Below, piece after piece: positions 1 to 64,000 of a DNA stretch of 64,000 nt; positions within the stretch are counted from its first letter, which is position 1, and each line of letters starts with the position of its first letter. The DNA comes from an uncultured Acidimicrobiales bacterium (GTDB lineage Bacteria; Actinomycetota; Acidimicrobiia; Acidimicrobiales; DATKAS01), in contig CAVSDE010000008.1 in assembly GCA_963726695.1 (NCBI GenBank), forward strand, positions 97,324 through 161,323. The letters run 5' to 3'. Made by a program: the position numbers and the translations under genes. The notes under the pieces were generated by a model that saw nothing but the letters and a program-made list of their open reading frames with translations, was not told where the DNA came from and searched no databases.

Positions 1-1161
1 ACATCGCGAAAGACGCGGGGCTCGAGCTGCCGGCGGGCGCACTCGACTACGTGCTGCGCGTGGGCGCAGGCTCGGCACGCGACACGCTGTCTGCCCTCGA
101 CCAAGTCGTCGCCGCGGGATCGATCCCCGACGACGGACCGTCGGTCGAAGACCTGGTCGACGCCCTCGCCGACCGTGACGCAGCGCGAGCGCTCGCAGGC
201 GTCGCGGCAGCCGTCGCAGCAGGCACCGAGGTGCGCGGCCTCACCGAGCGGCTCATCGCGTGGCTGCGCGACACGTTCCTCGTCGTGATGGCGCCCGATG
301 TCGCCGAGCTGTCCGAGGCCTCCCGTGCTCGAGCCGCTGAGCAAGGCGCTCGCCTCGGCGCTGCCGCGACCGTGCGGGCACTCGAGGTGCTCGGCGCTGC
401 GCTCGTCGAGATGCGTCACGCCACCGACCACGCGCGTGCTGCTCGACGTCGCACTGGTCCGCATCGCGAATCCCGCGCTCGACGACAGCCCGGGCGCGTT
501 GCTCGAACGGATCGAGCGTCTCGAACGATCCGGGCCGCCGGCCGGTGCGCCTCCGTCCGCGGGTGGTGCGACAGCACCGCCATCGACGTCCGCTCCGCAG
601 ACGAACCCGACGACGAGCGCGCCATCGAGCGGTGCACGCGCTGCGCTCGGAAGCCACGCGCGCAAGGCGCCGGCCGAACCGAAGGTCGAAGCACCCGTCG
701 AGCCGCCCGCGCCCGTCGTGCAGGCCGCGACCCCGCCCGCTCTCGTGCCCACGGGTGAGATGCCGTCACGCGACGAGCTCACCATCGCGTGGGCCGACAA
801 CGTGCTCCCTCAGCTCAAGGGCATGGTGAAGGCCTTGTACGCGGCGGGCCGCTTCGTGTCGTCCGACGATGGCGGCGCGGTGCTCGCGCTGCCCACTGCT
901 CCTCACCGCCAGAAGTGCGAGGAGCGACGCAAGGACGTCGAGGCTGCACTCGCCGCCCACTTCGGTCGACCGATCCCGCTGAAGCTCATCGTCGACGGAG
1001 GCGAGGTGGCGCCGGCGTCCGCAGCGGCGACACCGGCCTCGGTCACCGACGACGTCGTCGATCTCGACGAGCTCGTCGACGCGCCCTCCGCACCGGCGAC
1101 ATCGATCGACCGGCTGACGCAAGCGTTCCCAGGAGCCGAGCTCCTCACTGACGAGTCCTGA
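1..1161 (+). CDS. dnaX: DNA polymerase III subunit gamma/tau, C-terminal part (5' truncated, frameshift ~430)
   Basis: GSARDTLSALDQ clamp-loader motif in ORF 51..758. Continues as RVLLDVAL and a Pro/Ala-rich tail ending AFPGAE in ORF 298..1161. Canonical dnaX-ybaB-recR order. Confidence 0.9.
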
Positions 1162-1171
1162 GAGGAGCGCC

Positions 1172-1516
1172 ATGTCCGGCGACGATGACGACTTCATGGG
1201 CAACCTGCTGAAGCAGGCACAGGCCATGCAAGAGCAGATGGCCGCGGCCCAAGCCAGTGCCGCGGCGCAAGAGGTCGAGGGCCAAGCCGGGGGCGGGCGC
1301 GTGAAGATCACCGTCACGGGCGGCCTCGAGTTCAGGTCGGTGCGCATCGACCCTGCGATCGTCGACCTCACCGAGATCGAGCTGCTCGAAGACCTCGTGC
1401 TCGCGGCATTGCACGACGCGGTCGCGAAGGCTCAGCAGCTGCAGAGCCAAGCCCTCGGCGGGCTGGCCGATCTCGGCGGGCTCGGTGGTCTGCTCCCCGG
1501 CGGCGACCCGGGGTGA
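1172..1516 (+). CDS. ybaB: YbaB/EbfC nucleoid-associated protein
   Basis: [12 protein letters not shown]...[17 protein letters not shown]...[11 protein letters not shown]; lies between dnaX and recR. Confidence 0.93.
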
Positions 1517-2118
1517 CCACGTACGCGGGACCGGTGCAGACGCTGATCGACGAGCTCGGTCGCCTCCCTGGCATCGGACCGAAGTCAGCGCAACGCATCG
1601 CGTTCCACCTGTTGAAGCTTCCTGCGGAGGACGCCGCTCGTCTCTCGCGCGCGATCGAGGAGGCGAAGGCGAAGGTCACGTTCTGCACGCGGTGCTTCAA
1701 CGTGTCCGAGGGACCGGAGTGCGGCATCTGCGCGGACTCACGACGCGACACCACCGTGATCTGCGTCGTCGAAGAGCCGCGCGACATCGTCGCCGTCGAG
1801 AAGACCGGCGAGTTCAAGGGGCGGTACCACGTGCTGCAGGGCGCGATCAGCCCGATCGAGGGCGTCGGTCCTGAGCAGCTGCGCGTCAGGGAGCTGCTCA
1901 TGCGGCTCGAGCCCGAGGGCGTGACCGAGGTGATCCTGGCGACCAACCCGAACATCGAGGGCGAGGCCACCGCGATGTATCTCGCTCGGCTGCTCAAGCC
2001 GCTCGGCTTCCGAGTCACTCGCATCGCCAGCGGTCTGCCCGTAGGCGGTGACCTGGAGTACGCCGACGAGGTGACCCTCGGCCGGGCGTTCGAAGGCCGT
2101 CGCGACGTCGACGCTTGA
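1513..2118 (+). CDS. recR: Recombination mediator RecR
   Basis: Hh[12 protein letters not shown], zinc finger CTRC..C..C, Toprim [14 protein letters not shown], and [14 protein letters not shown]. Confidence 0.97.
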
Positions 2119-2135
2119 CGTCGACACCTGACGGG

Positions 2136-2247
2136 AAAAAGCGCTCGGGGTACCGCCTGCTCCGGTACGAGGCGGGCGGACACCCATACCGGCGAGGCAG
2201 TACCCCGAGACACGACAGACCCGAGGGGGGCTGCAGGTCCATCTGTT
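2136..2247 (-). ncRNA. Putative 6C-like small RNA (two hairpins, C-rich loops, U-tail)
   Basis: Minus strand: stem GAUGGACCUG/CGGGUCUGUC with loop CAGCCCCCCU (2214-2243). Long stem CUCGGGGUACUGCCU/AGGCGGUACCCCGAG (2144-2209), then CGCUUUUU. G-U pairs work only on the minus strand. Confidence 0.65.
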
Positions 2248-2253
2248 GCGGTC

Positions 2254-2282
2254 ACGTTACAACAGTGACGAATCCATGACAA
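2254..2282 (-). promoter_or_regulatory. SigA/sigma70-type promoter for the sRNA
   Basis: TTGTCA (2282-2277), 17-nt spacer, TAACGT (2259-2254). Predicted +1 at A2247. Confidence 0.7.
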
Positions 2283-2317
2283 CGAACGGAGGGTGAACGC
2301 CTGCGACCAGGGTGTTT

Positions 2318-3202
2318 CTATCGGCTGACAAGTGGGGGCGGAGCAGGCGTCGGATCCATGGCCTCGGCCACCTCTGCGGTCTCGACCGGCTTGGCGAACC
2401 GCAGCAGTCGGCCGCCGAAGGCGATCGAGCTCACGGCGAACCACGCCCACCCGAGGGCCAGGCCGGCGAGCACGTCGGTCAGCCAGTGCACGCCGAGGAA
2501 CACCCGGCTCGCCGCGATCGCGGTCGCTCCACCCACGGCGACGGCCGCACCGATCGTCTTCGCACGCCGCGAGCGGCCACGGGTGAGGAGAAGCACGAAC
2601 GCCGCGAAGCATGCGGCCGACGCGGTCGCGTGGCCAGACGGGAAGGAGCTGCCCGCGAATCCGGTGAGGCGAAGCACGTCGGGACGCTCGCGCTGCACGC
2701 CCGCCTTGATGAGGTTCGACATCAAGAACTGGCCGCCGACGCAGAGGATCAGGAACCCGATGGGGGCCCACCGCCGCTCTTTGATCAGCTCGTAGCCCGC
2801 GATCGCCACCGCGGCGCCGACGACGAATGCCGTGCCGCCGAACGTCGAGATGTCACGCAGGAAATGCGTCGAGAACGCTGTCGCGTGATCCGCGCCCCAC
2901 CGCGCGAACGATGCGTCCCACGTCGCGAAGCCAGTGTTCGTGTGCACCATCTCGAGCAGCGAGGTGATCGCGATCGTGCCGCCGATGACGAGTGCCAGCG
3001 CGACCGTCAGCGCGAGTCCGGTGAGCGTGGTCGCGTCGAACCGGGTGCGCACCAGCCGCCGAAGGGGTCGGTGCTGATGAACGGTCTCGACGATCGTCGT
3101 GGGAGCGACCGCGGGAGCCTGCACTTTCGGCCACCGGCGCGCGAGCAGGCCGCCGACAAGGGCGCCAACCGCACCGGCTGCAAGCGTTGCGAAGATCACC
3201 AT
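2318..3202 (-). CDS. PAP2-family membrane phosphatase
   Basis: KAGVQRERP, SFPSGH and SRVFLGVHWLTDV motifs; multiple TM segments. Start taken at ATG 3202. Confidence 0.88.
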   Translation of the reverse strand: MVIFATLAAGAVGALVGGLLARRWPKVQAPAVAPTTIVETVHQHRPLRRLVRTRFDATTLTGLALTVALALVIGGTIAITSLLEMVHTNTGFATWDASFARWGADHATAFSTHFLRDISTFGGTAFVVGAAVAIAGYELIKERRWAPIGFLILCVGGQFLMSNLIKAGVQRERPDVLRLTGFAGSSFPSGHATASAACFAAFVLLLTRGRSRRAKTIGAAVAVGGATAIAASRVFLGVHWLTDVLAGLALGWAWFAVSSIAFGGRLLRFAKPVETAEVAEAMDPTPAPPPLVSR

Positions 3203-3245
3203 CGATCGAAGTCTGCCCCGAGTGACGTCTGGGTAAACCGCCGGC

Positions 3246-3992
3246 GTGATCCAACATGCTGATCCCGCCATCGCTCGCACCGAGCAGCCGGCTGAGGCCG
3301 AGCGGTCGACCGAGCCCCGTCGGCTCCCACTTTGGGCGCTTCCGCCCGTGCAGTGGTTATCGATCCTCATCCCCTTCGTGCTTCTCGGTTGGCTGATCAC
3401 CGGTCCGATCGACCTCACGAAGGTCGAGGAGCACACGAACACGTGGTTCGCAGCCCACCGCACCGCCCGTCTCAACGACCTCACGGTGATCCCGACGCGG
3501 CTTGCGAGCACGGAAGGGATCGTGATCATCGCTGGGCTCGCTGCCGTGTGGTTCGTGATCAAGCGGCGGTGGCCGAGCCTGACCCTGCTCGCATGGGCGC
3601 TGACCGCCGAGATCACCATCTTCCTCGCGACGAGCCTCATCGTCGCCCGTCCTCGTCCCGACGTCTTGAAGCTCGACTCGGTGCCGGCGACCTCGAGCTT
3701 CCCGTCAGGACATGTCGCCGCGACGATCGCCCTGTACGGATCGCTGGCTCTGATCGCCACTCTGAGGCACTCGAACGGAGTGAGAGCGATCCTGCTGTGG
3801 GCCTTCGCCTTCCTGGCAACCATGACCGTCGCGTTCGCACGCGTGTATCGCGGCGCACATCACGTCTCCGACGTCATCGCCGGCGCCGCTCTCGGCATCG
3901 TGTGTGTGATCGCAGCGGAGCATCTCGCCTTTCGCGTCGCCGAGTGGCTTCGTGACCGGGGAGACGTCGCCGAGGGAAGCGACTTCGCATGA
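3246..3992 (+). CDS. PAP2-family membrane phosphatase
   Basis: VARPRP, SFPSGH and ARVYRGAHHVSDV motifs. Confidence 0.88.
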   Translation: MIQHADPAIARTEQPAEAERSTEPRRLPLWALPPVQWLSILIPFVLLGWLITGPIDLTKVEEHTNTWFAAHRTARLNDLTVIPTRLASTEGIVIIAGLAAVWFVIKRRWPSLTLLAWALTAEITIFLATSLIVARPRPDVLKLDSVPATSSFPSGHVAATIALYGSLALIATLRHSNGVRAILLWAFAFLATMTVAFARVYRGAHHVSDVIAGAALGIVCVIAAEHLAFRVAEWLRDRGDVAEGSDFA

Positions 3993-4875
3993 AGCGCGTT
4001 GCCGTAGTCGCGCACAGCAAGAAGACCATCGGAGGCGGGCTCACCGAGCTGCGTCGCCGTCTGGACGACCTGGAGATCGAAAGCCCGATGTGGTTCGAGG
4101 TCTCTTCGAGCTCGAAGGCCGGCAAGCGCGCGAGCGAGGCAGCGAAAGAAGGCGCCGAGCTCGTGATCGTGTGGGGCGGAGACGGCAGCGTGCAGCGTTG
4201 CATCGACGCGCTCGCCGGTACCGGCGTGACGCTCGCGATCATGCCCGCCGGCACCGCCAACCTCTTCGCGACGAACCTCGGCATCCCGAGCTCGATCGGT
4301 GACGCCCTCGAGGATCGCGTTCGAGGGTCGACGCCGCGAGCCTTGATACCGGTGTCGTGAACAGCGAGCACTTCGCGGTCATGGCCGGAACCGGCTTCGA
4401 CGCTCGGATGATCGGGATGGTGGACGGCAAGGCCAAGCGTCAGTTCGGTCGCGCCGCTTACATCTGGACGGGGCTCAAGGCGGCGCGGGCGAAGCCGATG
4501 TCGGTGCGGATCGAAGTCGACGGCTCGCCTTGGTTCTCGGGCGATGCCACGTGCCTGCTCGTCGCGAACGTGCCCAAGGTCATCGGTGGGATGAACGTGT
4601 TCCCCGACGCCGACCCGGAGAACGGATCTCTCGAAGTCGGCCTCGTGACGGCTCACGGCCTCCGCCAATGGGCGCAAGCACTGTGGGATGTGGTGCGCGG
4701 CCGAGCCGAGACAGCGCGCTTCGTGCACCGCACGCGTGGACGTGAGATCGACGTCAAGACCAAGGACGCTCACGAGTACGAGCTCGACGGCGGCACACGG
4801 CCCGCGGTCAAGCACCTCCAGTTCTCGATCGAGCCCGACGCGATCGACGTCATGGTCCCGGACGGTGAGCGATGA
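3989..4875 (+). CDS. Diacylglycerol/lipid kinase family (frameshift ~4320-4360)
   Basis: WGGDGSV and PAGTANLFA in ORF 3989..4360; MAGTGFDA and YELDGG in ORF 4357..4875. Confidence 0.88.
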
Positions 4876-5853
4876 GCACCGCCAACCTCGTCCCCGAGAC
4901 GAGAGAGCTCTCGGGCGACGACGCCTTCGAGACCCTCCGTCGCAACGGACGCCGTCACCTGATCGTGGATGCGTTCCAGCGCCTACGCGTGGCGGACGGC
5001 TTCAGCCATGCCCGGTCGCTCGCGTTTCTGAGCGTGCTCGTCGTCGTGCAGGGCACGATCGCCCTCGTCGGCCTCGCAAGCGCGCTGAGCAACACCGCGT
5101 TCAGCGAAGCGGTGGTCTCCCTCACCCGGGGGATCGCACCCGGCCCGACGGGACAGCTGCTCACCGCAGCGGCGAGCCAAGCGCAGCAGGCCGGCAATCG
5201 CCACGAGACCGTGGCGATCGCGCTCGGCCTCGCGGGGTGCCTGTTCACCGCCACGACGTTCCTCGGGCAGTTCGAGCGCGCGCTCAATCGCATCTACGGC
5301 GTCGAGACCGATCGCCCGACCGTGAAGAAGTACGGCTTCGCGTTCCTGCTCGCTCTCGTCGTCGGCGTGCTCCTCATCGCCGCCTTCGCTTCCGTCGCGT
5401 ACGGCGGCATCCACACGGTCTCCTTCGATGGTGGACTCGTCGACACCGCGTGGCAGGCCGCACGATGGCCCCTCGGCCTCGTCCTGGCCGCGGGCGGCCT
5501 CGCTGCTGTCCAAGTGGTCGCCCCGCCGCCAGCAGCCGCGCTGGTCGTGGCTCGTGTTCGGAGCGGCGATCGGCACCTCGCTTTGGCTCGTTTCCACCGT
5601 GCTCCTCGCCGCGTTCTTCCGCTGGAGCTCGACGTTCGGCGAGACCTACGGACCGCTCGCCGGCATCGTCGCCTTGTCGCTGTGGGCGCTGCTGTCATCG
5701 GTCGCATTGCTCTTCGGCGCCGCGGTGAACGCGCAGCTCGAAGCGGTGAGGGCACAGGCGTCCGCGCCGCAAGACACGAAGAAGGTCGCCGAATCGGAAC
5801 CCGAGGCGAACCCCACGACTGACTCAGGAGTGCTCGTCTCCAGTGCACGATGA
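4872..5853 (+). CDS. YihY/BrkB-family membrane protein (frameshift ~5500)
   Basis: ERALNRIYG and TYGPLAGIVALSLW motifs; hydrophobic; split over two ORFs. Confidence 0.82.
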
Positions 5854-7006
5854 CCTAGAGACTCAGCTGCGCCGCACGATCGAGGGGCTCATCGGGGTCC
5901 CCGCGACAGAGGGCAACCAGGTCGACGTCCTCCGCAACGGTGTCGAGGTCTTCCCCGCGATGTTGGAGGCCATCGACGGTGCCCAACGCACGATCGACTT
6001 CCTGACCTTCGTGTACTGGAAGGGTCGCATCGGCACGGAGTTCGCCGAGCATCTCTCCGCACGAGCTCGCGCCGGCGTGCGCGTGCGCGTGCTCCTCGAT
6101 GCCTTCGGCTGCAAACCGCTTGATCGTGCGAACGTCACGATGATGGAAGAAGCAGGCGTAAGGATCCGGTGGTTCCGGCCGTTCCACCGCATCAAGCCCG
6201 GCTCGTACAACCACCGCACGCATCGCAAGGTGTGCATCGTCGACGAGGGCACCGGCTTCACCGGCGGCATCGGCATCGCCGACGAGTGGGATGGCGATGC
6301 TCGAGACGAGACCGAGTGGCGAGATACGCACTTCCGGATCCGGGGACCGGCGGTCGACGGACTGCGGGCGGCGTTCCTCGACAACTGGGTCGAGACCGAC
6401 CCTGAGATCTACGACCCCGAGTACGACCACTTCCCGCTGCAGCCGACCCCGGGTTCGACGACCGCGATGTGCGTGCGGGGTGCTTCAGAGACGGGGTGGA
6501 GCGACATCGCGACGTTGTTTCGGGCGTTGCTGCAGACGGCGGAGAAGTCGATCCGCATCACGACCGCATACTTCGTGCCCGAGCCCGCGCTCATCGCTCA
6601 GCTGTGCGATGCCGGTGACCGCGGCATCGACGTGCAGGTGCTGCTTCCCGGCCCTCACGCCGACAAGCGCTTCGTGCGACTCGCGGGCCAAAGCTCGTAC
6701 GCGCAGCTCCTCGACCACGGCATCACCATCTGGTGCTTCCAACCCACGATGCTGCACGCCAAGGTGCTGACCGTCGACGGCGTCGCGGCATGCATCGGCT
6801 CGGCCAACTTCAACTCTCGTTCGTCGTCACTCGACGAGGAGATCAACGTCGTCGCGTTCGATCCCGATCTCGTCACCGTCCTCGATCGCCACTTCGACGA
6901 GGACCTCGAACGCAGCGTGCTGCTCGACGAGACGCGGTGGCAGAACCGGCCCCTGCGTCACCGCGTGGCCGAAGCGGTGATGCGGCCGCTCAGGCGGAAC
7001 TTCTGA
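5843..7006 (+). CDS. cls: Cardiolipin synthase-like phospholipase D
   Basis: Two HKD motifs (HRKVCIVD, HAKVLTVD), WRDTH, and IGSANFNSRS. Confidence 0.88.
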   Translation: MHDDLETQLRRTIEGLIGVPATEGNQVDVLRNGVEVFPAMLEAIDGAQRTIDFLTFVYWKGRIGTEFAEHLSARARAGVRVRVLLDAFGCKPLDRANVTMMEEAGVRIRWFRPFHRIKPGSYNHRTHRKVCIVDEGTGFTGGIGIADEWDGDARDETEWRDTHFRIRGPAVDGLRAAFLDNWVETDPEIYDPEYDHFPLQPTPGSTTAMCVRGASETGWSDIATLFRALLQTAEKSIRITTAYFVPEPALIAQLCDAGDRGIDVQVLLPGPHADKRFVRLAGQSSYAQLLDHGITIWCFQPTMLHAKVLTVDGVAACIGSANFNSRSSSLDEEINVVAFDPDLVTVLDRHFDEDLERSVLLDETRWQNRPLRHRVAEAVMRPLRRNF

Positions 7007-7009
7007 GAT

Positions 7010-7064
7010 CGTTTGCTCACCGGGCGTTCTGTGACCTGCCCAAATGCGCCTGAGTGAGCAAACG
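7010..7064. repeat. Intergenic inverted repeat between convergent genes (terminator or REP-like)
   Basis: CGTTTGCTCAC (7010-7020) / GTGAGCAAACG (7054-7064), with partial inner pairing. Confidence 0.6.
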
Positions 7065-7072
7065 CCTCGGGG

Positions 7073-8263
7073 TTAGAGCGTCTTGAGCAACAGGGCGTCG
7101 CCCTGGCCGCCACCACCGCACAGCGCGGCGGCACCGAGGCCGCCACCGCGACGCCGCAGCTCGTGCAGCAGCGTGAGCGCGAGACGGTTGCCCGACATCC
7201 CGATCGGATGGCCGAGGGCGATGGCGCCACCGTTCACGTTCACGACCTCGTCGGTGATGCCGAGGTCGGCCATCGACGCGACGCCGACGGCGGCGAACGC
7301 CTCGTTGATCTCGAAGAGGTCGACGTCGCTGACCGCCTTGCCGGCGCGCTCGGCAGCGGCCTGGATGGCCCGGCTGACGGCTGGCTGCAGCAGCGACGCG
7401 TGTCGGGACCGGCGACCTGGCCGTACGCCGACGATCTCGCCGAGGGGCTCACGCCGAGCCGCTCGGCCGCGGCCTTCGACATCGACGATCACCGCCGAGC
7501 CACCGTCGGAGATCTGCGACGCGTTGCCGGCGGTGATGTTGCCCGCTTTGTCGAAGGCGGGCTTCAGCGCGCCGAGCGACTCGAGCGTGGTGCCGGGACG
7601 CACCCCTTCGTCGGTGTCGACGAGCAGGGGATCACCCTTGCGCTGCGGGATCGTCGACGGTGACGATCTCGTCGTTGAAGCGACCGTCCTTGATGGCGGC
7701 GGCGGCACGCTCGTGGCTCTTCGCCGCGAGGTCGTCTTGCCGCTCGCGGGAGATCTGCGCGACGCGGCGTACTTCTCGGTGCCCGCTCCCATGAGGCACG
7801 CGTCGAACGCGCACCAGAGGCCGTCGCGGATGATCGAGTCGACTGCAGATCGGTGTCGCCGTAGCGGAAGCCGCCGCGCGCCCCGGGGAGCAGGTACGGC
7901 GCGTTCGTCATCGACTCCATGCCGCCGGCGATCACGATGTCGGCCTCGCCCGCCTGGATCATCAGGTCGGCGAGGTAGATCGTGTTGAGACCCGACAGGC
8001 ACACCTTGTTCACGGTGGTCGCGGCGACGGTCATCGGGATGCCTGCGTTCACCGCTGCCTGGCGAGCCGTGATCTGGCCCTGGCCGGCGCCGAGCACCTG
8101 ACCCATGAAGACGTAGTCGACCTCGTCGGGCGAGACGCCCGCCCGCTCGAGCGCGGCCTTGATGGCGAGCCCGCCGAGCTGCGCGGCGGAGAACGACGCG
8201 AGCGCCCCCGACAGCTTGCCGATCGGTGTGCGGGCACCGGCGACGATGTACTGATCCGGCCAT
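7073..8263 (-). CDS. Acetyl-CoA C-acetyltransferase (thiolase), several frameshifts
   Basis: [49 protein letters not shown] and LCGGGGQG across frames. Confidence 0.92.
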
Positions 8264-8362
8264 TGGACGCTCCTTCGAGACTGCGAGGGTCGAGAAGTGA
8301 AGGACTCGCAGTGTACTTGCGCCATTTCTGGGCGAAGTGCCACCGGCCGGTAATCTCGCCGG

Positions 8363-9701
8363 ATGCAGCCGATCCTCGAGGCGATCCTCGGCGATGCCTC
8401 AGGCGACGAGCTGGCTGCGCTGCCGCTTCCGGAGTCGTACCGGGCCATCGTCGTCCGCAAGGACGAGGTCGGCATGTTCGAGGGGATGGAGTCGTCCGAC
8501 AAGGACCCTCGCAAGTCGCTCCATCGTCGAGGAGGTGCCGCTGCCCGAGCTCGCACCCGACGAGGCCTACGTCGCGGTCATGGCGAGCTCGATCAACTTC
8601 AACACCGTGTGGACGTCGATCTTCGAGCCGCTGCCGACCTTCGTGTTCCTCGACCGCTCGGCAGGGAGAGCGACGTGGGCGAAGCGCCACGCCCTCGACT
8701 ACCAGGTCGTCGGGTCCGACGCCTCGGGTGTCGTGCTGCGAGTCGGATCGGCGGTGCGCAACTGGAAGCCCGGTGACCGGGTCACGATCCACTGCAACTA
8801 CGTCGACGACCAGGATCCGTCCGCCCACGACGACTCGATGCTGGCGACCAACCAGCGCATCTGGGGCTTCGAGACGAACTTCGGCGGCCTCGCCGACCTC
8901 ACGGTCGTGAAGGCCAACCAGCTGATGCCGAAGCCCACCCACCTCTCGTGGGAGGAGTGCGCGGTCAACGCGCTGTGCAACTCCACGCTCGTATCGCATG
9001 CTCGTGGGAGCGCACGGCGCGCGCATGAAGCAGGGCGACGTCGTGCTCGTGTGGGGCGCGACGGGCGGCATCGGCGGCTACGCGGTGCAGTACGTGCTGA
9101 ACGGCGGAGGCATCCCCGTCGGAGTGGTGAGCTCGCCCGACAAGGCCGACCTGCTGCACGACCTCGGGTGCGAAGCCGTCATCGACCGCGCCGCGGGTGA
9201 GTATCGGTTCTGGAAGGACGCGACCACCCAGGACGAGTCCGAGTGGCGTCGCTTCGGCAAGGACGTCCGCGCCGCGTCGGCGAGGATCCCGACATCGTGT
9301 TCGAGCATCCCGGTCGATCGACGATGGGTGCATCGGTGTTCGTCGCCAAGCGCGGCGGCACGATCGTCACGTGCGCGGCGACCTCGGGCTACATGGTCGA
9401 GTTCGACAACCGTCACTTCTGGATGAAGCTCAAGCGCCTCATCGCAAGTCACTTCGCCAACTACCGCGAGGCCTGGGAGGCGAACCGGCTCGTGAGCCGG
9501 GGCGCGATCCAGCCCCTGCTCTCGGCCGTGTACCCGCTCGGCGAGACGGGAGAGGCCGCCTTCCAGGTGCACAAGAACCAGCACGAAGGCAAGATCGGCG
9601 TGCTCTGCCTCGCACCGCGCGAGGGTCTCGGCATCGACGATCCCGAGCTGCGCGCGAAGGTGGGCGAGGATCGCATCACGGTCTTCCGCCGTCATGCATA
9701 G
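8363..9701 (+). CDS. ccr: Crotonyl-CoA carboxylase/reductase (frameshifts ~8520, ~8990, ~9275)
   Basis: [63 protein letters not shown]. Confidence 0.93.
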
Positions 9702-9710
9702 GAGGCACGG

Positions 9711-10193
9711 ATGAGCCCGCAGGTGGTCAGAGGCCCGGAGGACAGCGAGCACAGCGGTGACGGATACGGCAGCGAGCTCACGTTGGGCGAGCCTCTCCTC
9801 ACCGAGATCGATCACGTCGCCATCGCCGTGCACGACCTCGACGCCGCGATCGACTACTACCGCGACGTGTTCGGCGCGACAGTCGAACATCGCGAGATCG
9901 TGCACTCCGACGGAGTGGAAGAGGCGCTGCTCAAGGTGGCCGAGAGCTACATCCAGCTGCTCACGCCGACCACACCCGACTCCCCTGTCGCGAAGAGCCT
10001 CGAGAAGCGGGGCGAGGGCCTGCATCACGTCGGCTACCGCGTCGCCGATTGCGCGATCGCGCTGCAAGCCGTGAAGGACGCCGGTGGCAAGGTGATCGAC
10101 GAAGCACCGCGTCCCGGTTCGCGTGGCACGACGGTGGCGTTCGTCCACCCGAAGGGCGCATTCGGCACGCTCATCGAGCTCGTGCAGGAGTGA
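9711..10193 (+). CDS. mce: Methylmalonyl/ethylmalonyl-CoA epimerase
   Basis: IDHVAIAV, GEGLHHVGY, VAFVHPK..GTLIELVQE; directly after ccr. Confidence 0.92.
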   Translation: MSPQVVRGPEDSEHSGDGYGSELTLGEPLLTEIDHVAIAVHDLDAAIDYYRDVFGATVEHREIVHSDGVEEALLKVAESYIQLLTPTTPDSPVAKSLEKRGEGLHHVGYRVADCAIALQAVKDAGGKVIDEAPRPGSRGTTVAFVHPKGAFGTLIELVQE

Positions 10194-10227
10194 CGCTCCG
10201 AGTGACGCTCGGGGGCATGCTCACCCG

Positions 10228-11133
10228 GTGAACGGGACGCTGGCGAAGTTCTTCGACGACGTCGCCGCGGGCATCGGCATCGGCCCTGGCGTCGAAAGAG
10301 CAACCGTCGTCGAGATCCACGCTGGCCTGGCCGCCGAGCTGGCCGAGATCGCTGATGCGCTCCCGCCGGGCGCGGCGCCGATCGTCCTCACGAAGAACCG
10401 CATCCGCAACGTGCTCGCGTGCGAGACGGGCGCGCTCGCGAGCGAGGCCGAGTCGACCGAGATGAACGCGGCGTTGATGCTCGGCTTGCTCGTCGACCGT
10501 CTCGTCGCGACGTTCGTGCTCACCGGCTCCGTTCCGGCCGACGCGTATGCGACCGCAGTCGAGGCAGTGCGGGCCGAGCGCGACGAGCGGGCCCTTTCGT
10601 GGCTCGAGGTCGCGTCGCCCGAGGATCTCGACGGGCTGCGCGAAGACCTGGCGGAGCGAGCCGAGCGCATCATCGAGTCGTGGCCGGCGGTAGCCGCGAC
10701 GTGGTGGCCCCGGCTCGAGGACCGCGTGACGTTGCCCTTTGCAGACGGCAAGGTGCTGCTCAGCGGTCGATTCGACCTTCTCGCTGGCGGCGCCCCGACG
10801 CCAGTCGAACGGGTCATCGTCGAGGTGAAGGCGGGCACCGCCACCGCGGTGCACCAGCCCGACCTGTACTGGTACGGGTTGCTCGGCGCCCTGCGCGACC
10901 ACGTCGCGCCGCGAGCGGTCGCGGTGTGGTCCGCCGCCGACGGCAAGACCACCACGGCGCCGATCAGCGCGGGAAGCCTCGAGTCGGCGGCGATGCGGGT
11001 CGGCGCCGCGGCACGACGTTGGATCGAGCTCAACCGCGGGCGGGAGCCAACGCTGTCGCCGCACCCCGGGTGCCGGTGGTGCCCGGCGCTCCCGGAGTGC
11101 GCGACCGGCCAGGCCTGGAGCCCGGATGAGTGA
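10228..11133 (+). CDS. PD-(D/E)XK nuclease, Cas4/AddB-like with Fe-S Cys staple
   Basis: SGRFDLL...IVEVKAG...DLYWYG. One N-terminal Cys (VLACE) plus C-terminal CRWCPALPEC. GTG start at 10228. Confidence 0.8.
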   Translation: MNGTLAKFFDDVAAGIGIGPGVERATVVEIHAGLAAELAEIADALPPGAAPIVLTKNRIRNVLACETGALASEAESTEMNAALMLGLLVDRLVATFVLTGSVPADAYATAVEAVRAERDERALSWLEVASPEDLDGLREDLAERAERIIESWPAVAATWWPRLEDRVTLPFADGKVLLSGRFDLLAGGAPTPVERVIVEVKAGTATAVHQPDLYWYGLLGALRDHVAPRAVAVWSAADGKTTTAPISAGSLESAAMRVGAAARRWIELNRGREPTLSPHPGCRWCPALPECATGQAWSPDE

Positions 11134-11161
11134 GCCCAGATGAGTGACGGCCGATGAGCGA
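11120..11161 (+). repeat. 3 x 14-bp imperfect tandem repeat encoding two overlapping 5-aa mini-ORFs
   Basis: GCCCGGATGAGTGA / GCCCAGATGAGTGA / CGGCCGATGAGCGA, reading MSEPR*, MSDGR*, MSEGR... Confidence 0.75.
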
Positions 11162-11903
11162 GGGCCGGGGACTGGACTGGCGGGCCCGCAGCCGGGCGCG
11201 CCTCGAGCCGATCGTCGCCGACATCGAGGCTCCCCGGTCCACGCTCGGCTGGTTCGACGTCGAGCGGCTTCTCGACGACCGGGACCCCAGCGCTCCGTTT
11301 CAGTGGAGTGCCGCCTTCGCCCGGCGTTCGATCGGGCTGCCGGCGCTGCAAGAGCTGGCCGCCGCGACGCTCGACGGTCGTCGACTCACGCCCCTGGACG
11401 CGGTGTCACGAGTGATCGACCGTCTCGTCGCCGTCGGTCGTGAAGGGTGGGCCGATCGGGAAGGGGCCGAGCTCGAAGACTGGCTCTGCAGCATCGGGGA
11501 AGGTGGACGCGCGGCGACCGCCCGCGACGCGGTCACCTGGGTGACGGCGTGCCGCAGCCAGCTGCGCTGGCCGCCGCGTGACATCCGCGCGCGTGGCGAG
11601 GGCACGAGCTACGCAACCGTGCGCAAAGACGTGTTGTCGCTGTCAGCGCGCATCGACCTCGGGCCGGGACGCACCCCGGGCATCATCGAGGCGGGTCCGC
11701 CGACCGCGCACACCCGCATCTCCCTCGCGTACGTCGCTCTGGTGCGGACGATGGACGCCGGTGTCCTCCCCGACACGATCACCGCGTTGCATCTCGCGTC
11801 GGGCGATCGCACAGTCGTCTCGGCCACCGACGACGCTCTCGACGAGGTGCTCGAGCTGACCGCCTACGCGATCGGCCGCTGGGCCGAGACCGTGCAGCCC
11901 TAG
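11154..11903 (+). CDS. Hypothetical protein, probable degenerate paralogue of the upstream nuclease
   Basis: LSLSARIDL aligns with LLSGRFDL, IIEAG with VEVKAG, and LAYVALVRTM with LYWYGLLGAL. No Cys cluster. Confidence 0.6.
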   Translation: MSEGRGLDWRARSRARLEPIVADIEAPRSTLGWFDVERLLDDRDPSAPFQWSAAFARRSIGLPALQELAAATLDGRRLTPLDAVSRVIDRLVAVGREGWADREGAELEDWLCSIGEGGRAATARDAVTWVTACRSQLRWPPRDIRARGEGTSYATVRKDVLSLSARIDLGPGRTPGIIEAGPPTAHTRISLAYVALVRTMDAGVLPDTITALHLASGDRTVVSATDDALDEVLELTAYAIGRWAETVQP

Positions 11904-12562
11904 CCCCAGCCGTCCTCAGGCGGCGCGGTGCTCGGGCCGACGTGCGTCGCGAGCCAGTCGTTCACCTCGTCAGACGCCCGCCACGCGTCGACGATGCGGT
12001 CCTTCGCCTTCGCGGTCTGCATCCACTTCGCCAGCGGCCAGGCCTTGCCGACGGTGATCCCCTTCATCCGCAACAGCTCGATGCGCGGGTGGTCCTTGGC
12101 GTAGCCCTTCGGAGCCGTCTTGAGCGCGTCGCCGCCGATCTCGTATCCCGCCTTGCGCGCCTTCGCGACCGCTCGCTCGAGCGCCGGACCGGACTTGTCG
12201 TCGTCGATCGCCTCGCGCGTTCGTACGAGCTGATCGGGCGCGGGGCGGTAGTACCCGGAGCCGGCGAACAGGCCGCTGGCCGACAACGAGACGTAGTAGA
12301 TCGCGCCGCCCTCGCTCTCGGTGACCGCGCCTTGCGCGGTCTTGTAGGGCGACTTGTCCTTGCTGAAGCGGACATCGCGATGCGGCCTGAAGAGGTGCAA
12401 CGGGCCGAAGGTCTCGGCGACCTCGTCGGAGAACGCGTGGAATGGCGCGACCACGGCCGACTCGTAGATGTCCTTGTGCGCGAGCCAGTAGGTGCGCGAG
12501 TTGTCGGCTTCGAGACCTTCGTAGAAGGTGATCGCTTCCGCTGGCCATCCCCGGAACGCCAT
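11900..12562 (-). CDS. DUF2461 family protein
   Basis: LEADNSRTYWLAHKDIYE, FRPHRDVRFSKDKSPYKT, LKTAPKGYAKDHPRIELLR. Confidence 0.9.
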   Translation of the reverse strand: MAFRGWPAEAITFYEGLEADNSRTYWLAHKDIYESAVVAPFHAFSDEVAETFGPLHLFRPHRDVRFSKDKSPYKTAQGAVTESEGGAIYYVSLSASGLFAGSGYYRPAPDQLVRTREAIDDDKSGPALERAVAKARKAGYEIGGDALKTAPKGYAKDHPRIELLRMKGITVGKAWPLAKWMQTAKAKDRIVDAWRASDEVNDWLATHVGPSTAPPEDGWG

Positions 12563-12606
12563 GCGGCGCACGCTACCGACGCTCGGTACTGGTGCACACT
12601 GGCGCG

Positions 12607-14085
12607 ATGCCGCGAACCTCCCGCGCAGTAGCTGCGGTGGTGGGCGCCGAGCCCTACCGGAGGCTCGTCGTGGCGAACTCGGTCGGCGTTGCCGGTGACG
12701 CGCTCTTCACCGTCTCGCTGGCAGGGTCACTCTTCTTCAACGTCTCGGCGGACGCGGCCCGCCCGACCGTGCTGCTCTACCTGCTCCTCACGCTGGCCCC
12801 TTTCGCGATCGTGGGACCGTTCGTCGGGACAGCCATCGATCGCTTCCCGGGCAGTCAGCGAGCACTGATCGCCTTCACGAACCTTGGACGAGCCGTCGCG
12901 ATGGTGCTCGTCGCGGTGCAGCTGCGGAGCCTTGCGTTCTTCCCGCTCGCGTTCGGCGTGCTCGTGCTGAGCAAGACCGCATCCATCGCCAAGAGCTCCC
13001 TCGTGCCATGGCTCGTCGGCGACGATGACCGGCTCGTGGCCGAGAACGCCCGCCTGTCGCGTGCCACCGCGCTCGTCGGTGGCATCGCCGGTCTGGCCGG
13101 GGCCGCGCTGCTCAACCTCACCTCGACCGAGAGCGTGCTGATCGTCGCTGCGGTCGTTCACGTCGTCGCGGTGCCGTTTGCGCTGCGCATCCCGAAGGTC
13201 CACGGGACCGGCCGGAACCCGATCGTCGACGACGTCGAGCTCCGCAGCAGCGCGGTGACGTTCGCCGCCAACGCGACGAGCGCCATGCGTGGCGGCGTCG
13301 GGTTCCTTGCGTTCTTCATCGCGTTCAACCTGAAGGTGAGCGGCGAACCCGCGTGGTTCTTCGGCGTCGTCATCGCAGCAGGGGGCGCCGGCGGGTTCCT
13401 CGGCTCGTACATCGCGACGTTCGCCCGCGCGTACGTGAACGAGGAGATGCTCCTCGCCCTGTCGCTGGCGACAGCCGGCGCCGCCGCGCTGATTGCGCCC
13501 GTGCAATTCGCAGAGCCGGCAGTGATCTTGGTGGCCTTCACGACTGGCATCGCCGCCAACGTCGCGCGGCAAGCGTTCGACAGCCTCACCCAACGATTGG
13601 CCCCTGACGCGGAGAAGGGCCACGCGTTCGCGCGATTCGAGACTCGCTTCCAGATCGCATGGGTGATCGGTGCGGTCGTAGCGGTGCTGTCCCGCCCCGG
13701 CAACGCGATCGGCCTGGCGGCGCTCGGGATCGTGCTCGGCGGTGCGGGGGCGCTCTACCTCATCAGCCTTCGGGCGCTGCGAAGGCACCAGCTCGTCGTG
13801 CAGACCTCACTCGATCGGAGGGAGCAGAACCTCTCTCGTTCGCTTCTGGCGATCGCGAGCGCGCTGCACGCGCAGGGCGAGGATCGCCTCGCGGTGACGA
13901 CCGCGGCGGACGCGGTCAGGGTCGCTCGCGCGTCAGCACTGAACGGGGATGGGTTGGGCCCCGAGCTCGACGAGATCTGGAAGCAGGCCGTGCAGGGGAC
14001 CGGTCCGCTTGATGTCGGTGTCGCAGCGCGGGCGCTCGAGCTCGCACAGTCGAGCGTCGACGCGGCCGATCCCAGTCCCAGCTAG
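12607..14085 (+). CDS. MFS transporter
   Basis: GDALFTVSLAGSLFF, LYLLLTLAPFA and AFARFETRFQIAWV; about 12 TM segments. Confidence 0.85.
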   Translation: MPRTSRAVAAVVGAEPYRRLVVANSVGVAGDALFTVSLAGSLFFNVSADAARPTVLLYLLLTLAPFAIVGPFVGTAIDRFPGSQRALIAFTNLGRAVAMVLVAVQLRSLAFFPLAFGVLVLSKTASIAKSSLVPWLVGDDDRLVAENARLSRATALVGGIAGLAGAALLNLTSTESVLIVAAVVHVVAVPFALRIPKVHGTGRNPIVDDVELRSSAVTFAANATSAMRGGVGFLAFFIAFNLKVSGEPAWFFGVVIAAGGAGGFLGSYIATFARAYVNEEMLLALSLATAGAAALIAPVQFAEPAVILVAFTTGIAANVARQAFDSLTQRLAPDAEKGHAFARFETRFQIAWVIGAVVAVLSRPGNAIGLAALGIVLGGAGALYLISLRALRRHQLVVQTSLDRREQNLSRSLLAIASALHAQGEDRLAVTTAADAVRVARASALNGDGLGPELDEIWKQAVQGTGPLDVGVAARALELAQSSVDAADPSPS

Positions 14086-14591
14086 CTCGCAGCGGCTGTC
14101 GGTGTCGTCGACGAAGTCACGACCCAGCCGCTCTCCGTCTCACTCAGGTCGTACTCGACCGGCGAGGTGTCGGTCTCGGTGCGGTATAGCTCGCCCGGCA
14201 CTCGCACAGTCGCGCCGTCCGGTGGCACCGCGCCGAGCCGCACGAGCACCGCGTCGTCGAACACGGGCGCGCCGTCGGCTTCTTGGTCAATCGCCTGATC
14301 GGCGTCGTCCACGAACCGCACAGTGGCCTCTGAGGCGAGCGCGTCGACGACCGACACCTGCACTTGCAGCGGGATGGCCTTCTCGTTCGCGAGCGGCGCG
14401 ACGTAGAGGATCGGTGTCGCGTCGGCGGGCGGTTCGTCGGCTGCGACCGTGACGAGGATCGCGGCATAGACGTCGGACTCGCGTGACGACGCGGTCTGCC
14501 CGCTCGAATCGTCACCGCATGCCGACACCGCGAGCGTCGCCGCGCCCACGGCCACCAGCGCGACGAGACGACGGATCGATGGAGCGGGCAC
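14082..14591 (-). CDS. Putative lipoprotein
   Basis: Signal peptide with lipobox LAVSAC; acidic mature region. Confidence 0.65.
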   Translation of the reverse strand: MPAPSIRRLVALVAVGAATLAVSACGDDSSGQTASSRESDVYAAILVTVAADEPPADATPILYVAPLANEKAIPLQVQVSVVDALASEATVRFVDDADQAIDQEADGAPVFDDAVLVRLGAVPPDGATVRVPGELYRTETDTSPVEYDLSETESGWVVTSSTTPTAAAS

Positions 14592-14728
14592 TGCAATCAG
14601 GGTGTCACAACTGTCAGGACACTTGGAGGTCGATCAGCTTGGCGCTCCACGGGCAGTACAGCGACCATCCCGATCAGTCCGCGCAAGCGCATGACCGCTC
14701 ACCGTATCGATCGACCACACTGGCGCGC

Positions 14729-15591
14729 ATGGACGTCCATCTCGTCGACGGCACCTACGAGCTCTTCCGGCAGCACTTCGGCCGCCCCGAACCCGGACCG
14801 TTCGGCGCGACCGTCGGTGTCCTCGGATCGACCCTCGCTCTCTTCGAGGACGGCGCCACACATGTCGGCGTCGCGTCCGACCACATCATCGAATCGTTTC
14901 GCAACGACCTGTGGCCGGGCTACAAGACGAGTGCAGGGATGCCGCCAGAGCTGCTCGCTCAGCTCCCCGTGTTCGAGGACGCGCTCGATGCGATGGGCGT
15001 GACCGTGTGGCCGATGGTCGAGTTCGAGGCCGATGACGCGATGGCGGCTGCGGCCGCGATCGCCGAGCAGGACGGGCGAGTCGACCAGGTGTTCCTCTGC
15101 ACGCCCGACAAGGATCTCGGCCAATGCGTCACCGGCACGCGGGTCGTGCAGCTCGATCGGCGCAAGGGCATCGTGATCGACGAGGACGGAGTGCGGGAGA
15201 AGTTCGGCGTCGGGCCTTCGTCGATCCCCGACTACCTCGCGTTGGTGGGCGACAGCGCCGATGGCTTTCCTGGGCTGCCGGGCTTCGGCGCGAAGACGGT
15301 GGCCGCTCTGCTCGGCCGGTATCCCCATCTCGAGGACATCCCCCAACACGGCGCGCAATGGGATGTGCCGGGACTGCGGCATGTGCCGCGCCTCGCCGAC
15401 ACGCTCGTCGAGAGCTTCGAGCTTGCGCTGCTCTTCCGGCGGATCGCGACGGTGGAGCGCGACGTCGAGGTGGGAGCCGTCGACGACTGGCGATGGACCG
15501 GGCCGACCGACCGATTCGAGCGCGGTGTGCGAGGAGCTCGGCACGAAGAGCCTGGAGGGTCGCGCTCGCGCGCGTCGCGAAGGGGCGCTGA
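14729..15591 (+). CDS. Stand-alone 5'-3' exonuclease/flap endonuclease (3' frameshift)
   Basis: VHLVDGTYELFR, FRNDLWPGYK, EFEADD, TPDKDL, DYLALVGDSADGFPGLPGFGAKT. Confidence 0.9.
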
Positions 15592-15607
15592 CTGGGCTGG
15601 CGGAGGG

Positions 15608-16411
15608 CTAGCGAATGCGGGCTTGCGCCTGCACCACCGTGTAGTCCGTGCTGACGGTCGCGCCGGGCACGTTGCTGAGGGTGCCGAACCGAACCGGCGC
15701 GCCCGTGTCGTTCACCAGCGCCCATTCCGCGATCCACTGCACCCGCACCGAGAGGTGATGCCGACCCGACCGCGTGAACACGAACGGGCCGACGGCATCG
15801 AGCGGAGTGCCAGGCTCCGGCGTGAGCCGCACCGCTTGCTTCACTCCGTCGAGCGTGACCTCGACGGCAATCGGTCGCGCCACGGCGCGCAACGCATACC
15901 CGTCGACGGCGACCGACGCGAACTTCTGATCGGGGATGCCGATGTGCAACCACGTGCGCAGGCCGACGAGCCCTCGGACGCGGGGATCGAAACCAGCGGT
16001 CGGAAGGGTGAGTCGAGCGACATCTCGTGCGACGTCACTCGCCGCCTCGCGCGCCTCGCCCGACGAGACCGTGTTGACCTCACACTGCGACAGGAGCGTG
16101 GCCTGCGCACCGTCGGCGCCGGTGCCGGTCATGGTCACGCGCACCGCGCCCGGCGTCTCGCATGCCCCTGCGCTGGCATCGTGCACGACCGTGACGTTGC
16201 GATAGATCGTCGGATCGACGATCGCTTCGGCCGGCAGGGGCGACGACGCCGCGTGGCCGTCACGGTCGACGCCGAGCAAGACGTCGACCGACTCGGGTCG
16301 CAGGTGCACCTCGTCCTGCCAGCCATCCGCCGCACTGGGCGTGCCGAGCCCGAGCACTGCTGCGCCTGCCGTGACCACGCACACGAGCCCGAAGGCCGCG
16401 CGGCGCTGCAT
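15608..16411 (-). CDS. Secreted protein with PKD-like C-terminal domain
   Basis: Signal peptide; GLVGLRTWL...AVARPIAVEV..DG...FTRSGRHHLSVRVQW..W...VVQAQA pattern typical of actinobacterial PKD-like proteins. Confidence 0.55.
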   Translation of the reverse strand: MQRRAAFGLVCVVTAGAAVLGLGTPSAADGWQDEVHLRPESVDVLLGVDRDGHAASSPLPAEAIVDPTIYRNVTVVHDASAGACETPGAVRVTMTGTGADGAQATLLSQCEVNTVSSGEAREAASDVARDVARLTLPTAGFDPRVRGLVGLRTWLHIGIPDQKFASVAVDGYALRAVARPIAVEVTLDGVKQAVRLTPEPGTPLDAVGPFVFTRSGRHHLSVRVQWIAEWALVNDTGAPVRFGTLSNVPGATVSTDYTVVQAQARIR

Positions 16412-16538
16412 CCGCATCCTCATCTCATCCTCCGCCCGCTCCGCCGTGAGGAGTGCAGGATAGACGGAGATGCATCGAGATGCGGTACTGGCCCGATGGG
16501 GGCGCCAGCCCCGGGAGCGGGCCTGCGAGGCTGGAGCG

Positions 16539-17579
16539 GTGGCGAGCAAGGGAGAGCACGTCGACATCGAGGTCGACGGCCGCACGGTGCGGGTGTCCAA
16601 CCCCAGCAAGGTCTTCTTCGCCGAGCGCAACGAGACCAAGCTCGACCTCGTCAACTACTACCTCGCCGTCGGCGAAGGCGCCCTGAAGGGTGTCGCGACT
16701 CGACCGACCGTGATGAAGCGGTACCCGAACGGAGCCGAAGGCGACTTCTTCTTCCAGAAGCGAGTGCCCGAGAATCGCCCAGACTGGCTGCAGACGGTCA
16801 CGGTCGCGTTCCCCAGCGGCCGCACCGCGACCGAGCTGTGCCCGGTCGACGTCGCCCACCTCATCTGGGCCGTGAACCTCGGATGCCTGGACCTGAACCC
16901 GTGGCCGGTGCGGCGGTGGGACGTGCATCATCCCGACGAGCTGCGCGTCGACCTCGATCCGCAGCCGGGCGTCACGTTCGCCGCGGTGCGCACCGTCGCA
17001 CTGCACGTGCGCGAGGTGCTCGCAGAACATGGGCTCGAGGGGTACCCGAAGACCTCGGGGTCGCGGGGCATCCACGTGAACATCCGCATCGTCGCGAAGT
17101 GGGGCTTCGACGACGTGCGCCGCGCCGCGTTGGCTCTCGCGCGCGCGGTCGAGCGACGCATCCCGGAGATCGCGACGTCGAAGTGGTGGAAGGAGGAGCG
17201 CGGCGAGCGCGTCTTCCTCGACTACAACCAGAACGCGCGTGACCGCACGGTTGCCTCCGCGTATTCAGTGCGCGCGAATCGATACGCCCTCGTGTCGTGC
17301 CCCGTCAGCTGGGACGAGGTGCCCGACGTCGAGCTCGCGGACTTCAACCTCGCGACGGTGCCTCCGCGTTACGCGACGATCGGCGACCCGGGAGCGACAA
17401 TCGACGATCACGCGTACTCGCTCGAGCCACTGCTCGAGCTCGCGGCGCGTGACGAGCGCGAGGGTCTCGGCGACGCGCCGTGGCCCCCTCACTTCCGCAA
17501 GCAACCGGGTGAGGCTCGGCGGGTCGCACCGAGCCGGAAGGCGAAGGGCGCCGACGATCAGGACGAAGACGCCGGCTAA
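16539..17579 (+). CDS. Stand-alone LigD-type primase-polymerase (Prim-PolC/PolD)
   Basis: TKLDLVNYY, RYPNG..FFQKR, PDELRVDLDP, KTSGSRGIH, WWKEERGERVFLDYNQNARDRT. Confidence 0.92.
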   Translation: MASKGEHVDIEVDGRTVRVSNPSKVFFAERNETKLDLVNYYLAVGEGALKGVATRPTVMKRYPNGAEGDFFFQKRVPENRPDWLQTVTVAFPSGRTATELCPVDVAHLIWAVNLGCLDLNPWPVRRWDVHHPDELRVDLDPQPGVTFAAVRTVALHVREVLAEHGLEGYPKTSGSRGIHVNIRIVAKWGFDDVRRAALALARAVERRIPEIATSKWWKEERGERVFLDYNQNARDRTVASAYSVRANRYALVSCPVSWDEVPDVELADFNLATVPPRYATIGDPGATIDDHAYSLEPLLELAARDEREGLGDAPWPPHFRKQPGEARRVAPSRKAKGADDQDEDAG

Positions 17580-18844
17580 CCGGGTGGGATCGGCGGCGGC
17601 AGCGTCGTCGGCGGCGGGTCACGCGGCGGCAGCGTGTGCGGGATGCGGGAGGGGAGCGCGGTGAGATTCGACGGCGGCCGCTGCTCACGGGGGCGGAACG
17701 CGAACATGTTCGCGATGCCGCCGGCGCTGGGCTCGTAGGCGACGATGCGATCGCTCGTGTCGCGCACGAGCAGCGCTCCGCCACTCGACCACGTCATCCC
17801 CACTGGTGTCGTCGAGCGGATGTCGGGTGTCGCGACCGCAAAGTAGTGCTGTGGATCGAGGTCAACCACCGCGACTGCGTGGACGATGGCCCCGGTGCCG
17901 CCACCCGGCCACGCGCCGGTGATGCCGACCGCGAGGAACCTGCCGTCGGGTGAGAACGCGCCCGGCACCGTCGGGTCGAGATTCGGCACCGACGAGATGA
18001 CGTTGATGATGTCGCCCCGGCGCACGTAGATGCCGCACTCGAGGCATCCCGGTCGGGTCCAGGCCAGCGCGCCGTCCGCGGCTGCCAGCAGCGAGCCGCG
18101 CTGCGTGACGAAGTCCGTGGCACGCGTCTCGGGATCCCACGTCTGCAGCGCTCCCGAGTCGGCCGAGTCGCCGGTTGACGACAGCACGAGCTGGCTCCCC
18201 GCGACGCCCGCGACCTCGTATCCCTGGGGCAAACGGATGAAGCCGGTCGCGAGCTGCGGTGCCACGGTGCCGTCGACCGGCATCTCCTTGACCGCGGCGC
18301 CGCCGTCGAGGACACCACTGAGCCACACCCGTCGAGGATCCTGCGATGCAAAGACCCCGCGGGCACTGCCGAGATCGATCCCGTTGGGAGAGCTGCGCGA
18401 GTACGCACGCACCAGTCCGTTCGAGAGCGTCACCACGGTCGCCGGAGGACGAGCGACGTATCCCGAGATCGTGTCGGGCGCCTGCGTGACGTCGACTTCG
18501 AACGCGCCACCTTGCGCGAGCACGATGAGCGCGGTCGCGTCGGCGGACATCAGGACGGCCGGGTACGCGCGCCGGGCCGCGTCGGCCGCGCTCTGCGCGC
18601 TCGGCACCTCGGTCGTCGCCGGTGCGAACAGCGTGGACGCCGTCGTCGGCGCGGGTGGGGCGGCGACGCTCGACCCGTCGTGCCCCGTCACGAAGATCGC
18701 CCCCGCGATCACGGCGGCACCGAGAGCAACTGGCCACCATCGCCTCGCGTGCACGTCGACCGTGGCGACCGACCGCGCGGGATCCTCCTCGTCGAGGGCG
18801 AGCAGCTCGAGCTCGGGAAGGTCGCCGTTGCGCCGATGCTTCAT
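17576..18844 (-). CDS. Single-pass membrane protein with beta-propeller-like (PD40/WD40-like) domain
   Basis: N-terminal LPELELL and RRWWPV, then TM, P/T linker, GAFSPDGRFLAV, GMTWSS. Confidence 0.6.
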   Translation of the reverse strand: MKHRRNGDLPELELLALDEEDPARSVATVDVHARRWWPVALGAAVIAGAIFVTGHDGSSVAAPPAPTTASTLFAPATTEVPSAQSAADAARRAYPAVLMSADATALIVLAQGGAFEVDVTQAPDTISGYVARPPATVVTLSNGLVRAYSRSSPNGIDLGSARGVFASQDPRRVWLSGVLDGGAAVKEMPVDGTVAPQLATGFIRLPQGYEVAGVAGSQLVLSSTGDSADSGALQTWDPETRATDFVTQRGSLLAAADGALAWTRPGCLECGIYVRRGDIINVISSVPNLDPTVPGAFSPDGRFLAVGITGAWPGGGTGAIVHAVAVVDLDPQHYFAVATPDIRSTTPVGMTWSSGGALLVRDTSDRIVAYEPSAGGIANMFAFRPREQRPPSNLTALPSRIPHTLPPRDPPPTTLPPPIPPG

Positions 18845-19761
18845 CCGTCGCCGTCCCAGTCCTTGATCGGGAACCGCCCAGTCGGCCCGAGTCCCGGCTC
18901 GTATCGCACGACGTCACGCGGTCCCAACAGATAGAGCCGAGAGTCGGTGGACCAGGCCATCCCGAGCGCGTCGTCGCCGCTGACGCCGACGAGGGGTTCC
19001 ATCGTTCCGGTGCGCAAGTCGGCGAGGGCGACGCCGTCGAACGGACGATGCTCCTCGGCGAACCGCACGGCGACGTACCGGCCGTCGGGTGAGAACAGTC
19101 CCGTCGACACCGGTTGGAAGCCCGTGAACGGCGCGATCTCCTGCGCCAGCGCTCCTTCGCTCGTGCTGATCCGCATCGTGCACGACGTACATGCCTCGTC
19201 CACTGTCGCGACCCGGTCATCCGACGCGGCGACGAACCGGCCGGTGTCATCGACCACTTGGATGTTCACGCCACCACCCCACACCTCGACGGGAGGTCCC
19301 GCAGTCGAGGACGGCACGAGGACGATCGACCGGTCGAGCACCGCGACCGGTCGCCGCCCCGCAGGGAGCCCCCCGAGTGACAGGTCGAGGGGAGGCGGGG
19401 CCGCCACGTCGAGCGGTCGGATCACCGAATCAGAGGTGAGCGCGAGACGCACCGCCCGACCGTTCGGATCGACGAGCACGACATGGCGGGACAGCGAATC
19501 GCGCATCACGATGGTGAACGAAGCCAGTGGCGCCGCCGGCACGGTGCTCGCGACCGGCGATGGCAGCGCCGCGACCGCAGCCGGTTGCTCGACGGCATGG
19601 CTGTTGCGGCCCGTCAGGAGCAACGCCGCAACGACGCCAGCTGCGACGACGACGGGCCACCACCCGCGGGCGTCATGTGCAACTCGTGTGTCCACTCCCC
19701 CCACCGACTCGAACGCGCCCAGATCGAGCAGCTCGAGCTCGGGGAGGGTGCTCGAGCTCAC
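18841..19761 (-). CDS. Shorter paralogue of 17576..18844
   Basis: LPELELL, RGWWPV, TM, GLFSPDGRYVAV, GMAWST, VRYEP. Confidence 0.6.
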   Translation of the reverse strand: MSSSTLPELELLDLGAFESVGGVDTRVAHDARGWWPVVVAAGVVAALLLTGRNSHAVEQPAAVAALPSPVASTVPAAPLASFTIVMRDSLSRHVVLVDPNGRAVRLALTSDSVIRPLDVAAPPPLDLSLGGLPAGRRPVAVLDRSIVLVPSSTAGPPVEVWGGGVNIQVVDDTGRFVAASDDRVATVDEACTSCTMRISTSEGALAQEIAPFTGFQPVSTGLFSPDGRYVAVRFAEEHRPFDGVALADLRTGTMEPLVGVSGDDALGMAWSTDSRLYLLGPRDVVRYEPGLGPTGRFPIKDWDGDG

Positions 19762-20840
19762 GACTCAGGTCCGCCGAAGACGCTCAGCAGCTCGAGCGGG
19801 GTCGCCACTTCCAGCTGGTCGTAGGTGCACGAGGTCGGCTCACGATCCGGCCGCCATCGCGCGAACGAGGTGGCGTGGCGGAACCGGCTTCCCTGTAGCT
19901 GGTCGAACTTCACCTCGCAGACGAGCTCGGCGCGGATCGGAGTCCACGAGAGGTCCTTCTTCGCGTTCCAACGGCTCACGGCTCCCGGCATGCGCTGCCC
20001 AGCGGCCTCCTCGCGCTCCACCGCCTCCGCCCACCCCTGCCACGGATGGCCCTCGATCGCGCGCTCGCGGTAGGGCGCGAGCTCTTCGAGCAGCTCCTTG
20101 CGGCGCTTAGCGGTGAAGCTCGACGCGACGCCGACGTGTTGCAGGTCACCGGTGTCGTCGTAGAGGCCGAGCAACAACGAGCCGACACCGTTGCCGTCCT
20201 TGTGCACGCGGTATCCGCCGACCACGCAGTCGGCCGTCCTCTTGTGCTTCACCTTGATCATCACGCGCTCGCTCGGCCTGTACGTGAGGTCGGCGCGCTT
20301 CGCCACGACGCCATCGAGACCCGCGCCTTCGAAGCGATTGAACCAGTCCCTCGCTATCGCGGCTTCGGTCGAGATCGGCGTGACGAAGATCGGTGGACGA
20401 GTTGTCGCGACCGACTCGAGGATCTTCCTGCGCTCGGCAAACGGAACCTCGGTCAGATCACGATCGCCGAGCGCGAGGAGATCAAAGGCGACGAATGACG
20501 CGGGGGTCTCGGCGGCGAGCCTGCGCACACGACTGTCCGCGGGATGGATGCGCTGCAGCAGCGCGTCGAAGTCGAGGCCCATCTCGCCGGGGATCACGAT
20601 CTCGCCGTCGATCACACACCGCGCCGGCAGATGGCTGCGGATCGCCGCGACGACCTCGGGGAAGTATCGAGTGAGCGGACGCTCGTTGCGGCTGCCGAGC
20701 TCGACTTCGTCGCCATCGCGGAAGACCACGCACCGAAAGCCATCCCATTTCGGCTCGTACATCCATCCGTCGCCCTCGGGCAGCTCGTCGGCCGCCTTCG
20801 CGAGCATCGGCGCGACAGGCGGCATGACAGGCAGGCGCAC
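19758..20840 (-). CDS. ligC: ATP-dependent DNA ligase LigC
   Basis: PMLAK, YEPKWDGFR, IDGEIV, GLDGVVAK, KVKHKRTADCVV, SRWNAKKDLSW, RWRPDREP.SCTYDQL. Confidence 0.93.
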   Translation of the reverse strand: MRLPVMPPVAPMLAKAADELPEGDGWMYEPKWDGFRCVVFRDGDEVELGSRNERPLTRYFPEVVAAIRSHLPARCVIDGEIVIPGEMGLDFDALLQRIHPADSRVRRLAAETPASFVAFDLLALGDRDLTEVPFAERRKILESVATTRPPIFVTPISTEAAIARDWFNRFEGAGLDGVVAKRADLTYRPSERVMIKVKHKRTADCVVGGYRVHKDGNGVGSLLLGLYDDTGDLQHVGVASSFTAKRRKELLEELAPYRERAIEGHPWQGWAEAVEREEAAGQRMPGAVSRWNAKKDLSWTPIRAELVCEVKFDQLQGSRFRHATSFARWRPDREPTSCTYDQLEVATPLELLSVFGGPES

Positions 20841-20905
20841 AGCGGTCCAGCATTGTCCACTTGTCTCGGGAGCGTGCAGCGGTTGCGCCGTGGAAGGGTT
20901 GCGGG

Positions 20906-21585
20906 ATGCCGCCCGAGCCTCCGCCTCCCCCGCCACCTGGGCCTCCGCCTCGACCCGCGACCATCCGTGTCGTGGGCACCGGCGAGGTCAGCGCGCCGCC
21001 CGACCGACTGTCCATCGATCTCGGTGTCGTGTGCCGGTCACCCACCGCGAGGCAAGCGTTGTCACAGGCGAACGAGCGCACCGCTGCTTTGATCGAGCTG
21101 CTCGCGGCAGAAGGAGTCGCCACGACCGACGTCGCGACGCGGTCGGTGGCGATCTATCCGCACTACGACGACAAGAACCGAAAGCTCGTCGGCTACGAGG
21201 CGACGAACGAACTCGTGGTGGTGCTGCGTGACCTCGTCGCGCGCCGGATCGGTGATCGACGCAGCGGCGAGCGCGGTCGGTGATGACATCCGCATGGGCT
21301 CGCTCACGTTCGGCATCGAAGACCCGAGTGCCGTTCTTGCTCGACGCGCGCCGCGCCGCGGTCGAGAAGGCCATGGGGCAAGCGCAACAGCTCGCGTCAG
21401 TCGCAGGCGTGGCGCTCGGGCCGATCCGTCGCATCTCCGAAGGAGGAGGCGGAGGTGGCGCGCCGCCGTTCCGCCCGATGATGCGGGCGATGGCCGCCGA
21501 TTCGGCCGTGCCGATCGAGCCCGGCGCGCAGAAGCTCTCGGTCTCGGTCGAGATCGAATGGGAGATCGCCCCGCCCCCTCGCTGA
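20906..21585 (+). CDS. SIMPL (DUF541) domain protein (frameshifts ~21240, ~21345)
   Basis: IRVVGTGEVSAPPD, GYEATNELVV, AVPIEPGAQKLSVSVEIEW. Confidence 0.85.
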
Positions 21586-21610
21586 CCGATCACCTCAATC
21601 CGCCGTTCTC

Positions 21611-21648
21611 GTGCGAATAACCGGACAGCGTTGGCCGGTTATTCGCAC
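21611..21648. repeat. Perfect 14-bp inverted repeat between convergent genes
   Basis: GTGCGAATAACCGG-N10-CCGGTTATTCGCAC; overlaps the GNAT stop codon. Confidence 0.7.
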
Positions 21649-22112
21649 AGGTTCGCTGGGGTGAGGGTCTTCGCCATGCAGCGGCTCAGCGGAAAGTGCT
21701 CGTAGATCCCCCAGCACGGGATCAGCTCGAACCCGACTGACGCGTACAGCGCGATCGCCTCGGGCTGCAGCGTGCCGGTCTCGAGGCGGAGCTCGCGGTA
21801 CCTACGGCGACGGCCCTCGGCCTCGACCTGCGCGAGCACCGCGCGCGCCACGCCGGTCCGACGGGCCGCGGGAGTGACGTACATGCGCTTCACCTCTCCG
21901 ATGCCGTCGGCGAAGTGCTTGATGCCCCCGCAGCCGACGGCTTCGCTCTCACGCAACGCGACGAAGAACGAGCCGTTCGGTGGCGCGAGGTCGTCAGGCG
22001 ACGGTGGGTCGTCGTCGTCCTCGCCGTAGCGCGAACGGAGCTCGTCGAGCAGTGCGGCGACGAGCGACGACCCCGGTTCGACATCGATGCGGCCTAAGAC
22101 GACCTCGATCAC
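21639..22112 (-). CDS. GNAT N-acetyltransferase
   Basis: GEVKRMYV..AARRTGVA and LRLETGTLQPEAIALY. Confidence 0.9.
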   Translation of the reverse strand: MIEVVLGRIDVEPGSSLVAALLDELRSRYGEDDDDPPSPDDLAPPNGSFFVALRESEAVGCGGIKHFADGIGEVKRMYVTPAARRTGVARAVLAQVEAEGRRRRYRELRLETGTLQPEAIALYASVGFELIPCWGIYEHFPLSRCMAKTLTPANLCE

Positions 22113-22141
22113 CGCGACATGGTGCCCGGTAGTCTGCGCCC

Positions 22142-23698
22142 ATGACCGAACACCCGCTCAGAGAGCGGATCGCGGACCTCGAGCGCCGCAAGGCCGAGGC
22201 CTATCAAGCCGGTGCGCCGCACGCGATCAAGCGGCAGCACGACAAGGGCAAGCTGCTCGCCCGCGAGCGCGTCGACTTCCTTCTCGACCCCGGGTCGTTC
22301 AACGAGCTCGACCTGCTCGCCCGCCATCGCGCACACGCCGCTGGCCTCGAAGAGCACCCCTACACCGACGGCGTCATCACCGGATGGGGCACGATCAACG
22401 GTCGCAAGGTCTTCGTGTTCAGCCAAGACTTCACGGTGTTCGGCGGCGCGCTCGGCGAGGTGTTCGCCGAGAAGATCCACAAGCTGATGGATGTCGCGCT
22501 CAAGGTCGGCGCGCCCGTCATCGGGCTGAACGACGGTGCCGGCGCACGCATCCAGGAAGGGGTCGTGTCCCTCGCGTCGTACGGCGGCATCTTCTACCGC
22601 AACGTGCTCGCATCGGGCGTCGTGCCGCAGATCTCGGTCGTCCTCGGGCCATGTGCAGGCGGCGCCGTGTACAGCCCCGCGATGACCGACTTCATCTTCA
22701 TGGTGCGCGAGAGCTCGCACATGTTCATCACCGGGCCTGACGTCGTGCGCACGGTGACCGGTGAGGACGTCACGCTCGAAGAGCTCGGCGGCGCGATGAG
22801 CCACGCGACCAAGTCGGGTGTGGCGACGTTCGTGGCAGCGGATGAGAAGGCGTGCCTCGAAGACGTGCGCTACCTCTTGTCGTTCCTGCCGTCGAACAAC
22901 CTGGAGGATCCGCCCGCGTTCGAGTCGGGTGACGATCCCGAGCGGCTCTGCCCTGGGCTCGTCGACCTGATGCCCGACACGGCCAACAAGCCGTACGACA
23001 TGAAGAAGGTCATCACGACGGTCGTCGACGACGGCGAGTTCTTCGAGTACTTCCCGCACTGGGCGGGCTCGATCGTGTGTGGCTTCTCACGCATCGACGG
23101 ACACCCCGTCGGCATCGTCGGCAATCAACCGATGGTGCTCGCCGGCGTGCTCGACATCGACTCGTCCGAGAAGGCCGCGCGCTTCGTGCGCACCTGCGAC
23201 GCGTTCAACATCCCGATCGTCACGTTCGTCGACGTGCCGGGCTTCCTGCCCGGCGTCGACCAGGAGTACGGCGGCATCATCCGCCACGGCGCCAAGCTGC
23301 TCTATGCGTACTGCGAAGCGACCGTGCCTCGCATCCAGGTCATCACGCGCAAGGCGTACGGCGGTGCGTACGTCGTCATGAACTCCAAGTCGATCGGGGC
23401 CGACCTCGCGTACGCATGGCCGAGCGCGGAGCTCGCCGTGATGGGACCGCAGGGTGCGGTCGAGATCTTGTACCGACGAGAGCTGCAGCAGGCCGCCGAC
23501 CCTGTCGGCAGGCGCGCCGAGCTGGTCGCCGAGTACACCGAGAAGTACGCGAACCCCTACAGCGCAGCGGAGCGCGGGTACGTCGACGACGTGATCGATC
23601 CGGCCGAGACCCGGGTGAAGCTCGTCGCTGGTCTGCGCATGCTGCGGTCCAAGCGTGAGGAGCTCCCGCGGCGCAAGCACGGGAACATGCCGCTGTGA
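22142..23698 (+). CDS. pccB: Acyl-CoA (propionyl-CoA) carboxylase carboxyltransferase beta subunit
   Basis: GARIQEGV, GPCAGGAVYSPA, VDVPGFLPG..QE, RKAYGGAY, KHGNMPL; intact 518 aa. Confidence 0.93.
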   Translation: MTEHPLRERIADLERRKAEAYQAGAPHAIKRQHDKGKLLARERVDFLLDPGSFNELDLLARHRAHAAGLEEHPYTDGVITGWGTINGRKVFVFSQDFTVFGGALGEVFAEKIHKLMDVALKVGAPVIGLNDGAGARIQEGVVSLASYGGIFYRNVLASGVVPQISVVLGPCAGGAVYSPAMTDFIFMVRESSHMFITGPDVVRTVTGEDVTLEELGGAMSHATKSGVATFVAADEKACLEDVRYLLSFLPSNNLEDPPAFESGDDPERLCPGLVDLMPDTANKPYDMKKVITTVVDDGEFFEYFPHWAGSIVCGFSRIDGHPVGIVGNQPMVLAGVLDIDSSEKAARFVRTCDAFNIPIVTFVDVPGFLPGVDQEYGGIIRHGAKLLYAYCEATVPRIQVITRKAYGGAYVVMNSKSIGADLAYAWPSAELAVMGPQGAVEILYRRELQQAADPVGRRAELVAEYTEKYANPYSAAERGYVDDVIDPAETRVKLVAGLRMLRSKREELPRRKHGNMPL

Positions 23699-23898
23699 CG
23701 ACGGTCGTGCCTCGCGTCGCCGACGTGCATCCCACACCGACCGATGAGGAGATGGCAGCGATCATCGCGGCGATCACGATGACGTGGCCACAGCCGGCAC
23801 CCGCGCTCCCGACTCCCGACCCGACTACTCCGGCATGGCGATTCTCGGGACGTTGGTGGGCGCGGCCAGTGGCGGCTCGTCGCGCACGGCCCTGGTGA
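23695..23898 (+). CDS. Acyl-CoA carboxylase epsilon subunit-like
   Basis: PTDEEMAAIIAAI...WRFSGRWW; overlaps the pccB stop. Confidence 0.75.
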   Translation: MTTVVPRVADVHPTPTDEEMAAIIAAITMTWPQPAPALPTPDPTTPAWRFSGRWWARPVAARRARPW

Positions 23899-23902
23899 CA
23901 CC

Positions 23903-24910
23903 GTGCCGCTCGAGCTGACGACGGTCGCGGACGACGAGGTCATCTTCCACGACGGTGACACGGTGCTTCGGTTCGACGGCCTCGAGCCCGACACCGGGCA
24001 CGATCTGATGGGGATGTCGGTGCGCACGCTCACTCGGCCCCGCGGCGAGCTGCTGTGCAGGTTCGCCACCGTGAACGACGTCCACTTCGGCGAGACCGAG
24101 TGCGGCAACCTCGAGGAGTTCGAATCCGGGCCGACCTTCCGGGCCGAGCCAGGCGAGCCCCCGTATCCGGAGATGATGAACGCAGGCGCGATCGCGGAGA
24201 TCGCCGCGATCGACCCGGCGGCGGTCATCGTGAAGGGCGATCTCACGGCCGACGGTCGAGACGACGAGTACGCCGCGTTCCGTGAGTTCTACGGCGGCGC
24301 GTTCGGCGATCGCTTGCACACCGTGCGAGGGAACCACGACGGCTATCGGGGCCAGACCTACGAAGCGGGCGACCGCGAGGTCGTGCTTCCCGGCGTGCGC
24401 GTGCTGGTGCTCGACACGGTGATCCCGTTCGAGACGACGGGACGGATCACCCGCGAGCAGCTCGCCTGGGTCGACGACCTTGCATCGACGAGCGATCGCC
24501 CGGTCATGGTGATGGGCCACCACCATCCGTGGAGCCCCGACTCAGCGAAGCGCAGCCTCACCTACTTCGGCCTCGACCCCGACAGCTCCGAGGGTCTCGT
24601 CGACGTGATCGCCCGGCGGCCGTCGATCCTCGGGTACTTCGCCGGCCACACGCACCGAAACCGGGTGCGCCACTTCGACGCGACTGGTGACGTGCCCTAC
24701 GTCGAGGTCGCGTGCGTCAAGGACTTCCCCGGCACATGGGCGGAGTATCGCGTGCACGAAGGCGGCGTCATCCAGGTGCACCGCCGCATCTCGACCCCCG
24801 CCGCGCTCGCATGGAGCGAGAAGACCCGCGCGATGTTCGCCGGGTTCTACGAGACGTACGCGTTCGGCGCGCTGAGCGATCGGTGCTTCACGATGGAGGT
24901 GAAGTCATGA
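23903..24910 (+). CDS. Metallophosphoesterase (Icc/CpdA-like)
   Basis: NDVHFG, KGDLT, GNHD, GHHH, AGHTHRN. Confidence 0.88.
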   Translation: MPLELTTVADDEVIFHDGDTVLRFDGLEPDTGHDLMGMSVRTLTRPRGELLCRFATVNDVHFGETECGNLEEFESGPTFRAEPGEPPYPEMMNAGAIAEIAAIDPAAVIVKGDLTADGRDDEYAAFREFYGGAFGDRLHTVRGNHDGYRGQTYEAGDREVVLPGVRVLVLDTVIPFETTGRITREQLAWVDDLASTSDRPVMVMGHHHPWSPDSAKRSLTYFGLDPDSSEGLVDVIARRPSILGYFAGHTHRNRVRHFDATGDVPYVEVACVKDFPGTWAEYRVHEGGVIQVHRRISTPAALAWSEKTRAMFAGFYETYAFGALSDRCFTMEVKS

Positions 24911-25513
24911 CCGACGTGCGGCATGCGTTCAGCGAGGCGACGGCGGGGTTCGTCGATGCGGTGCTCTCGGTGCCGGACGACGCGTGGGTGGCTCCCGGAC
25001 TCGGGGTGTGGAACGTGCGCCAGCTCGTCGGGCACACGAGCCGCGCCCTGGTCACGGTGGAGCAGTACCTCGACACGATGCCGGCTGAGGTCACGATCCA
25101 CTCGCCGATCGACTACTACACGCTGGGGCTGCAAGTCGCGACGTCGACGCTCCACGACGACGTCGCCGAACGTGGCCGTCAGGCAGGAGCGGCGCTCGGA
25201 GACGACCCGGTGCCGGCGATCCGCGAGCTCTGCCAGCGTGTGCTCGATCGGGTCGCGAGCGAACCCGACGACGCGGTGTGCACCTCGCGGTTCGGCGGGA
25301 TGTTCCTCATCGACTACCTGCCCACTCGAATCGTCGAGCTCACGGTCCACACGCTCGATCTCACCGACGCGCTCGATCGACCGCCCACGGTGCGCCCAGA
25401 CACGGATCGCGTTGACCACGGCGATCATGGCGCAAGTCGCCGATCCGCTCGTGATGATCCGCGCGCTCGGCGGGCGCTCCTCGTTGCCCGACGGCTTCAA
25501 CGTGTTCGGGTGA
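24907..25513 (+). CDS. DinB/mycothiol-dependent maleylpyruvate isomerase N-terminal family (frameshift ~25400)
   Basis: W..PGLGVWNVRQLVGHTSRA and TRIVELTVHTLDL. Confidence 0.8.
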
Positions 25514-26629
25514 GTGCGGGGCCGCTCGCCGATCTGAAGGTCATCGACGCGTCGTCGGTGGTGGCGGGCCCGGCGTGCGCCCGATACCTCGCCGACTTCG
25601 GCGCCGACGTCGTCAAGGTCGAGCGGCCCGACGGCGGTGACACGCTGCGCGGCCTGGGCTGGCGCGACCCTCGCGACGACGTCACGTTGTGGTGGAAGCT
25701 CGCCGGACGCGGCAAGCGCACCATCACACTCGACCTCAAGCGCGCCACCGACCTCGACGTGATGCACCGGCTCTTCGACGAGGCCGATGTGCTGATCGAG
25801 AACTTCCGTCCCGGCACCCTCGAGCGGCTCGGGCTCGGCCCCGACGTGCTGCTCGCCCGCAACCCGCGGCTCGTGATCACGCGCGTCACCGGTTTCGGCC
25901 AGGACGGTCCGTACTCGCCACCGCCCTGGCTTCGCGACCATCGCCGAGGCGATGGCGGGTTCGCGGCGATCAACGGCGAGCCCGACGGCGGCCCTCTGCT
26001 CCCACCGATCGCGCTCACCGACGAGGTCGACGGGGCTCGTCGCGGCGTTCGCCACGATGGTCGGCGTCCACTCCGGTGTCGGACAGGTCGTCGACGTCAA
26101 CCTGCTCGAGTCGCTCTTCCAGCTGATGGGTCCGCTCATCGGCGCGCTACCGTCTCCTCGGTTACGAGCAACCTCGGATGGGTTCGGGCATCCCCTACTC
26201 GGTGCCGCGGGGCACGTACCGCTGCGCGGACGGCGAGTGGGTCGCGGTCTCGACGTCAGCGGAATCGGTGGCGGCACGCGTGATGGCGCTCGTCGGGCTC
26301 GGTGACGATCCTCGGTTCGCAACGTTCGCCGGTCGGGTCGAGCATCGCGATGAGGTCGACGACGTCGTGCCGGCGTGGATCGCGGCCGCGACCGTCTCGA
26401 CGAGGTGCTCGCCGCGTTCGAGGCCGCCGAGGCCGCCATCGCTCCGGTGATGACGATGGCCGACATCGACAGCGATCCGCACTACCTCGCGCGTGACGCC
26501 ATCGTCGAAGTCGACGGGGTGCCGATGCAAGGTCTCATCGCTCGACTCGCGAAGACGCCCGGCCGCATCAGATGGGCCGGGCGTCCTCTTGATGCCGACG
26601 GAGATCAGATCCGCTCGAACGGCTGGTAG
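25510..26629 (+). CDS. CaiB/BaiF class III CoA transferase (several frameshifts)
   Basis: GPLADLKVID, ADFGADVVKVE, RGKRTITLDL, ENFRPGTLER, TGFGQDGPY, PRGTYRCADG. Confidence 0.9.
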
Positions 26630-26639
26630 GGATCAGCCG

Positions 26640-27191
26640 TCAGGCGCCGACCTGCTCGCCGGTGGGTGACAGCACGTACCAGGCGCCGCCGAGGTCCTGC
26701 CCTTTGGCATCGCCGGGAGCGGTGTCGCTGAGGAACGTGTACAGCAGATGGCCGTTGTAGACGACCTGCTGCGTGCCGTCGGGCTGCGTCGCGACAGAGA
26801 GCTTCGATGCGTCGAGGCCCGGGCCTGCGACCGGGGTACCAGCGGCGACGACCGCAGGCCAGTTCGCCTTGATGCCCGCGGGCACCGCGCTCGTCGTCGA
26901 GGTGCCGTCCGGCACGAAGAGGTACACGGTCATGCCGGCCGAGTTCTCGAGGATCTGCTGACCGATCGTGGCGTTGTCGGCGGCCATCACTGTGGCGCTC
27001 CCCGCGGCGGCCGAACCGGCCGCGGTCGTACCAGCAGAAGATGTCGCCGCCGCGGCTGTCGAGCCAGCGGACGCGGCTGTCGTGCCGGCAGCCGCGGTCG
27101 ATGCCGATGAGCTGCCCGAGTCGTCGCCGCATGCGGCAAGAGCAAGCCCAGCGATCAGGACGACCGCAAGACCGAGAAATCGTTTGGACAC
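26640..27191 (-). CDS. COG4315-type lipoprotein (Yx(FWY)xxD repeat)
   Basis: Lipobox LAAC; GMTVYLFVPD; QVVYNGHLLYTFLSDTAPGDAKGQ. Confidence 0.82.
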   Translation of the reverse strand: MSKRFLGLAVVLIAGLALAACGDDSGSSSASTAAAGTTAASAGSTAAAATSSAGTTAAGSAAAGSATVMAADNATIGQQILENSAGMTVYLFVPDGTSTTSAVPAGIKANWPAVVAAGTPVAGPGLDASKLSVATQPDGTQQVVYNGHLLYTFLSDTAPGDAKGQDLGGAWYVLSPTGEQVGA

Positions 27192-27245
27192 CGGAGCCTC
27201 CGTTCGCTTCGCCTCATGTGAGTACGAGCGCGACAGACCACGGGT

Positions 27246-28085
27246 TCAGTCGGTGGAGGTTGCGACCTCGATGCGGTCCTGCGGCCAGTCCTTCGCGGCC
27301 TCGAACGCGGCCTGCGCTTTGGCCAGCGTCTCCGACGCCGAGAAAGCGTGAGCGGGGTAGCACGCGATGCCGGCCCATCTCGTCTGCACTGCGTCGCGCT
27401 CGGCCTCGTTCCCGTCCGTGAGCGCCCGGCGCAGCCGCTCGACGGTCCAGATCGCACCGTCCTCGGGTGTGTCTTCGAGGACGAAGCCGAAGCGTCCATC
27501 GGCCAGACGACACGCGGTGTCGGCCTCGCGCAGCGTGGTGCGAATTGCTTGCACGACCGGCTCGGGTGCCACACGAGTCGGCGTACCCGACCGCACACCC
27601 TGCACCACGTCGAACAGCACGATCGCAACGGGTCGAAGGTGCCGGCGCGCTGCAGACACGCGAGTCTCGACCGCGATCTTGAAGTAGTCCTCGCTGAACA
27701 AGCCAGTCGGGTCGGTGATGGGCGAGGTCATGACCTTCTCGACCTTCCGGGTTGCATCGTTGGGGAGGTGGACCACTTCGGCCACCTCGGGTTCGGGTTC
27801 GTTCATCTCGATGGGTTCATCCATCGACATCGGCTCAGGCTCCTCGGCGGGCACGAGCTCCGCATCGGTGCGACGACGCGCCGGCACGGGCTCGGGTTCT
27901 GGTTCGGGTTCTGGTATCGACTCGGTTTTGGGCGCGGCGGGCTGCCGCGCCACGAACGCTGCGACGATCGCACAGACACCGGCAAGAAGGCCGAGCCCTG
28001 GCAGATCGAGCGCGAGCGCGGCGATGCCGAGCCCAAGACCGAGAATGCCCGGGGCTAGACCGAGGACCGCCCGCCGATCAGTCAT
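27246..28085 (-). CDS. Membrane-anchored degenerate GGDEF-domain protein
   Basis: Two TM segments; TDPTGLFSEDYF; LREADTACRLADGRFG with ADGRF at the GGDEF position; AGIACYP. Confidence 0.8.
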   Translation of the reverse strand: MTDRRAVLGLAPGILGLGLGIAALALDLPGLGLLAGVCAIVAAFVARQPAAPKTESIPEPEPEPEPVPARRRTDAELVPAEEPEPMSMDEPIEMNEPEPEVAEVVHLPNDATRKVEKVMTSPITDPTGLFSEDYFKIAVETRVSAARRHLRPVAIVLFDVVQGVRSGTPTRVAPEPVVQAIRTTLREADTACRLADGRFGFVLEDTPEDGAIWTVERLRRALTDGNEAERDAVQTRWAGIACYPAHAFSASETLAKAQAAFEAAKDWPQDRIEVATSTD

Positions 28086-28160
28086 CGCAGGGACCATCGG
28101 CGCGTCTGGGCTCGAATCAAGAGCACGACCCGTGGGCCGAACGGCCCATTCGTGTCGCGC

Positions 28161-30114
28161 TCAGCGCGTCGTGGCACGTCGCTTCTCCACGATGTCCGCA
28201 ATGTCGGTGATGATGCGGGCCATCTCGAAGTCCTTCGGCGTGTAGACCGCGGCCACCCCGGCGCCGAGCAAGCGGGGCCGATCCTCCTCGGGGATGATCC
28301 CCCCGACGACGACCGGCACGTCGACGCCCTCGGCTCGCAGCAGCGCGATCACCTGCGGCACGAGCTCGAGATGGCTGCCCGACAGGATCGACAGACCGAC
28401 GACGTCGACGTCTTCGTCTCGGGCCGAGGCGGCGATCTGCTCGGGGGTGAGCCGGATGCCCGAGTAGACGACCTCCATCCCCGCGTCACGAGCCGCGACG
28501 GCGATCTGCTCCGCGCCGTTCGAGTGGCCGTCGAGCCCCGGCTTTGCCACGAGGAACCGTGGGGGACCGCCCGCCATCGTCGACACCCGGGCGACGAGGT
28601 CGCGCATGTCCCCGTTGCGGTGGCCGACCGCGGCACCGACTCCTGTGGGGGCTCGGTACTCGCCGAACACCTCGCGCAACGTCTGTGCCCACTCGCCGGT
28701 GGTCACGCCGGCCTTCGCGCACGCGATCGTCGCCGGCATCACGTTTCGTGTCACCTGCGGCGGCGGCGGCGAGCTCGCGCAGCGCCGCAGCGACCGCCTC
28801 GCTCGCACGCGCTGAGCGCCACGCCACGACATCGGCGATCGTGTCCGCCTCGACCTGCGGATCGACGCGCAGGATCCGCTCGTCGCCTTCCAACGGCGAG
28901 GCCGTGCTCTCGGTGTAGGCGTTGACCCCGACGACGACCTGCTCGCCCGACTCGATGCGCCGCGTGCGCTGGGACAGCGACCTCACCAGACGGCCCTTGA
29001 CCTCCTCGATGGCTTCGAAGGCTCCGCCGAGCGACAGCACATCGTCGAGCTCTGCCCACGCGGCGTCGGCGAGCTCCGTGGTGCGGGCCTCCATCACGAC
29101 GGATCCGTCGAAGATGTCTTCGTGCTCGAGCAGGTCGGTCTCGAACGCCAGCACCTGTTGCATCCGCAACGACCATTGCTGATCCCACGGTGTGGGCAGG
29201 CCCAGCGCCTCGTTCCAGGCCGGTAGCTGGATCGAGCGGGCGCGGGCCCGCTTCGAGAGCGTCACGGCGAGCATCTCGAGGATGATCCGCTGGACGTTGT
29301 TCTCGGGTTGGCTCTCGGTGAGGCCGAGCGAGTTCACCTGCACGCCGTAGCGGAACCGGCGCAGCGACGGGTCCTCGATGCCGTAGCGCTCGATGCCGAT
29401 GCGATCCCAGAGATCGGTCATCGCCCGCAGCTTGCAGATCTCGTCGACGAAGCGGATGCCTGCGTTCACGAAGAACGAGATCGACCCGAACACCGCGGGG
29501 AAGCGCTCGAGCTCGACCTGGCCCGAATCTCGCACCGCGTCGAGCACGCCGATCGCCGTCGCGAGCGCGTACGCGATCTCCTGCACTGGCGTCGCGCCCG
29601 CCTCTTGCAGGTGGTAGCTGCACACGTTGATCGGGTTCCACTTGGGAGCGTGGTACGCGCACCACGCGACCATGTCGACGATGAGCCGGCGGCTCGGCTC
29701 GGGCGGGAAGATGTACGTGCCGCGCGAGAGGTACTCCTTGACGATGTCGTTCTGGGTCGTGCCCCGCAGCTCGACCGCCGTGACGCCTTGCTCCTCGGCG
29801 TTCGCGACGTAGAGGCCGAGCAGCCACGCCGCGGTGGAATTGATCGTCATCGACGTGTTCATCCGCCCGGGGGGGATGCCGTCGAGCAGGGTGCGCATGT
29901 GGCCGAGATGCGCGACAGGCACACCGACCTTGCCGACCTCGCCCTTCGCCATCGGCGAGTCGGGGTCGTATCCCGTCTGGGTCGGCAGGTCGAACGCGAT
30001 CGACAGGCCGGTCTGCCCCTTCGACAGGTTCGTGCGATAGAGCTCGTTCGATGCCTTCGCGGTCGAGTGACCCGAATACGTCCGCATCAACCACGGTTGG
30101 TCGCGCTCGGTCAC
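28161..30114 (-). CDS. meaA: MeaA / ethylmalonyl-CoA mutase, B12-dependent (frameshift ~28750)
   Basis: PWLMRTYSGHS, GQTGLSIAFDLPTQTGYD, RYGVQVNSLGLTE.QPENN, KPGLDGHSNGAEQ. Confidence 0.93.
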
Positions 30115-30141
30115 GGTCTCATTCTCCCTCACCGCGCGCTC

Positions 30142-30814
30142 TCACCATGCGTCCAGTCCCTCGATCTCACGCGCTTCCTCCAGCGCGACCACGTAGCGCG
30201 GTCGCGTGATCTCGACGACGCCGAGCGTGCGCAGATGCGGCGTGGCCCATTGGACATCCAGCAGACGGAAGCCTGCGGCACGCAGCCGGTCGACGAGTGC
30301 GACCAGCGCGACCTTCGACGCGTCGGTCTGCAGGCTGAACATGGACTCGCCGGCGAACAACCCGCCGATGGCGATGCCGTAGAGACCGCCGACCAGCTCG
30401 CCGTCCTCCGTCCACGTCTCCACGCTGTGCGCCCATCCGAGGTCGTGCATGCGCACATAAGCCGACACCATCGGCTCGGTGATCCACCCACCGGAACGCG
30501 CGGGATCACCGCACGCGCGGCATCACCGACTCGAAGTCCGTGTCGACGCGCACCTCGTAGCGGCGGAGGGAACGGCGCAGCGAGCGGGTCACCAACAAGC
30601 CGTCGAGCGGCAACACGCCACGGGGATCGGGCGACCACCATCCCATTGGTCCATCGCGTCCGACCGGCATCGGGAACAGGCCGCTTCGATACGCGGCCAG
30701 CAACGTGCCGGGCTCGAGATCCGCGCCGACGCCGACGAGGCCGTCCTCGTCAGCCGCGTCGACCGACGGGAAGTGCCATGAGGACAGCGGCGGCTCGACG
30801 GGCCGGGCGGGCAT
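30142..30814 (-). CDS. aat: Leucyl/phenylalanyl-tRNA-protein transferase (frameshift ~30515)
   Basis: LLAAYRSGLFPM, WWSPDPRGVL, AHSVETW, GGLFAGESMFS..TDASKVAL, DVQWATPHL. Confidence 0.92.
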
Positions 30815-30827
30815 CGCCCTGCTCGCG

Positions 30828-31683
30828 CTACTTGCGGTAGTCGTAGAAGCCGAAGCCGGACTTGCGGCCGAGGCGCCCCGCGTCGACCATCCGGCGCAGA
30901 AGCGGGGAGGGCGCGTAGTTCGGGTCACGAAACTCGTCGTAGAGCGCATCGAGGATCGCGACGGAGGTGTCGAGGCCGACGAGATCGAGCAGCGCGAACG
31001 GCCCCATCGGGAAGTTGCAGCCGCCCTTCATCGCCGCGTCGATGTCTTCTCGTGACGCCGTGCCCGCTTCGAGCATCCGCACCGCGTTGTTGAGATACGG
31101 GAAGAGCAGCGCGTTGACCACGAACCCAGCACGGTCTTCGACGACGACGGCCTGCTTGCCGCACTGCTCGGCGAACTCACGGGCGGCGGTGATCGTCTCG
31201 TCAGACGCGGAGCAGCGGCCGCACGATCTCGACGAGGCCCATCGCTGGCGCGGGATTGAAGAAGTGCACGCCGCAGACCCGCTCGGGCCGGCCGGTCTCG
31301 ACCGCCATCTCGACGACCGGGAGCGTCGAGGTGTTCGTGGCCAGGATCGCATCAGTGCGGCAGTAGTGGTCGAGCTCGCGGAAGAGCTGCTTCTTCACCG
31401 CGAGGTCTTCGACGACCGACTCGATCACGAGGTCACAGTCGGCGAGCTCGCCGAGGACCGTCGTCGCGGTGACACGAGAGACGACCGCGGCACGCTCGGC
31501 TTCGTCGATCTTCCCCCGCTCGACCTGCTTGGCGAGGGCCTTCTCGAGGGCAGCCACCATGCCGTAGGCACTGGCCTCGTGACGGGATCGGAGGATGACC
31601 TCGTAGCCCGCTTTCGCGGCCACCTCGGCGATGCCCGCCCCCATGATCCCCGACCCGACGATGCCCACCCGCTTCACGGCCAC
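30828..31683 (-). CDS. 3-hydroxybutyryl-CoA dehydrogenase (frameshift ~31210)
   Basis: GIVGSGIMG, VIESVVEDL, ATNTSTL, GVHFFNP, PMGPFALLDLVGLD, GRKSGFGFY. Confidence 0.92.
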
Positions 31684-31786
31684 CGCCCGAGGTTACCGGC
31701 GGGTAAGGAGGCGACACCAGACGGCGTCACCCTGTGTTCACGCCGACGAGACCGCGACGCCACCTCGCCTCGGTACCGTCGAAAGC

Positions 31787-32542
31787 ATGTCGAGAACCAC
31801 CGCCGCGCCGGCGTGCCACATCGTGCTCGAGCGCTCCTTCAACTTCCGTGACCTGGGCGGTTACCCGACCGTCGACGGCGGCACGACCAAGTGGCAGACG
31901 CTCTACCGCGCCGATGGCATCCATCGCATCTCCGAAGGCGACGTCGTGCGGCTGCAGCCGCTCGGCCTCAGGACAGTGATCGACCTGCGCACGCCCGACG
32001 AGATCGAGCAGAACGGTCGCTTCCCGGTCGACTCCGTCGACTACCGCCACCACCCCGTGATGGACGTGATCTGGACGCCCGAGCTCATCGAGGCGAACGC
32101 GGACTCGCCCACGTTCCTGGTCGACCGATACCGGGAGATGCTCGTCACCGGCGAGCGTGCCCTCGGCAGCTCTCTCCGGCTCCTCACCGACCTCGACGCC
32201 TACCCGATCGTGTTCCACTGCGCCGCCGGCAAGGACCGCACGGGGATCCTCGCCGCCCTCGTGCTCGCACTCGTCGGGGTGCCTGACGAGGTCATCGCGG
32301 AGGACTACGCGCTCAGCACTGAGGGCATGGCTCGCATGATCGAGTGGGTCATCGAGAACGTGCCCGAAGCCCGCGAGCGCATGAGCCAGGCACCGCCCTC
32401 GATGATGGAGTCAGAGCCCGAGAGCATCCTCGCTCTGCTCGATCACATCCGGATCGAGCACGGCACCATCGAGGTCTACGTCGGCACGCTCGGCGTCGAC
32501 GCCGACCACATCGCGCGGCTGCGCATCGCCCTCGTCAGCTGA
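31787..32542 (+). CDS. Tyrosine/phosphoinositide phosphatase (PtpB/IphP-like)
   Basis: NFRDLGGY, VIDLR, HCAAGKDRTG. Confidence 0.9.
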   Translation: MSRTTAAPACHIVLERSFNFRDLGGYPTVDGGTTKWQTLYRADGIHRISEGDVVRLQPLGLRTVIDLRTPDEIEQNGRFPVDSVDYRHHPVMDVIWTPELIEANADSPTFLVDRYREMLVTGERALGSSLRLLTDLDAYPIVFHCAAGKDRTGILAALVLALVGVPDEVIAEDYALSTEGMARMIEWVIENVPEARERMSQAPPSMMESEPESILALLDHIRIEHGTIEVYVGTLGVDADHIARLRIALVS

Positions 32543-32561
32543 CGACACGACCCCCGCTACG

Positions 32562-33233
32562 GTGACCGCAGTGAGCGGCACCTTGGCGTTGGTGGGTGGA
32601 GGCGAGTTCGGCGACGACTGCGACTTCGACGCCGAGCTGCTCACCGCTGCAGGGGCGAGCGAGGTGCTCGTGGTCCCCACCGCGGCGGCGTACGAACATC
32701 CCGGCCGGTCTGTGGAGCAAGCCGTCGCCCACTTCGAGGCATTGGGAGCCAAGGCTCGGGGCCTCATGGTGCTGAACCGAAACGATGCGCTCGACGAAGC
32801 CAACACTGAGGCGGCGCGGACCGCTCGGTTCGTCTACCTCACCGGCGGCTCGCCGATGCACCTGCGCTCGGTGCTGAAGGCCACGCCCTTCTGGGACGGC
32901 CTGGTCGAGGCATGGCAGAACGGCGCAGTGATCGCCGGCTCGTCTGCGGGTGCGATGGCCCTCTGCGACCCGATGGTCGACCCGCGGGGAGGCGCGTTCA
33001 CGCTCGGCCTCGGCCTGCTCGAGCAAGTCGCCGTGATCCCCCATCACGACCAATGGAGCCACGAGCGATCGCGGCGCACGTTCGAGCTCGCGGGGTCATC
33101 GTTCCCGATCATCGCGGTCGACGAGCAAACCGCAGCGATCCGAGACGGAGACGGCACGTGGCGCGTCGCCGGCAGCGGCAAGGTGCAGGTCATGCTCGGT
33201 GGCCACGAGGTCGGGCTGGACCGCCTGCCCTGA
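32562..33233 (+). CDS. Peptidase S51 / cyanophycinase-like protein
   Basis: LALVGGGE, VVPTAA, YLTGGS, AGSSAGAM, PHHD. Confidence 0.85.
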   Translation: MTAVSGTLALVGGGEFGDDCDFDAELLTAAGASEVLVVPTAAAYEHPGRSVEQAVAHFEALGAKARGLMVLNRNDALDEANTEAARTARFVYLTGGSPMHLRSVLKATPFWDGLVEAWQNGAVIAGSSAGAMALCDPMVDPRGGAFTLGLGLLEQVAVIPHHDQWSHERSRRTFELAGSSFPIIAVDEQTAAIRDGDGTWRVAGSGKVQVMLGGHEVGLDRLP

Positions 33234-33237
33234 CTTC

Positions 33238-33329
33238 CCGGTGCCGCTCTCCGCTCCGCTTCGATCGGCGCCGGCTCGCTGCGCTCGGCAATCGGTGCTT
33301 CGCGCACCCGGCGGCGCACTGCGCCGCCG
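33238..33329. repeat. Cluster of GC-rich hairpins (REP-like or bidirectional terminator)
   Basis: CCGGTGCCG/CGGCGCCGG, GGTGC/GCACC and CGGCGGCGC/GCGCCGCCG stems between convergent genes. Confidence 0.55.
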
Positions 33330-33337
33330 CTCACGGA

Positions 33338-34246
33338 TCACGACTCGGTGATCGTGACCTTCTGGATCTGCACGGGCTGTGAGGGCGGGCCGTCGGCGCC
33401 CGGGACCGCGAGCGCTGCGATCGTCTTGATCGTGGTGTCGAGGCCATCGGTGACCTGACCGAACAGCGAGTACTTCGCCGGGAGCTGCGTGCCCTGCTGG
33501 CCGCTGATGACGAAGAACTGGCTGCCGTTCGTGTCGGGGCCGGAGTTCGCCATCGCGAGCGACCCCAGCTGGTACGAGCCTTCGGCGGGCAGCTCGTCGG
33601 CGAACTCGTAGCCCGGCCCGCCGGTGCCGTCACCCTTCGGGTCGCCGCACTGGATCACGAAGTCGGCCACGACGCGGTGGCACGTGATGCCGTCGTAGTA
33701 GTGGTACAGCGAGAGGACGACGAAGTTGTTCACGGTGTTCGGCGCGGCCTTCGGGTCGAGCTCGATCGTGAAGCTCCCGTGGTTCGTCTCGACGTCGGCG
33801 GTGTACTTCTTCGCCGGGTCGATGCACATCGGGGGTGCCTTCTCGAAGGAGGTGACGCGCTCAGCCGAACCGTCCGTCGGCGGGCAGGGCGTGGTACCGG
33901 TGATCGAGGTGCCGGGCACGGTCGTGATCGTGCTCGCCGGGCTGGCCGCCGTCGTGCCCGCCGAACCCGCGGCGGTGGTGGCCGCACCCGCACCTGTCGT
34001 GCCTGCGCCTGCAGCGACGGTCGTGCTTGCGCCCGCAGCGACCGTCGTGCCCGACGACACCGCGGTGTTGTTGTCGTTGCCGCCGACGAGCCTGCTGATG
34101 ATGAAGGCGACCGCGAGGAACGCCACGAGGAGGATCGCCCCTCGGATGATCGTGCGCTTGCGCTTCGCAGTGGCCTGCTCGGCCTCCTGAGCTTCGAGTC
34201 GAGCCTGCCGACCGGCCTTCTGGCGTTCACGTTTTGCGGTGCCCAC
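33338..34246 (-). CDS. Membrane-anchored cyclophilin peptidyl-prolyl isomerase
   Basis: MGTAKRERQK, TM, APNTVNNF, FVIQCGDPKGDGTGGPGY, AMANSGPDTNGSQFF. Confidence 0.93.
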   Translation of the reverse strand: MGTAKRERQKAGRQARLEAQEAEQATAKRKRTIIRGAILLVAFLAVAFIISRLVGGNDNNTAVSSGTTVAAGASTTVAAGAGTTGAGAATTAAGSAGTTAASPASTITTVPGTSITGTTPCPPTDGSAERVTSFEKAPPMCIDPAKKYTADVETNHGSFTIELDPKAAPNTVNNFVVLSLYHYYDGITCHRVVADFVIQCGDPKGDGTGGPGYEFADELPAEGSYQLGSLAMANSGPDTNGSQFFVISGQQGTQLPAKYSLFGQVTDGLDTTIKTIAALAVPGADGPPSQPVQIQKVTITES

Positions 34247-34319
34247 GAGCCGGGAAACCTACCGGCTCGCCGGGATCGCCCCACAGTCAGCATGGGTGCC
34301 GCTGGTACCGTCCAAGGGC

Positions 34320-35534
34320 GTGGCCCTCCTCGTGCAGAAGTACGGCGGCACCTCCGTCGCCGACGCCGATCGCATCCGGGCCGTCGCCGAGAACGTCGCT
34401 CGCACCCACCGGCAGGGCAACGACGTCATCGTCGTGGTCAGTGCAATGGGCAAGGAGACCGACGAGCTCATCGCCCTCGCAAACCGGGTTTCCTCGAAGC
34501 AGCCGGGACGCGAGATGGACATGCTGCTCACCGCCGGTGAGCGCAAGACGATGGCATTGCTTTGCATGGCGCTCGCCGAGCTCGACATCGACGCTTCGTC
34601 TTTCACGGGGAGCCAGGCCGGCATCGTCACCGACACGACGCACGGCAAGGCGAAGATCCTCGAGGTGAGAGGCGACCGGATACGCACCGCGATCGCGGCC
34701 CGTCAGATCCCCGTGGTCGCAGGGTTTCAAGGCGTCTCGACCGCGAACGATGTGACCACCCTCGGCCGTGGCGGCTCGGACACGACCGCGGTCGCGCTCG
34801 CCGCCGCGTTCAACGCCGATGCCTGCGAGATCTACACCGATGTCACCGGGGTGTTCACGGCCGACCCTCGAGTCGTCCCCACCGCGCGCCGGCTGAGCAA
34901 GGTGTCGTTCGAGGAGATCCTCGAGATGGCGGCAACGGGCGGCCGTGTGCTCGCGCTGAGGTCGGTCGAGTTCGCCCGCAACCACCACGTGCCACTCCAC
35001 GTTCGGTCGAGCTTCACGTGGGAGCCCGGCACATGGATCACAGAGGAGGACGCTTCGATGGAAGCCCCGATCATCTCCGCCGTCACGCACGACACCGATG
35101 AGGCGAAGGTGACGATCACCGGAGTGCCCGACAAGCCCGGCATCGCAGCGCGGCTGTTCCGCGCGCTCGCCGACGAATCGGTGAACGTCGACATGATCGT
35201 GCAGAACACGTCCATCGGCGGGGCGACCGACATCTCGTTCACGGTGCCGAAGGCGGACCTCGCTGCAAGTGAGCGCGTCACCGGTGCGCTCGTGGCCGAG
35301 ATCAGCGCGACGGGAGTGACCCACGACGAGAACATCGGCCGGGTCTCGCTGATCGGTGCGGGCATGAAGACCAATCCGGGTGTCGCCGCGACGATGTTCG
35401 AGACGCTCGCCGACAACGGCATCAACATCGAGATGATCTCGACCTCGTCGATCCGGATCTCGTGCGTCGTCGCGGCCGCCGACGTCGAGCGCTCGGTGCA
35501 GGTGCTGCACGACGCGTTCGCCCTCGGCGCCTGA
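34320..35534 (+). CDS. ask: Aspartate kinase
   Basis: VQKYGGTSV, VVSAMG, TLGRGGSDTTA; ACT domains; internal beta-subunit start (GAGGAGG...ATGGAAGCC). Confidence 0.96.
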   Translation: MALLVQKYGGTSVADADRIRAVAENVARTHRQGNDVIVVVSAMGKETDELIALANRVSSKQPGREMDMLLTAGERKTMALLCMALAELDIDASSFTGSQAGIVTDTTHGKAKILEVRGDRIRTAIAARQIPVVAGFQGVSTANDVTTLGRGGSDTTAVALAAAFNADACEIYTDVTGVFTADPRVVPTARRLSKVSFEEILEMAATGGRVLALRSVEFARNHHVPLHVRSSFTWEPGTWITEEDASMEAPIISAVTHDTDEAKVTITGVPDKPGIAARLFRALADESVNVDMIVQNTSIGGATDISFTVPKADLAASERVTGALVAEISATGVTHDENIGRVSLIGAGMKTNPGVAATMFETLADNGINIEMISTSSIRISCVVAAADVERSVQVLHDAFALGA

Positions 35535-35568
35535 AACTGCCGGGATTCCGCCGCGACCCCGCCGGTAG

Positions 35569-36886
<1,318 letters not shown>

Positions 36887-36916
36887 CCATCCACGATGCC
36901 GCGTATGGTCGGCCGC

Positions 36917-37457
36917 ATGGCAATGGACACGTTCATGGTGCTCGTCGGTGTGTACGACGACGTGAAGGATGCCGAGCAGGACTACGAGGCGATCAAGGTC
37001 CTGCACGTCGAGGCGGGGCTCATCGACGCCTATGACGCCGCCCTGATCGACCGGGACGAAAAGGGCAAGGTGAAGATCAAGAAGAAGCACGAGACGCCGA
37101 CCCGCGGGCGGCGTGCTCGGCGCGGGCGTCGGTCTCGCAAGTGGGCTCGTCGTCGTGCTGTTCCCGTTCGCGGCGATCGGCGGTGGGCTCCTCGCGGCGA
37201 CCACGACGGGCGGCGCGGTGCTCGGCGCCGTGGCCGGGCACGCGGCCGCGGGCATGAGCCGCAAGGACCTGAAGGAGCTCGGCGAGCAGCTCGACAACGG
37301 GCAAGCGGGACTCATCGTCGTCGCGGTGTCAGACATGACGTCGAAGGTCGAGGCGGCGATGAAGACGGCCAAGAAGCTCGAGGAGAAGGAGCTGAAGGCC
37401 GACAGCGCCGCGATCGAGGCTGACGCAAAGGAAGCAGAGACCGCAGCGAAGGGCTGA
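36917..37457 (+). CDS. DUF1269-like membrane protein (frameshift ~37105)
   Basis: YDAALI.RDEKGKVKIKKKHETPT, Gly-rich TM, GMSRKDLKELGEQLD.GQAGL. Confidence 0.8.
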
Positions 37458-37562
37458 CCCCTCCTCCCCCTTCTCCGCTGGAAGCCGCGCCACTTTCGCG
37501 CGTTTCTCAGCAGGGAACGCCGTAGGGAGGGCCGGATGGGGCGGCTACGCTCTCCGGCCTAC

Positions 37563-37640
37563 CGGGAAGTAGCGCAGCTTGGTTAGCGCGCAGCGTTCGG
37601 GACGCTGAGGCCGCGGGTTCAAATCCCGCCTTCCCGACCA
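37563..37640 (+). tRNA. tRNA-Pro (anticodon CGG)
   Basis: Acceptor CGGGAAG/CTTCCCG, D-arm GCGC/GCGC, anticodon arm CAGCG-TTCGGGA-CGCTG, T-arm GCGGG-TTCAAAT-CCCGC, encoded CCA. Confidence 0.97.
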
Positions 37641-37645
37641 GATCG

Positions 37646-38194
37646 CTACCTTCGCGGCTCGTACCGCATCGCCACTGCCCCTGAGCTGAACTCCACACGG
37701 CTCACGAGCTGCAAGTCGACATGCTTCGACAGCCCCGCGAACAGCGTCGGCCCGTGGCCCGCGAGCCTGGGATGCACCACGAACTCGTAGTCATCGATCA
37801 GTCCCAGCTCGGTCAACACGAGGGGGAGCTGCACACCGCCGACGAAGAGTCCGTTGCCCGGCTCCCGCTTGAGCTGCTGCACGGCCGTGGCCAGATCCCC
37901 GCGCACGAGCTCCGCGTTCCGATCGACCTGCTCGAGGGTGCTCGACACGACGTACTTCTTCGCAGCGTTGATCGTCTGAGCGAAGGGCTCCATCCACTCA
38001 GGTCTCGCTGCCGTCTCCGCCGGCGGCCGCCACGCTGACTCCATCATCTCGTACGTCACGCGGCCAAAGAGAAGGGCATCGGCCTCACTGATGCTCTCGG
38101 CCGCGTGACGATGCAGCTCTTCGTCAGCGGGGATTGCAAGGTGATCGCAGCACCCGTCCAACGTGACGTTGATGGAGTACCGAAGGGGCCGCAT
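37646..38194 (-). CDS. Dihydrofolate reductase-like (RibD C-terminal) protein
   Basis: INVTLDG, LLFGRVTYEMM, KYVVSSTL, GLIDDYEFVVHP..AGHGPTLF. Confidence 0.9.
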   Translation of the reverse strand: MRPLRYSINVTLDGCCDHLAIPADEELHRHAAESISEADALLFGRVTYEMMESAWRPPAETAARPEWMEPFAQTINAAKKYVVSSTLEQVDRNAELVRGDLATAVQQLKREPGNGLFVGGVQLPLVLTELGLIDDYEFVVHPRLAGHGPTLFAGLSKHVDLQLVSRVEFSSGAVAMRYEPRR

Positions 38195-38272
38195 CTCTCA
38201 ACAGTACGAGCCCTCTTTGAGTCATTCGGAAGCCCGCGTTCTTGACGTTCTTGGATAGCGTCCGGCTCCGTC

Positions 38273-39869
38273 ATGTCGTCTGCCCTGCGGTTCTCCGTGA
38301 TCATCCCGCTCGAGGACCACCGGGGACACGCCGTCGGCTGCGTGCGGGGCTGGGCGCAGGACCAGGTGTTTCCGCGTGAGCAGTTCGAGATCGTCATCGC
38401 GAGCCCGACTGGCTACGCCACGGCCGAGCTGGACGAGATCCGGGGACTGCTCGGACCGCAGGACCAGATGCGGGAGTTCGACCGTCACCACGACATGGAC
38501 CTCTGCGCAAAGGAGCCGAGAGCGCGAGCGGCGAGCTGCTGTTCTTCACGGAGTCGCACTGCATGCCGGAGCCCGAGACCCTCGCCCACGCGGATGCCGT
38601 CGCGGCGAGAACCCGGACTTGGCCGGATTCAGCGGCCGCTCGATCCCGGTCACTGGCAACCTCCTCTCAGAGCTCGAGGCGGAGTGGTACGGGCCGGACA
38701 TCGAGTTCGGCATGACCGAGCATCCCTGGCGGAAGGTGCTCGACCAGTGCTTCGTGGTGCGTCGGTCGGCGTACTTCCAGGCGGGCGGCTTCGACCCGGT
38801 CTTCGGGCACTTCGCCGAATGGCTCATCGCCGCCCGCTTGTACGCGCTCGACCTGAAGATCGGCTACGAGCCGACCGTCCGCATCGACCACCTGTACATC
38901 GGGGACTTCGGCGAGTGGCGCTTCTTCACGGCCAACTTCTTGCAGGGACAGATGGCATATCTCGCACTCGAGCCCGGCGATCCACTCGCGCCGATGTTCG
39001 ACGAAGTGGGCGAGTGGTCGCGCCGACACATGCTGCAGCGCAGCGTGGCACGCCGGATCTGCCACATGCTGCTGCTGGACCTGCGCCGATCGATCGAGGT
39101 CGCGAGTGCGGAGCGCCCGCGTCAAAGCCTCTCGTCGCTTCGACACTGGCACTGGTCGCTGCTCGGATCGTGGCTCGTGCGAGCGACGGCCGGACACTCG
39201 GTCGTGCTGATGGATGCGCAGCGCCGGTACCTCACGAGCCGAGTCGCGCTGCAGGTCGATCTCCTGACCAGCAACCGAACCCGGGCCAAGGCGCACTTCG
39301 TACGTTGCTGCGAGGCGATCATCACGGTGGAGCGCACCCGGTTCCTGCGAGCGCGGGCTCGCAACATTGCACGCGACGGGGCGAGCCGCCCGCCTCCCGA
39401 TGAGGCGCGCTCCGGTGACTCCGGCGCATGGAAGCCCGGACGGCTCGACGAAGCTCATGGCGTCGGGTTCCACCCAGCCGAGGCCGTCGGTGCAGAAGTC
39501 ATTCGCTGGTCTGAGCCCGCTGCGTACGTCGAGCTGCCGCTCGCCGCGGGCCGATACGTGATGCGCCTGAGCTGGCTCTTCGCTCCGCGAGTCGACGGTG
39601 AGCCGAGCGTGACCTTCTACCTCGACGAACGGCCTCTTCCAGCCCAACGCGTGTCCATCCGGCGAGACTTCGTCGAGCTCCTCGTGGACGTTCCCGAGTC
39701 GTCGTCTCCGCCGCGCCTCGGGTGGGTCTGCTCAGCCATTCGTGCTGAGGGCGACGACCGGGCGCTCGGTCTGCCGGTCGTCAGCCTGGCCTGGGCACGC
39801 GAGGACGCGCGCACGAGCTTCGTGGACGAGCAGACCAGGGACGGAGTCGAGCTCGCCCACCTCGCTTGA
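38273..39869 (+). CDS. GT-A-like glycosyltransferase with beta-rich C-terminal domain (frameshifts ~38510-38610)
   Basis: FSVIIPL, FEIVIA, LFFTESHC, F.VRRSAY..AGGFD..F; C-terminal GFHPAE..IRWS..AYVELPL.AGRY. Confidence 0.65.
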
Positions 39870-39892
39870 CCGGCCCGCGCCGCGGGTGAGGG

Positions 39893-39923
39893 TTGACTCT
39901 GCCGTCGCGTCAACTGATTGGAT
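39893..39923 (+). promoter_or_regulatory. MerR-type promoter/operator
   Basis: TTGACT, 19-nt spacer containing dyad TTGAC...GTCAA, weak -10 TTGGAT 6 nt before the ATG at 39930. Confidence 0.55.
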
Positions 39924-39929
39924 CGCGTC

Positions 39930-40683
39930 ATGTTCGGGATCGGGACCGTTGCGCGGCTGCTGCGGCCAGTATGGGTGGACCCGAGCTCCGGCTAGCGGTG
40001 GTACGAACCTGAGCAGCTTCGGCGGCTGCACCGGATCATCGCGCTGCGCGATCTCGGTGTGCGCCTCGTCCGGATCGGCGTGCTCCTGGACGAGACACTG
40101 ACCGTCGAAGAGCTACGCGGCATCCTGCTGCTCAGGCGTGCCGAGGCGCACGACCGGCTCGCGGCAGAGGCGGAACGTCTGGCCCACGTCGAAGCGCGGC
40201 TTGCCCAACTCGAGGAGCGTGAGATGACTGACTACGACGTCGTCGTGAAGAGCACCGATGCGGAATGGGTTGTCGCGATCACCGAGACCCTCAACGGCCT
40301 GACCGAAATCGCGGACGCGCACGGCCGTCTCTGGCCAAGGCTGCATGCGATCGTCGAGGAGCTCGGCGTCGACCGCGTCCCTCCGTCGATCGCGCGAGCA
40401 AGGTGACGGACCGATCGAGTTCACCGCCGCGCTTCCTGTGTCCGACGACGTTCGCTACGAGCGTGACGGTGCGCGCACGCATGAGATCCCGGGCCTTGCC
40501 CGCGCTGCGACGACCGTGATGTACGGCGACGACTTCGACGGGGGGTTCCGTGCCCTTCGGACCTGGATCGACGATGCGGGCGAACGAGCAGCGGGTGAGC
40601 TTCGGGAGATCTACCTCGACTGCGACGGACCAAGGGACACGTGGGTCGTCGAGCTCCAGCTGGCACTGGAACCTCGCCCATAG
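39930..40683 (+). pseudogene. MerR regulator with GyrI-like effector domain, disrupted
   Basis: MFGIGTVARL joins directly to LRPVWVDPSSG (recognition helix missing). In-frame TAG where Tyr is expected (SG*RWY). Extra frameshift ~40400; C-terminal REIYLDC...WVVELQ. Confidence 0.75.
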
Positions 40684-40699
40684 GCACCACGCCCGCGCG

Positions 40700-41497
40700 C
40701 TAACGGTTGCGAGCGAGCAGAGCGAGCAGCCGCAGCAGCGTGATGTACAGCCAGATGAGTGTGACCATCAGGCCGTAGGCGGCGTACCACTCCATGAACT
40801 TCGGCGCGTCGCGATCGACGCACCCCTCGATGAACGCGAAGTCCAGCGTCAACGACAGCGCGGCGAGGATCACCGCGATCACCGTCACGACGATCCCGAT
40901 GCTGCGGAACTGCGCTGAGTACAGGAAGCCCCAGTCGAAGATCGCCAGCACCCACACGAACAGGTACAAGAGCGACAGCCCGGCGAGCCCGACGATCACA
41001 GCGAACGCCATCTTCTGCGTCGGCTTCACGATGCGGGTGACGTACATGAACAGCGCGGCCAGAAACACCGAGACCGTGGCCAGGACCGCTGCCGCGACGA
41101 TGCCGTCGGTCTGCGCGTCGAACATCGCGGAGATCGCGCCGAGGCAGAAGCCCTCGAGCACTGCGTAGATGACACCAAGCAACGCGGCGCGACGGGGGTT
41201 CACCGCCACCATGATCCCGACGAAGAAGGCGCCGAAGCTCGCCAGCCAGAACCCGCCCGGGATCGTGACCGTGGTGTTCGCGTAACCCGTGCCGAGATCG
41301 ACCGCAACCGGCTGGGTCGCGGTCGCCCAGCCCCACGCTCCCCCAGCGATCAGCACGAGGAGCAAGAACAACGTCTTGATCGCCGTGCCGAACACGGTCA
41401 TCGAGCGCGGCGACGTCTCCGCGAAGAGCGCAACGGCAGCCTTCGAGCCGAGTGCGGGGTTCCCAGAGTCGTTGGTGTCGGTGATCACGGCGGTCAC
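40700..41497 (-). CDS. Bax inhibitor-1/YccA family membrane protein
   Basis: YAVLEGFCLGAISA, LTLDF..IE, APKFMEWYAAYGLMVTLIWLY..LLRLL. Confidence 0.9.
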   Translation of the reverse strand: MTAVITDTNDSGNPALGSKAAVALFAETSPRSMTVFGTAIKTLFLLLVLIAGGAWGWATATQPVAVDLGTGYANTTVTIPGGFWLASFGAFFVGIMVAVNPRRAALLGVIYAVLEGFCLGAISAMFDAQTDGIVAAAVLATVSVFLAALFMYVTRIVKPTQKMAFAVIVGLAGLSLLYLFVWVLAIFDWGFLYSAQFRSIGIVVTVIAVILAALSLTLDFAFIEGCVDRDAPKFMEWYAAYGLMVTLIWLYITLLRLLALLARNR

Positions 41498-41530
41498 GGG
41501 TGCAGACCCTATGGCGACATCACGTCGGGC

Positions 41531-42037
41531 TCAGCGGTCCGTTCTGGGGGCTGCCCGATCGACCCAGGTGAGCAACACGCCTTCGCGCTTCACCATGTAG
41601 GAGCCGGGCATCACGCGCAGGCGCGTCGGCACCACCTCGAGGATGCCGAAGCCGGGCGCGGTCGGCGAGTCCCAGCCCGGGATGATGCTCGGGTCGTAAC
41701 CCACCGGCGGCGCCGCGTGCTTGATGCGGTCCCAACCTGCGACCCGGCTCGCGTCGTCGAGCATCCACGCCGCCGCGCACTCGGCGAGGCACGTGTCGTG
41801 GTTGCTCGCCCAGTAGTTGAGTGAGATGAACGGAGTCGCCTCGAGGTCGTCGTGCTTCGGAGAGAGAGGGCTCGTCGCGATCCACCCGCGTAGATCCGCG
41901 CCATCCCATTCCCACACGGGATGCAGCACACGACTGCGGGGGCGGCCAGCGCGGTCGACCGTGGCTGCGGAGCACCACACGATGCGATGCGCCATCTCGA
42001 CGAACGCGGGAGCCACCGAGCTGAGGTCGTCGCTCAT
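41531..42037 (-). CDS. Pyridoxamine 5'-phosphate oxidase-like (FMN/F420 split barrel)
   Basis: AHRIVWCSAATVD..GRPRSRVLHP.W, SPK, PPVGYDP. Confidence 0.85.
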   Translation of the reverse strand: MSDDLSSVAPAFVEMAHRIVWCSAATVDRAGRPRSRVLHPVWEWDGADLRGWIATSPLSPKHDDLEATPFISLNYWASNHDTCLAECAAAWMLDDASRVAGWDRIKHAAPPVGYDPSIIPGWDSPTAPGFGILEVVPTRLRVMPGSYMVKREGVLLTWVDRAAPRTDR

Positions 42038-42774
42038 GCGGAGGTGCCGGCTCCCAACAAGCTGAGCTTCGCGGAGCGCGCGGTGCTGTCCAGCAACGCG
42101 CCATCGTTCGCGACATTGGCGGCCGCGGGCGACTGCGTGCCAGGCGGTGCCAAGGTGATCTGCGTCAGCGTCGCGTGGAGCGTGTTCGACGCGTTGATCA
42201 CCGGCACGAGCGCGTTGCGCTCGAGTGCAGACGGGCCGCTGTGATGGAGCGTCGCGAGCTGCGCATTGAGCTGCACGAGCCGCGCCTCGGTGCGCGTCGC
42301 GAGCACTGGGATCGCCGAGGGCTGCGCGGCGGCGAGGCTGATGCCCACGTCGGACAGCTCGTCGAAAAGCGCGCTCGCCTGCTGCCTCCAGCTCGCGTTT
42401 CCCTTCTGGGTCCGCGCCCTCCCGACAAAGAAGACCACGATGCCGACGACGATCACGATCCCGATGAGGATGAGGAGCCAGTTGTCGCTGTCGTTCGGGC
42501 TCGTCGAGGCAGCTGCGGTCGTCGCAGTGGCCGCCGTGGTGTCGGGGGTGGCGATCGTCGCGGCAACGTCCGCGGTGGTCGGAGCCTCCGTCGTCGTCTC
42601 AGCCTTCGTCGTGGTCGCGGCCTCGGTGGTCGTCGGGGCCGCCGTCGTGGGCGCCGTCGTGGGCGCCGTGGTGGCCGTCGTGTCTTGCGCTCCGGCGACG
42701 CCCCCAGCAAGGCCGAACGCGGCGACGGCGGCCAGCGTGGCGAGGAGAACGATGGTCCTGCGGGTGCGCGGCAT
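42034..42774 (-). CDS. Hypothetical membrane protein with Thr/Ala-rich extracellular region
   Basis: Signal peptide, TTAP repeats, TM, cytoplasmic helical tail. Confidence 0.65.
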   Translation of the reverse strand: MPRTRRTIVLLATLAAVAAFGLAGGVAGAQDTTATTAPTTAPTTAAPTTTEAATTTKAETTTEAPTTADVAATIATPDTTAATATTAAASTSPNDSDNWLLILIGIVIVVGIVVFFVGRARTQKGNASWRQQASALFDELSDVGISLAAAQPSAIPVLATRTEARLVQLNAQLATLHHSGPSALERNALVPVINASNTLHATLTQITLAPPGTQSPAAANVANDGALLDSTARSAKLSLLGAGTSA

Positions 42775-42792
42775 GCGCGCGACCGTAACGGG

Positions 42793-43197
42793 TCAGCCCG
42801 CCGTGGCAAGGCCCACGAGCAAAGCCTCCACTCGTCGCCGTATGTCGTCCCGGATCTCCCTGACGTGCTCGATCGGCTCGCCAGCGGGATCTTCGACGGC
42901 CCAATCCTCATAGCGCTTGCCAGGAACGAACGGGCACGAGTCGCCGCAGCCCATCGTGATCACCACATCTGCCTCGTCGAGGTCCGCGTCGGACCACCGC
43001 TGCGGCGTCGTGTGGCTGATGTCGATGCCGACCTCGGCCATCACCTCGACCGCACGCGGGTTCACCTCTGACGCCGGCTCCGACCCGCCCGACAACGCAA
43101 TGGCCGTGCCGGCGGACAGGTGCTCGAGCCACGCAGCCGCCATCTGCGAACGGCCGGCATTGTGCACGCACAGGAAGAGGACATGCGAACCGCTCAC
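42793..43197 (-). CDS. arsC: Arsenate reductase (LMW-PTP type)
   Basis: CVHNAGRSQMA, ITMGCGDSCP, WAVEDPAG. Confidence 0.93.
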   Translation of the reverse strand: MSGSHVLFLCVHNAGRSQMAAAWLEHLSAGTAIALSGGSEPASEVNPRAVEVMAEVGIDISHTTPQRWSDADLDEADVVITMGCGDSCPFVPGKRYEDWAVEDPAGEPIEHVREIRDDIRRRVEALLVGLATAG

Positions 43198-43871
43198 GAG
43201 ACCTCCACGTGCTCGACCCACAGGTACGCGCAGAACGCGATCGCGGCCACGCCGCCCGCGAGCTGGGCCACGATGAACGCGGGCACCGACGACGGGCTGA
43301 TCCCTGCGAACGTGTCCGTCAACGTCCGGGCAATCGTCACCGCGGGATTCGCGAAGCTCGTGGAGCTCGTGAACCAGTATGCCGCCGCGATGTATCCGCC
43401 GACCGCGAACGCGACCATCGACGAACGCCCGGACCGCACGATCCCCAAGATCACCAGTAGCAGCCCGAACGTCGCGACGATCTCGCCGAGCCAGAGACCA
43501 GCCGACGATCGTTCATGGGTCGACAGGGTCACCGCGGGAAGGTCGAACATCAGGTTCGCGACGACCGCGCCCACACACGCACCCGCGATCTGAGCGATGA
43601 CGTACACGAGGCTCTCGCGGTTGTCGAGATGACCCGCCACGCGACTCGCCAGCGTCACGACCGGATTGAAGTGCGCACCTGAGATCGACAAGAAAGCGAG
43701 GATCAGCGCGGCGAGGCCCGCTCCGGTCGCAATCGAGTTCTCGAGCAGCTGGAGCCCCATGTCGTTCGGCGAAAGGCGCTGGGCGAAGATGCCCGAGCCG
43801 ACGACGACCGCAACGAGGAACCCCGTGCCGACTGCCTCCGCAGTAGCCCGCCTGGCGAGATCAGCGTGCAA
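43194..43871 (-). CDS. MIP/aquaglyceroporin arsenite channel (AqpS-like)
   Basis: ISGAHFNPVVT and YWFTSSTSFANPAVTIAR; inside the ars cluster. Confidence 0.9.
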   Translation of the reverse strand: MHADLARRATAEAVGTGFLVAVVVGSGIFAQRLSPNDMGLQLLENSIATGAGLAALILAFLSISGAHFNPVVTLASRVAGHLDNRESLVYVIAQIAGACVGAVVANLMFDLPAVTLSTHERSSAGLWLGEIVATFGLLLVILGIVRSGRSSMVAFAVGGYIAAAYWFTSSTSFANPAVTIARTLTDTFAGISPSSVPAFIVAQLAGGVAAIAFCAYLWVEHVEVS

Positions 43872-43873
43872 CG

Positions 43874-44299
43874 TCAGCAGCAGCGCGCGGCCGACTCTGG
43901 CGCCGACGAGCAGCAGAGCTCGTCACGCGGCACCTCGATGTCCTCGAGCACCGTGTAGATCTCCCACGGCTCTCCGTCGGGTGCGTCGACCCACACCTTG
44001 TCCTGGACCGCGTAGCAACACGCGACCTCGTCCTCGACGGCGCACGCCAGGCCTTCACCCTCGAGGCGGGCATGCGCCGTGGCGACAGCTTCGGGGTCGT
44101 CGACCTCCACGCCGAGGTGGTTCAGCGTGCCGGGGACGCCGTCGCCGGCCATCAGCACGAGCTTGAGCGGGGGCTCAGCGATCGCGAAGTTGGCGTATCC
44201 CGGCCGAAGCTTCCGAGGGGGAGTGCCGAAGAGCTTGGAGTAGAACGCGACGGCCTCGTCGAGGTCCGAGACGTTCAGGGCGAGCTGGACTCGTGACAT
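43874..44299 (-). CDS. arsI: ArsI/CadI glyoxalase-fold metalloenzyme (C-As lyase type)
   Basis: MSRVQLALNV, YANFAI.EPPLKLVL, LNHLGVEV, CCYAVQDKVWV..PDGEPWE.Y. Confidence 0.9.
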   Translation of the reverse strand: MSRVQLALNVSDLDEAVAFYSKLFGTPPRKLRPGYANFAIAEPPLKLVLMAGDGVPGTLNHLGVEVDDPEAVATAHARLEGEGLACAVEDEVACCYAVQDKVWVDAPDGEPWEIYTVLEDIEVPRDELCCSSAPESAARCC

Positions 44300-44320
44300 C
44301 ACTGGACTCCTGATAGATTC

Positions 44321-44671
44321 GTGAACATCGATACATCGACTGTGGCAAATGCATCGACAAATGTCAATACGTGCTGCCCATCGATCCTGGGTGCTCCACT
44401 CGACGCGGACGACGCTGAGGCGCTCGCGCGTGGCTATGCGGCCCTCGCCGACCCCGTGCGGCTCCGCATCCTCAGCATGATCGCCACCTCCGACGAGGTC
44501 TGCTCGTGCAACCTGGTCGGGCCGTTGGGGAAGGCGCAGCCGACGATCAGCCATCACACGAAGGCGCTCAGCGACGCGGGCCTCATCGTCGGGGAGAAGC
44601 GCGGGCGCTGGGTCTACTGGCGTGCCGTCCCCGAGCGGCTCGACGCGCTGCGCGCGGCGCTGGCGGGTTAG
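44321..44671 (+). CDS. arsR: ArsR/SmtB repressor (start uncertain: 44321 or 44342)
   Basis: N-terminal CC, ALADPVRLRIL, EVCSC, QPTISHH, EKRGRWVYW. Confidence 0.9.
   Translation: MNIDTSTVANASTNVNTCCPSILGAPLDADDAEALARGYAALADPVRLRILSMIATSDEVCSCNLVGPLGKAQPTISHHTKALSDAGLIVGEKRGRWVYWRAVPERLDALRAALAG
44353..44368. promoter_or_regulatory. Putative ArsR operator
   Basis: Imperfect palindrome ATCGAC-AAAT-GTCAAT in the AT-rich divergent arsI/arsR junction. Confidence 0.5.
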
Positions 44672-45093
44672 ACGACTTCGGGCGTCGGCGCGGACTCGGG
44701 CGCGGGCACGCCCTCCTGGTAGGGCTCGTCGCGCAGGATCGCGTCGGCGGCGCGCCGCAAACGGAACGCGTCGAGCGGCTTGATCAGCCAGCCGTCCGCA
44801 TGGCTTCGCTGCGCAAGGAACACGTCTGCTGCGCGGTCGAGGAGCATGAGCACACCGACGTCGGGCAACCGGTCGGCTCCGGCTTCGAGCCTGAGGTCCA
44901 TGCATGTGGCCATGCCACCCATGTTGCCGATCTGCAGATCGAGCACCACGAGATCGGCGGGGCGGATCTTCAGCGCTGGGACGACGTCCTTGCCGTTGCG
45001 CACCCACCTGATCGTGGTGGTCTCGCCTCCGAGCGCAGCCCGCACCTCGTCGAGGATCCAGTCGGCATCGGTCGCAACGAGGATCTCCGGCAC
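44668..45093 (-). CDS. Single-domain response regulator
   Basis: ILVATDAD, DLVVLDLQIGNMGG, ADGWLIKP. Confidence 0.88.
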   Translation of the reverse strand: MPEILVATDADWILDEVRAALGGETTTIRWVRNGKDVVPALKIRPADLVVLDLQIGNMGGMATCMDLRLEAGADRLPDVGVLMLLDRAADVFLAQRSHADGWLIKPLDAFRLRRAADAILRDEPYQEGVPAPESAPTPEVV

Positions 45094-45102
45094 GGAGGGA
45101 GG

Positions 45103-46176
45103 CTACCGAAACAGGTGCGCGGCGATCGCATCCAGGCCGGCGATGTCGTGCACGTCGCTCTCGAGGAACGGCACCCGCACGACCGGAGCCGGATCGACCC
45201 GCGCCGCGAGCCCCTGCAGGTGGTCCTCCTCGCGCGCGGCGACGAGCTCGAAGTCGGCGAGGTTCGCGAAGAGCTGTCCGAGATCCGAGCCGGCGAGTGT
45301 GCGGGCGCGCTCGCGCGTCGCTTCGGCCAGGCCGGTGCCGAATCGCGGATGCATGCGATTGACGACCAGCGCTGCGACGGCGATGCCCGCCTCATCGAGC
45401 CGATCGGCGAAGTAGGACGCCTCCTCGACGGTGTCGCCCCGCGGCGACGCGACGAGGACGAACGAGGTCTCCCGCGCCGAGAGCAGCTCGAGCACTCGCT
45501 CCGCACGCTCACGGAACCCGGCCTCCATGCCGTCGAAGGCCTGGAAGAACGCGATCGCGTCCTCGATGACGTCGCCGCCGATCACCTTCGACACCGAGCG
45601 CAGGAACGCCTGCGCGGCGACGTTCACCGCCTTCACGTAGGCCCGGCCCGGGGTCATGAGGATGCGATACAGACGATGGTCGAGGAAGCGCGTCAGCCGA
45701 CGGGGTGCGTCGAGGAAGTCGAGTGCGTTGCGCGTGGGCGGGGTGTCGACCACGACGAGGTCGAATTGCGACTCCTCGTGCAGCTCGAAGAGCTTCTCCA
45801 TCGCCATGTACTCCTGCGTGCCGCTGAGGCGACCGGAGATGTTGCGGTAGAAGCGATTGCTGTAGATGCGCTGCGCCTGCGCGGGATCGGCGGCGTTGCG
45901 CGCGACGAGCTCGTCGAAGGTCGTCTTGGTGTCGAGCATCATCGCCCACAGCTCGCCCGACCAGTCGCCCTCGATGACCGACGGTGAGTTGGTGAGGCCT
46001 TCGAGGCCGAGCGCGTCGGCAAGTCGCTTCGCCGGGTCGATCGTCACGACCACACACCGCCGCCCGAGTCGCGCTCCGTGCAACGCGATCGACGCCGCCG
46101 ACGTGGTCTTGCCCACGCCTCCCGTGCCACAGCACAAGATGATCGAGCTGCCGGCAAGGACTTCTTCGAGCGTCAT
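45103..46176 (-). CDS. Get3/ArsA-like ATPase (Rv3680-type)
   Basis: CCGTGGVGKTT, TIDPAKRLA, GTQEYMAMEKL, VVDTPPTRNALDFLDAP. Confidence 0.9.
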   Translation of the reverse strand: MTLEEVLAGSSIILCCGTGGVGKTTSAASIALHGARLGRRCVVVTIDPAKRLADALGLEGLTNSPSVIEGDWSGELWAMMLDTKTTFDELVARNAADPAQAQRIYSNRFYRNISGRLSGTQEYMAMEKLFELHEESQFDLVVVDTPPTRNALDFLDAPRRLTRFLDHRLYRILMTPGRAYVKAVNVAAQAFLRSVSKVIGGDVIEDAIAFFQAFDGMEAGFRERAERVLELLSARETSFVLVASPRGDTVEEASYFADRLDEAGIAVAALVVNRMHPRFGTGLAEATRERARTLAGSDLGQLFANLADFELVAAREEDHLQGLAARVDPAPVVRVPFLESDVHDIAGLDAIAAHLFR

Positions 46177-47141
46177 GACGGCAGCGGCCCGAGCGCGCCG
46201 ATCCCTTCCAGCGCGGCGTCACCCAAGAGCTGGATGTCGTCGTGGGTGATGTCGGTCGTGAAGAGAAAGGGAAGGTGGATCTGAGGCAACGGGAGCCGAT
46301 CGGACAGCCGCGCGACCTGCTCGCGCTGGAGCGCCACGCGTGAGGAGCGGAACGCTGCCGCGTCGCGGAGCGCATCCGCCTCGCCCGGCATGAGCGCGAC
46401 GCCGGCCGCTTCCGCGGCGGCGACGGGATCGACGTCCATGCCCTCGCGTTCGGGGTAGAGGCCGTTCACGATCACCGGGCCGAGCGCGACACCGACACGA
46501 TCTTCGAGCGAGTACGCGGTGTCGACGAGCTCGTTCACCGGCGTCTCTTCGGGGAGCGTGACGAGCACGACCGAGCACCGCTCGGGGTCGGTGAGCATCT
46601 CCATGACGTCGCGCGCCTGGGTGTTGATCGGCCCGACCGTCACCGCGTCGAGCAGGCCGCGCGCGGACTCGAGGAACGTGACGGCATGCCCCGCTGCCGG
46701 CGCGTCGAGGAGGATGAGGTCGACCCCTCCCCCTCGCTCGAGCTGCTTCACCTTCCCCAACACGAGGATGTCTTCGATGCCGGGCGCCGCGGTCGCGACG
46801 ACATCGAGCGCACCACCCCGCACGAGCCGGTTCGACAGCCGGCGCATGCCGTGGTCGACGAGGTACTCGAGGAGGGCGTCGGTCGGCGTGATCGCCCGGG
46901 CCAGGACTGTTCCCCCGCCTGCGGCGGCACCCTGCAAGACCGTCGTCTCGTCGTAGCGAAGGGCATGCAAGCCGAAGAGGCGCCCGAGGCCGGTCTTGCC
47001 CTCGACTTCCACGACGAGCACACGGAGGCCAGACTTGGCCGCTGCGACCGCGAGCGCCGCGGTCACGGTGGTTTTGCCCACACCGCCCTTCCCAGCCACG
47101 ATGACCAGCCGGGACGTGGCGAAGAACGCCAGCGGATCCAA
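46173..47141 (-). CDS. Get3/ArsA-like ATPase (Rv3679-type)
   Basis: VAGKGGVGKTT, APGIEDILVLGKVK, LDAPAAGH, VTLPEETPVNE. Confidence 0.9.
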   Translation of the reverse strand: MDPLAFFATSRLVIVAGKGGVGKTTVTAALAVAAAKSGLRVLVVEVEGKTGLGRLFGLHALRYDETTVLQGAAAGGGTVLARAITPTDALLEYLVDHGMRRLSNRLVRGGALDVVATAAPGIEDILVLGKVKQLERGGGVDLILLDAPAAGHAVTFLESARGLLDAVTVGPINTQARDVMEMLTDPERCSVVLVTLPEETPVNELVDTAYSLEDRVGVALGPVIVNGLYPEREGMDVDPVAAAEAAGVALMPGEADALRDAAAFRSSRVALQREQVARLSDRLPLPQIHLPFLFTTDITHDDIQLLGDAALEGIGALGPLPS

Positions 47142-47163
47142 CCATCCCCCTTCGGAGGCTCGG

Positions 47164-48526
47164 TTGCGCAGACTATCCAGCGTGTGCGCCGCCCTCGGCG
47201 CCGTCGTGGTCGCGACCACGCTGCTCGTCGCGCATCCCGCGGGGGCGCAGGACGCCCAGAAGGACGCCCAAAACGACGTTTCGAAGGTCCCGCCGATCAA
47301 CGTGATCGAGGTCAGCGGCCTGCTCGACCCCGTGCAGGCCGACTTCATCCGCACCGCGATCGACAGTGCAGAGCGCCAGCACGTGCAGACGCTCGTCATC
47401 CAGCTGAACAGCCGCCAGGCGGTGATCGACGACGCGCAGATGGCCGATCTCGTGGACGAGATCGCCGACGCGAAGGTGCCGATCTCGATCTGGGTCGGGC
47501 CGAGCGGCGCGCGCGCCTACGCCGGCAGCGGTCAGATGCTGCTGGCCGCCGATCTCACAGGGATCTCTCCCGGCAGCCGGGTGGGCAACTTCGGTGACGC
47601 GCTCGATGCCAGCGGCCTCACGGCCCCCGACAAGGCGCTCATCGACAAGTACTGCTGCACGTCGCTGGGCGCTGTCGAAGCGGTCGACGCCAAGGTGATC
47701 GATCTGAACTCGCCGGTGCTCGGGCAGTTCATCGTCGGTCTCGACGGTTTGACCGTCGACGGCACGACGTTGCACACCGCCGAAGTCGTGCAGAGCTCGA
47801 GCGGCCCGCGCAGCCAGCCGATCGCGGCAGGTGCGCTTCGCGAAGCTCGATCTGCTGCCCCGGTTGATGCACACGGTCGCGAGTCCTCCGGTCGCGTACC
47901 TCATGCTGACCATCGGGCTCGTGCTGCTGGTCTTCGAGTTCTTCGTCGCCGGTGTCGGGATCGCGGGAGGCGTCGGAGCGCTCTTCCTCGTCCTCAGCGC
48001 GTACGGCCTCACGGTGCTTCCGACCAGGCCGGCGAGTGTCGGGCTCATCCTGCTCTCGATGCTCGCGTTCGCCATCGACGTGCAGACAGGGGTGCCGCGG
48101 TTCTGGACAGGTGTGGGCACTGCGGCGTTCACCGCGGGGAGCCTTCTTCTCTACGACGGGCTGTCGCTCTCCTGGATCACGTTGCTCTTCGCGATCGGAG
48201 GCGTGCTCCTCGCGATGCTCGCCGGCATGCCGACGATGATCCGCACCCGGTTCGCGACACCGACGATCGGTCGCGAGTGGATGATCGGGGAGATGGGCAC
48301 CGCAATCGTCGACGTCGACCCGGACGGGATCGTGCTGGTGAGGGACGCACAGTGGCGTGCCCGCACCAATCGGGCGACCCCGATCCGGGCCGGACAGGCA
48401 ATTCGCGTGGTCGACATCGACGGTCCGCTGCTCGAGGTCGAGCCCGAGGCCGGAGGGGCCCGAGACCACCGCGAGCGCCGAAACCGGGCCGAATCTCGTA
48501 ATGAAGCGCCCTCCGACCAGGCCTGA
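47164..48526 (+). CDS. NfeD-family membrane protease-like protein (frameshift ~47830)
   Basis: ClpP-like N-domain (VPISIWVGPSGARA), TM block, C-terminal OB (GREWMIGEMG...W.ART). Confidence 0.85.
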
Positions 48527-48574
48527 CCTGCATCAGTTCGCGCTCGATTTCACAGAATTCGCGAAAGTTCACCA

Positions 48575-48604
48575 TTGTCAGGCCGCGAACCGCGGTTGTA
48601 CGGT
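48575..48604 (+). promoter_or_regulatory. SigA-type promoter of whiB
   Basis: TTGTCA-N18-TACGGT, with an AT-rich element upstream and RBS AAGGGGG downstream. Confidence 0.55.
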
Positions 48605-48630
48605 CGCTGTCCGGACAAGGGGGATCGGGC

Positions 48631-48891
48631 GTGACCGCTCAGCGCAACGAGGAAGCCTGGCAGGCCAAGGCGGCTTGTCGCGGACCCCAGGCCGTCGTGT
48701 TCTTCCCGCCGTCCCAATTCGAGCGCAAGGAAGAGAAGGCCGAGCGCGAGGAGCGGGCCAAGGCCATCTGTGCGCAATGCGGCGTACGAGAGCCCTGTCT
48801 GTCCTATGCACTGCGGATCCGTGAGCAGCACGGCATCTGGGGCGGGCTCAACGAGCTCGAGCGCAAGCAGCTGCTCGCCCACCGCGGCTGA
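48631..48891 (+). CDS. whiB: WhiB-family Fe-S transcription factor (WhiB3/WhiD-like)
   Basis: W...AAC...FFPP..ER....RE.RAKAIC..C.V...C...GIWGGL.E.ER. Confidence 0.95.
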   Translation: MTAQRNEEAWQAKAACRGPQAVVFFPPSQFERKEEKAEREERAKAICAQCGVREPCLSYALRIREQHGIWGGLNELERKQLLAHRG

Positions 48892-48960
48892 CGCTTCCCT
48901 CACCGGGGCTGACACAGCACTGCAACGGTCGGTCCGCATGGTCCGAGACGGACCCTGGGT

Positions 48961-49980
48961 ATGGTGTCCCTGGTGGCCAGCGTCCGCGACGCACCGGCCG
49001 AGGGCGAGCGGGCCCCCTTGCCGGGCAGCGCTGCACCTCTCGATCCCACTCCCACGGTCCGCGCACCCGTCGTCTGGAAGCGCACCTGGGTCGACGAGCG
49101 CCCGGCGATGTATGGAGTCGCCGGCGACGGCCTGCCGGTCGTCCTCCTCCACGGGTGGGGACTCGCTCACCACGCGTACAAGGGGGCGATCCAACGGCTC
49201 GTCGCACTCGGATGCCGCGTCTACGCGCCGGCGCAGCCGGGGTTCGGCGGCACGGCTGAGCTTCCCAAGCGTGAGTTCTCCCTCGCCGGTTACGCCCGGT
49301 GGGTCGAAGGCTTCCTCGACGCGGTCCACGTCGACGAGCCCGTCTTCCTGATCGGTCACTCGTTCGGCGGTGGCGTCGCGATCCGCTTCGCTCACGACTA
49401 CCCCGACCGGGTCAGGTCGCTCGTGCTCGTGAACTCGATCGGTGGCTCTGCGTGGAAGGCCGGCTCGAAGCTGAAGTCGCTCGCCGACCGTCCGCTCTGG
49501 GACTGGGGGCTGCACTTCCCGAGCGACATCTGGCCGATCCCGCAGGCGACGAGGGTGCTGCCGATCATGCTCGAGGACGCGCTCCCCAACCTGCTGCGCA
49601 ACCCGCGGGCAATGCTGAAAGTGGGCACGCTCGCGCGCCGCGTCGACCTCACGTACGAGCTCGAGGCACTGAAGGAGCGCAAGCTGCCGGTCGTGGTCCT
49701 GTGGGGGACGCGCGACGGCATCATCCCGAGAGAGTCGTTCGACGCGCTCGTGTGTTGCCGTTGGCACGGAGGGCAAGGTTGTCGACGGCTCGCACTCGTG
49801 GCTGCTCGCCGATCCTGACGGCTTCGGCGAGGTGATCACGAACGCGGTCGAGGTGGCCCGAGTCGCGGCGAGCTCGAGTCCGAGCCGCCATCTCGGCGCG
49901 CCGGTTTCCTGGGCAAGGAGCGGAAACGTCCGCGCACCCTGCGCACCGTCGCCGCCGCCAAGCCCTCCGACGAGACCTAG
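48961..49980 (+). CDS. Alpha/beta hydrolase (frameshifts near the 3' end)
   Basis: LLHGWG, PGFGGT, GHSFGG; GSHSWLLADP after the shift; probable end ...KPSDET*. Confidence 0.85.
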
Positions 49981-49991
49981 GTCGGCAAGCT

Positions 49992-51744
49992 CTACGTGGG
50001 CAGGCCCTCCGTGTGCAGGCGCGGCCCGGCGACCCGAAGATCGTCGCGACGCCTCGTCACGCCCCTCGCGTCGAGCTCCGCCACGAGTGGCATCGCGTAC
50101 TTGCGGCTCGTGCCCAGTGCCTCCCTGATCTGAGACACCGTGATGCCGTCGGGCTCGGCGCGAAGCAGCGCGGCGACCGTCCGCGCGGCTCGATCGAGTG
50201 CGTCCGCCGCGAACCAGATCCCGTCGCGCTCGACGACGAGGCCACGGCGCACGAGCTCGCGGCAGCTCGGCCCGGTCGACGCCTTCCGGTGCGGGCGGGG
50301 CGAAGGGCGCGGCCGCGAGCACGGCGAGGTAGGGATGATCCGCGAGCGGATCGGCCTGGGCGGCCAGCCGGGCCCGGCCGTTTTCGACGATGACGCCGTC
50401 GATCGTGCGGAGGGCCTCGCGTTGCACGTCGTCGAGCGTCGCGACGTCGAGCCCGAGCGGCCCAGCGCTCTCGACCTCCTCCACGACCGCGATGCGTAGG
50501 GCTTCGAGCGCCGCAGGAGCGATGGCCCACGGGCCGAGGTTCGGAGGCCGCCGCTCACCAGTGAGCGCCTCGAGGTCGTGCGGCGTGAGAGGGCCGCGCT
50601 CTGCTATCACGCGATCCACCGATCGATCGGGCAGGGCGCTACTCACCGTGCGAACCGGCGCGAGCTCGACGATCTCAGCGCCGCCGACGGTCTCAGACCG
50701 ACCGCTCTCGCGGAGGATGAACCGATCACCGGGGAGGAGAGGGAGCGCGGTCGGGATGCGGACGCGGATCCAGCCGCGGGTGCCGGGCGCGATGGTGTCG
50801 GCGCCGATGACGCGGAGCTGGGCGGGATGCTCACCCGACCCGATCGCGACGGTGTAGGCGCCGCGACGAGACACGTCGTGACCGATGCTGGCGAGCACGG
50901 TCAGCTCCGCGTCGAACACGCGACAGGGAAGCCAACGCGACGGCTGCACCACTGCGTCACCTCGGGTGATCGCCTCATGCTCGATCCCGACGAGGTTGAT
51001 CGCGACACGGTTGCCGGGACCGATCTGCTCGACCGAGTAGTGGAAGGTCTGCAGCGAGCGGACGCGTGCGCCGCGACCTCCAGGTTCCACGATCAATTCG
51101 TCGTCGACGGTGAGGAGGCCGTCGGTCAGCGTGCCGGTCACGACCGTGCCCGCTCCGCGAGCAGCGAACACGCGGTCGACCCACAGTCGAGGCCGGCCGC
51201 GATCCTTCGCGGGCGACGACGCAGCGACCATCCGGTCGAGCGCCCCCTGCAGCTCGTCGACGCCGATGCCGCGCGGTGCGGCGACGCCGATCACCTCCGC
51301 GTCCTCGAGGAACGTGCCCGCGACCCGGTCCGCGAGGTCGAGCCTCACCAGTTCGAAGTGATCCGCGTCGACGAGGTCGACTTGGGTCAGCGCGATCACG
51401 CCGTGCTCGATGCCCAGCAGATCCAGGATGCGGAGATGCTCCTCGCTCTGGGGCTTCCAACCCTCGGTGGCCGCGACGACGAAAAGACAGGCATCCACCG
51501 AACCGACGCCGGCGAGCATGTTCTTGATGAAGCGGACGTGACCCGGCACGTCGACAAATGAGATGCGAGCACCTGAAGGGAGCGCTGCCCACGCGAACCC
51601 CAAGTCGATCGTCAGGCCGCGCCGCTTCTCCTCCGCGTAGCGATCGGGATCGGTGCCGGTGAGCGCGAGGACGAGCGTGGACTTGCCGTGATCGACGTGC
51701 CCAGCGGTCGCAACGACGCGAGTCGGAGGCGACTCGTCGGTCAA
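49992..51744 (-). CDS. selB: Selenocysteine-specific elongation factor (frameshift ~50265)
   Basis: ATAGHVDHGKS, EEKRRGLTIDLGF, DVPGH.RFIKNMLAG; C-terminal winged helix SRKYAMPL..LD.RGVTRR. Confidence 0.95.
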
Positions 51745-52994
51745 GCGAGGGTCCGGAGCGCGGCTGCGAGCGACGTCGTCGTGCTCGGGCTCGACCGTGC
51801 GCAGGTCGCAGATCGTGGCGCCTTCGTGGACGCGAGCGATGATCGGGATGGGTCGCCGCTCGCGCAGCGCTGCCGACGTGGTCGCCGGCGGCCTCGACGC
51901 CGATCGACGGGATCTCCGTGCCCGGCAGCGATCCCGCCCCGGCCACGGCTTGGGTGTCGACCACCTTGCCGACGTCGAGGGCCTCGGCACGCGCACGCAG
52001 GTCGTCCACCGACAACGTCGCCATCCGCCAGAAGGGGATCGAGTCCCCGTCGCGGCGGAGGTAGGCGAGGGCCGTGTCTTGCAACACCGCGAGCGTCAGG
52101 CCGCCAGCGCGGAGCGCCCTCGCGAGGGGGTGGCGTGCACACGCGTCGATCACGTCGTGTCGCCCCGCGATGATGCCCGCCTGCGGTCCTCCGAAGAGCT
52201 TGTCGCCGGAGAACGTCACCGCGGCGGCGCCGGCTTCGAGCGTCTGGCGCGCAGCCCGCTCGCCCCTCAGCCACGAAGGAGGGCCACCCTTCAGCCAGGG
52301 GCAGCCGGCGTCGAGGAGGCCCGAGCCGATGTCGACGACGAGAGGGACGTCGACGCGCGGCGAGCTGGTCGACCTCGACGCCCTCCGTGAAGCCTTCGAT
52401 GCGGTAGTTCGAGGGATGGACCTTGAGCACGAGCGCGACGTCGGTGTCGACGCGCGCGATCGCTCGCTCGTAGTCGGAGATGCGGGTGCGGTTGGTCGTG
52501 CCCACATCGACGAGTCGCGCCCCCGACTCGGCCATCACCTCGGGAACGCGAAAGCCTCCCCCGATCTCGACGGCTTCGCCCCGCGACACCAGCACATCAC
52601 GGCCGCGAGCCAACGCCGCGAGCACCAACAGCACCGCGGACGCGCCGTTGTTCACGATCATCGCTGCCTCGGCGCCGCACGCTCGGGCGATGAGGCTCGC
52701 CGCGTGCGCGTGGCGAGATCCGCGGCGGCCCGACGCGAGATCGAGCTCGAGGTTCGAGTAGCCGGGCGACTGTTCCCATCCGATCGGGGCGCGTCCGAGG
52801 TTGGTGTGCAGCAGAACGCCCGTCGCGTTGATCACCGGCCGGAGAAGCGCGAGGGCAGTGGCCTCCGCCCTCGCGCGGGCCGAGTCGGGGTCCTCTGCCG
52901 CGACCGCGGCACGCGCGGCGTCGACGAGGAGCGGCTGAGGAAGGTCGATGTCAGCGATCGAGCGAGCCAGCGCATCGATCGAGGGCGGACGCAC
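51741..52994 (-). CDS. selA: L-seryl-tRNA(Sec) selenium transferase (frameshifts)
   Basis: PVINATGVLLHTNLGRA, YSNLELDL..G.RGSR, EIGGGFR, KVHPSNY, FSGDKLFGGPQAG, HPLARALR. Confidence 0.95.
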   Translation of the reverse strand: MRPPSIDALARSIADIDLPQPLLVDAARAAVAAEDPDSARARAEATALALLRPVINATGVLLHTNLGRAPIGWEQSPGYSNLELDLASGRRGSRHAHAASLIARACGAEAAMIVNNGASAVLLVLAALARGRDVLVSRGEAVEIGGGFRVPEVMAESGARLVDVGTTNRTRISDYERAIARVDTDVALVLKVHPSNYRIEGFTEGVEVDQLAARRRPSRRRHRLGPPRRRLPLAEGWPSFVAEGRAGCAPDARSRRRRGDVLRRQALRRTAGGHHRGATRRDRRVCTPPPREGAPRWRPDARGVARHGPRLPPPRRGLDPLLADGDVVGGRPACACRGPRRRQGGRHPSRGRGGIAAGHGDPVDRRRGRRRPRRQRCASGDPSRSSLASTKAPRSATCARSSPSTTTSLAAALRTLA

Positions 52995-53028
52995 ACGCCG
53001 AGCATAGGGATCAGGCCTCGCCGGTATC

Positions 53029-53505
53029 GTGGGTCGAGTGTTCGTCGTCCTGCTGATCGCCATCCCGATCATCGAGATCGCGGTCGCCATCTGGGTCGCC
53101 AGCGCGGTCGGATGGCTCAACACGATCGGGCTGCTGATCCTGCTCTCGATCATCGGCATCTGGGTCGTGAAGCGGCAAGGGCTCGGCATCATGACGACCC
53201 TCTCCGAGGGAGCACAACGTCGAGAGGTGCCCACGAAGAAGCTGGTTGATCGCTTCCTCATGGTGTTGGGCGGCGTGCTCCTCGTGATGCCCGGATTCGT
53301 GACCGCCGCGATCGGTCTGCTGCTCTTCCTGCCGCCGGTGCGCGCGCTGATCCGTGGGTTCGCGGGCAGGCGCGTGCAGACGACGATGGCGACGGGCCGA
53401 TGGACGTATGGCACTGTGCGGGACGTGACCTCACGAGAAGTGCGTGACGACCCTGCTTCGCCGACTTCTCCTCCGTCGTCACCGCCCGAGATCGAGAACT
53501 ACTGA
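53029..53505 (+). CDS. fxsA: FxsA family membrane protein
   Basis: IPIIEI, GGVLLVMPGFVT..GLLLFLPPVR. Confidence 0.88.
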   Translation: MGRVFVVLLIAIPIIEIAVAIWVASAVGWLNTIGLLILLSIIGIWVVKRQGLGIMTTLSEGAQRREVPTKKLVDRFLMVLGGVLLVMPGFVTAAIGLLLFLPPVRALIRGFAGRRVQTTMATGRWTYGTVRDVTSREVRDDPASPTSPPSSPPEIENY

Positions 53506-53506
53506 C

Positions 53507-54286
53507 GTGGTCGAGGTGCGCGACGCGGCAACGGTGATGCTCGTGCGCGACGGCGATGCCGGCATGGAAGTCCTCATGCTGATGCGCAACGTGAACTCTG
53601 CCTTCGTCGGAGGCGCGTACGTCTTCCCTGGCGGCGCCGTCGATCCGCACGACCGGCACGAGGACCTCGATCCGTACTGCATCGGCCGCAACGACGCCGA
53701 GGCAAGCGAGCGACTGGGAATCGAAAGCGGCGGGCTCGCCTTCTGGGTCGCGGCGGTTCGCGAGTGCTTCGAGGAAGCAGGCATCCTCCTCGCCTGCGAC
53801 GCAGAGGGAGACATGGTGCGCCTCGACGATCCGGCCATCGAGTCGCGGTTCGTGGAACACCGGCGCGCGATCGACACGAAGGAGCGGCGCCTGATCGAGG
53901 TGTGCGCGGAAGAGGACCTGAAGCTCGCCGTCGACCGCATCCACTACTTCAGCCACTGGATCACGCCAGAGGGCCCGCCGCGGCGCTACGACACCCGGTT
54001 CTTCGTCGCGCGCGCTCCCGACAAGCAGGTCGCGCTGCACGACGATCGCGAGACCGTCGCGAACACGTGGATCCGTCCGCAGGACGCCCTCGACTCACAC
54101 GGGCGTGGCGAGTTCGAGATCATCTTCCCCACGATCAAGAACCTCGCTGCGATCGCCCGGTTCGACGATGCGGACCAGCTGGTGGCCGCCGCGGCCACCG
54201 CGATCACGGTGCCGACGATGGTCCCCCGTGTCGTCGGGGAGGGCGAGCAGATGCGCATCCTGCTGCCGGGAGACCCCGGGTACTGA
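53507..54286 (+). CDS. NUDIX hydrolase (Nudt19-like)
   Basis: DAATVMLVRD, VFPGGAVD, AAVRECFEEAGILL, HWITPEG.PRRYDTRFF. Confidence 0.9.
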   Translation: MVEVRDAATVMLVRDGDAGMEVLMLMRNVNSAFVGGAYVFPGGAVDPHDRHEDLDPYCIGRNDAEASERLGIESGGLAFWVAAVRECFEEAGILLACDAEGDMVRLDDPAIESRFVEHRRAIDTKERRLIEVCAEEDLKLAVDRIHYFSHWITPEGPPRRYDTRFFVARAPDKQVALHDDRETVANTWIRPQDALDSHGRGEFEIIFPTIKNLAAIARFDDADQLVAAAATAITVPTMVPRVVGEGEQMRILLPGDPGY

Positions 54287-54289
54287 CCA

Positions 54290-54631
54290 TTGGATGACCC
54301 CGCCGTCGCGGCGTACGTCGACGCGATCCCCGTCGAGCATCGGCCGCTGTTCGATCGAGTGCAGGGCCTGATCTTCGCCGTCGCGCCCGACGCGACGGTG
54401 CGGATCTCGTACGGCATCCCGACGTACGAGCGGGGCGGTAAGCGCTTGTACGTCGGCGTGTGGAAGCACGGGCTGTCGATCTACGGATGGGGCCAAGGCG
54501 GCGACGGCGGGTTCGTCGAGCGGCATCCCGAGCTGAAGAAGAGCAAGGGCACGATCCAGCTGTCGGAGGCCGCGGCCGCATCGCTGCCAGACGACGAGCT
54601 GTTGTCGTTGGTGCGCGCCGCTCTGGGCTGA
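54290..54631 (+). CDS. DUF1801 / YdhG-like protein
   Basis: V.AYVDAIP, ISYGIPTY, KKSKGTIQL. Confidence 0.82.
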   Translation: MDDPAVAAYVDAIPVEHRPLFDRVQGLIFAVAPDATVRISYGIPTYERGGKRLYVGVWKHGLSIYGWGQGGDGGFVERHPELKKSKGTIQLSEAAAASLPDDELLSLVRAALG

Positions 54632-54657
54632 GCCGTCCTCCGGGGGAGCACGGGGAA

Positions 54658-54679
54658 TGTCACACCCCCTCTTTAGGGT
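54658..54679 (+). promoter_or_regulatory. PafBC / RecA-NDp-type DNA-damage promoter
   Basis: TGTCAC-N10-TAGGGT, the same geometry as the actinobacterial TGTCGG-N10-TANNNT motif. Confidence 0.6.
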
Positions 54680-54708
54680 GAGCGCACAGGCTTCGTAGCC
54701 CGCCTCGA

Positions 54709-55985
54709 GTGGCTTCCGTGACTGGTCGACGGTGGAGTCGGCAGTTGTCGAAGATCGTGAGCGCGCACGATGTGGCGTTGGCGGCTGGCGCGATGCGTTT
54801 CGTCGCGGCCCGGCTCGACCCTGCGCTCCTCGCCTCCGACGATTGTGAGCGGGCGTTGCGAGATGTCGCGGCGATCGAGGCGATGGCGGCGACGATGAAG
54901 TGTCTCCTTGCCGCGCGCTTGGTCGAGACCGATGCGTGCAAGGCCACGTCGGCGGCGTCGCCCGAGGCTCACGTGGCTGGGCTGGTCGGCGCCACGACCG
55001 CCGCTGTGCGCGGGCAGGTGGAGACCGCCGGCCGGCTCGCGGCACTCGCCGCGACGGCGCAAGCGGCGCGAGCGGGGCGGCTGTCGGCCGCGCAGACCCA
55101 GGCGATCGCACAGGCCGCGACCGCGAACCCGGCCGCGGAAGGCGAGCTGTTGCAGGCGGCGAGCCGCCTGTCGCTGGGGCAGCTCCGCGAGCGGTGTGCG
55201 AAGGTCATCGCCGACGCCGACCGGAACCCCGACGACACCCACAACCGGCTCCGCCGCTGTCGGCGGGGCCGCCGCTACTCGACGCCTGACGGGTTCCACC
55301 ATCTCCATCTGCAGTCGACCAGCGAAGACCTCGCCGAGATCGACGTCACGCTGAACGCCATCGTCGACGAGCTTTCGCAGCAGCGCGACGAGCCGGGAAG
55401 CGCGAACGGCGGGAGGCCTACCTCGCTGACGCCATCGTGGAGATGGCGCGGCGCGCTCGGGCCGGCGGCGGCGCTGGCAAGGCCTCGCCGACGTACACCG
55501 CGGTCATCCGTGCCGACCTCACCGCGCTCGTGCACGGACGAGTCGGTGCCGGCGAGGTCTGCGAGATCGCTGGCATCGGCCCGGTGCCGGTCGAGGTGGC
55601 GCGCACGTTGCTCGGCGAAGCCGTGCTGAAGCTCGTGCTCACGCACGGGGTCGATGTGCGCAACGTCACGAGCCTGGGTCGCGGTCCCACTGCTGCGCAG
55701 AAGGTCGCTCTGCTCTGGGAGCAACCGACGTGCTCGGTCGAGCGTTGCGGTCGTCGGGCGCGCCTCGAGGCCGACCACACGACTGGCGCGGAGTACGCGA
55801 CCACGAGGCACACCCGCCTCGATGAGCTCGACCGGTTATGCGATCAGCACCACGACAAGAAGACCTACGACGGATGGGGCCTCGTGCCCGGCACGGGCGT
55901 CCGACCGATGGTGCCGCCAGAGCATCCCCGACACCCGAAGCACCGCACTTCCCCTCCCACACGAACCAAAGGGAGACAGCCATGA
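54709..55985 (+). CDS. DUF222 (13E12-like) protein with C-terminal HNH domain (frameshift ~55400)
   Basis: AGRLSAAQ..AIA, ADAIVEMAR, CEIAGIGPVPV; HNH C...C...LEADH...LC..HH.KKT..GW. Confidence 0.85.
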
Positions 55986-56488
55986 GGACGTACAACGACG
56001 CGCACTTCGACGAGGACGACTGCTTCGACGAGGACGACGAGCTCGAGCCCGACATCAACGATCATCGGTTCCTCACGCCTGACGATGTCCGGGAGTGGAT
56101 GCGACGCGACTTCCTGATGTCGTGCAAGGCCTACAACGAGGTGTGGCTGCTCGATGGCAACGGCGCGTACGTGGGTTGCTGGACCAGTCGATCGGTGGTG
56201 AAGGTCCGCGACCTCGCGGCCGACCCCTCGAAGCTCGTCCACGCGACCAAGCTCGCCCTGGCCGAGGTCGCACATCCGCACTGGGTGGTGTTCGAGAACC
56301 GTGAGGGTGCGCGCGGCAACCCCCGACCGACCGAGGCTGATGTGCAGGCGTTCGTCACGCTGCGCGAAGTGCTCGCGCCAGACGCCACCGTCGTCGATGC
56401 GGTGATCCTCGGCGAGCGGAGGCTGTGGTCGTTGCACGAAAAGCTCATGCCAGGACAGCCCTATCCGCTGCGCGCGGGTGCTCGCTAG
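55982..56488 (+). CDS. Hypothetical protein, degenerate RadC/JAB-like fold
   Basis: EVWLLD...ALA..A..WVVFENREG..NPRPTEADV...L...VVDAVILG...WSL parallels RadC ILAHNHPSGDP.PS.AD...LDHIIIG...S. ATGA-coupled to the HNH gene. Confidence 0.55.
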   Translation: MRTYNDAHFDEDDCFDEDDELEPDINDHRFLTPDDVREWMRRDFLMSCKAYNEVWLLDGNGAYVGCWTSRSVVKVRDLAADPSKLVHATKLALAEVAHPHWVVFENREGARGNPRPTEADVQAFVTLREVLAPDATVVDAVILGERRLWSLHEKLMPGQPYPLRAGAR

Positions 56489-57706
56489 ACGGACGGCGCC
56501 GGCTCCTTGGGGCCGAGGGCCTTCTCGACCTGCTCGAGCAGGCGGGCGCTGCAGCCGGCCATCTGCACGGGAGGCACGGTGTGCTCGACGATGCGGCGGG
56601 CGATGGCGCGGAACGCCTCGGCGGCCGCGCCCTCGCCCCGCAGGGCGACCGGCTCACCAGAGTCGCCGCCCGCGGCGACGCTCGGCTCGAGGGGGATCTG
56701 GCCGAGCAGCTCGACACCGACCTCGTCGGCGAGGGTCTGGCCTCCGCCCGACCCGAACAGCTCGTAGGTCTCGCCGTGATCGCAGGTGAACGAGCTCATG
56801 TTCTCGACGACGCCGGCGACGCGCAGGAAGCTGCGACGCGCCATGTCGGCGGCGCGGATCGCGACCTTCTGTGCGCTCACGGCCGGGGTCGTGACGATGA
56901 TGAGGTCGGTGCGCGGCATCATGCGCGCCAGACCCATCTGCACGTCACCGGTGCCGGGAGGCATGTCGATGAGCAGGTAGTCGAGGTGACCCCACTGCAC
57001 GTCTCGCAGGAACTGCTCGACGGCCTTCGTCAACATGAGGCCACGCCACATCGAGCGCGGTGCCTTCGTCGTCGACGAGGTTGCCCGTCGACACGACCTT
57101 CACGAGCCCCTCGCCGATGCGGCGCTCGTTCGGCAGGATCTTCCCGGAGCCGTCCTCGGCGCGGACACCCTCGAGCCGTCCGGACATGCCAAGCATGCGC
57201 GGCACCGAGAACCCCCAGATGTCGGCGTCGAGCACACCGACGGTGAAGCCCATCGCAGCGATCGCGCTGGCGAGGTTGACCGTGACCGAGCTCTTGCCGA
57301 CGCCGCCCTTGCCCGACGCGATCGCCAGCACGCGGGTCGTCGCGGGGATCTGGGTGTCGGGGGCGTTTTCGCGGGCGTGCCAGCGCGCCTTGAGCATGAC
57401 CTCTGAGCGTTCCGCGCTCGTCATCTCGCCCCACTCGATGCGCACCTCGCGCACACCAGGGTGGGTCGCGATGCGGGTCTCGATGTCGGTCTTGATCTGT
57501 GCCCGCAGCGGGCATCCACCGATCGTGAGCTTCACCTCGATGGTCACGAGGGCGCCGTCACCGGCCGGATGCGGCTCGACGGTCACCGAGGGGATCATCC
57601 CGAGGTCGACGACGTTGCCGCCGAGCTCGGGGTCCATCACCCCGCGGAGCAGCCCGAAGATCTCTTCGACGGTGGGCTCGGAGGCGAACGAGGAGGACAT
57701 CACCAC
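56485..57706 (-). CDS. mrp: Mrp/NBP35 (ApbC) Fe-S carrier ATPase with N-terminal DUF59 (frameshift ~57050)
   Basis: DPELG.NVVDLG, GCPL, ASGKGGVGKS, DADIWGFS, DMPPGTGD, VENMS. Confidence 0.93.
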
Positions 57707-57742
57707 CGATTTTACCGGTGTTTGCCGTGTAATCTTGTAGGC

Positions 57743-58405
57743 GTGACCGACAGCCGGTTGCCGATCCTCAAGGCGCTCGGCGACAACACCCGCTACGCGA
57801 TCTACCTCGAGCTCGCGCGCTCGTCATGGCCGCTGTCGACTTCCGACATCGCGGAGTCGCTGGCGCTGCATCCGAACACTGTCCGTCCGCACCTCGAGCG
57901 CATGCGTGACGTCGGCCTGCTCGACGTGCGCACTGACGCCACGGGCGGCGTGGGCCGGCCCCAGCACCTGTATTCGCTGGCGAGCGATGCACCGTCGTTC
58001 GGGCTCGAGCCCCCGTCGTACCCCCTGCTGGCGCGGCTGCTCCTCGAGACCGCAGCGGCCGCCGGAGTGGGGCCTGATGAGGCGGCTGAGGTCGGCAGGG
58101 CGCAAGGCCGGGCCGACAGCGCCCGCGATGCCGATGCTCCCTCCTGCCTCGAGGCCCTCGTCCGCGAGCTCGACGTGCTGGGGTTCGATCCGGCGGTCGA
58201 CGGCAGCGAGGACGGCGAGATCGCGGTCATCGCGTTCGCCCATTGCCCCTTCCGCGAGCTGGCCGAGGCTCACCCCGAGCTGGTCTGCGCACTGCACCGG
58301 GGCATGGTCGAGGGCTTCGTCGAGCAGACCGGCGAAGCCACGGTCGACGACTTTCACACCCTCGCTCATCGAGAACCCTGTCAGGTCACCATCTCCAGTC
58401 GATAG
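57743..58405 (+). CDS. HTH regulator, SufR-like (Cys-containing sensor domain)
   Basis: LHPNTVRPHLE, GRPQHLY, HCPFRELAEAHPELVCALHRG...PC. Confidence 0.8.
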   Translation: MTDSRLPILKALGDNTRYAIYLELARSSWPLSTSDIAESLALHPNTVRPHLERMRDVGLLDVRTDATGGVGRPQHLYSLASDAPSFGLEPPSYPLLARLLLETAAAAGVGPDEAAEVGRAQGRADSARDADAPSCLEALVRELDVLGFDPAVDGSEDGEIAVIAFAHCPFRELAEAHPELVCALHRGMVEGFVEQTGEATVDDFHTLAHREPCQVTISSR

Positions 58406-58414
58406 GATTTCACT

Positions 58415-58735
58415 GTGATCACGCTCACTGATTCCGCCGCCAGCAAGGTCCGCGAGCTCATCGACGCCGAAGGCGACCCCTCGCTGGCCCTCCGGGTGGC
58501 GGTGCGTCCCGGTGGGTGCTCCGGCTTCTCCTACGAGATGTTCTTCGACTCCGATCTGGCGCAAGACGATCAGACGGTCGACTACTCGGGCGTGAAGGTG
58601 GTCGTCGACCCGTCCAGCGCACAGCTGCTCACGGGCGCGACGCTCGACTACAAGGACGGCCTGCAGCAAGCGGGTTTCTCGATCGACAACCCCAACGCCA
58701 CGAAGACGTGCGGGTGCGGTCAGTCGTTCAGCTGA
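58415..58735 (+). CDS. A-type Fe-S carrier (IscA/ErpA/HesB)
   Basis: LRVAVRPGGCSGFSY and NPNA.KTCGCGQSFS. Confidence 0.95.
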   Translation: MITLTDSAASKVRELIDAEGDPSLALRVAVRPGGCSGFSYEMFFDSDLAQDDQTVDYSGVKVVVDPSSAQLLTGATLDYKDGLQQAGFSIDNPNATKTCGCGQSFS

Positions 58736-59634
58736 CCAGCGCGTTCAGCGCCTCGTGCAGCTCGGTCTCGTCGAAGATGCTGTCGAGCCGCGTGTGGATC
58801 ACGCCGTCGGCACCCGCGAGGTAGAGCACGGGCTCGAACGACAAGCGGTAGTCGTGCACCGCCTGCGTGGTGTTCGCGAGCGACGAGTCGGTGTACACCT
58901 CGGCGTGCACCATCTGCACTCGGTCACCGAACTCTGACTCCTGTCCGAGGAGCACATCGAGCACCGGCCCACATGCAGCGGTCTGGCAGTAGGCGGGCGT
59001 CGCGACGAGAAACGCCACCGGCTTGCCTTGCTTCAGCGCGTCGGTGAGGGCGAGCTGGTGGAGGTCACAGGCTGGCTCACGCGTGCAGATCGGGTTCACG
59101 CCCTGCGCATCGGCAACGGTCGGCGTCGCGACCGGCACCATCTGGTCGCCCGGTTGGGGGATCGGCACGGCGGACGGTTCGACGATCGAGAACTTGGTGT
59201 TGACCTCGACGCCGTCGACCGTGGCCACGAGGCCGTAGGTGCCGACTTCGGTGATCTCGGTGATGAACGGGTAGTACGGCCGAGGCAGACCCTTGTCGTG
59301 GCGGTCGACGGTGAGGGGCGAGCCGATCGCACCCTTCTCCGAGACGAGCTGCCGCGGTGAGCTGCGGAGGGGTGTCGGTGAGGAGCAGCCCGTCGGCGTC
59401 GGCGAGGCCCACGGCGATGCGCTGCGGCTTGCCGACCGCGAGGATGCCGTCGACCGAGAACCGCACGAGCACACGATCGGGGCGATCAGCGCTGCCGGTG
59501 CCCGAGGGCGAGCTCCCACCCTCTGTGCTCGGCAGGCTGGAGGACCCGTCGTCAGAGCCGCACGCCGCCAGAACGATGCCCGCTCCGACTGCGCCCGCGG
59601 TGACGAGGAAGGTCCGCCGGGAGAGAGACGCCAC
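58728..59634 (-). CDS. Tat-exported lipoprotein with thioredoxin-like C-terminus (frameshift ~59360)
   Basis: SRRTFL plus LAAC lipobox; ICTREPAC; FLVATPAYCQTAACGP; EP.LYL. Confidence 0.75.
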
Positions 59635-59657
59635 GAGCCGAACCTATCCTCGACCTC

Positions 59658-61179
59658 GTGACCGTTGGGATCGCGCTGCGGGTCAACGGCGTGCCGGTCG
59701 ACGTGGTCGACGAGGGCGGGTCGTTGCTCGACCTGTTGCGCGAGCAGCTTCGGATCCGATCCGTGAAGGACGGGTGCAGCCCTCAGGGCCAGTGCGGGTG
59801 TTGCACGGTGCTGGTCGACGGCGCACCACGCGTCGCGTGCGTGACGCCCGTGGCACGGCTCGCCGGCCGCGACATCACCACGCTCGAGGGTCTCGACGCG
59901 GACGTGCGCCAGCGTTGGGTCGAGGCGTTCACCTCGACGGGCGCGAGCCAGTGCGGCTTCTGCACGCCCGGGATCATCGTGCGACTCGAGCGCGCTCGAT
60001 CGGCACGACGAGGCAAGCGTCAGCCGAGCGTTGCTCCCTCACCTGTGTCGGTGCACCGGATGGCGCACGATCCTCGAAGCCGCCGGCGGCGCGCCGAGCG
60101 GGGTCGAGCGGAACTGGGAGCGTGCCTCGCAACGGGCGACGCTCGAGGGCGGCGTGCACCAAAGGGTGGGGCCAGAGGTCGCAGCGGGCGCGGGTGGCTT
60201 CGCCGACGATGGCGCACCGGCAGGAGCCCTCGCCGCGGCACCGATGCCCGATGGCACCGGGTGGGCTGTCGGTGCGACCGTGCGGGCGGCGCGCTCTGCG
60301 TCGGGCAAGCGTCAGGGGCGTCGCACGACGGAGAGCCTTCGCTGGCCGATCGACTTGCCGGAAGGCAACTGGGCGCTCACGTTGCGCACGACGTGGGTCG
60401 AGCCCGCCTACCTCGAGACCGACGCGTCGTGGGCCCGACCCGGCGAGACGGGCGCCGATCCGCTGGCCAACGGCGGCGCGTTCGGCGGCAAGACCGCGTC
60501 GCCGGTCGCCGCGGCTGCCGTCGCGCTCGCGGCCGAGCAGGGCACCCCGACGCGCGCGCTCTGGTCGCGGGAGGACAGCGTGCGCTGGGGACCGAAACGA
60601 CCCCCGATCGCCGCAGGCATCCACGCCGACGGGTCGGGCGTCGTGCGAGTCGCACGCACGATCGGGATCGCAGACGCAATCCAGCGCGTCGCTCCAGCGC
60701 TCAGCGTCGAGGAGATCGACGTCGCGGGTCCCCCGACGTCGACCGCGCTCCGCGCCGCGGGATGGGCCGAGGCCGCGGTGCTCGTCGCCGGGCTGCGCGG
60801 TCTCGCCGATGTGCGGTCACCGTCAGGAGCAACCGCGCATGCCGACGTCGACGCGGACGGGACCATCCGAGTCCGCGTCGAGTGCGGGGAAGTGCTCGAT
60901 GCCGTCGTCTTGCGCAGCTACTGCATCGGGGCGGCGCACATGGCACTCGGCTGGGTCACGAGTGAAGGCATCGCCGTCGACGAGGCCGGCGAGGTCCACG
61001 ACCTCACGATCCGGTCCTTCGGCATCGTGCGGGCCGTCGACATGCCGCGCGTCGAGGTCGAGATCGTGCCGAGCGACGGGCCGCCGGTGAATGGATCCGA
61101 TGCGGTGTTCGCGGCAGTGGCGGCAGCCGTCTGGATCGCGCAAGGCTTCCCGCAGGACTGGCCGACGTCGCGGCGCTGA
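59658..61179 (+). CDS. 2Fe-2S domain fused to a reduced xanthine-dehydrogenase-like Mo-binding region (frameshift ~60000-60030)
   Basis: KDGCSPQGQCGCC, QCGFCTPG, HLCRCTGW, VEPAYLE, ANGGAFGGK, GAAHMALG. Confidence 0.8.
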
Positions 61180-61189
61180 AGGAGCAACC

Positions 61190-61540
61190 ATGAGCAAACC
61201 AGTGGGTCCGTACTCACCGATCGTGCGGGCTGGCGATTGGCTCGTCGTCTCGGGCCAGATCGGTGCGATCGAGGGCAAGCTCGTCGAGGGCGGCGTGTCC
61301 GAGCAGCTGCATCAGGTGCTCACGAACCTCCGCGGGTTGCTCGAAGGTGCCGGCACGTCGCTCGACAAGGTCGTCAAGTGCACGGTGTTCCTGACTGACA
61401 TGGACGACTTCGCCTCGATGAACGAGATCTACATGGGAGCGTTCGGTGATCACCGTCCGGCCCGGAGTGCGGTCGCCGTGAAGCAGCTCCCCCTCGGCGC
61501 ACTGATCGAGATCGAAGCCTGGGCCTACGTCGGAGCGTAG
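61190..61540 (+). CDS. ridA: RidA/YjgF enamine deaminase
   Basis: GPYS, SGQIG, FL.DM.DF..MN.IY, PARSAV...LPLGALIEIE. Confidence 0.93.
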   Translation: MSKPVGPYSPIVRAGDWLVVSGQIGAIEGKLVEGGVSEQLHQVLTNLRGLLEGAGTSLDKVVKCTVFLTDMDDFASMNEIYMGAFGDHRPARSAVAVKQLPLGALIEIEAWAYVGA

Positions 61541-61549
61541 GGTGACGCC

Positions 61550-61705
61550 GTGGCTGGAGGCATCATCATCGCCGTCATCCTCGTGCTGTTCCCCGTCTTC
61601 GTCGCGATCGGTGCCGCAGTCGTCGCCGCGCTGCTGGGGTTGGTGCTGAAGGAGCGCGCCGAGGCGACTCACGAGGGCAGCGAGCTCATCGCTCTCAACG
61701 ACTGA
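61550..61705 (+). CDS. Small membrane protein (51 aa), absent from the ORF track
   Basis: GTG..TGA reading MAGGIIIAVILVLFPVFVAIGAAVVAALLGLVLKERAEATHEGSELIALND. TAGGGT lies 6 nt upstream; fills the ridA-decarboxylase gap. Confidence 0.7.
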   Translation: MAGGIIIAVILVLFPVFVAIGAAVVAALLGLVLKERAEATHEGSELIALND

Positions 61706-61721
61706 TCCACGCGGCAGTCGG

Positions 61722-63084
61722 GTGCACCAGTTCGACGAATCGGCCGAGGTGCTGGCTCGCGCGATCTTCGACTACGCGCTCGCACGTGTGCGGATGGATC
61801 CCCCGCCTCTCGACGGCACGAGAAGTCCGCAGGAGCTCACGGCCGCGGTCGGGCCAACGATCACGAAGCATGGGATCGGAGGCCTCGAGGCGCTTCGTGT
61901 GTTCGCTGGACGTGCTCGCCCCCGCCACCGTCTCGATCGATCACCCTCGATTCCTCGCGTTCGTTCCCGCCGCGCCGACCGACGCGGCGATCTTGTTCGA
62001 CCTCGTCGTCGGTGCATCCTCCATCTACGGAGGGTCGTGGCTCGAAGGGTCAGGCGCCGCGTTCGCCGAGAACGAAGCGCTTCGGTGGCTGGCCGACCTC
62101 GCGGACTTCCCTCCCGGGGCGGGCGGCGTGTTCGTGTCGGGAGGCACAGCCGCGAACCTCAGCGCGCTGGCTGCAGCCCGGCACACGTGGCGCTCGACCC
62201 GCGGCCTCGAGCCCGAGGACGCACCGCGCTCGGTGATCGCGGTGAGTGATGCGGCCCATTCTTCGATCGCCTCCGCCGCACGCGTGATGGACGCGTCGCT
62301 GCTCGTGGTTCCGACCGACGAGAAGGGACGGCTCACCGGCGCGGCCCTGGAAGAGGCGCTGACACGTGCGGACGCGCCCGGGCTGTTCGCGGTCGTCGCG
62401 ACCGGAGGCACGACCAACGGTGGGTTCGTCGACGACCTCGATGGCGTCGCCGACGTCGCCGAGCGCCATGGCCTCTGGTACCACGTGGACGGCGCGTACG
62501 GGCTTGCCGCGCTCGCGGTCGAGCGCGTTCGCCATCTCTTCCGCGGAGTCGAGCGCGCCGACTCGTTCTGCGTTGATCCACACAAGTGGCTCTTCGCTCC
62601 GTTCGACTGCGCGGCGCTGCTATATCGCGATCCTGAGCTCGCGCGCGCTGCCCACACGCAGCACGCCGCTTACCTCGACATCCTGCACACGACGCCCGAT
62701 TGGAATCCGTCGGACTACGCGTTCCACCTCACTCGTCGAGCACGCGGGCTGCCGTTCTGGTTCTCGCTCGCGACCCATGGCACCGACGCCTACGCGGATG
62801 CGATCGAGTCGACGCTCACGCTGACGCGCGATGTCGCACGCATGATCGAGGCGCACACGCTCGTGGAGCTGCTCGAGGAACCCGAGCTCTCCGTGGTGCT
62901 GTTCCGCAGAGTCGGGTGGGCGCCGGCGGACTACGCCGCGTGGTCTGAACGCGCGCTCGCGGAGGGTCTCACCCTGACGGTGCCCACGACATGGAGCGGT
63001 CAGACGTGTCTGCGCTTCTGCTTCGTCAATCCGCGCACCACGACCGACGACGTGGCGTTGGTGCTCGACTCGCTGGCGAATTAG
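61722..63084 (+). CDS. Group II PLP-dependent decarboxylase (frameshift ~61905)
   Basis: [47 protein letters not shown]. Confidence 0.92.
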
Positions 63085-64000
63085 CGGGGAGGCGGCGGAC
63101 TCGGGACGGGCCGCCGTGGCGGTGTCGAGCTGTCGGGACGCAAGGTGGGAGCGGCCATCGGACCCCACTGCACCTGATGGATGAAGAAGGTGCCCGACAG
63201 GCCCTTGAGCTCGACCTCTTCGCCGTCGTCGAACGAGATGTCGTCCGCACCGGCGACCAGCTCACACACGAGCTGCGAGACCAGGATCTCGCCGCCCTCG
63301 GCCTTGCCGGCGATGCGAGCCGCGAGGATGACGTGACGACCGAACAGATCGCCGCCCTCGGCGATGGCCTCGCCCGTGTGCAGGCCGATGCGCACCCGCA
63401 CGCCCTGGTCAGGGTGAGCCCGGGCGTGGCGCTCGACCTCTTGCTGGATGGCGACCGCGCACGACAGAGCGCGTCGCGCGCGCTGTTGAACGCGAGCATG
63501 AAGCCGTCGCCCTGCGACTTGATCTCGTTGCCGCCGTGGGTGCGCAGCTCCTTGCGGATGATCTCGTTGTGTGCCCGGAGCACCTGCATCCACTGGGTGT
63601 CGCCGTACTTCTCGGCGAGCATCGTCGAGTTCTCGATGTCCGTGAACATCACCGTCACCGTGCAGTCGAGGTGGCTGAGCCGCGACATGTTCGGGTCTTC
63701 GGTGCTCATACCGGAGGCGACGCGGTCGATCGAGGTGAACCGCTCACCGCTGTCACGGGCGCGCACGCGCCCGTCGGGCGAGATCGTCGGAGGACCGATG
63801 ACCGTGCCTCGTGCACCGGCGGTGTCGTGCGCGACGGTCACGGCTGGCGGCGGAGTCACGAGGGTGATGGTCGTGTCACCGACGGCAACCAAGTCGTTCG
63901 GTGATACCGGCGTCGGCCCCACCACTCGGGTGCCGTTGATGAACGTGCCGTTCGAGCTGCCGAGGTCGAGCACCGTGAGGCCGCCGGCGTTCGCCATCAG
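63081..64000 (-). CDS. FHA-domain class III adenylate/guanylate cyclase (5' truncated, frameshift ~63470)
   Basis: [12 protein letters not shown] (FHA); [42 protein letters not shown]. Confidence 0.92.

Follow-up and report, generated by a model that had tools for sequence, protein, structure and literature searches.

A putative small RNA gene with its own promoter and C-rich hairpin loops lies convergent with recR in an Acidimicrobiales genome

The window, a 64,000-nt stretch of DNA, belongs to a metagenome-assembled genome (MAG) of 2.52 Mb in 17 contigs that is 58% complete. The genes recR and PAP2 face each other across a gap of 199 nt, and the element described here lies within this gap on the minus strand. 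The assignment of recR (plus strand) and PAP2 (minus strand) as flanking genes, made in an earlier annotation from the letters of the sequence (the first-pass annotation), was confirmed by ORF calling and Pfam searches. All features listed in that annotation were found in the sequence, some of them with coordinates displaced by about one base. The features of the locus are:

1513-2118, plus: recR (Pfam RecR_HhH, RecR_ZnF, Toprim_4 and RecR_C), downstream of the 3' part of dnaX and of ybaB
2136-2140, minus: U5 tract past hairpin 2, an intrinsic-terminator tail
2141-2213, minus: hairpin 2, with a 66-nt core (2144-2209) that three outer pairs extend to 2213-2141
2172-2179, minus: apical motif CCGCCCGC of hairpin 2, here displayed around a 6-nt loop (UCCGCC in the minimum free energy (MFE) fold)
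2214-2243, minus: hairpin 1, with a C-rich loop and 10+2 pairs in the MFE fold
2225-2230, minus: run of exactly six C in hairpin 1
2244-2270, minus: phased pentamers GTCAC-n4-GTAAC-n6-GCAAC, spanning the promoter spacer, the -10 hexamer and the start site, with starts 9 and 11 nt apart
2247 (± 2 nt), minus: predicted transcription start, an A 7 nt past the -10 hexamer, placed by promoter geometry only
2254-2259, minus: -10-like hexamer TAACGT, 17 nt after the -35 hexamer
2277-2282, minus: -35-like hexamer TTGTCA
2318-3000, minus: 3' part of the PAP2 gene, with its stop at 2318 and a true start at about 3000 or beyond

The element is convergent with recR, whose stop codon is 17 nt from the U tract. 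On the other side of the gap, a Pfam search placed PF01569 at residues 358-467 of a 501-aa minus-strand ORF (2318-3823), which is probably over-long because the PAP2 domain occupies these residues only. This ORF overlaps a plus-strand PAP2 ORF (3246-3992), and the two PAP2-family matches thus lie on opposite strands. The sole Rfam or ARAGORN match in the 64-kb window is a tRNA-Pro (CGG) at 37563-37640 on the plus strand.

The minus strand of the gap has a strong potential to form a structured RNA. Positions 2130-2250 fold at -70.1 kcal/mol (z -6.28), a stability reached by none of 200 shuffled sequences. On the plus strand, positions 2119-2250 fold at -61.1 kcal/mol (z -2.40), a stability matched by 3 of 200 shuffled sequences; this recR strand has no T-run after the hairpin. 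The 10-bp stem carrying exactly six Cs in its loop and the 66-nt second hairpin with its apical UCCGCC followed by UUUUU are present as first described. On the minus strand, the GC-rich stem of hairpin 2 runs directly into the U tract, an arrangement characteristic of intrinsic terminators, and hairpin 2 is the probable terminator stem. The choice of the minus strand, originally argued from G-U pairs, gains support from a covariance model of the genus (R1, see below), which scores 123-143 bits on that strand across 11 genomes and matches only the hairpin, at 19-37 bits, on the opposite one.

The promoter-like sequence upstream of hairpin 1 had been called near-consensus. TTGTCA-N17-TAACGT is indeed present, but the term overstates the similarity, as the hexamers match TTGACA and TATAAT at 5/6 and 3/6 positions, respectively. 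A scan of positions 1000-5000 for E. coli-type signals returned neither promoters nor terminators, its criteria being too strict for this promoter and for the bulged stem. The loose sigma-70-type pattern TTGNNN-N16-18-TANNNT occurs only 86 times when this genome is searched on both strands (5.03 Mb), and there are three matches to TTG[TA]CA-N17-TAA[CT]NT, the strict form of the element's promoter; the promoter is therefore unusual in this genome. The phased pentamers that span it could be an operator or a response-regulator array, and may resemble GlnR/MtrA-type boxes. Equal pentamer spacing was read by eye in homologues from other families (G037, G075, G070, G050, G034 and others), and pentamers are found at the equivalent place in loci L086, L093, L098, L105, L114, L117 and L120, their spacing being kept across families. 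In the genus there is also a direct repeat, GTTCAC-n5-GTTCGT (2283-2300, minus strand), that abuts and overlaps the -35 hexamer; its 11-nt spacing is, in our view, reminiscent of OmpR/PhoB-type boxes. Recurrent weak BLAST matches of the segment 2289-2311 in several genomes fall in P450-like coding sequence and are attributed to chance, not to shared regulator boxes.

Conservation was assessed in the genus of the source genome, which is the only one of its family and comprises 11 genomes including the source. All ten other genomes carry the gap at 80-99% identity. The model R1, built from an 11-sequence alignment of the genus (A1), finds exactly one full-length copy in each of the 11 genomes; with one copy per genome, a repeat or mobile element was rejected. 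Mean pairwise identity across the genus genomes reaches 96.6% in hairpin 1, where 27 of 29 positions do not vary, and 93% in the promoter, whose 26 invariant positions out of 31 include both hexamers (identical in 11 of 11 genomes); hairpin 2 plus its tail stands at 88%. It amounts to 85% at the coding end of recR, 79% at that of PAP2 (nine genomes), 56% in the stretch upstream of the -35 hexamer up to the PAP2 stop and 35% in the spacer towards recR. The promoter and hairpin 1 are thus better conserved than the coding ends of either neighbour. In two genomes (G004 and G007) a thiolase gene takes the place of PAP2 and the RNA is kept, homology to the window beginning just upstream of the -35 hexamer. 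The element therefore retains its own promoter independently of the upstream gene, as expected of a stand-alone small RNA (sRNA). These two genomes also have a 2-nt deletion that breaks the frame of a 75-aa ORF (2015-2242, minus strand), and other families have an unrelated 5' domain with no counterpart of this ORF, so that a small protein encoded here was rejected. Of 39 predicted pairs, four show compensatory changes within the genus, and these four belong to hairpin 2; hairpin 1 has none in this alignment because it does not vary. At least four U follow hairpin 2 in 8 of the 11 genomes and none in the other three.

Beyond the genus, DNA downstream of recR was gathered from 57 other families, searched with R1 with filters off and then inspected by reading. 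At 11 of these loci a homologue immediately follows recR in convergent orientation (G051, G026, G070, G037, G044, G075, G072, G034, G021, G063 and, with a diverged loop, G050); one further homologue (G033) is doubtful, and 46 of the 57 loci are without the element. Among the genomes used, G051 and G074 are unpublished. The former contributes one of the 23 sequences in the alignment and model described next and is a counted member, the conclusions being independent of it; the recR locus of the latter is without the element. At E≤0.01, a second covariance model (R2) of the long hairpin alone matched at least 24 of 151 Acidimicrobiales genomes, a lower bound since few candidates were scored per genome and the true members G021 and G037 were missed; one of the matches, in apparent coding sequence of G079, is probably false. 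Under the same regime of few scored candidates per genome, R1 returned from the 151 genomes the genus and a few weak matches only, and R2 gave no match in 145 Actinomycetota genomes outside the order. R2 also matched 6 of 80 metagenome contigs encoding close relatives of RecR, in all six cases convergent with recR and 20-130 nt after it. The exact two-loop pattern, too strict for other families, was found in genome contigs of nine same-genus MAGs, besides one chance match in a Dysosmobacter MAG.

Altogether about 35 examples were collected: 11 from the genus, about 20 from other Acidimicrobiales families and six from metagenomes. The putative family is restricted to the order Acidimicrobiales in the genomes searched. 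At 13 loci from the order-wide search, recR lies within 1.5 kb in ten cases, nine of them convergent and one (G112) co-directional, and is not found within that distance in G068, where it is 20 kb away, and in G130. The genes upstream of the element vary among carriers: a thiolase gene is the commonest, the others being PAP2, NhaA, GGDEF, HATPase_c_2, an F420H2-dependent reductase and a divergent 6PGD-like gene. In many families of the order the thiolase gene ends convergent with recR across a short gap that holds no RNA (L080, L081, L087, L089, L090, L094, L096, L101 and L107); where present, the RNA is often found between the thiolase gene and recR. This distribution suggests that either the thiolase/RNA/recR order is old and the RNA was lost repeatedly, or the RNA was gained at one site.

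The common core of the family consists of the promoter and the long hairpin, hairpin 2 of the window, which is the family-defining module. Alignment of 23 such hairpins with MAFFT (A2), with pairs predicted by RNAalifold, gave 22 consensus pairs, 20 of which show compensatory double changes. The fraction of paired cells is 92.1%, a value that none of 500 shuffled alignments attained (73.8%) and that falls to 36-49% when partners are slid. The hairpins were excised by folding, which favours pairing; the grounds for homology are the loop, the promoter and the position. Covariation across the regions 3' of recR had been proposed in the first-pass annotation as one of the checks: it is extensive in hairpin 2, which thus has the covariation-supported structure looked for in stand-alone sRNAs, and hairpin 1 is invariant in the genus. 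The apical CCGCCCGC is present in 22 of the 23 aligned hairpins and in all six metagenome members, displayed in other families mostly in loops of 14-18 nt. In 21 of the 23 members a TTG(T/A)C-type hexamer within a match to the loose promoter pattern precedes the hairpin. The family promoter reads TTG(T/A)C(A)-N17-TAAYNT, the -10 element TAAYNT being found in most other families, and is followed by (G/A)AYCGCAAC.

The part preceding the long hairpin is less constant. The six-C hairpin 1, invariant within the genus, was not found in the members from other families, and we read it as the genus's version of a variable 5' domain. In 18 of 21 members C outnumbers G in that domain, and CCUCC-like stretches or runs of C, 5' or 3' to the long hairpin, are seen in many members. 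Two members, G072 and the metagenome locus L185, have no domain other than the long hairpin. The first-pass annotation had held that, should the loop and first stem not be conserved in relatives, only a terminator would be left. Both are kept in the genus and absent elsewhere, and what remains in the other families is far more than a terminator. At least four T follow within 14 nt of the hairpin in 8 of the 23 members, the other 15 being without them, and some members have a further terminator-like hairpin downstream. In L104 (G044) and in L120/L144 (G034) an extra hairpin with a long C/U-rich loop is placed 3' of the long hairpin; its loop contains eight Cs in G044 and CCUCCUCCUCC in G034. 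The C-rich module appears to be movable because these two genomes place it after, and not before, the long hairpin.

Comparison with known RNA families gave no assignment. Rfam cmscan of positions 1500-3000 on both strands returned no match of any family, 6C included, at E≤10, nor did 20 loci holding members at E≤1; at the Rfam 15 gathering score the whole window yields only the tRNA. The element is therefore not in Rfam, and its reading as a new sRNA family, one of two offered originally, stands: it is a conserved minus-strand candidate gene for a structured RNA with a promoter and, in this genome, a hairpin followed by U5 as terminator. Bacterial SRP RNA often adjoins dnaX. A match of the SRP model (RF00169) lies elsewhere in the source genome, upstream of dnaX (G000:C8:96586-96684, 66.4 bits), and SRP RNA is also separately present in G008, G072 and G146, so that this identity was rejected for the element. 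The SRP RNA of the source genome is located some 640-740 nt before the first base of the window, its reported strand being the opposite one; the SRP RNA of G072 has the same direction as the operon.

The 6C sRNA (RF01066, gathering score 47 bits), known as B11 or ncRv13660c in M. tuberculosis and as cgb_03605 in C. glutamicum, was the other identity proposed. Published accounts of 6C describe two stem-loops with a conserved cytosine run in each loop (PMC6486639), a SigA/SigB-dependent promoter and, in C. glutamicum, a link to the SOS response (PMC5014011, PMC6789036). Experiments in mycobacteria, as given there, show that the loops L2/L3 bind G-rich sequences of ribosome-binding sites, such as AGGGGGG of panD, independently of a chaperone; the same source reports high-GC Gram-positives to be without Hfq and ProQ (PMC6486639). 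The element resembles 6C (PMC6486639, PMC5014011) in being an actinobacterial stand-alone RNA of about 100 nt with a housekeeping-type promoter and C-rich hairpin loops, for which we propose chaperone-free pairing to ribosome-binding sites. It differs in lacking covariance-model similarity, in having a single, genus-specific six-C loop and a conserved CCGCCCGC loop on a 66-nt stem, and in being tied to recR and restricted to Acidimicrobiales among the genomes searched. The 6C model gave no hit over its cut-off in 31 genomes of the order either, a weak negative because the C. glutamicum control also stayed below it.

C-rich motifs are found in other pairing sRNAs of Gram-positives as well. In the RsaE/RoxS-type sRNAs of Gram-positives, which have an independent promoter and terminator, unpaired C-rich motifs are thought to pair with G-rich Shine-Dalgarno sequences. 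The element differs from them in phylum and architecture, and there is no Rfam match of any kind at the E-value limits given above. Its GC-rich hairpin with U5 between the ends of recR and PAP2 is like that of an intrinsic, possibly bidirectional, terminator. It differs from such a terminator in the conserved promoter ahead of it, the invariant loop and the stem that covaries across families; moreover, many members are without a U tract, and the recR strand has no T-run. Taken together, the candidate is a conserved structured RNA gene with its own promoter, and not only a terminator.

We propose that positions 2136-2282 (minus strand) hold a stand-alone gene of about 110 nt representing a new sRNA family of Acidimicrobiales, 6C-like but distinct from 6C, whose C-rich loops act in trans; our confidence in this reading as a whole is about 0.55. 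Transcription would start near 2247 and end at hairpin 2 and U5, giving a primary transcript of about 110 nt. By the precedent of 6C, the exposed C-rich loops of the RNA may base-pair in trans, without a chaperone, to unpaired G-rich segments of mRNAs, probably at ribosome-binding sites. Two loops would take part in this pairing: CAGCCCCCCU, specific to the genus, and CCGCCCGC, shared throughout the family. Hairpin 2 probably also blocks transcription entering from recR.

Public transcript data and a target scan were examined in this light. Five RNA runs contained 0.17 of the sampled words. In four runs, contigs of relatives over the element are of read length, at a depth of 2-4 and 85-95% alike, too sparse to define ends or strand; at this depth, stretches lacking coverage carry no information. 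The sole contig from a confirmed RNA library (X1, 2205-2352, from a relative) spans the proposed promoter, as would be expected of PAP2 read-through or of contaminating DNA. When both loops were scanned against 4191 crudely called start regions of this 68%-GC genome, duplex energies were no better than those of five shuffled loops each. The start regions of ybaB, recR and dnaX were unremarkable in that scan (percentiles 12-94).

The null result of the duplex scan is what one would find if the sRNA, though independent, worked through a protein, its CCGCCCGC loop on a rigid stem being the site of an RNA-binding protein (for sequestration or as a scaffold) instead of a pairing seed. The loop is kept unaltered by 22 of 23 hairpins with freely varying stems, as would be expected of a sequence-specific protein site, and it is not a plain anti-Shine-Dalgarno sequence because it has G beside C. 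We nevertheless judge this unlikely: no candidate protein is linked in the neighbourhood, where the upstream genes vary, and most members also carry the C/U-rich single-stranded stretches typical of pairing sRNAs. High-GC Gram-positives are, moreover, reported to be without Hfq and ProQ, and 6C functions without a chaperone (PMC6486639). The near-constant association with recR raises another reading, a local one, in which the dnaX-ybaB-recR transcript is regulated or terminated by convergent transcription, with antisense overlap at the 3' end, and by the long hairpin as a two-way roadblock or terminator. The element is convergent with an adjoining recR at 11/11 genus, 11/57 other-family, 9/13 order-search and 6/6 metagenome loci, hairpin 2 is stable when folded as its reverse complement too, and the U tract is near the recR stop. 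Yet a roadblock requires neither a promoter nor an invariant loop, the T-run past the hairpin on the recR strand is missing, and most families of the order have recR without the element. A local role cannot be the whole story because promoter, stem and loop are all kept where there is no convergent overlap (G068, G130 and the co-directional G112), and as a full explanation it seems improbable to us.

The region might, alternatively, be no separate gene: the upstream PAP2 gene could have its 3' UTR and intrinsic terminator here, perhaps giving rise to a 3'-UTR-derived fragment. PAP2 must terminate around the element because it ends at 2318 on the same strand, the RNA-library contig of the relative extends from the end of PAP2 over the promoter as far as 2205, and in G084 the hairpin follows a thiolase gene without a recognisable promoter. 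Against this, the upstream gene is different or divergent in many carriers and the element stays, promoter included; the stretch from the PAP2 stop to the -35 hexamer is far less conserved than the promoter (56% versus 93%), and an 8-nt loop shared across families is not something that terminators keep. A PAP2 3' UTR or terminator alone was on these grounds rejected, and we regard any form of this explanation as very improbable. Least credible of all is a divergent member of 6C. The phylum is the same, one loop has exactly six Cs, the promoter and terminator are its own and the size is similar, but no 6C match was obtained even at E≤10 here or at E≤1 in the 20 member loci, the second loop is CCGCCCGC (with UCCGCC as the loop of hairpin 2) and not a run of C, so that the 6C feature of a cytosine run in each of two loops is absent, and hairpin 1, with its six Cs, is missing or different in other families.

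Acidimicrobiales are abundant actinobacteria of soil, freshwater and marine environments. Among the records listed in literature searches on sRNAs and RNA motifs of Acidimicrobiia and Acidimicrobiales and on recR with sRNAs, there was no description of a regulatory RNA in this order and none of the element. What is presented here is one lineage-restricted putative sRNA family. Its signature of a promoter, a covarying stem and an invariant loop makes it a candidate Rfam entry that could be used for the annotation of MAGs, and it may represent a second example, independent of the first, of sRNAs with C-rich loops among high-GC bacteria that have no Hfq. The persistent linkage to recR raises the testable question of a coupling to replication and repair. 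A bolder version of the proposal, which we advance tentatively and consider doubtful, is that the element forms the order-wide counterpart of 6C at the replication/repair locus ffs-dnaX-ybaB-recR: the invariant CCGCCCGC loop would have one conserved mRNA or protein partner, the C-rich modules of the different lineages, such as the six-C loop of the window, would add more targets, and a regulator binding to the phased GTNAC-like repeats over the promoter would switch synthesis of the RNA.

The two other strict promoter matches of the source genome are found in contigs C5 (about 26825-27173) and C6 (about 115611-115959). One of them precedes an ORF for a Bfd-like (2Fe-2S) ferredoxin-type protein and the other a hemerythrin-like ORF, both named from their translations. 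The Bfd-like ORF is possibly leaderless because it begins almost at the -10 hexamer.
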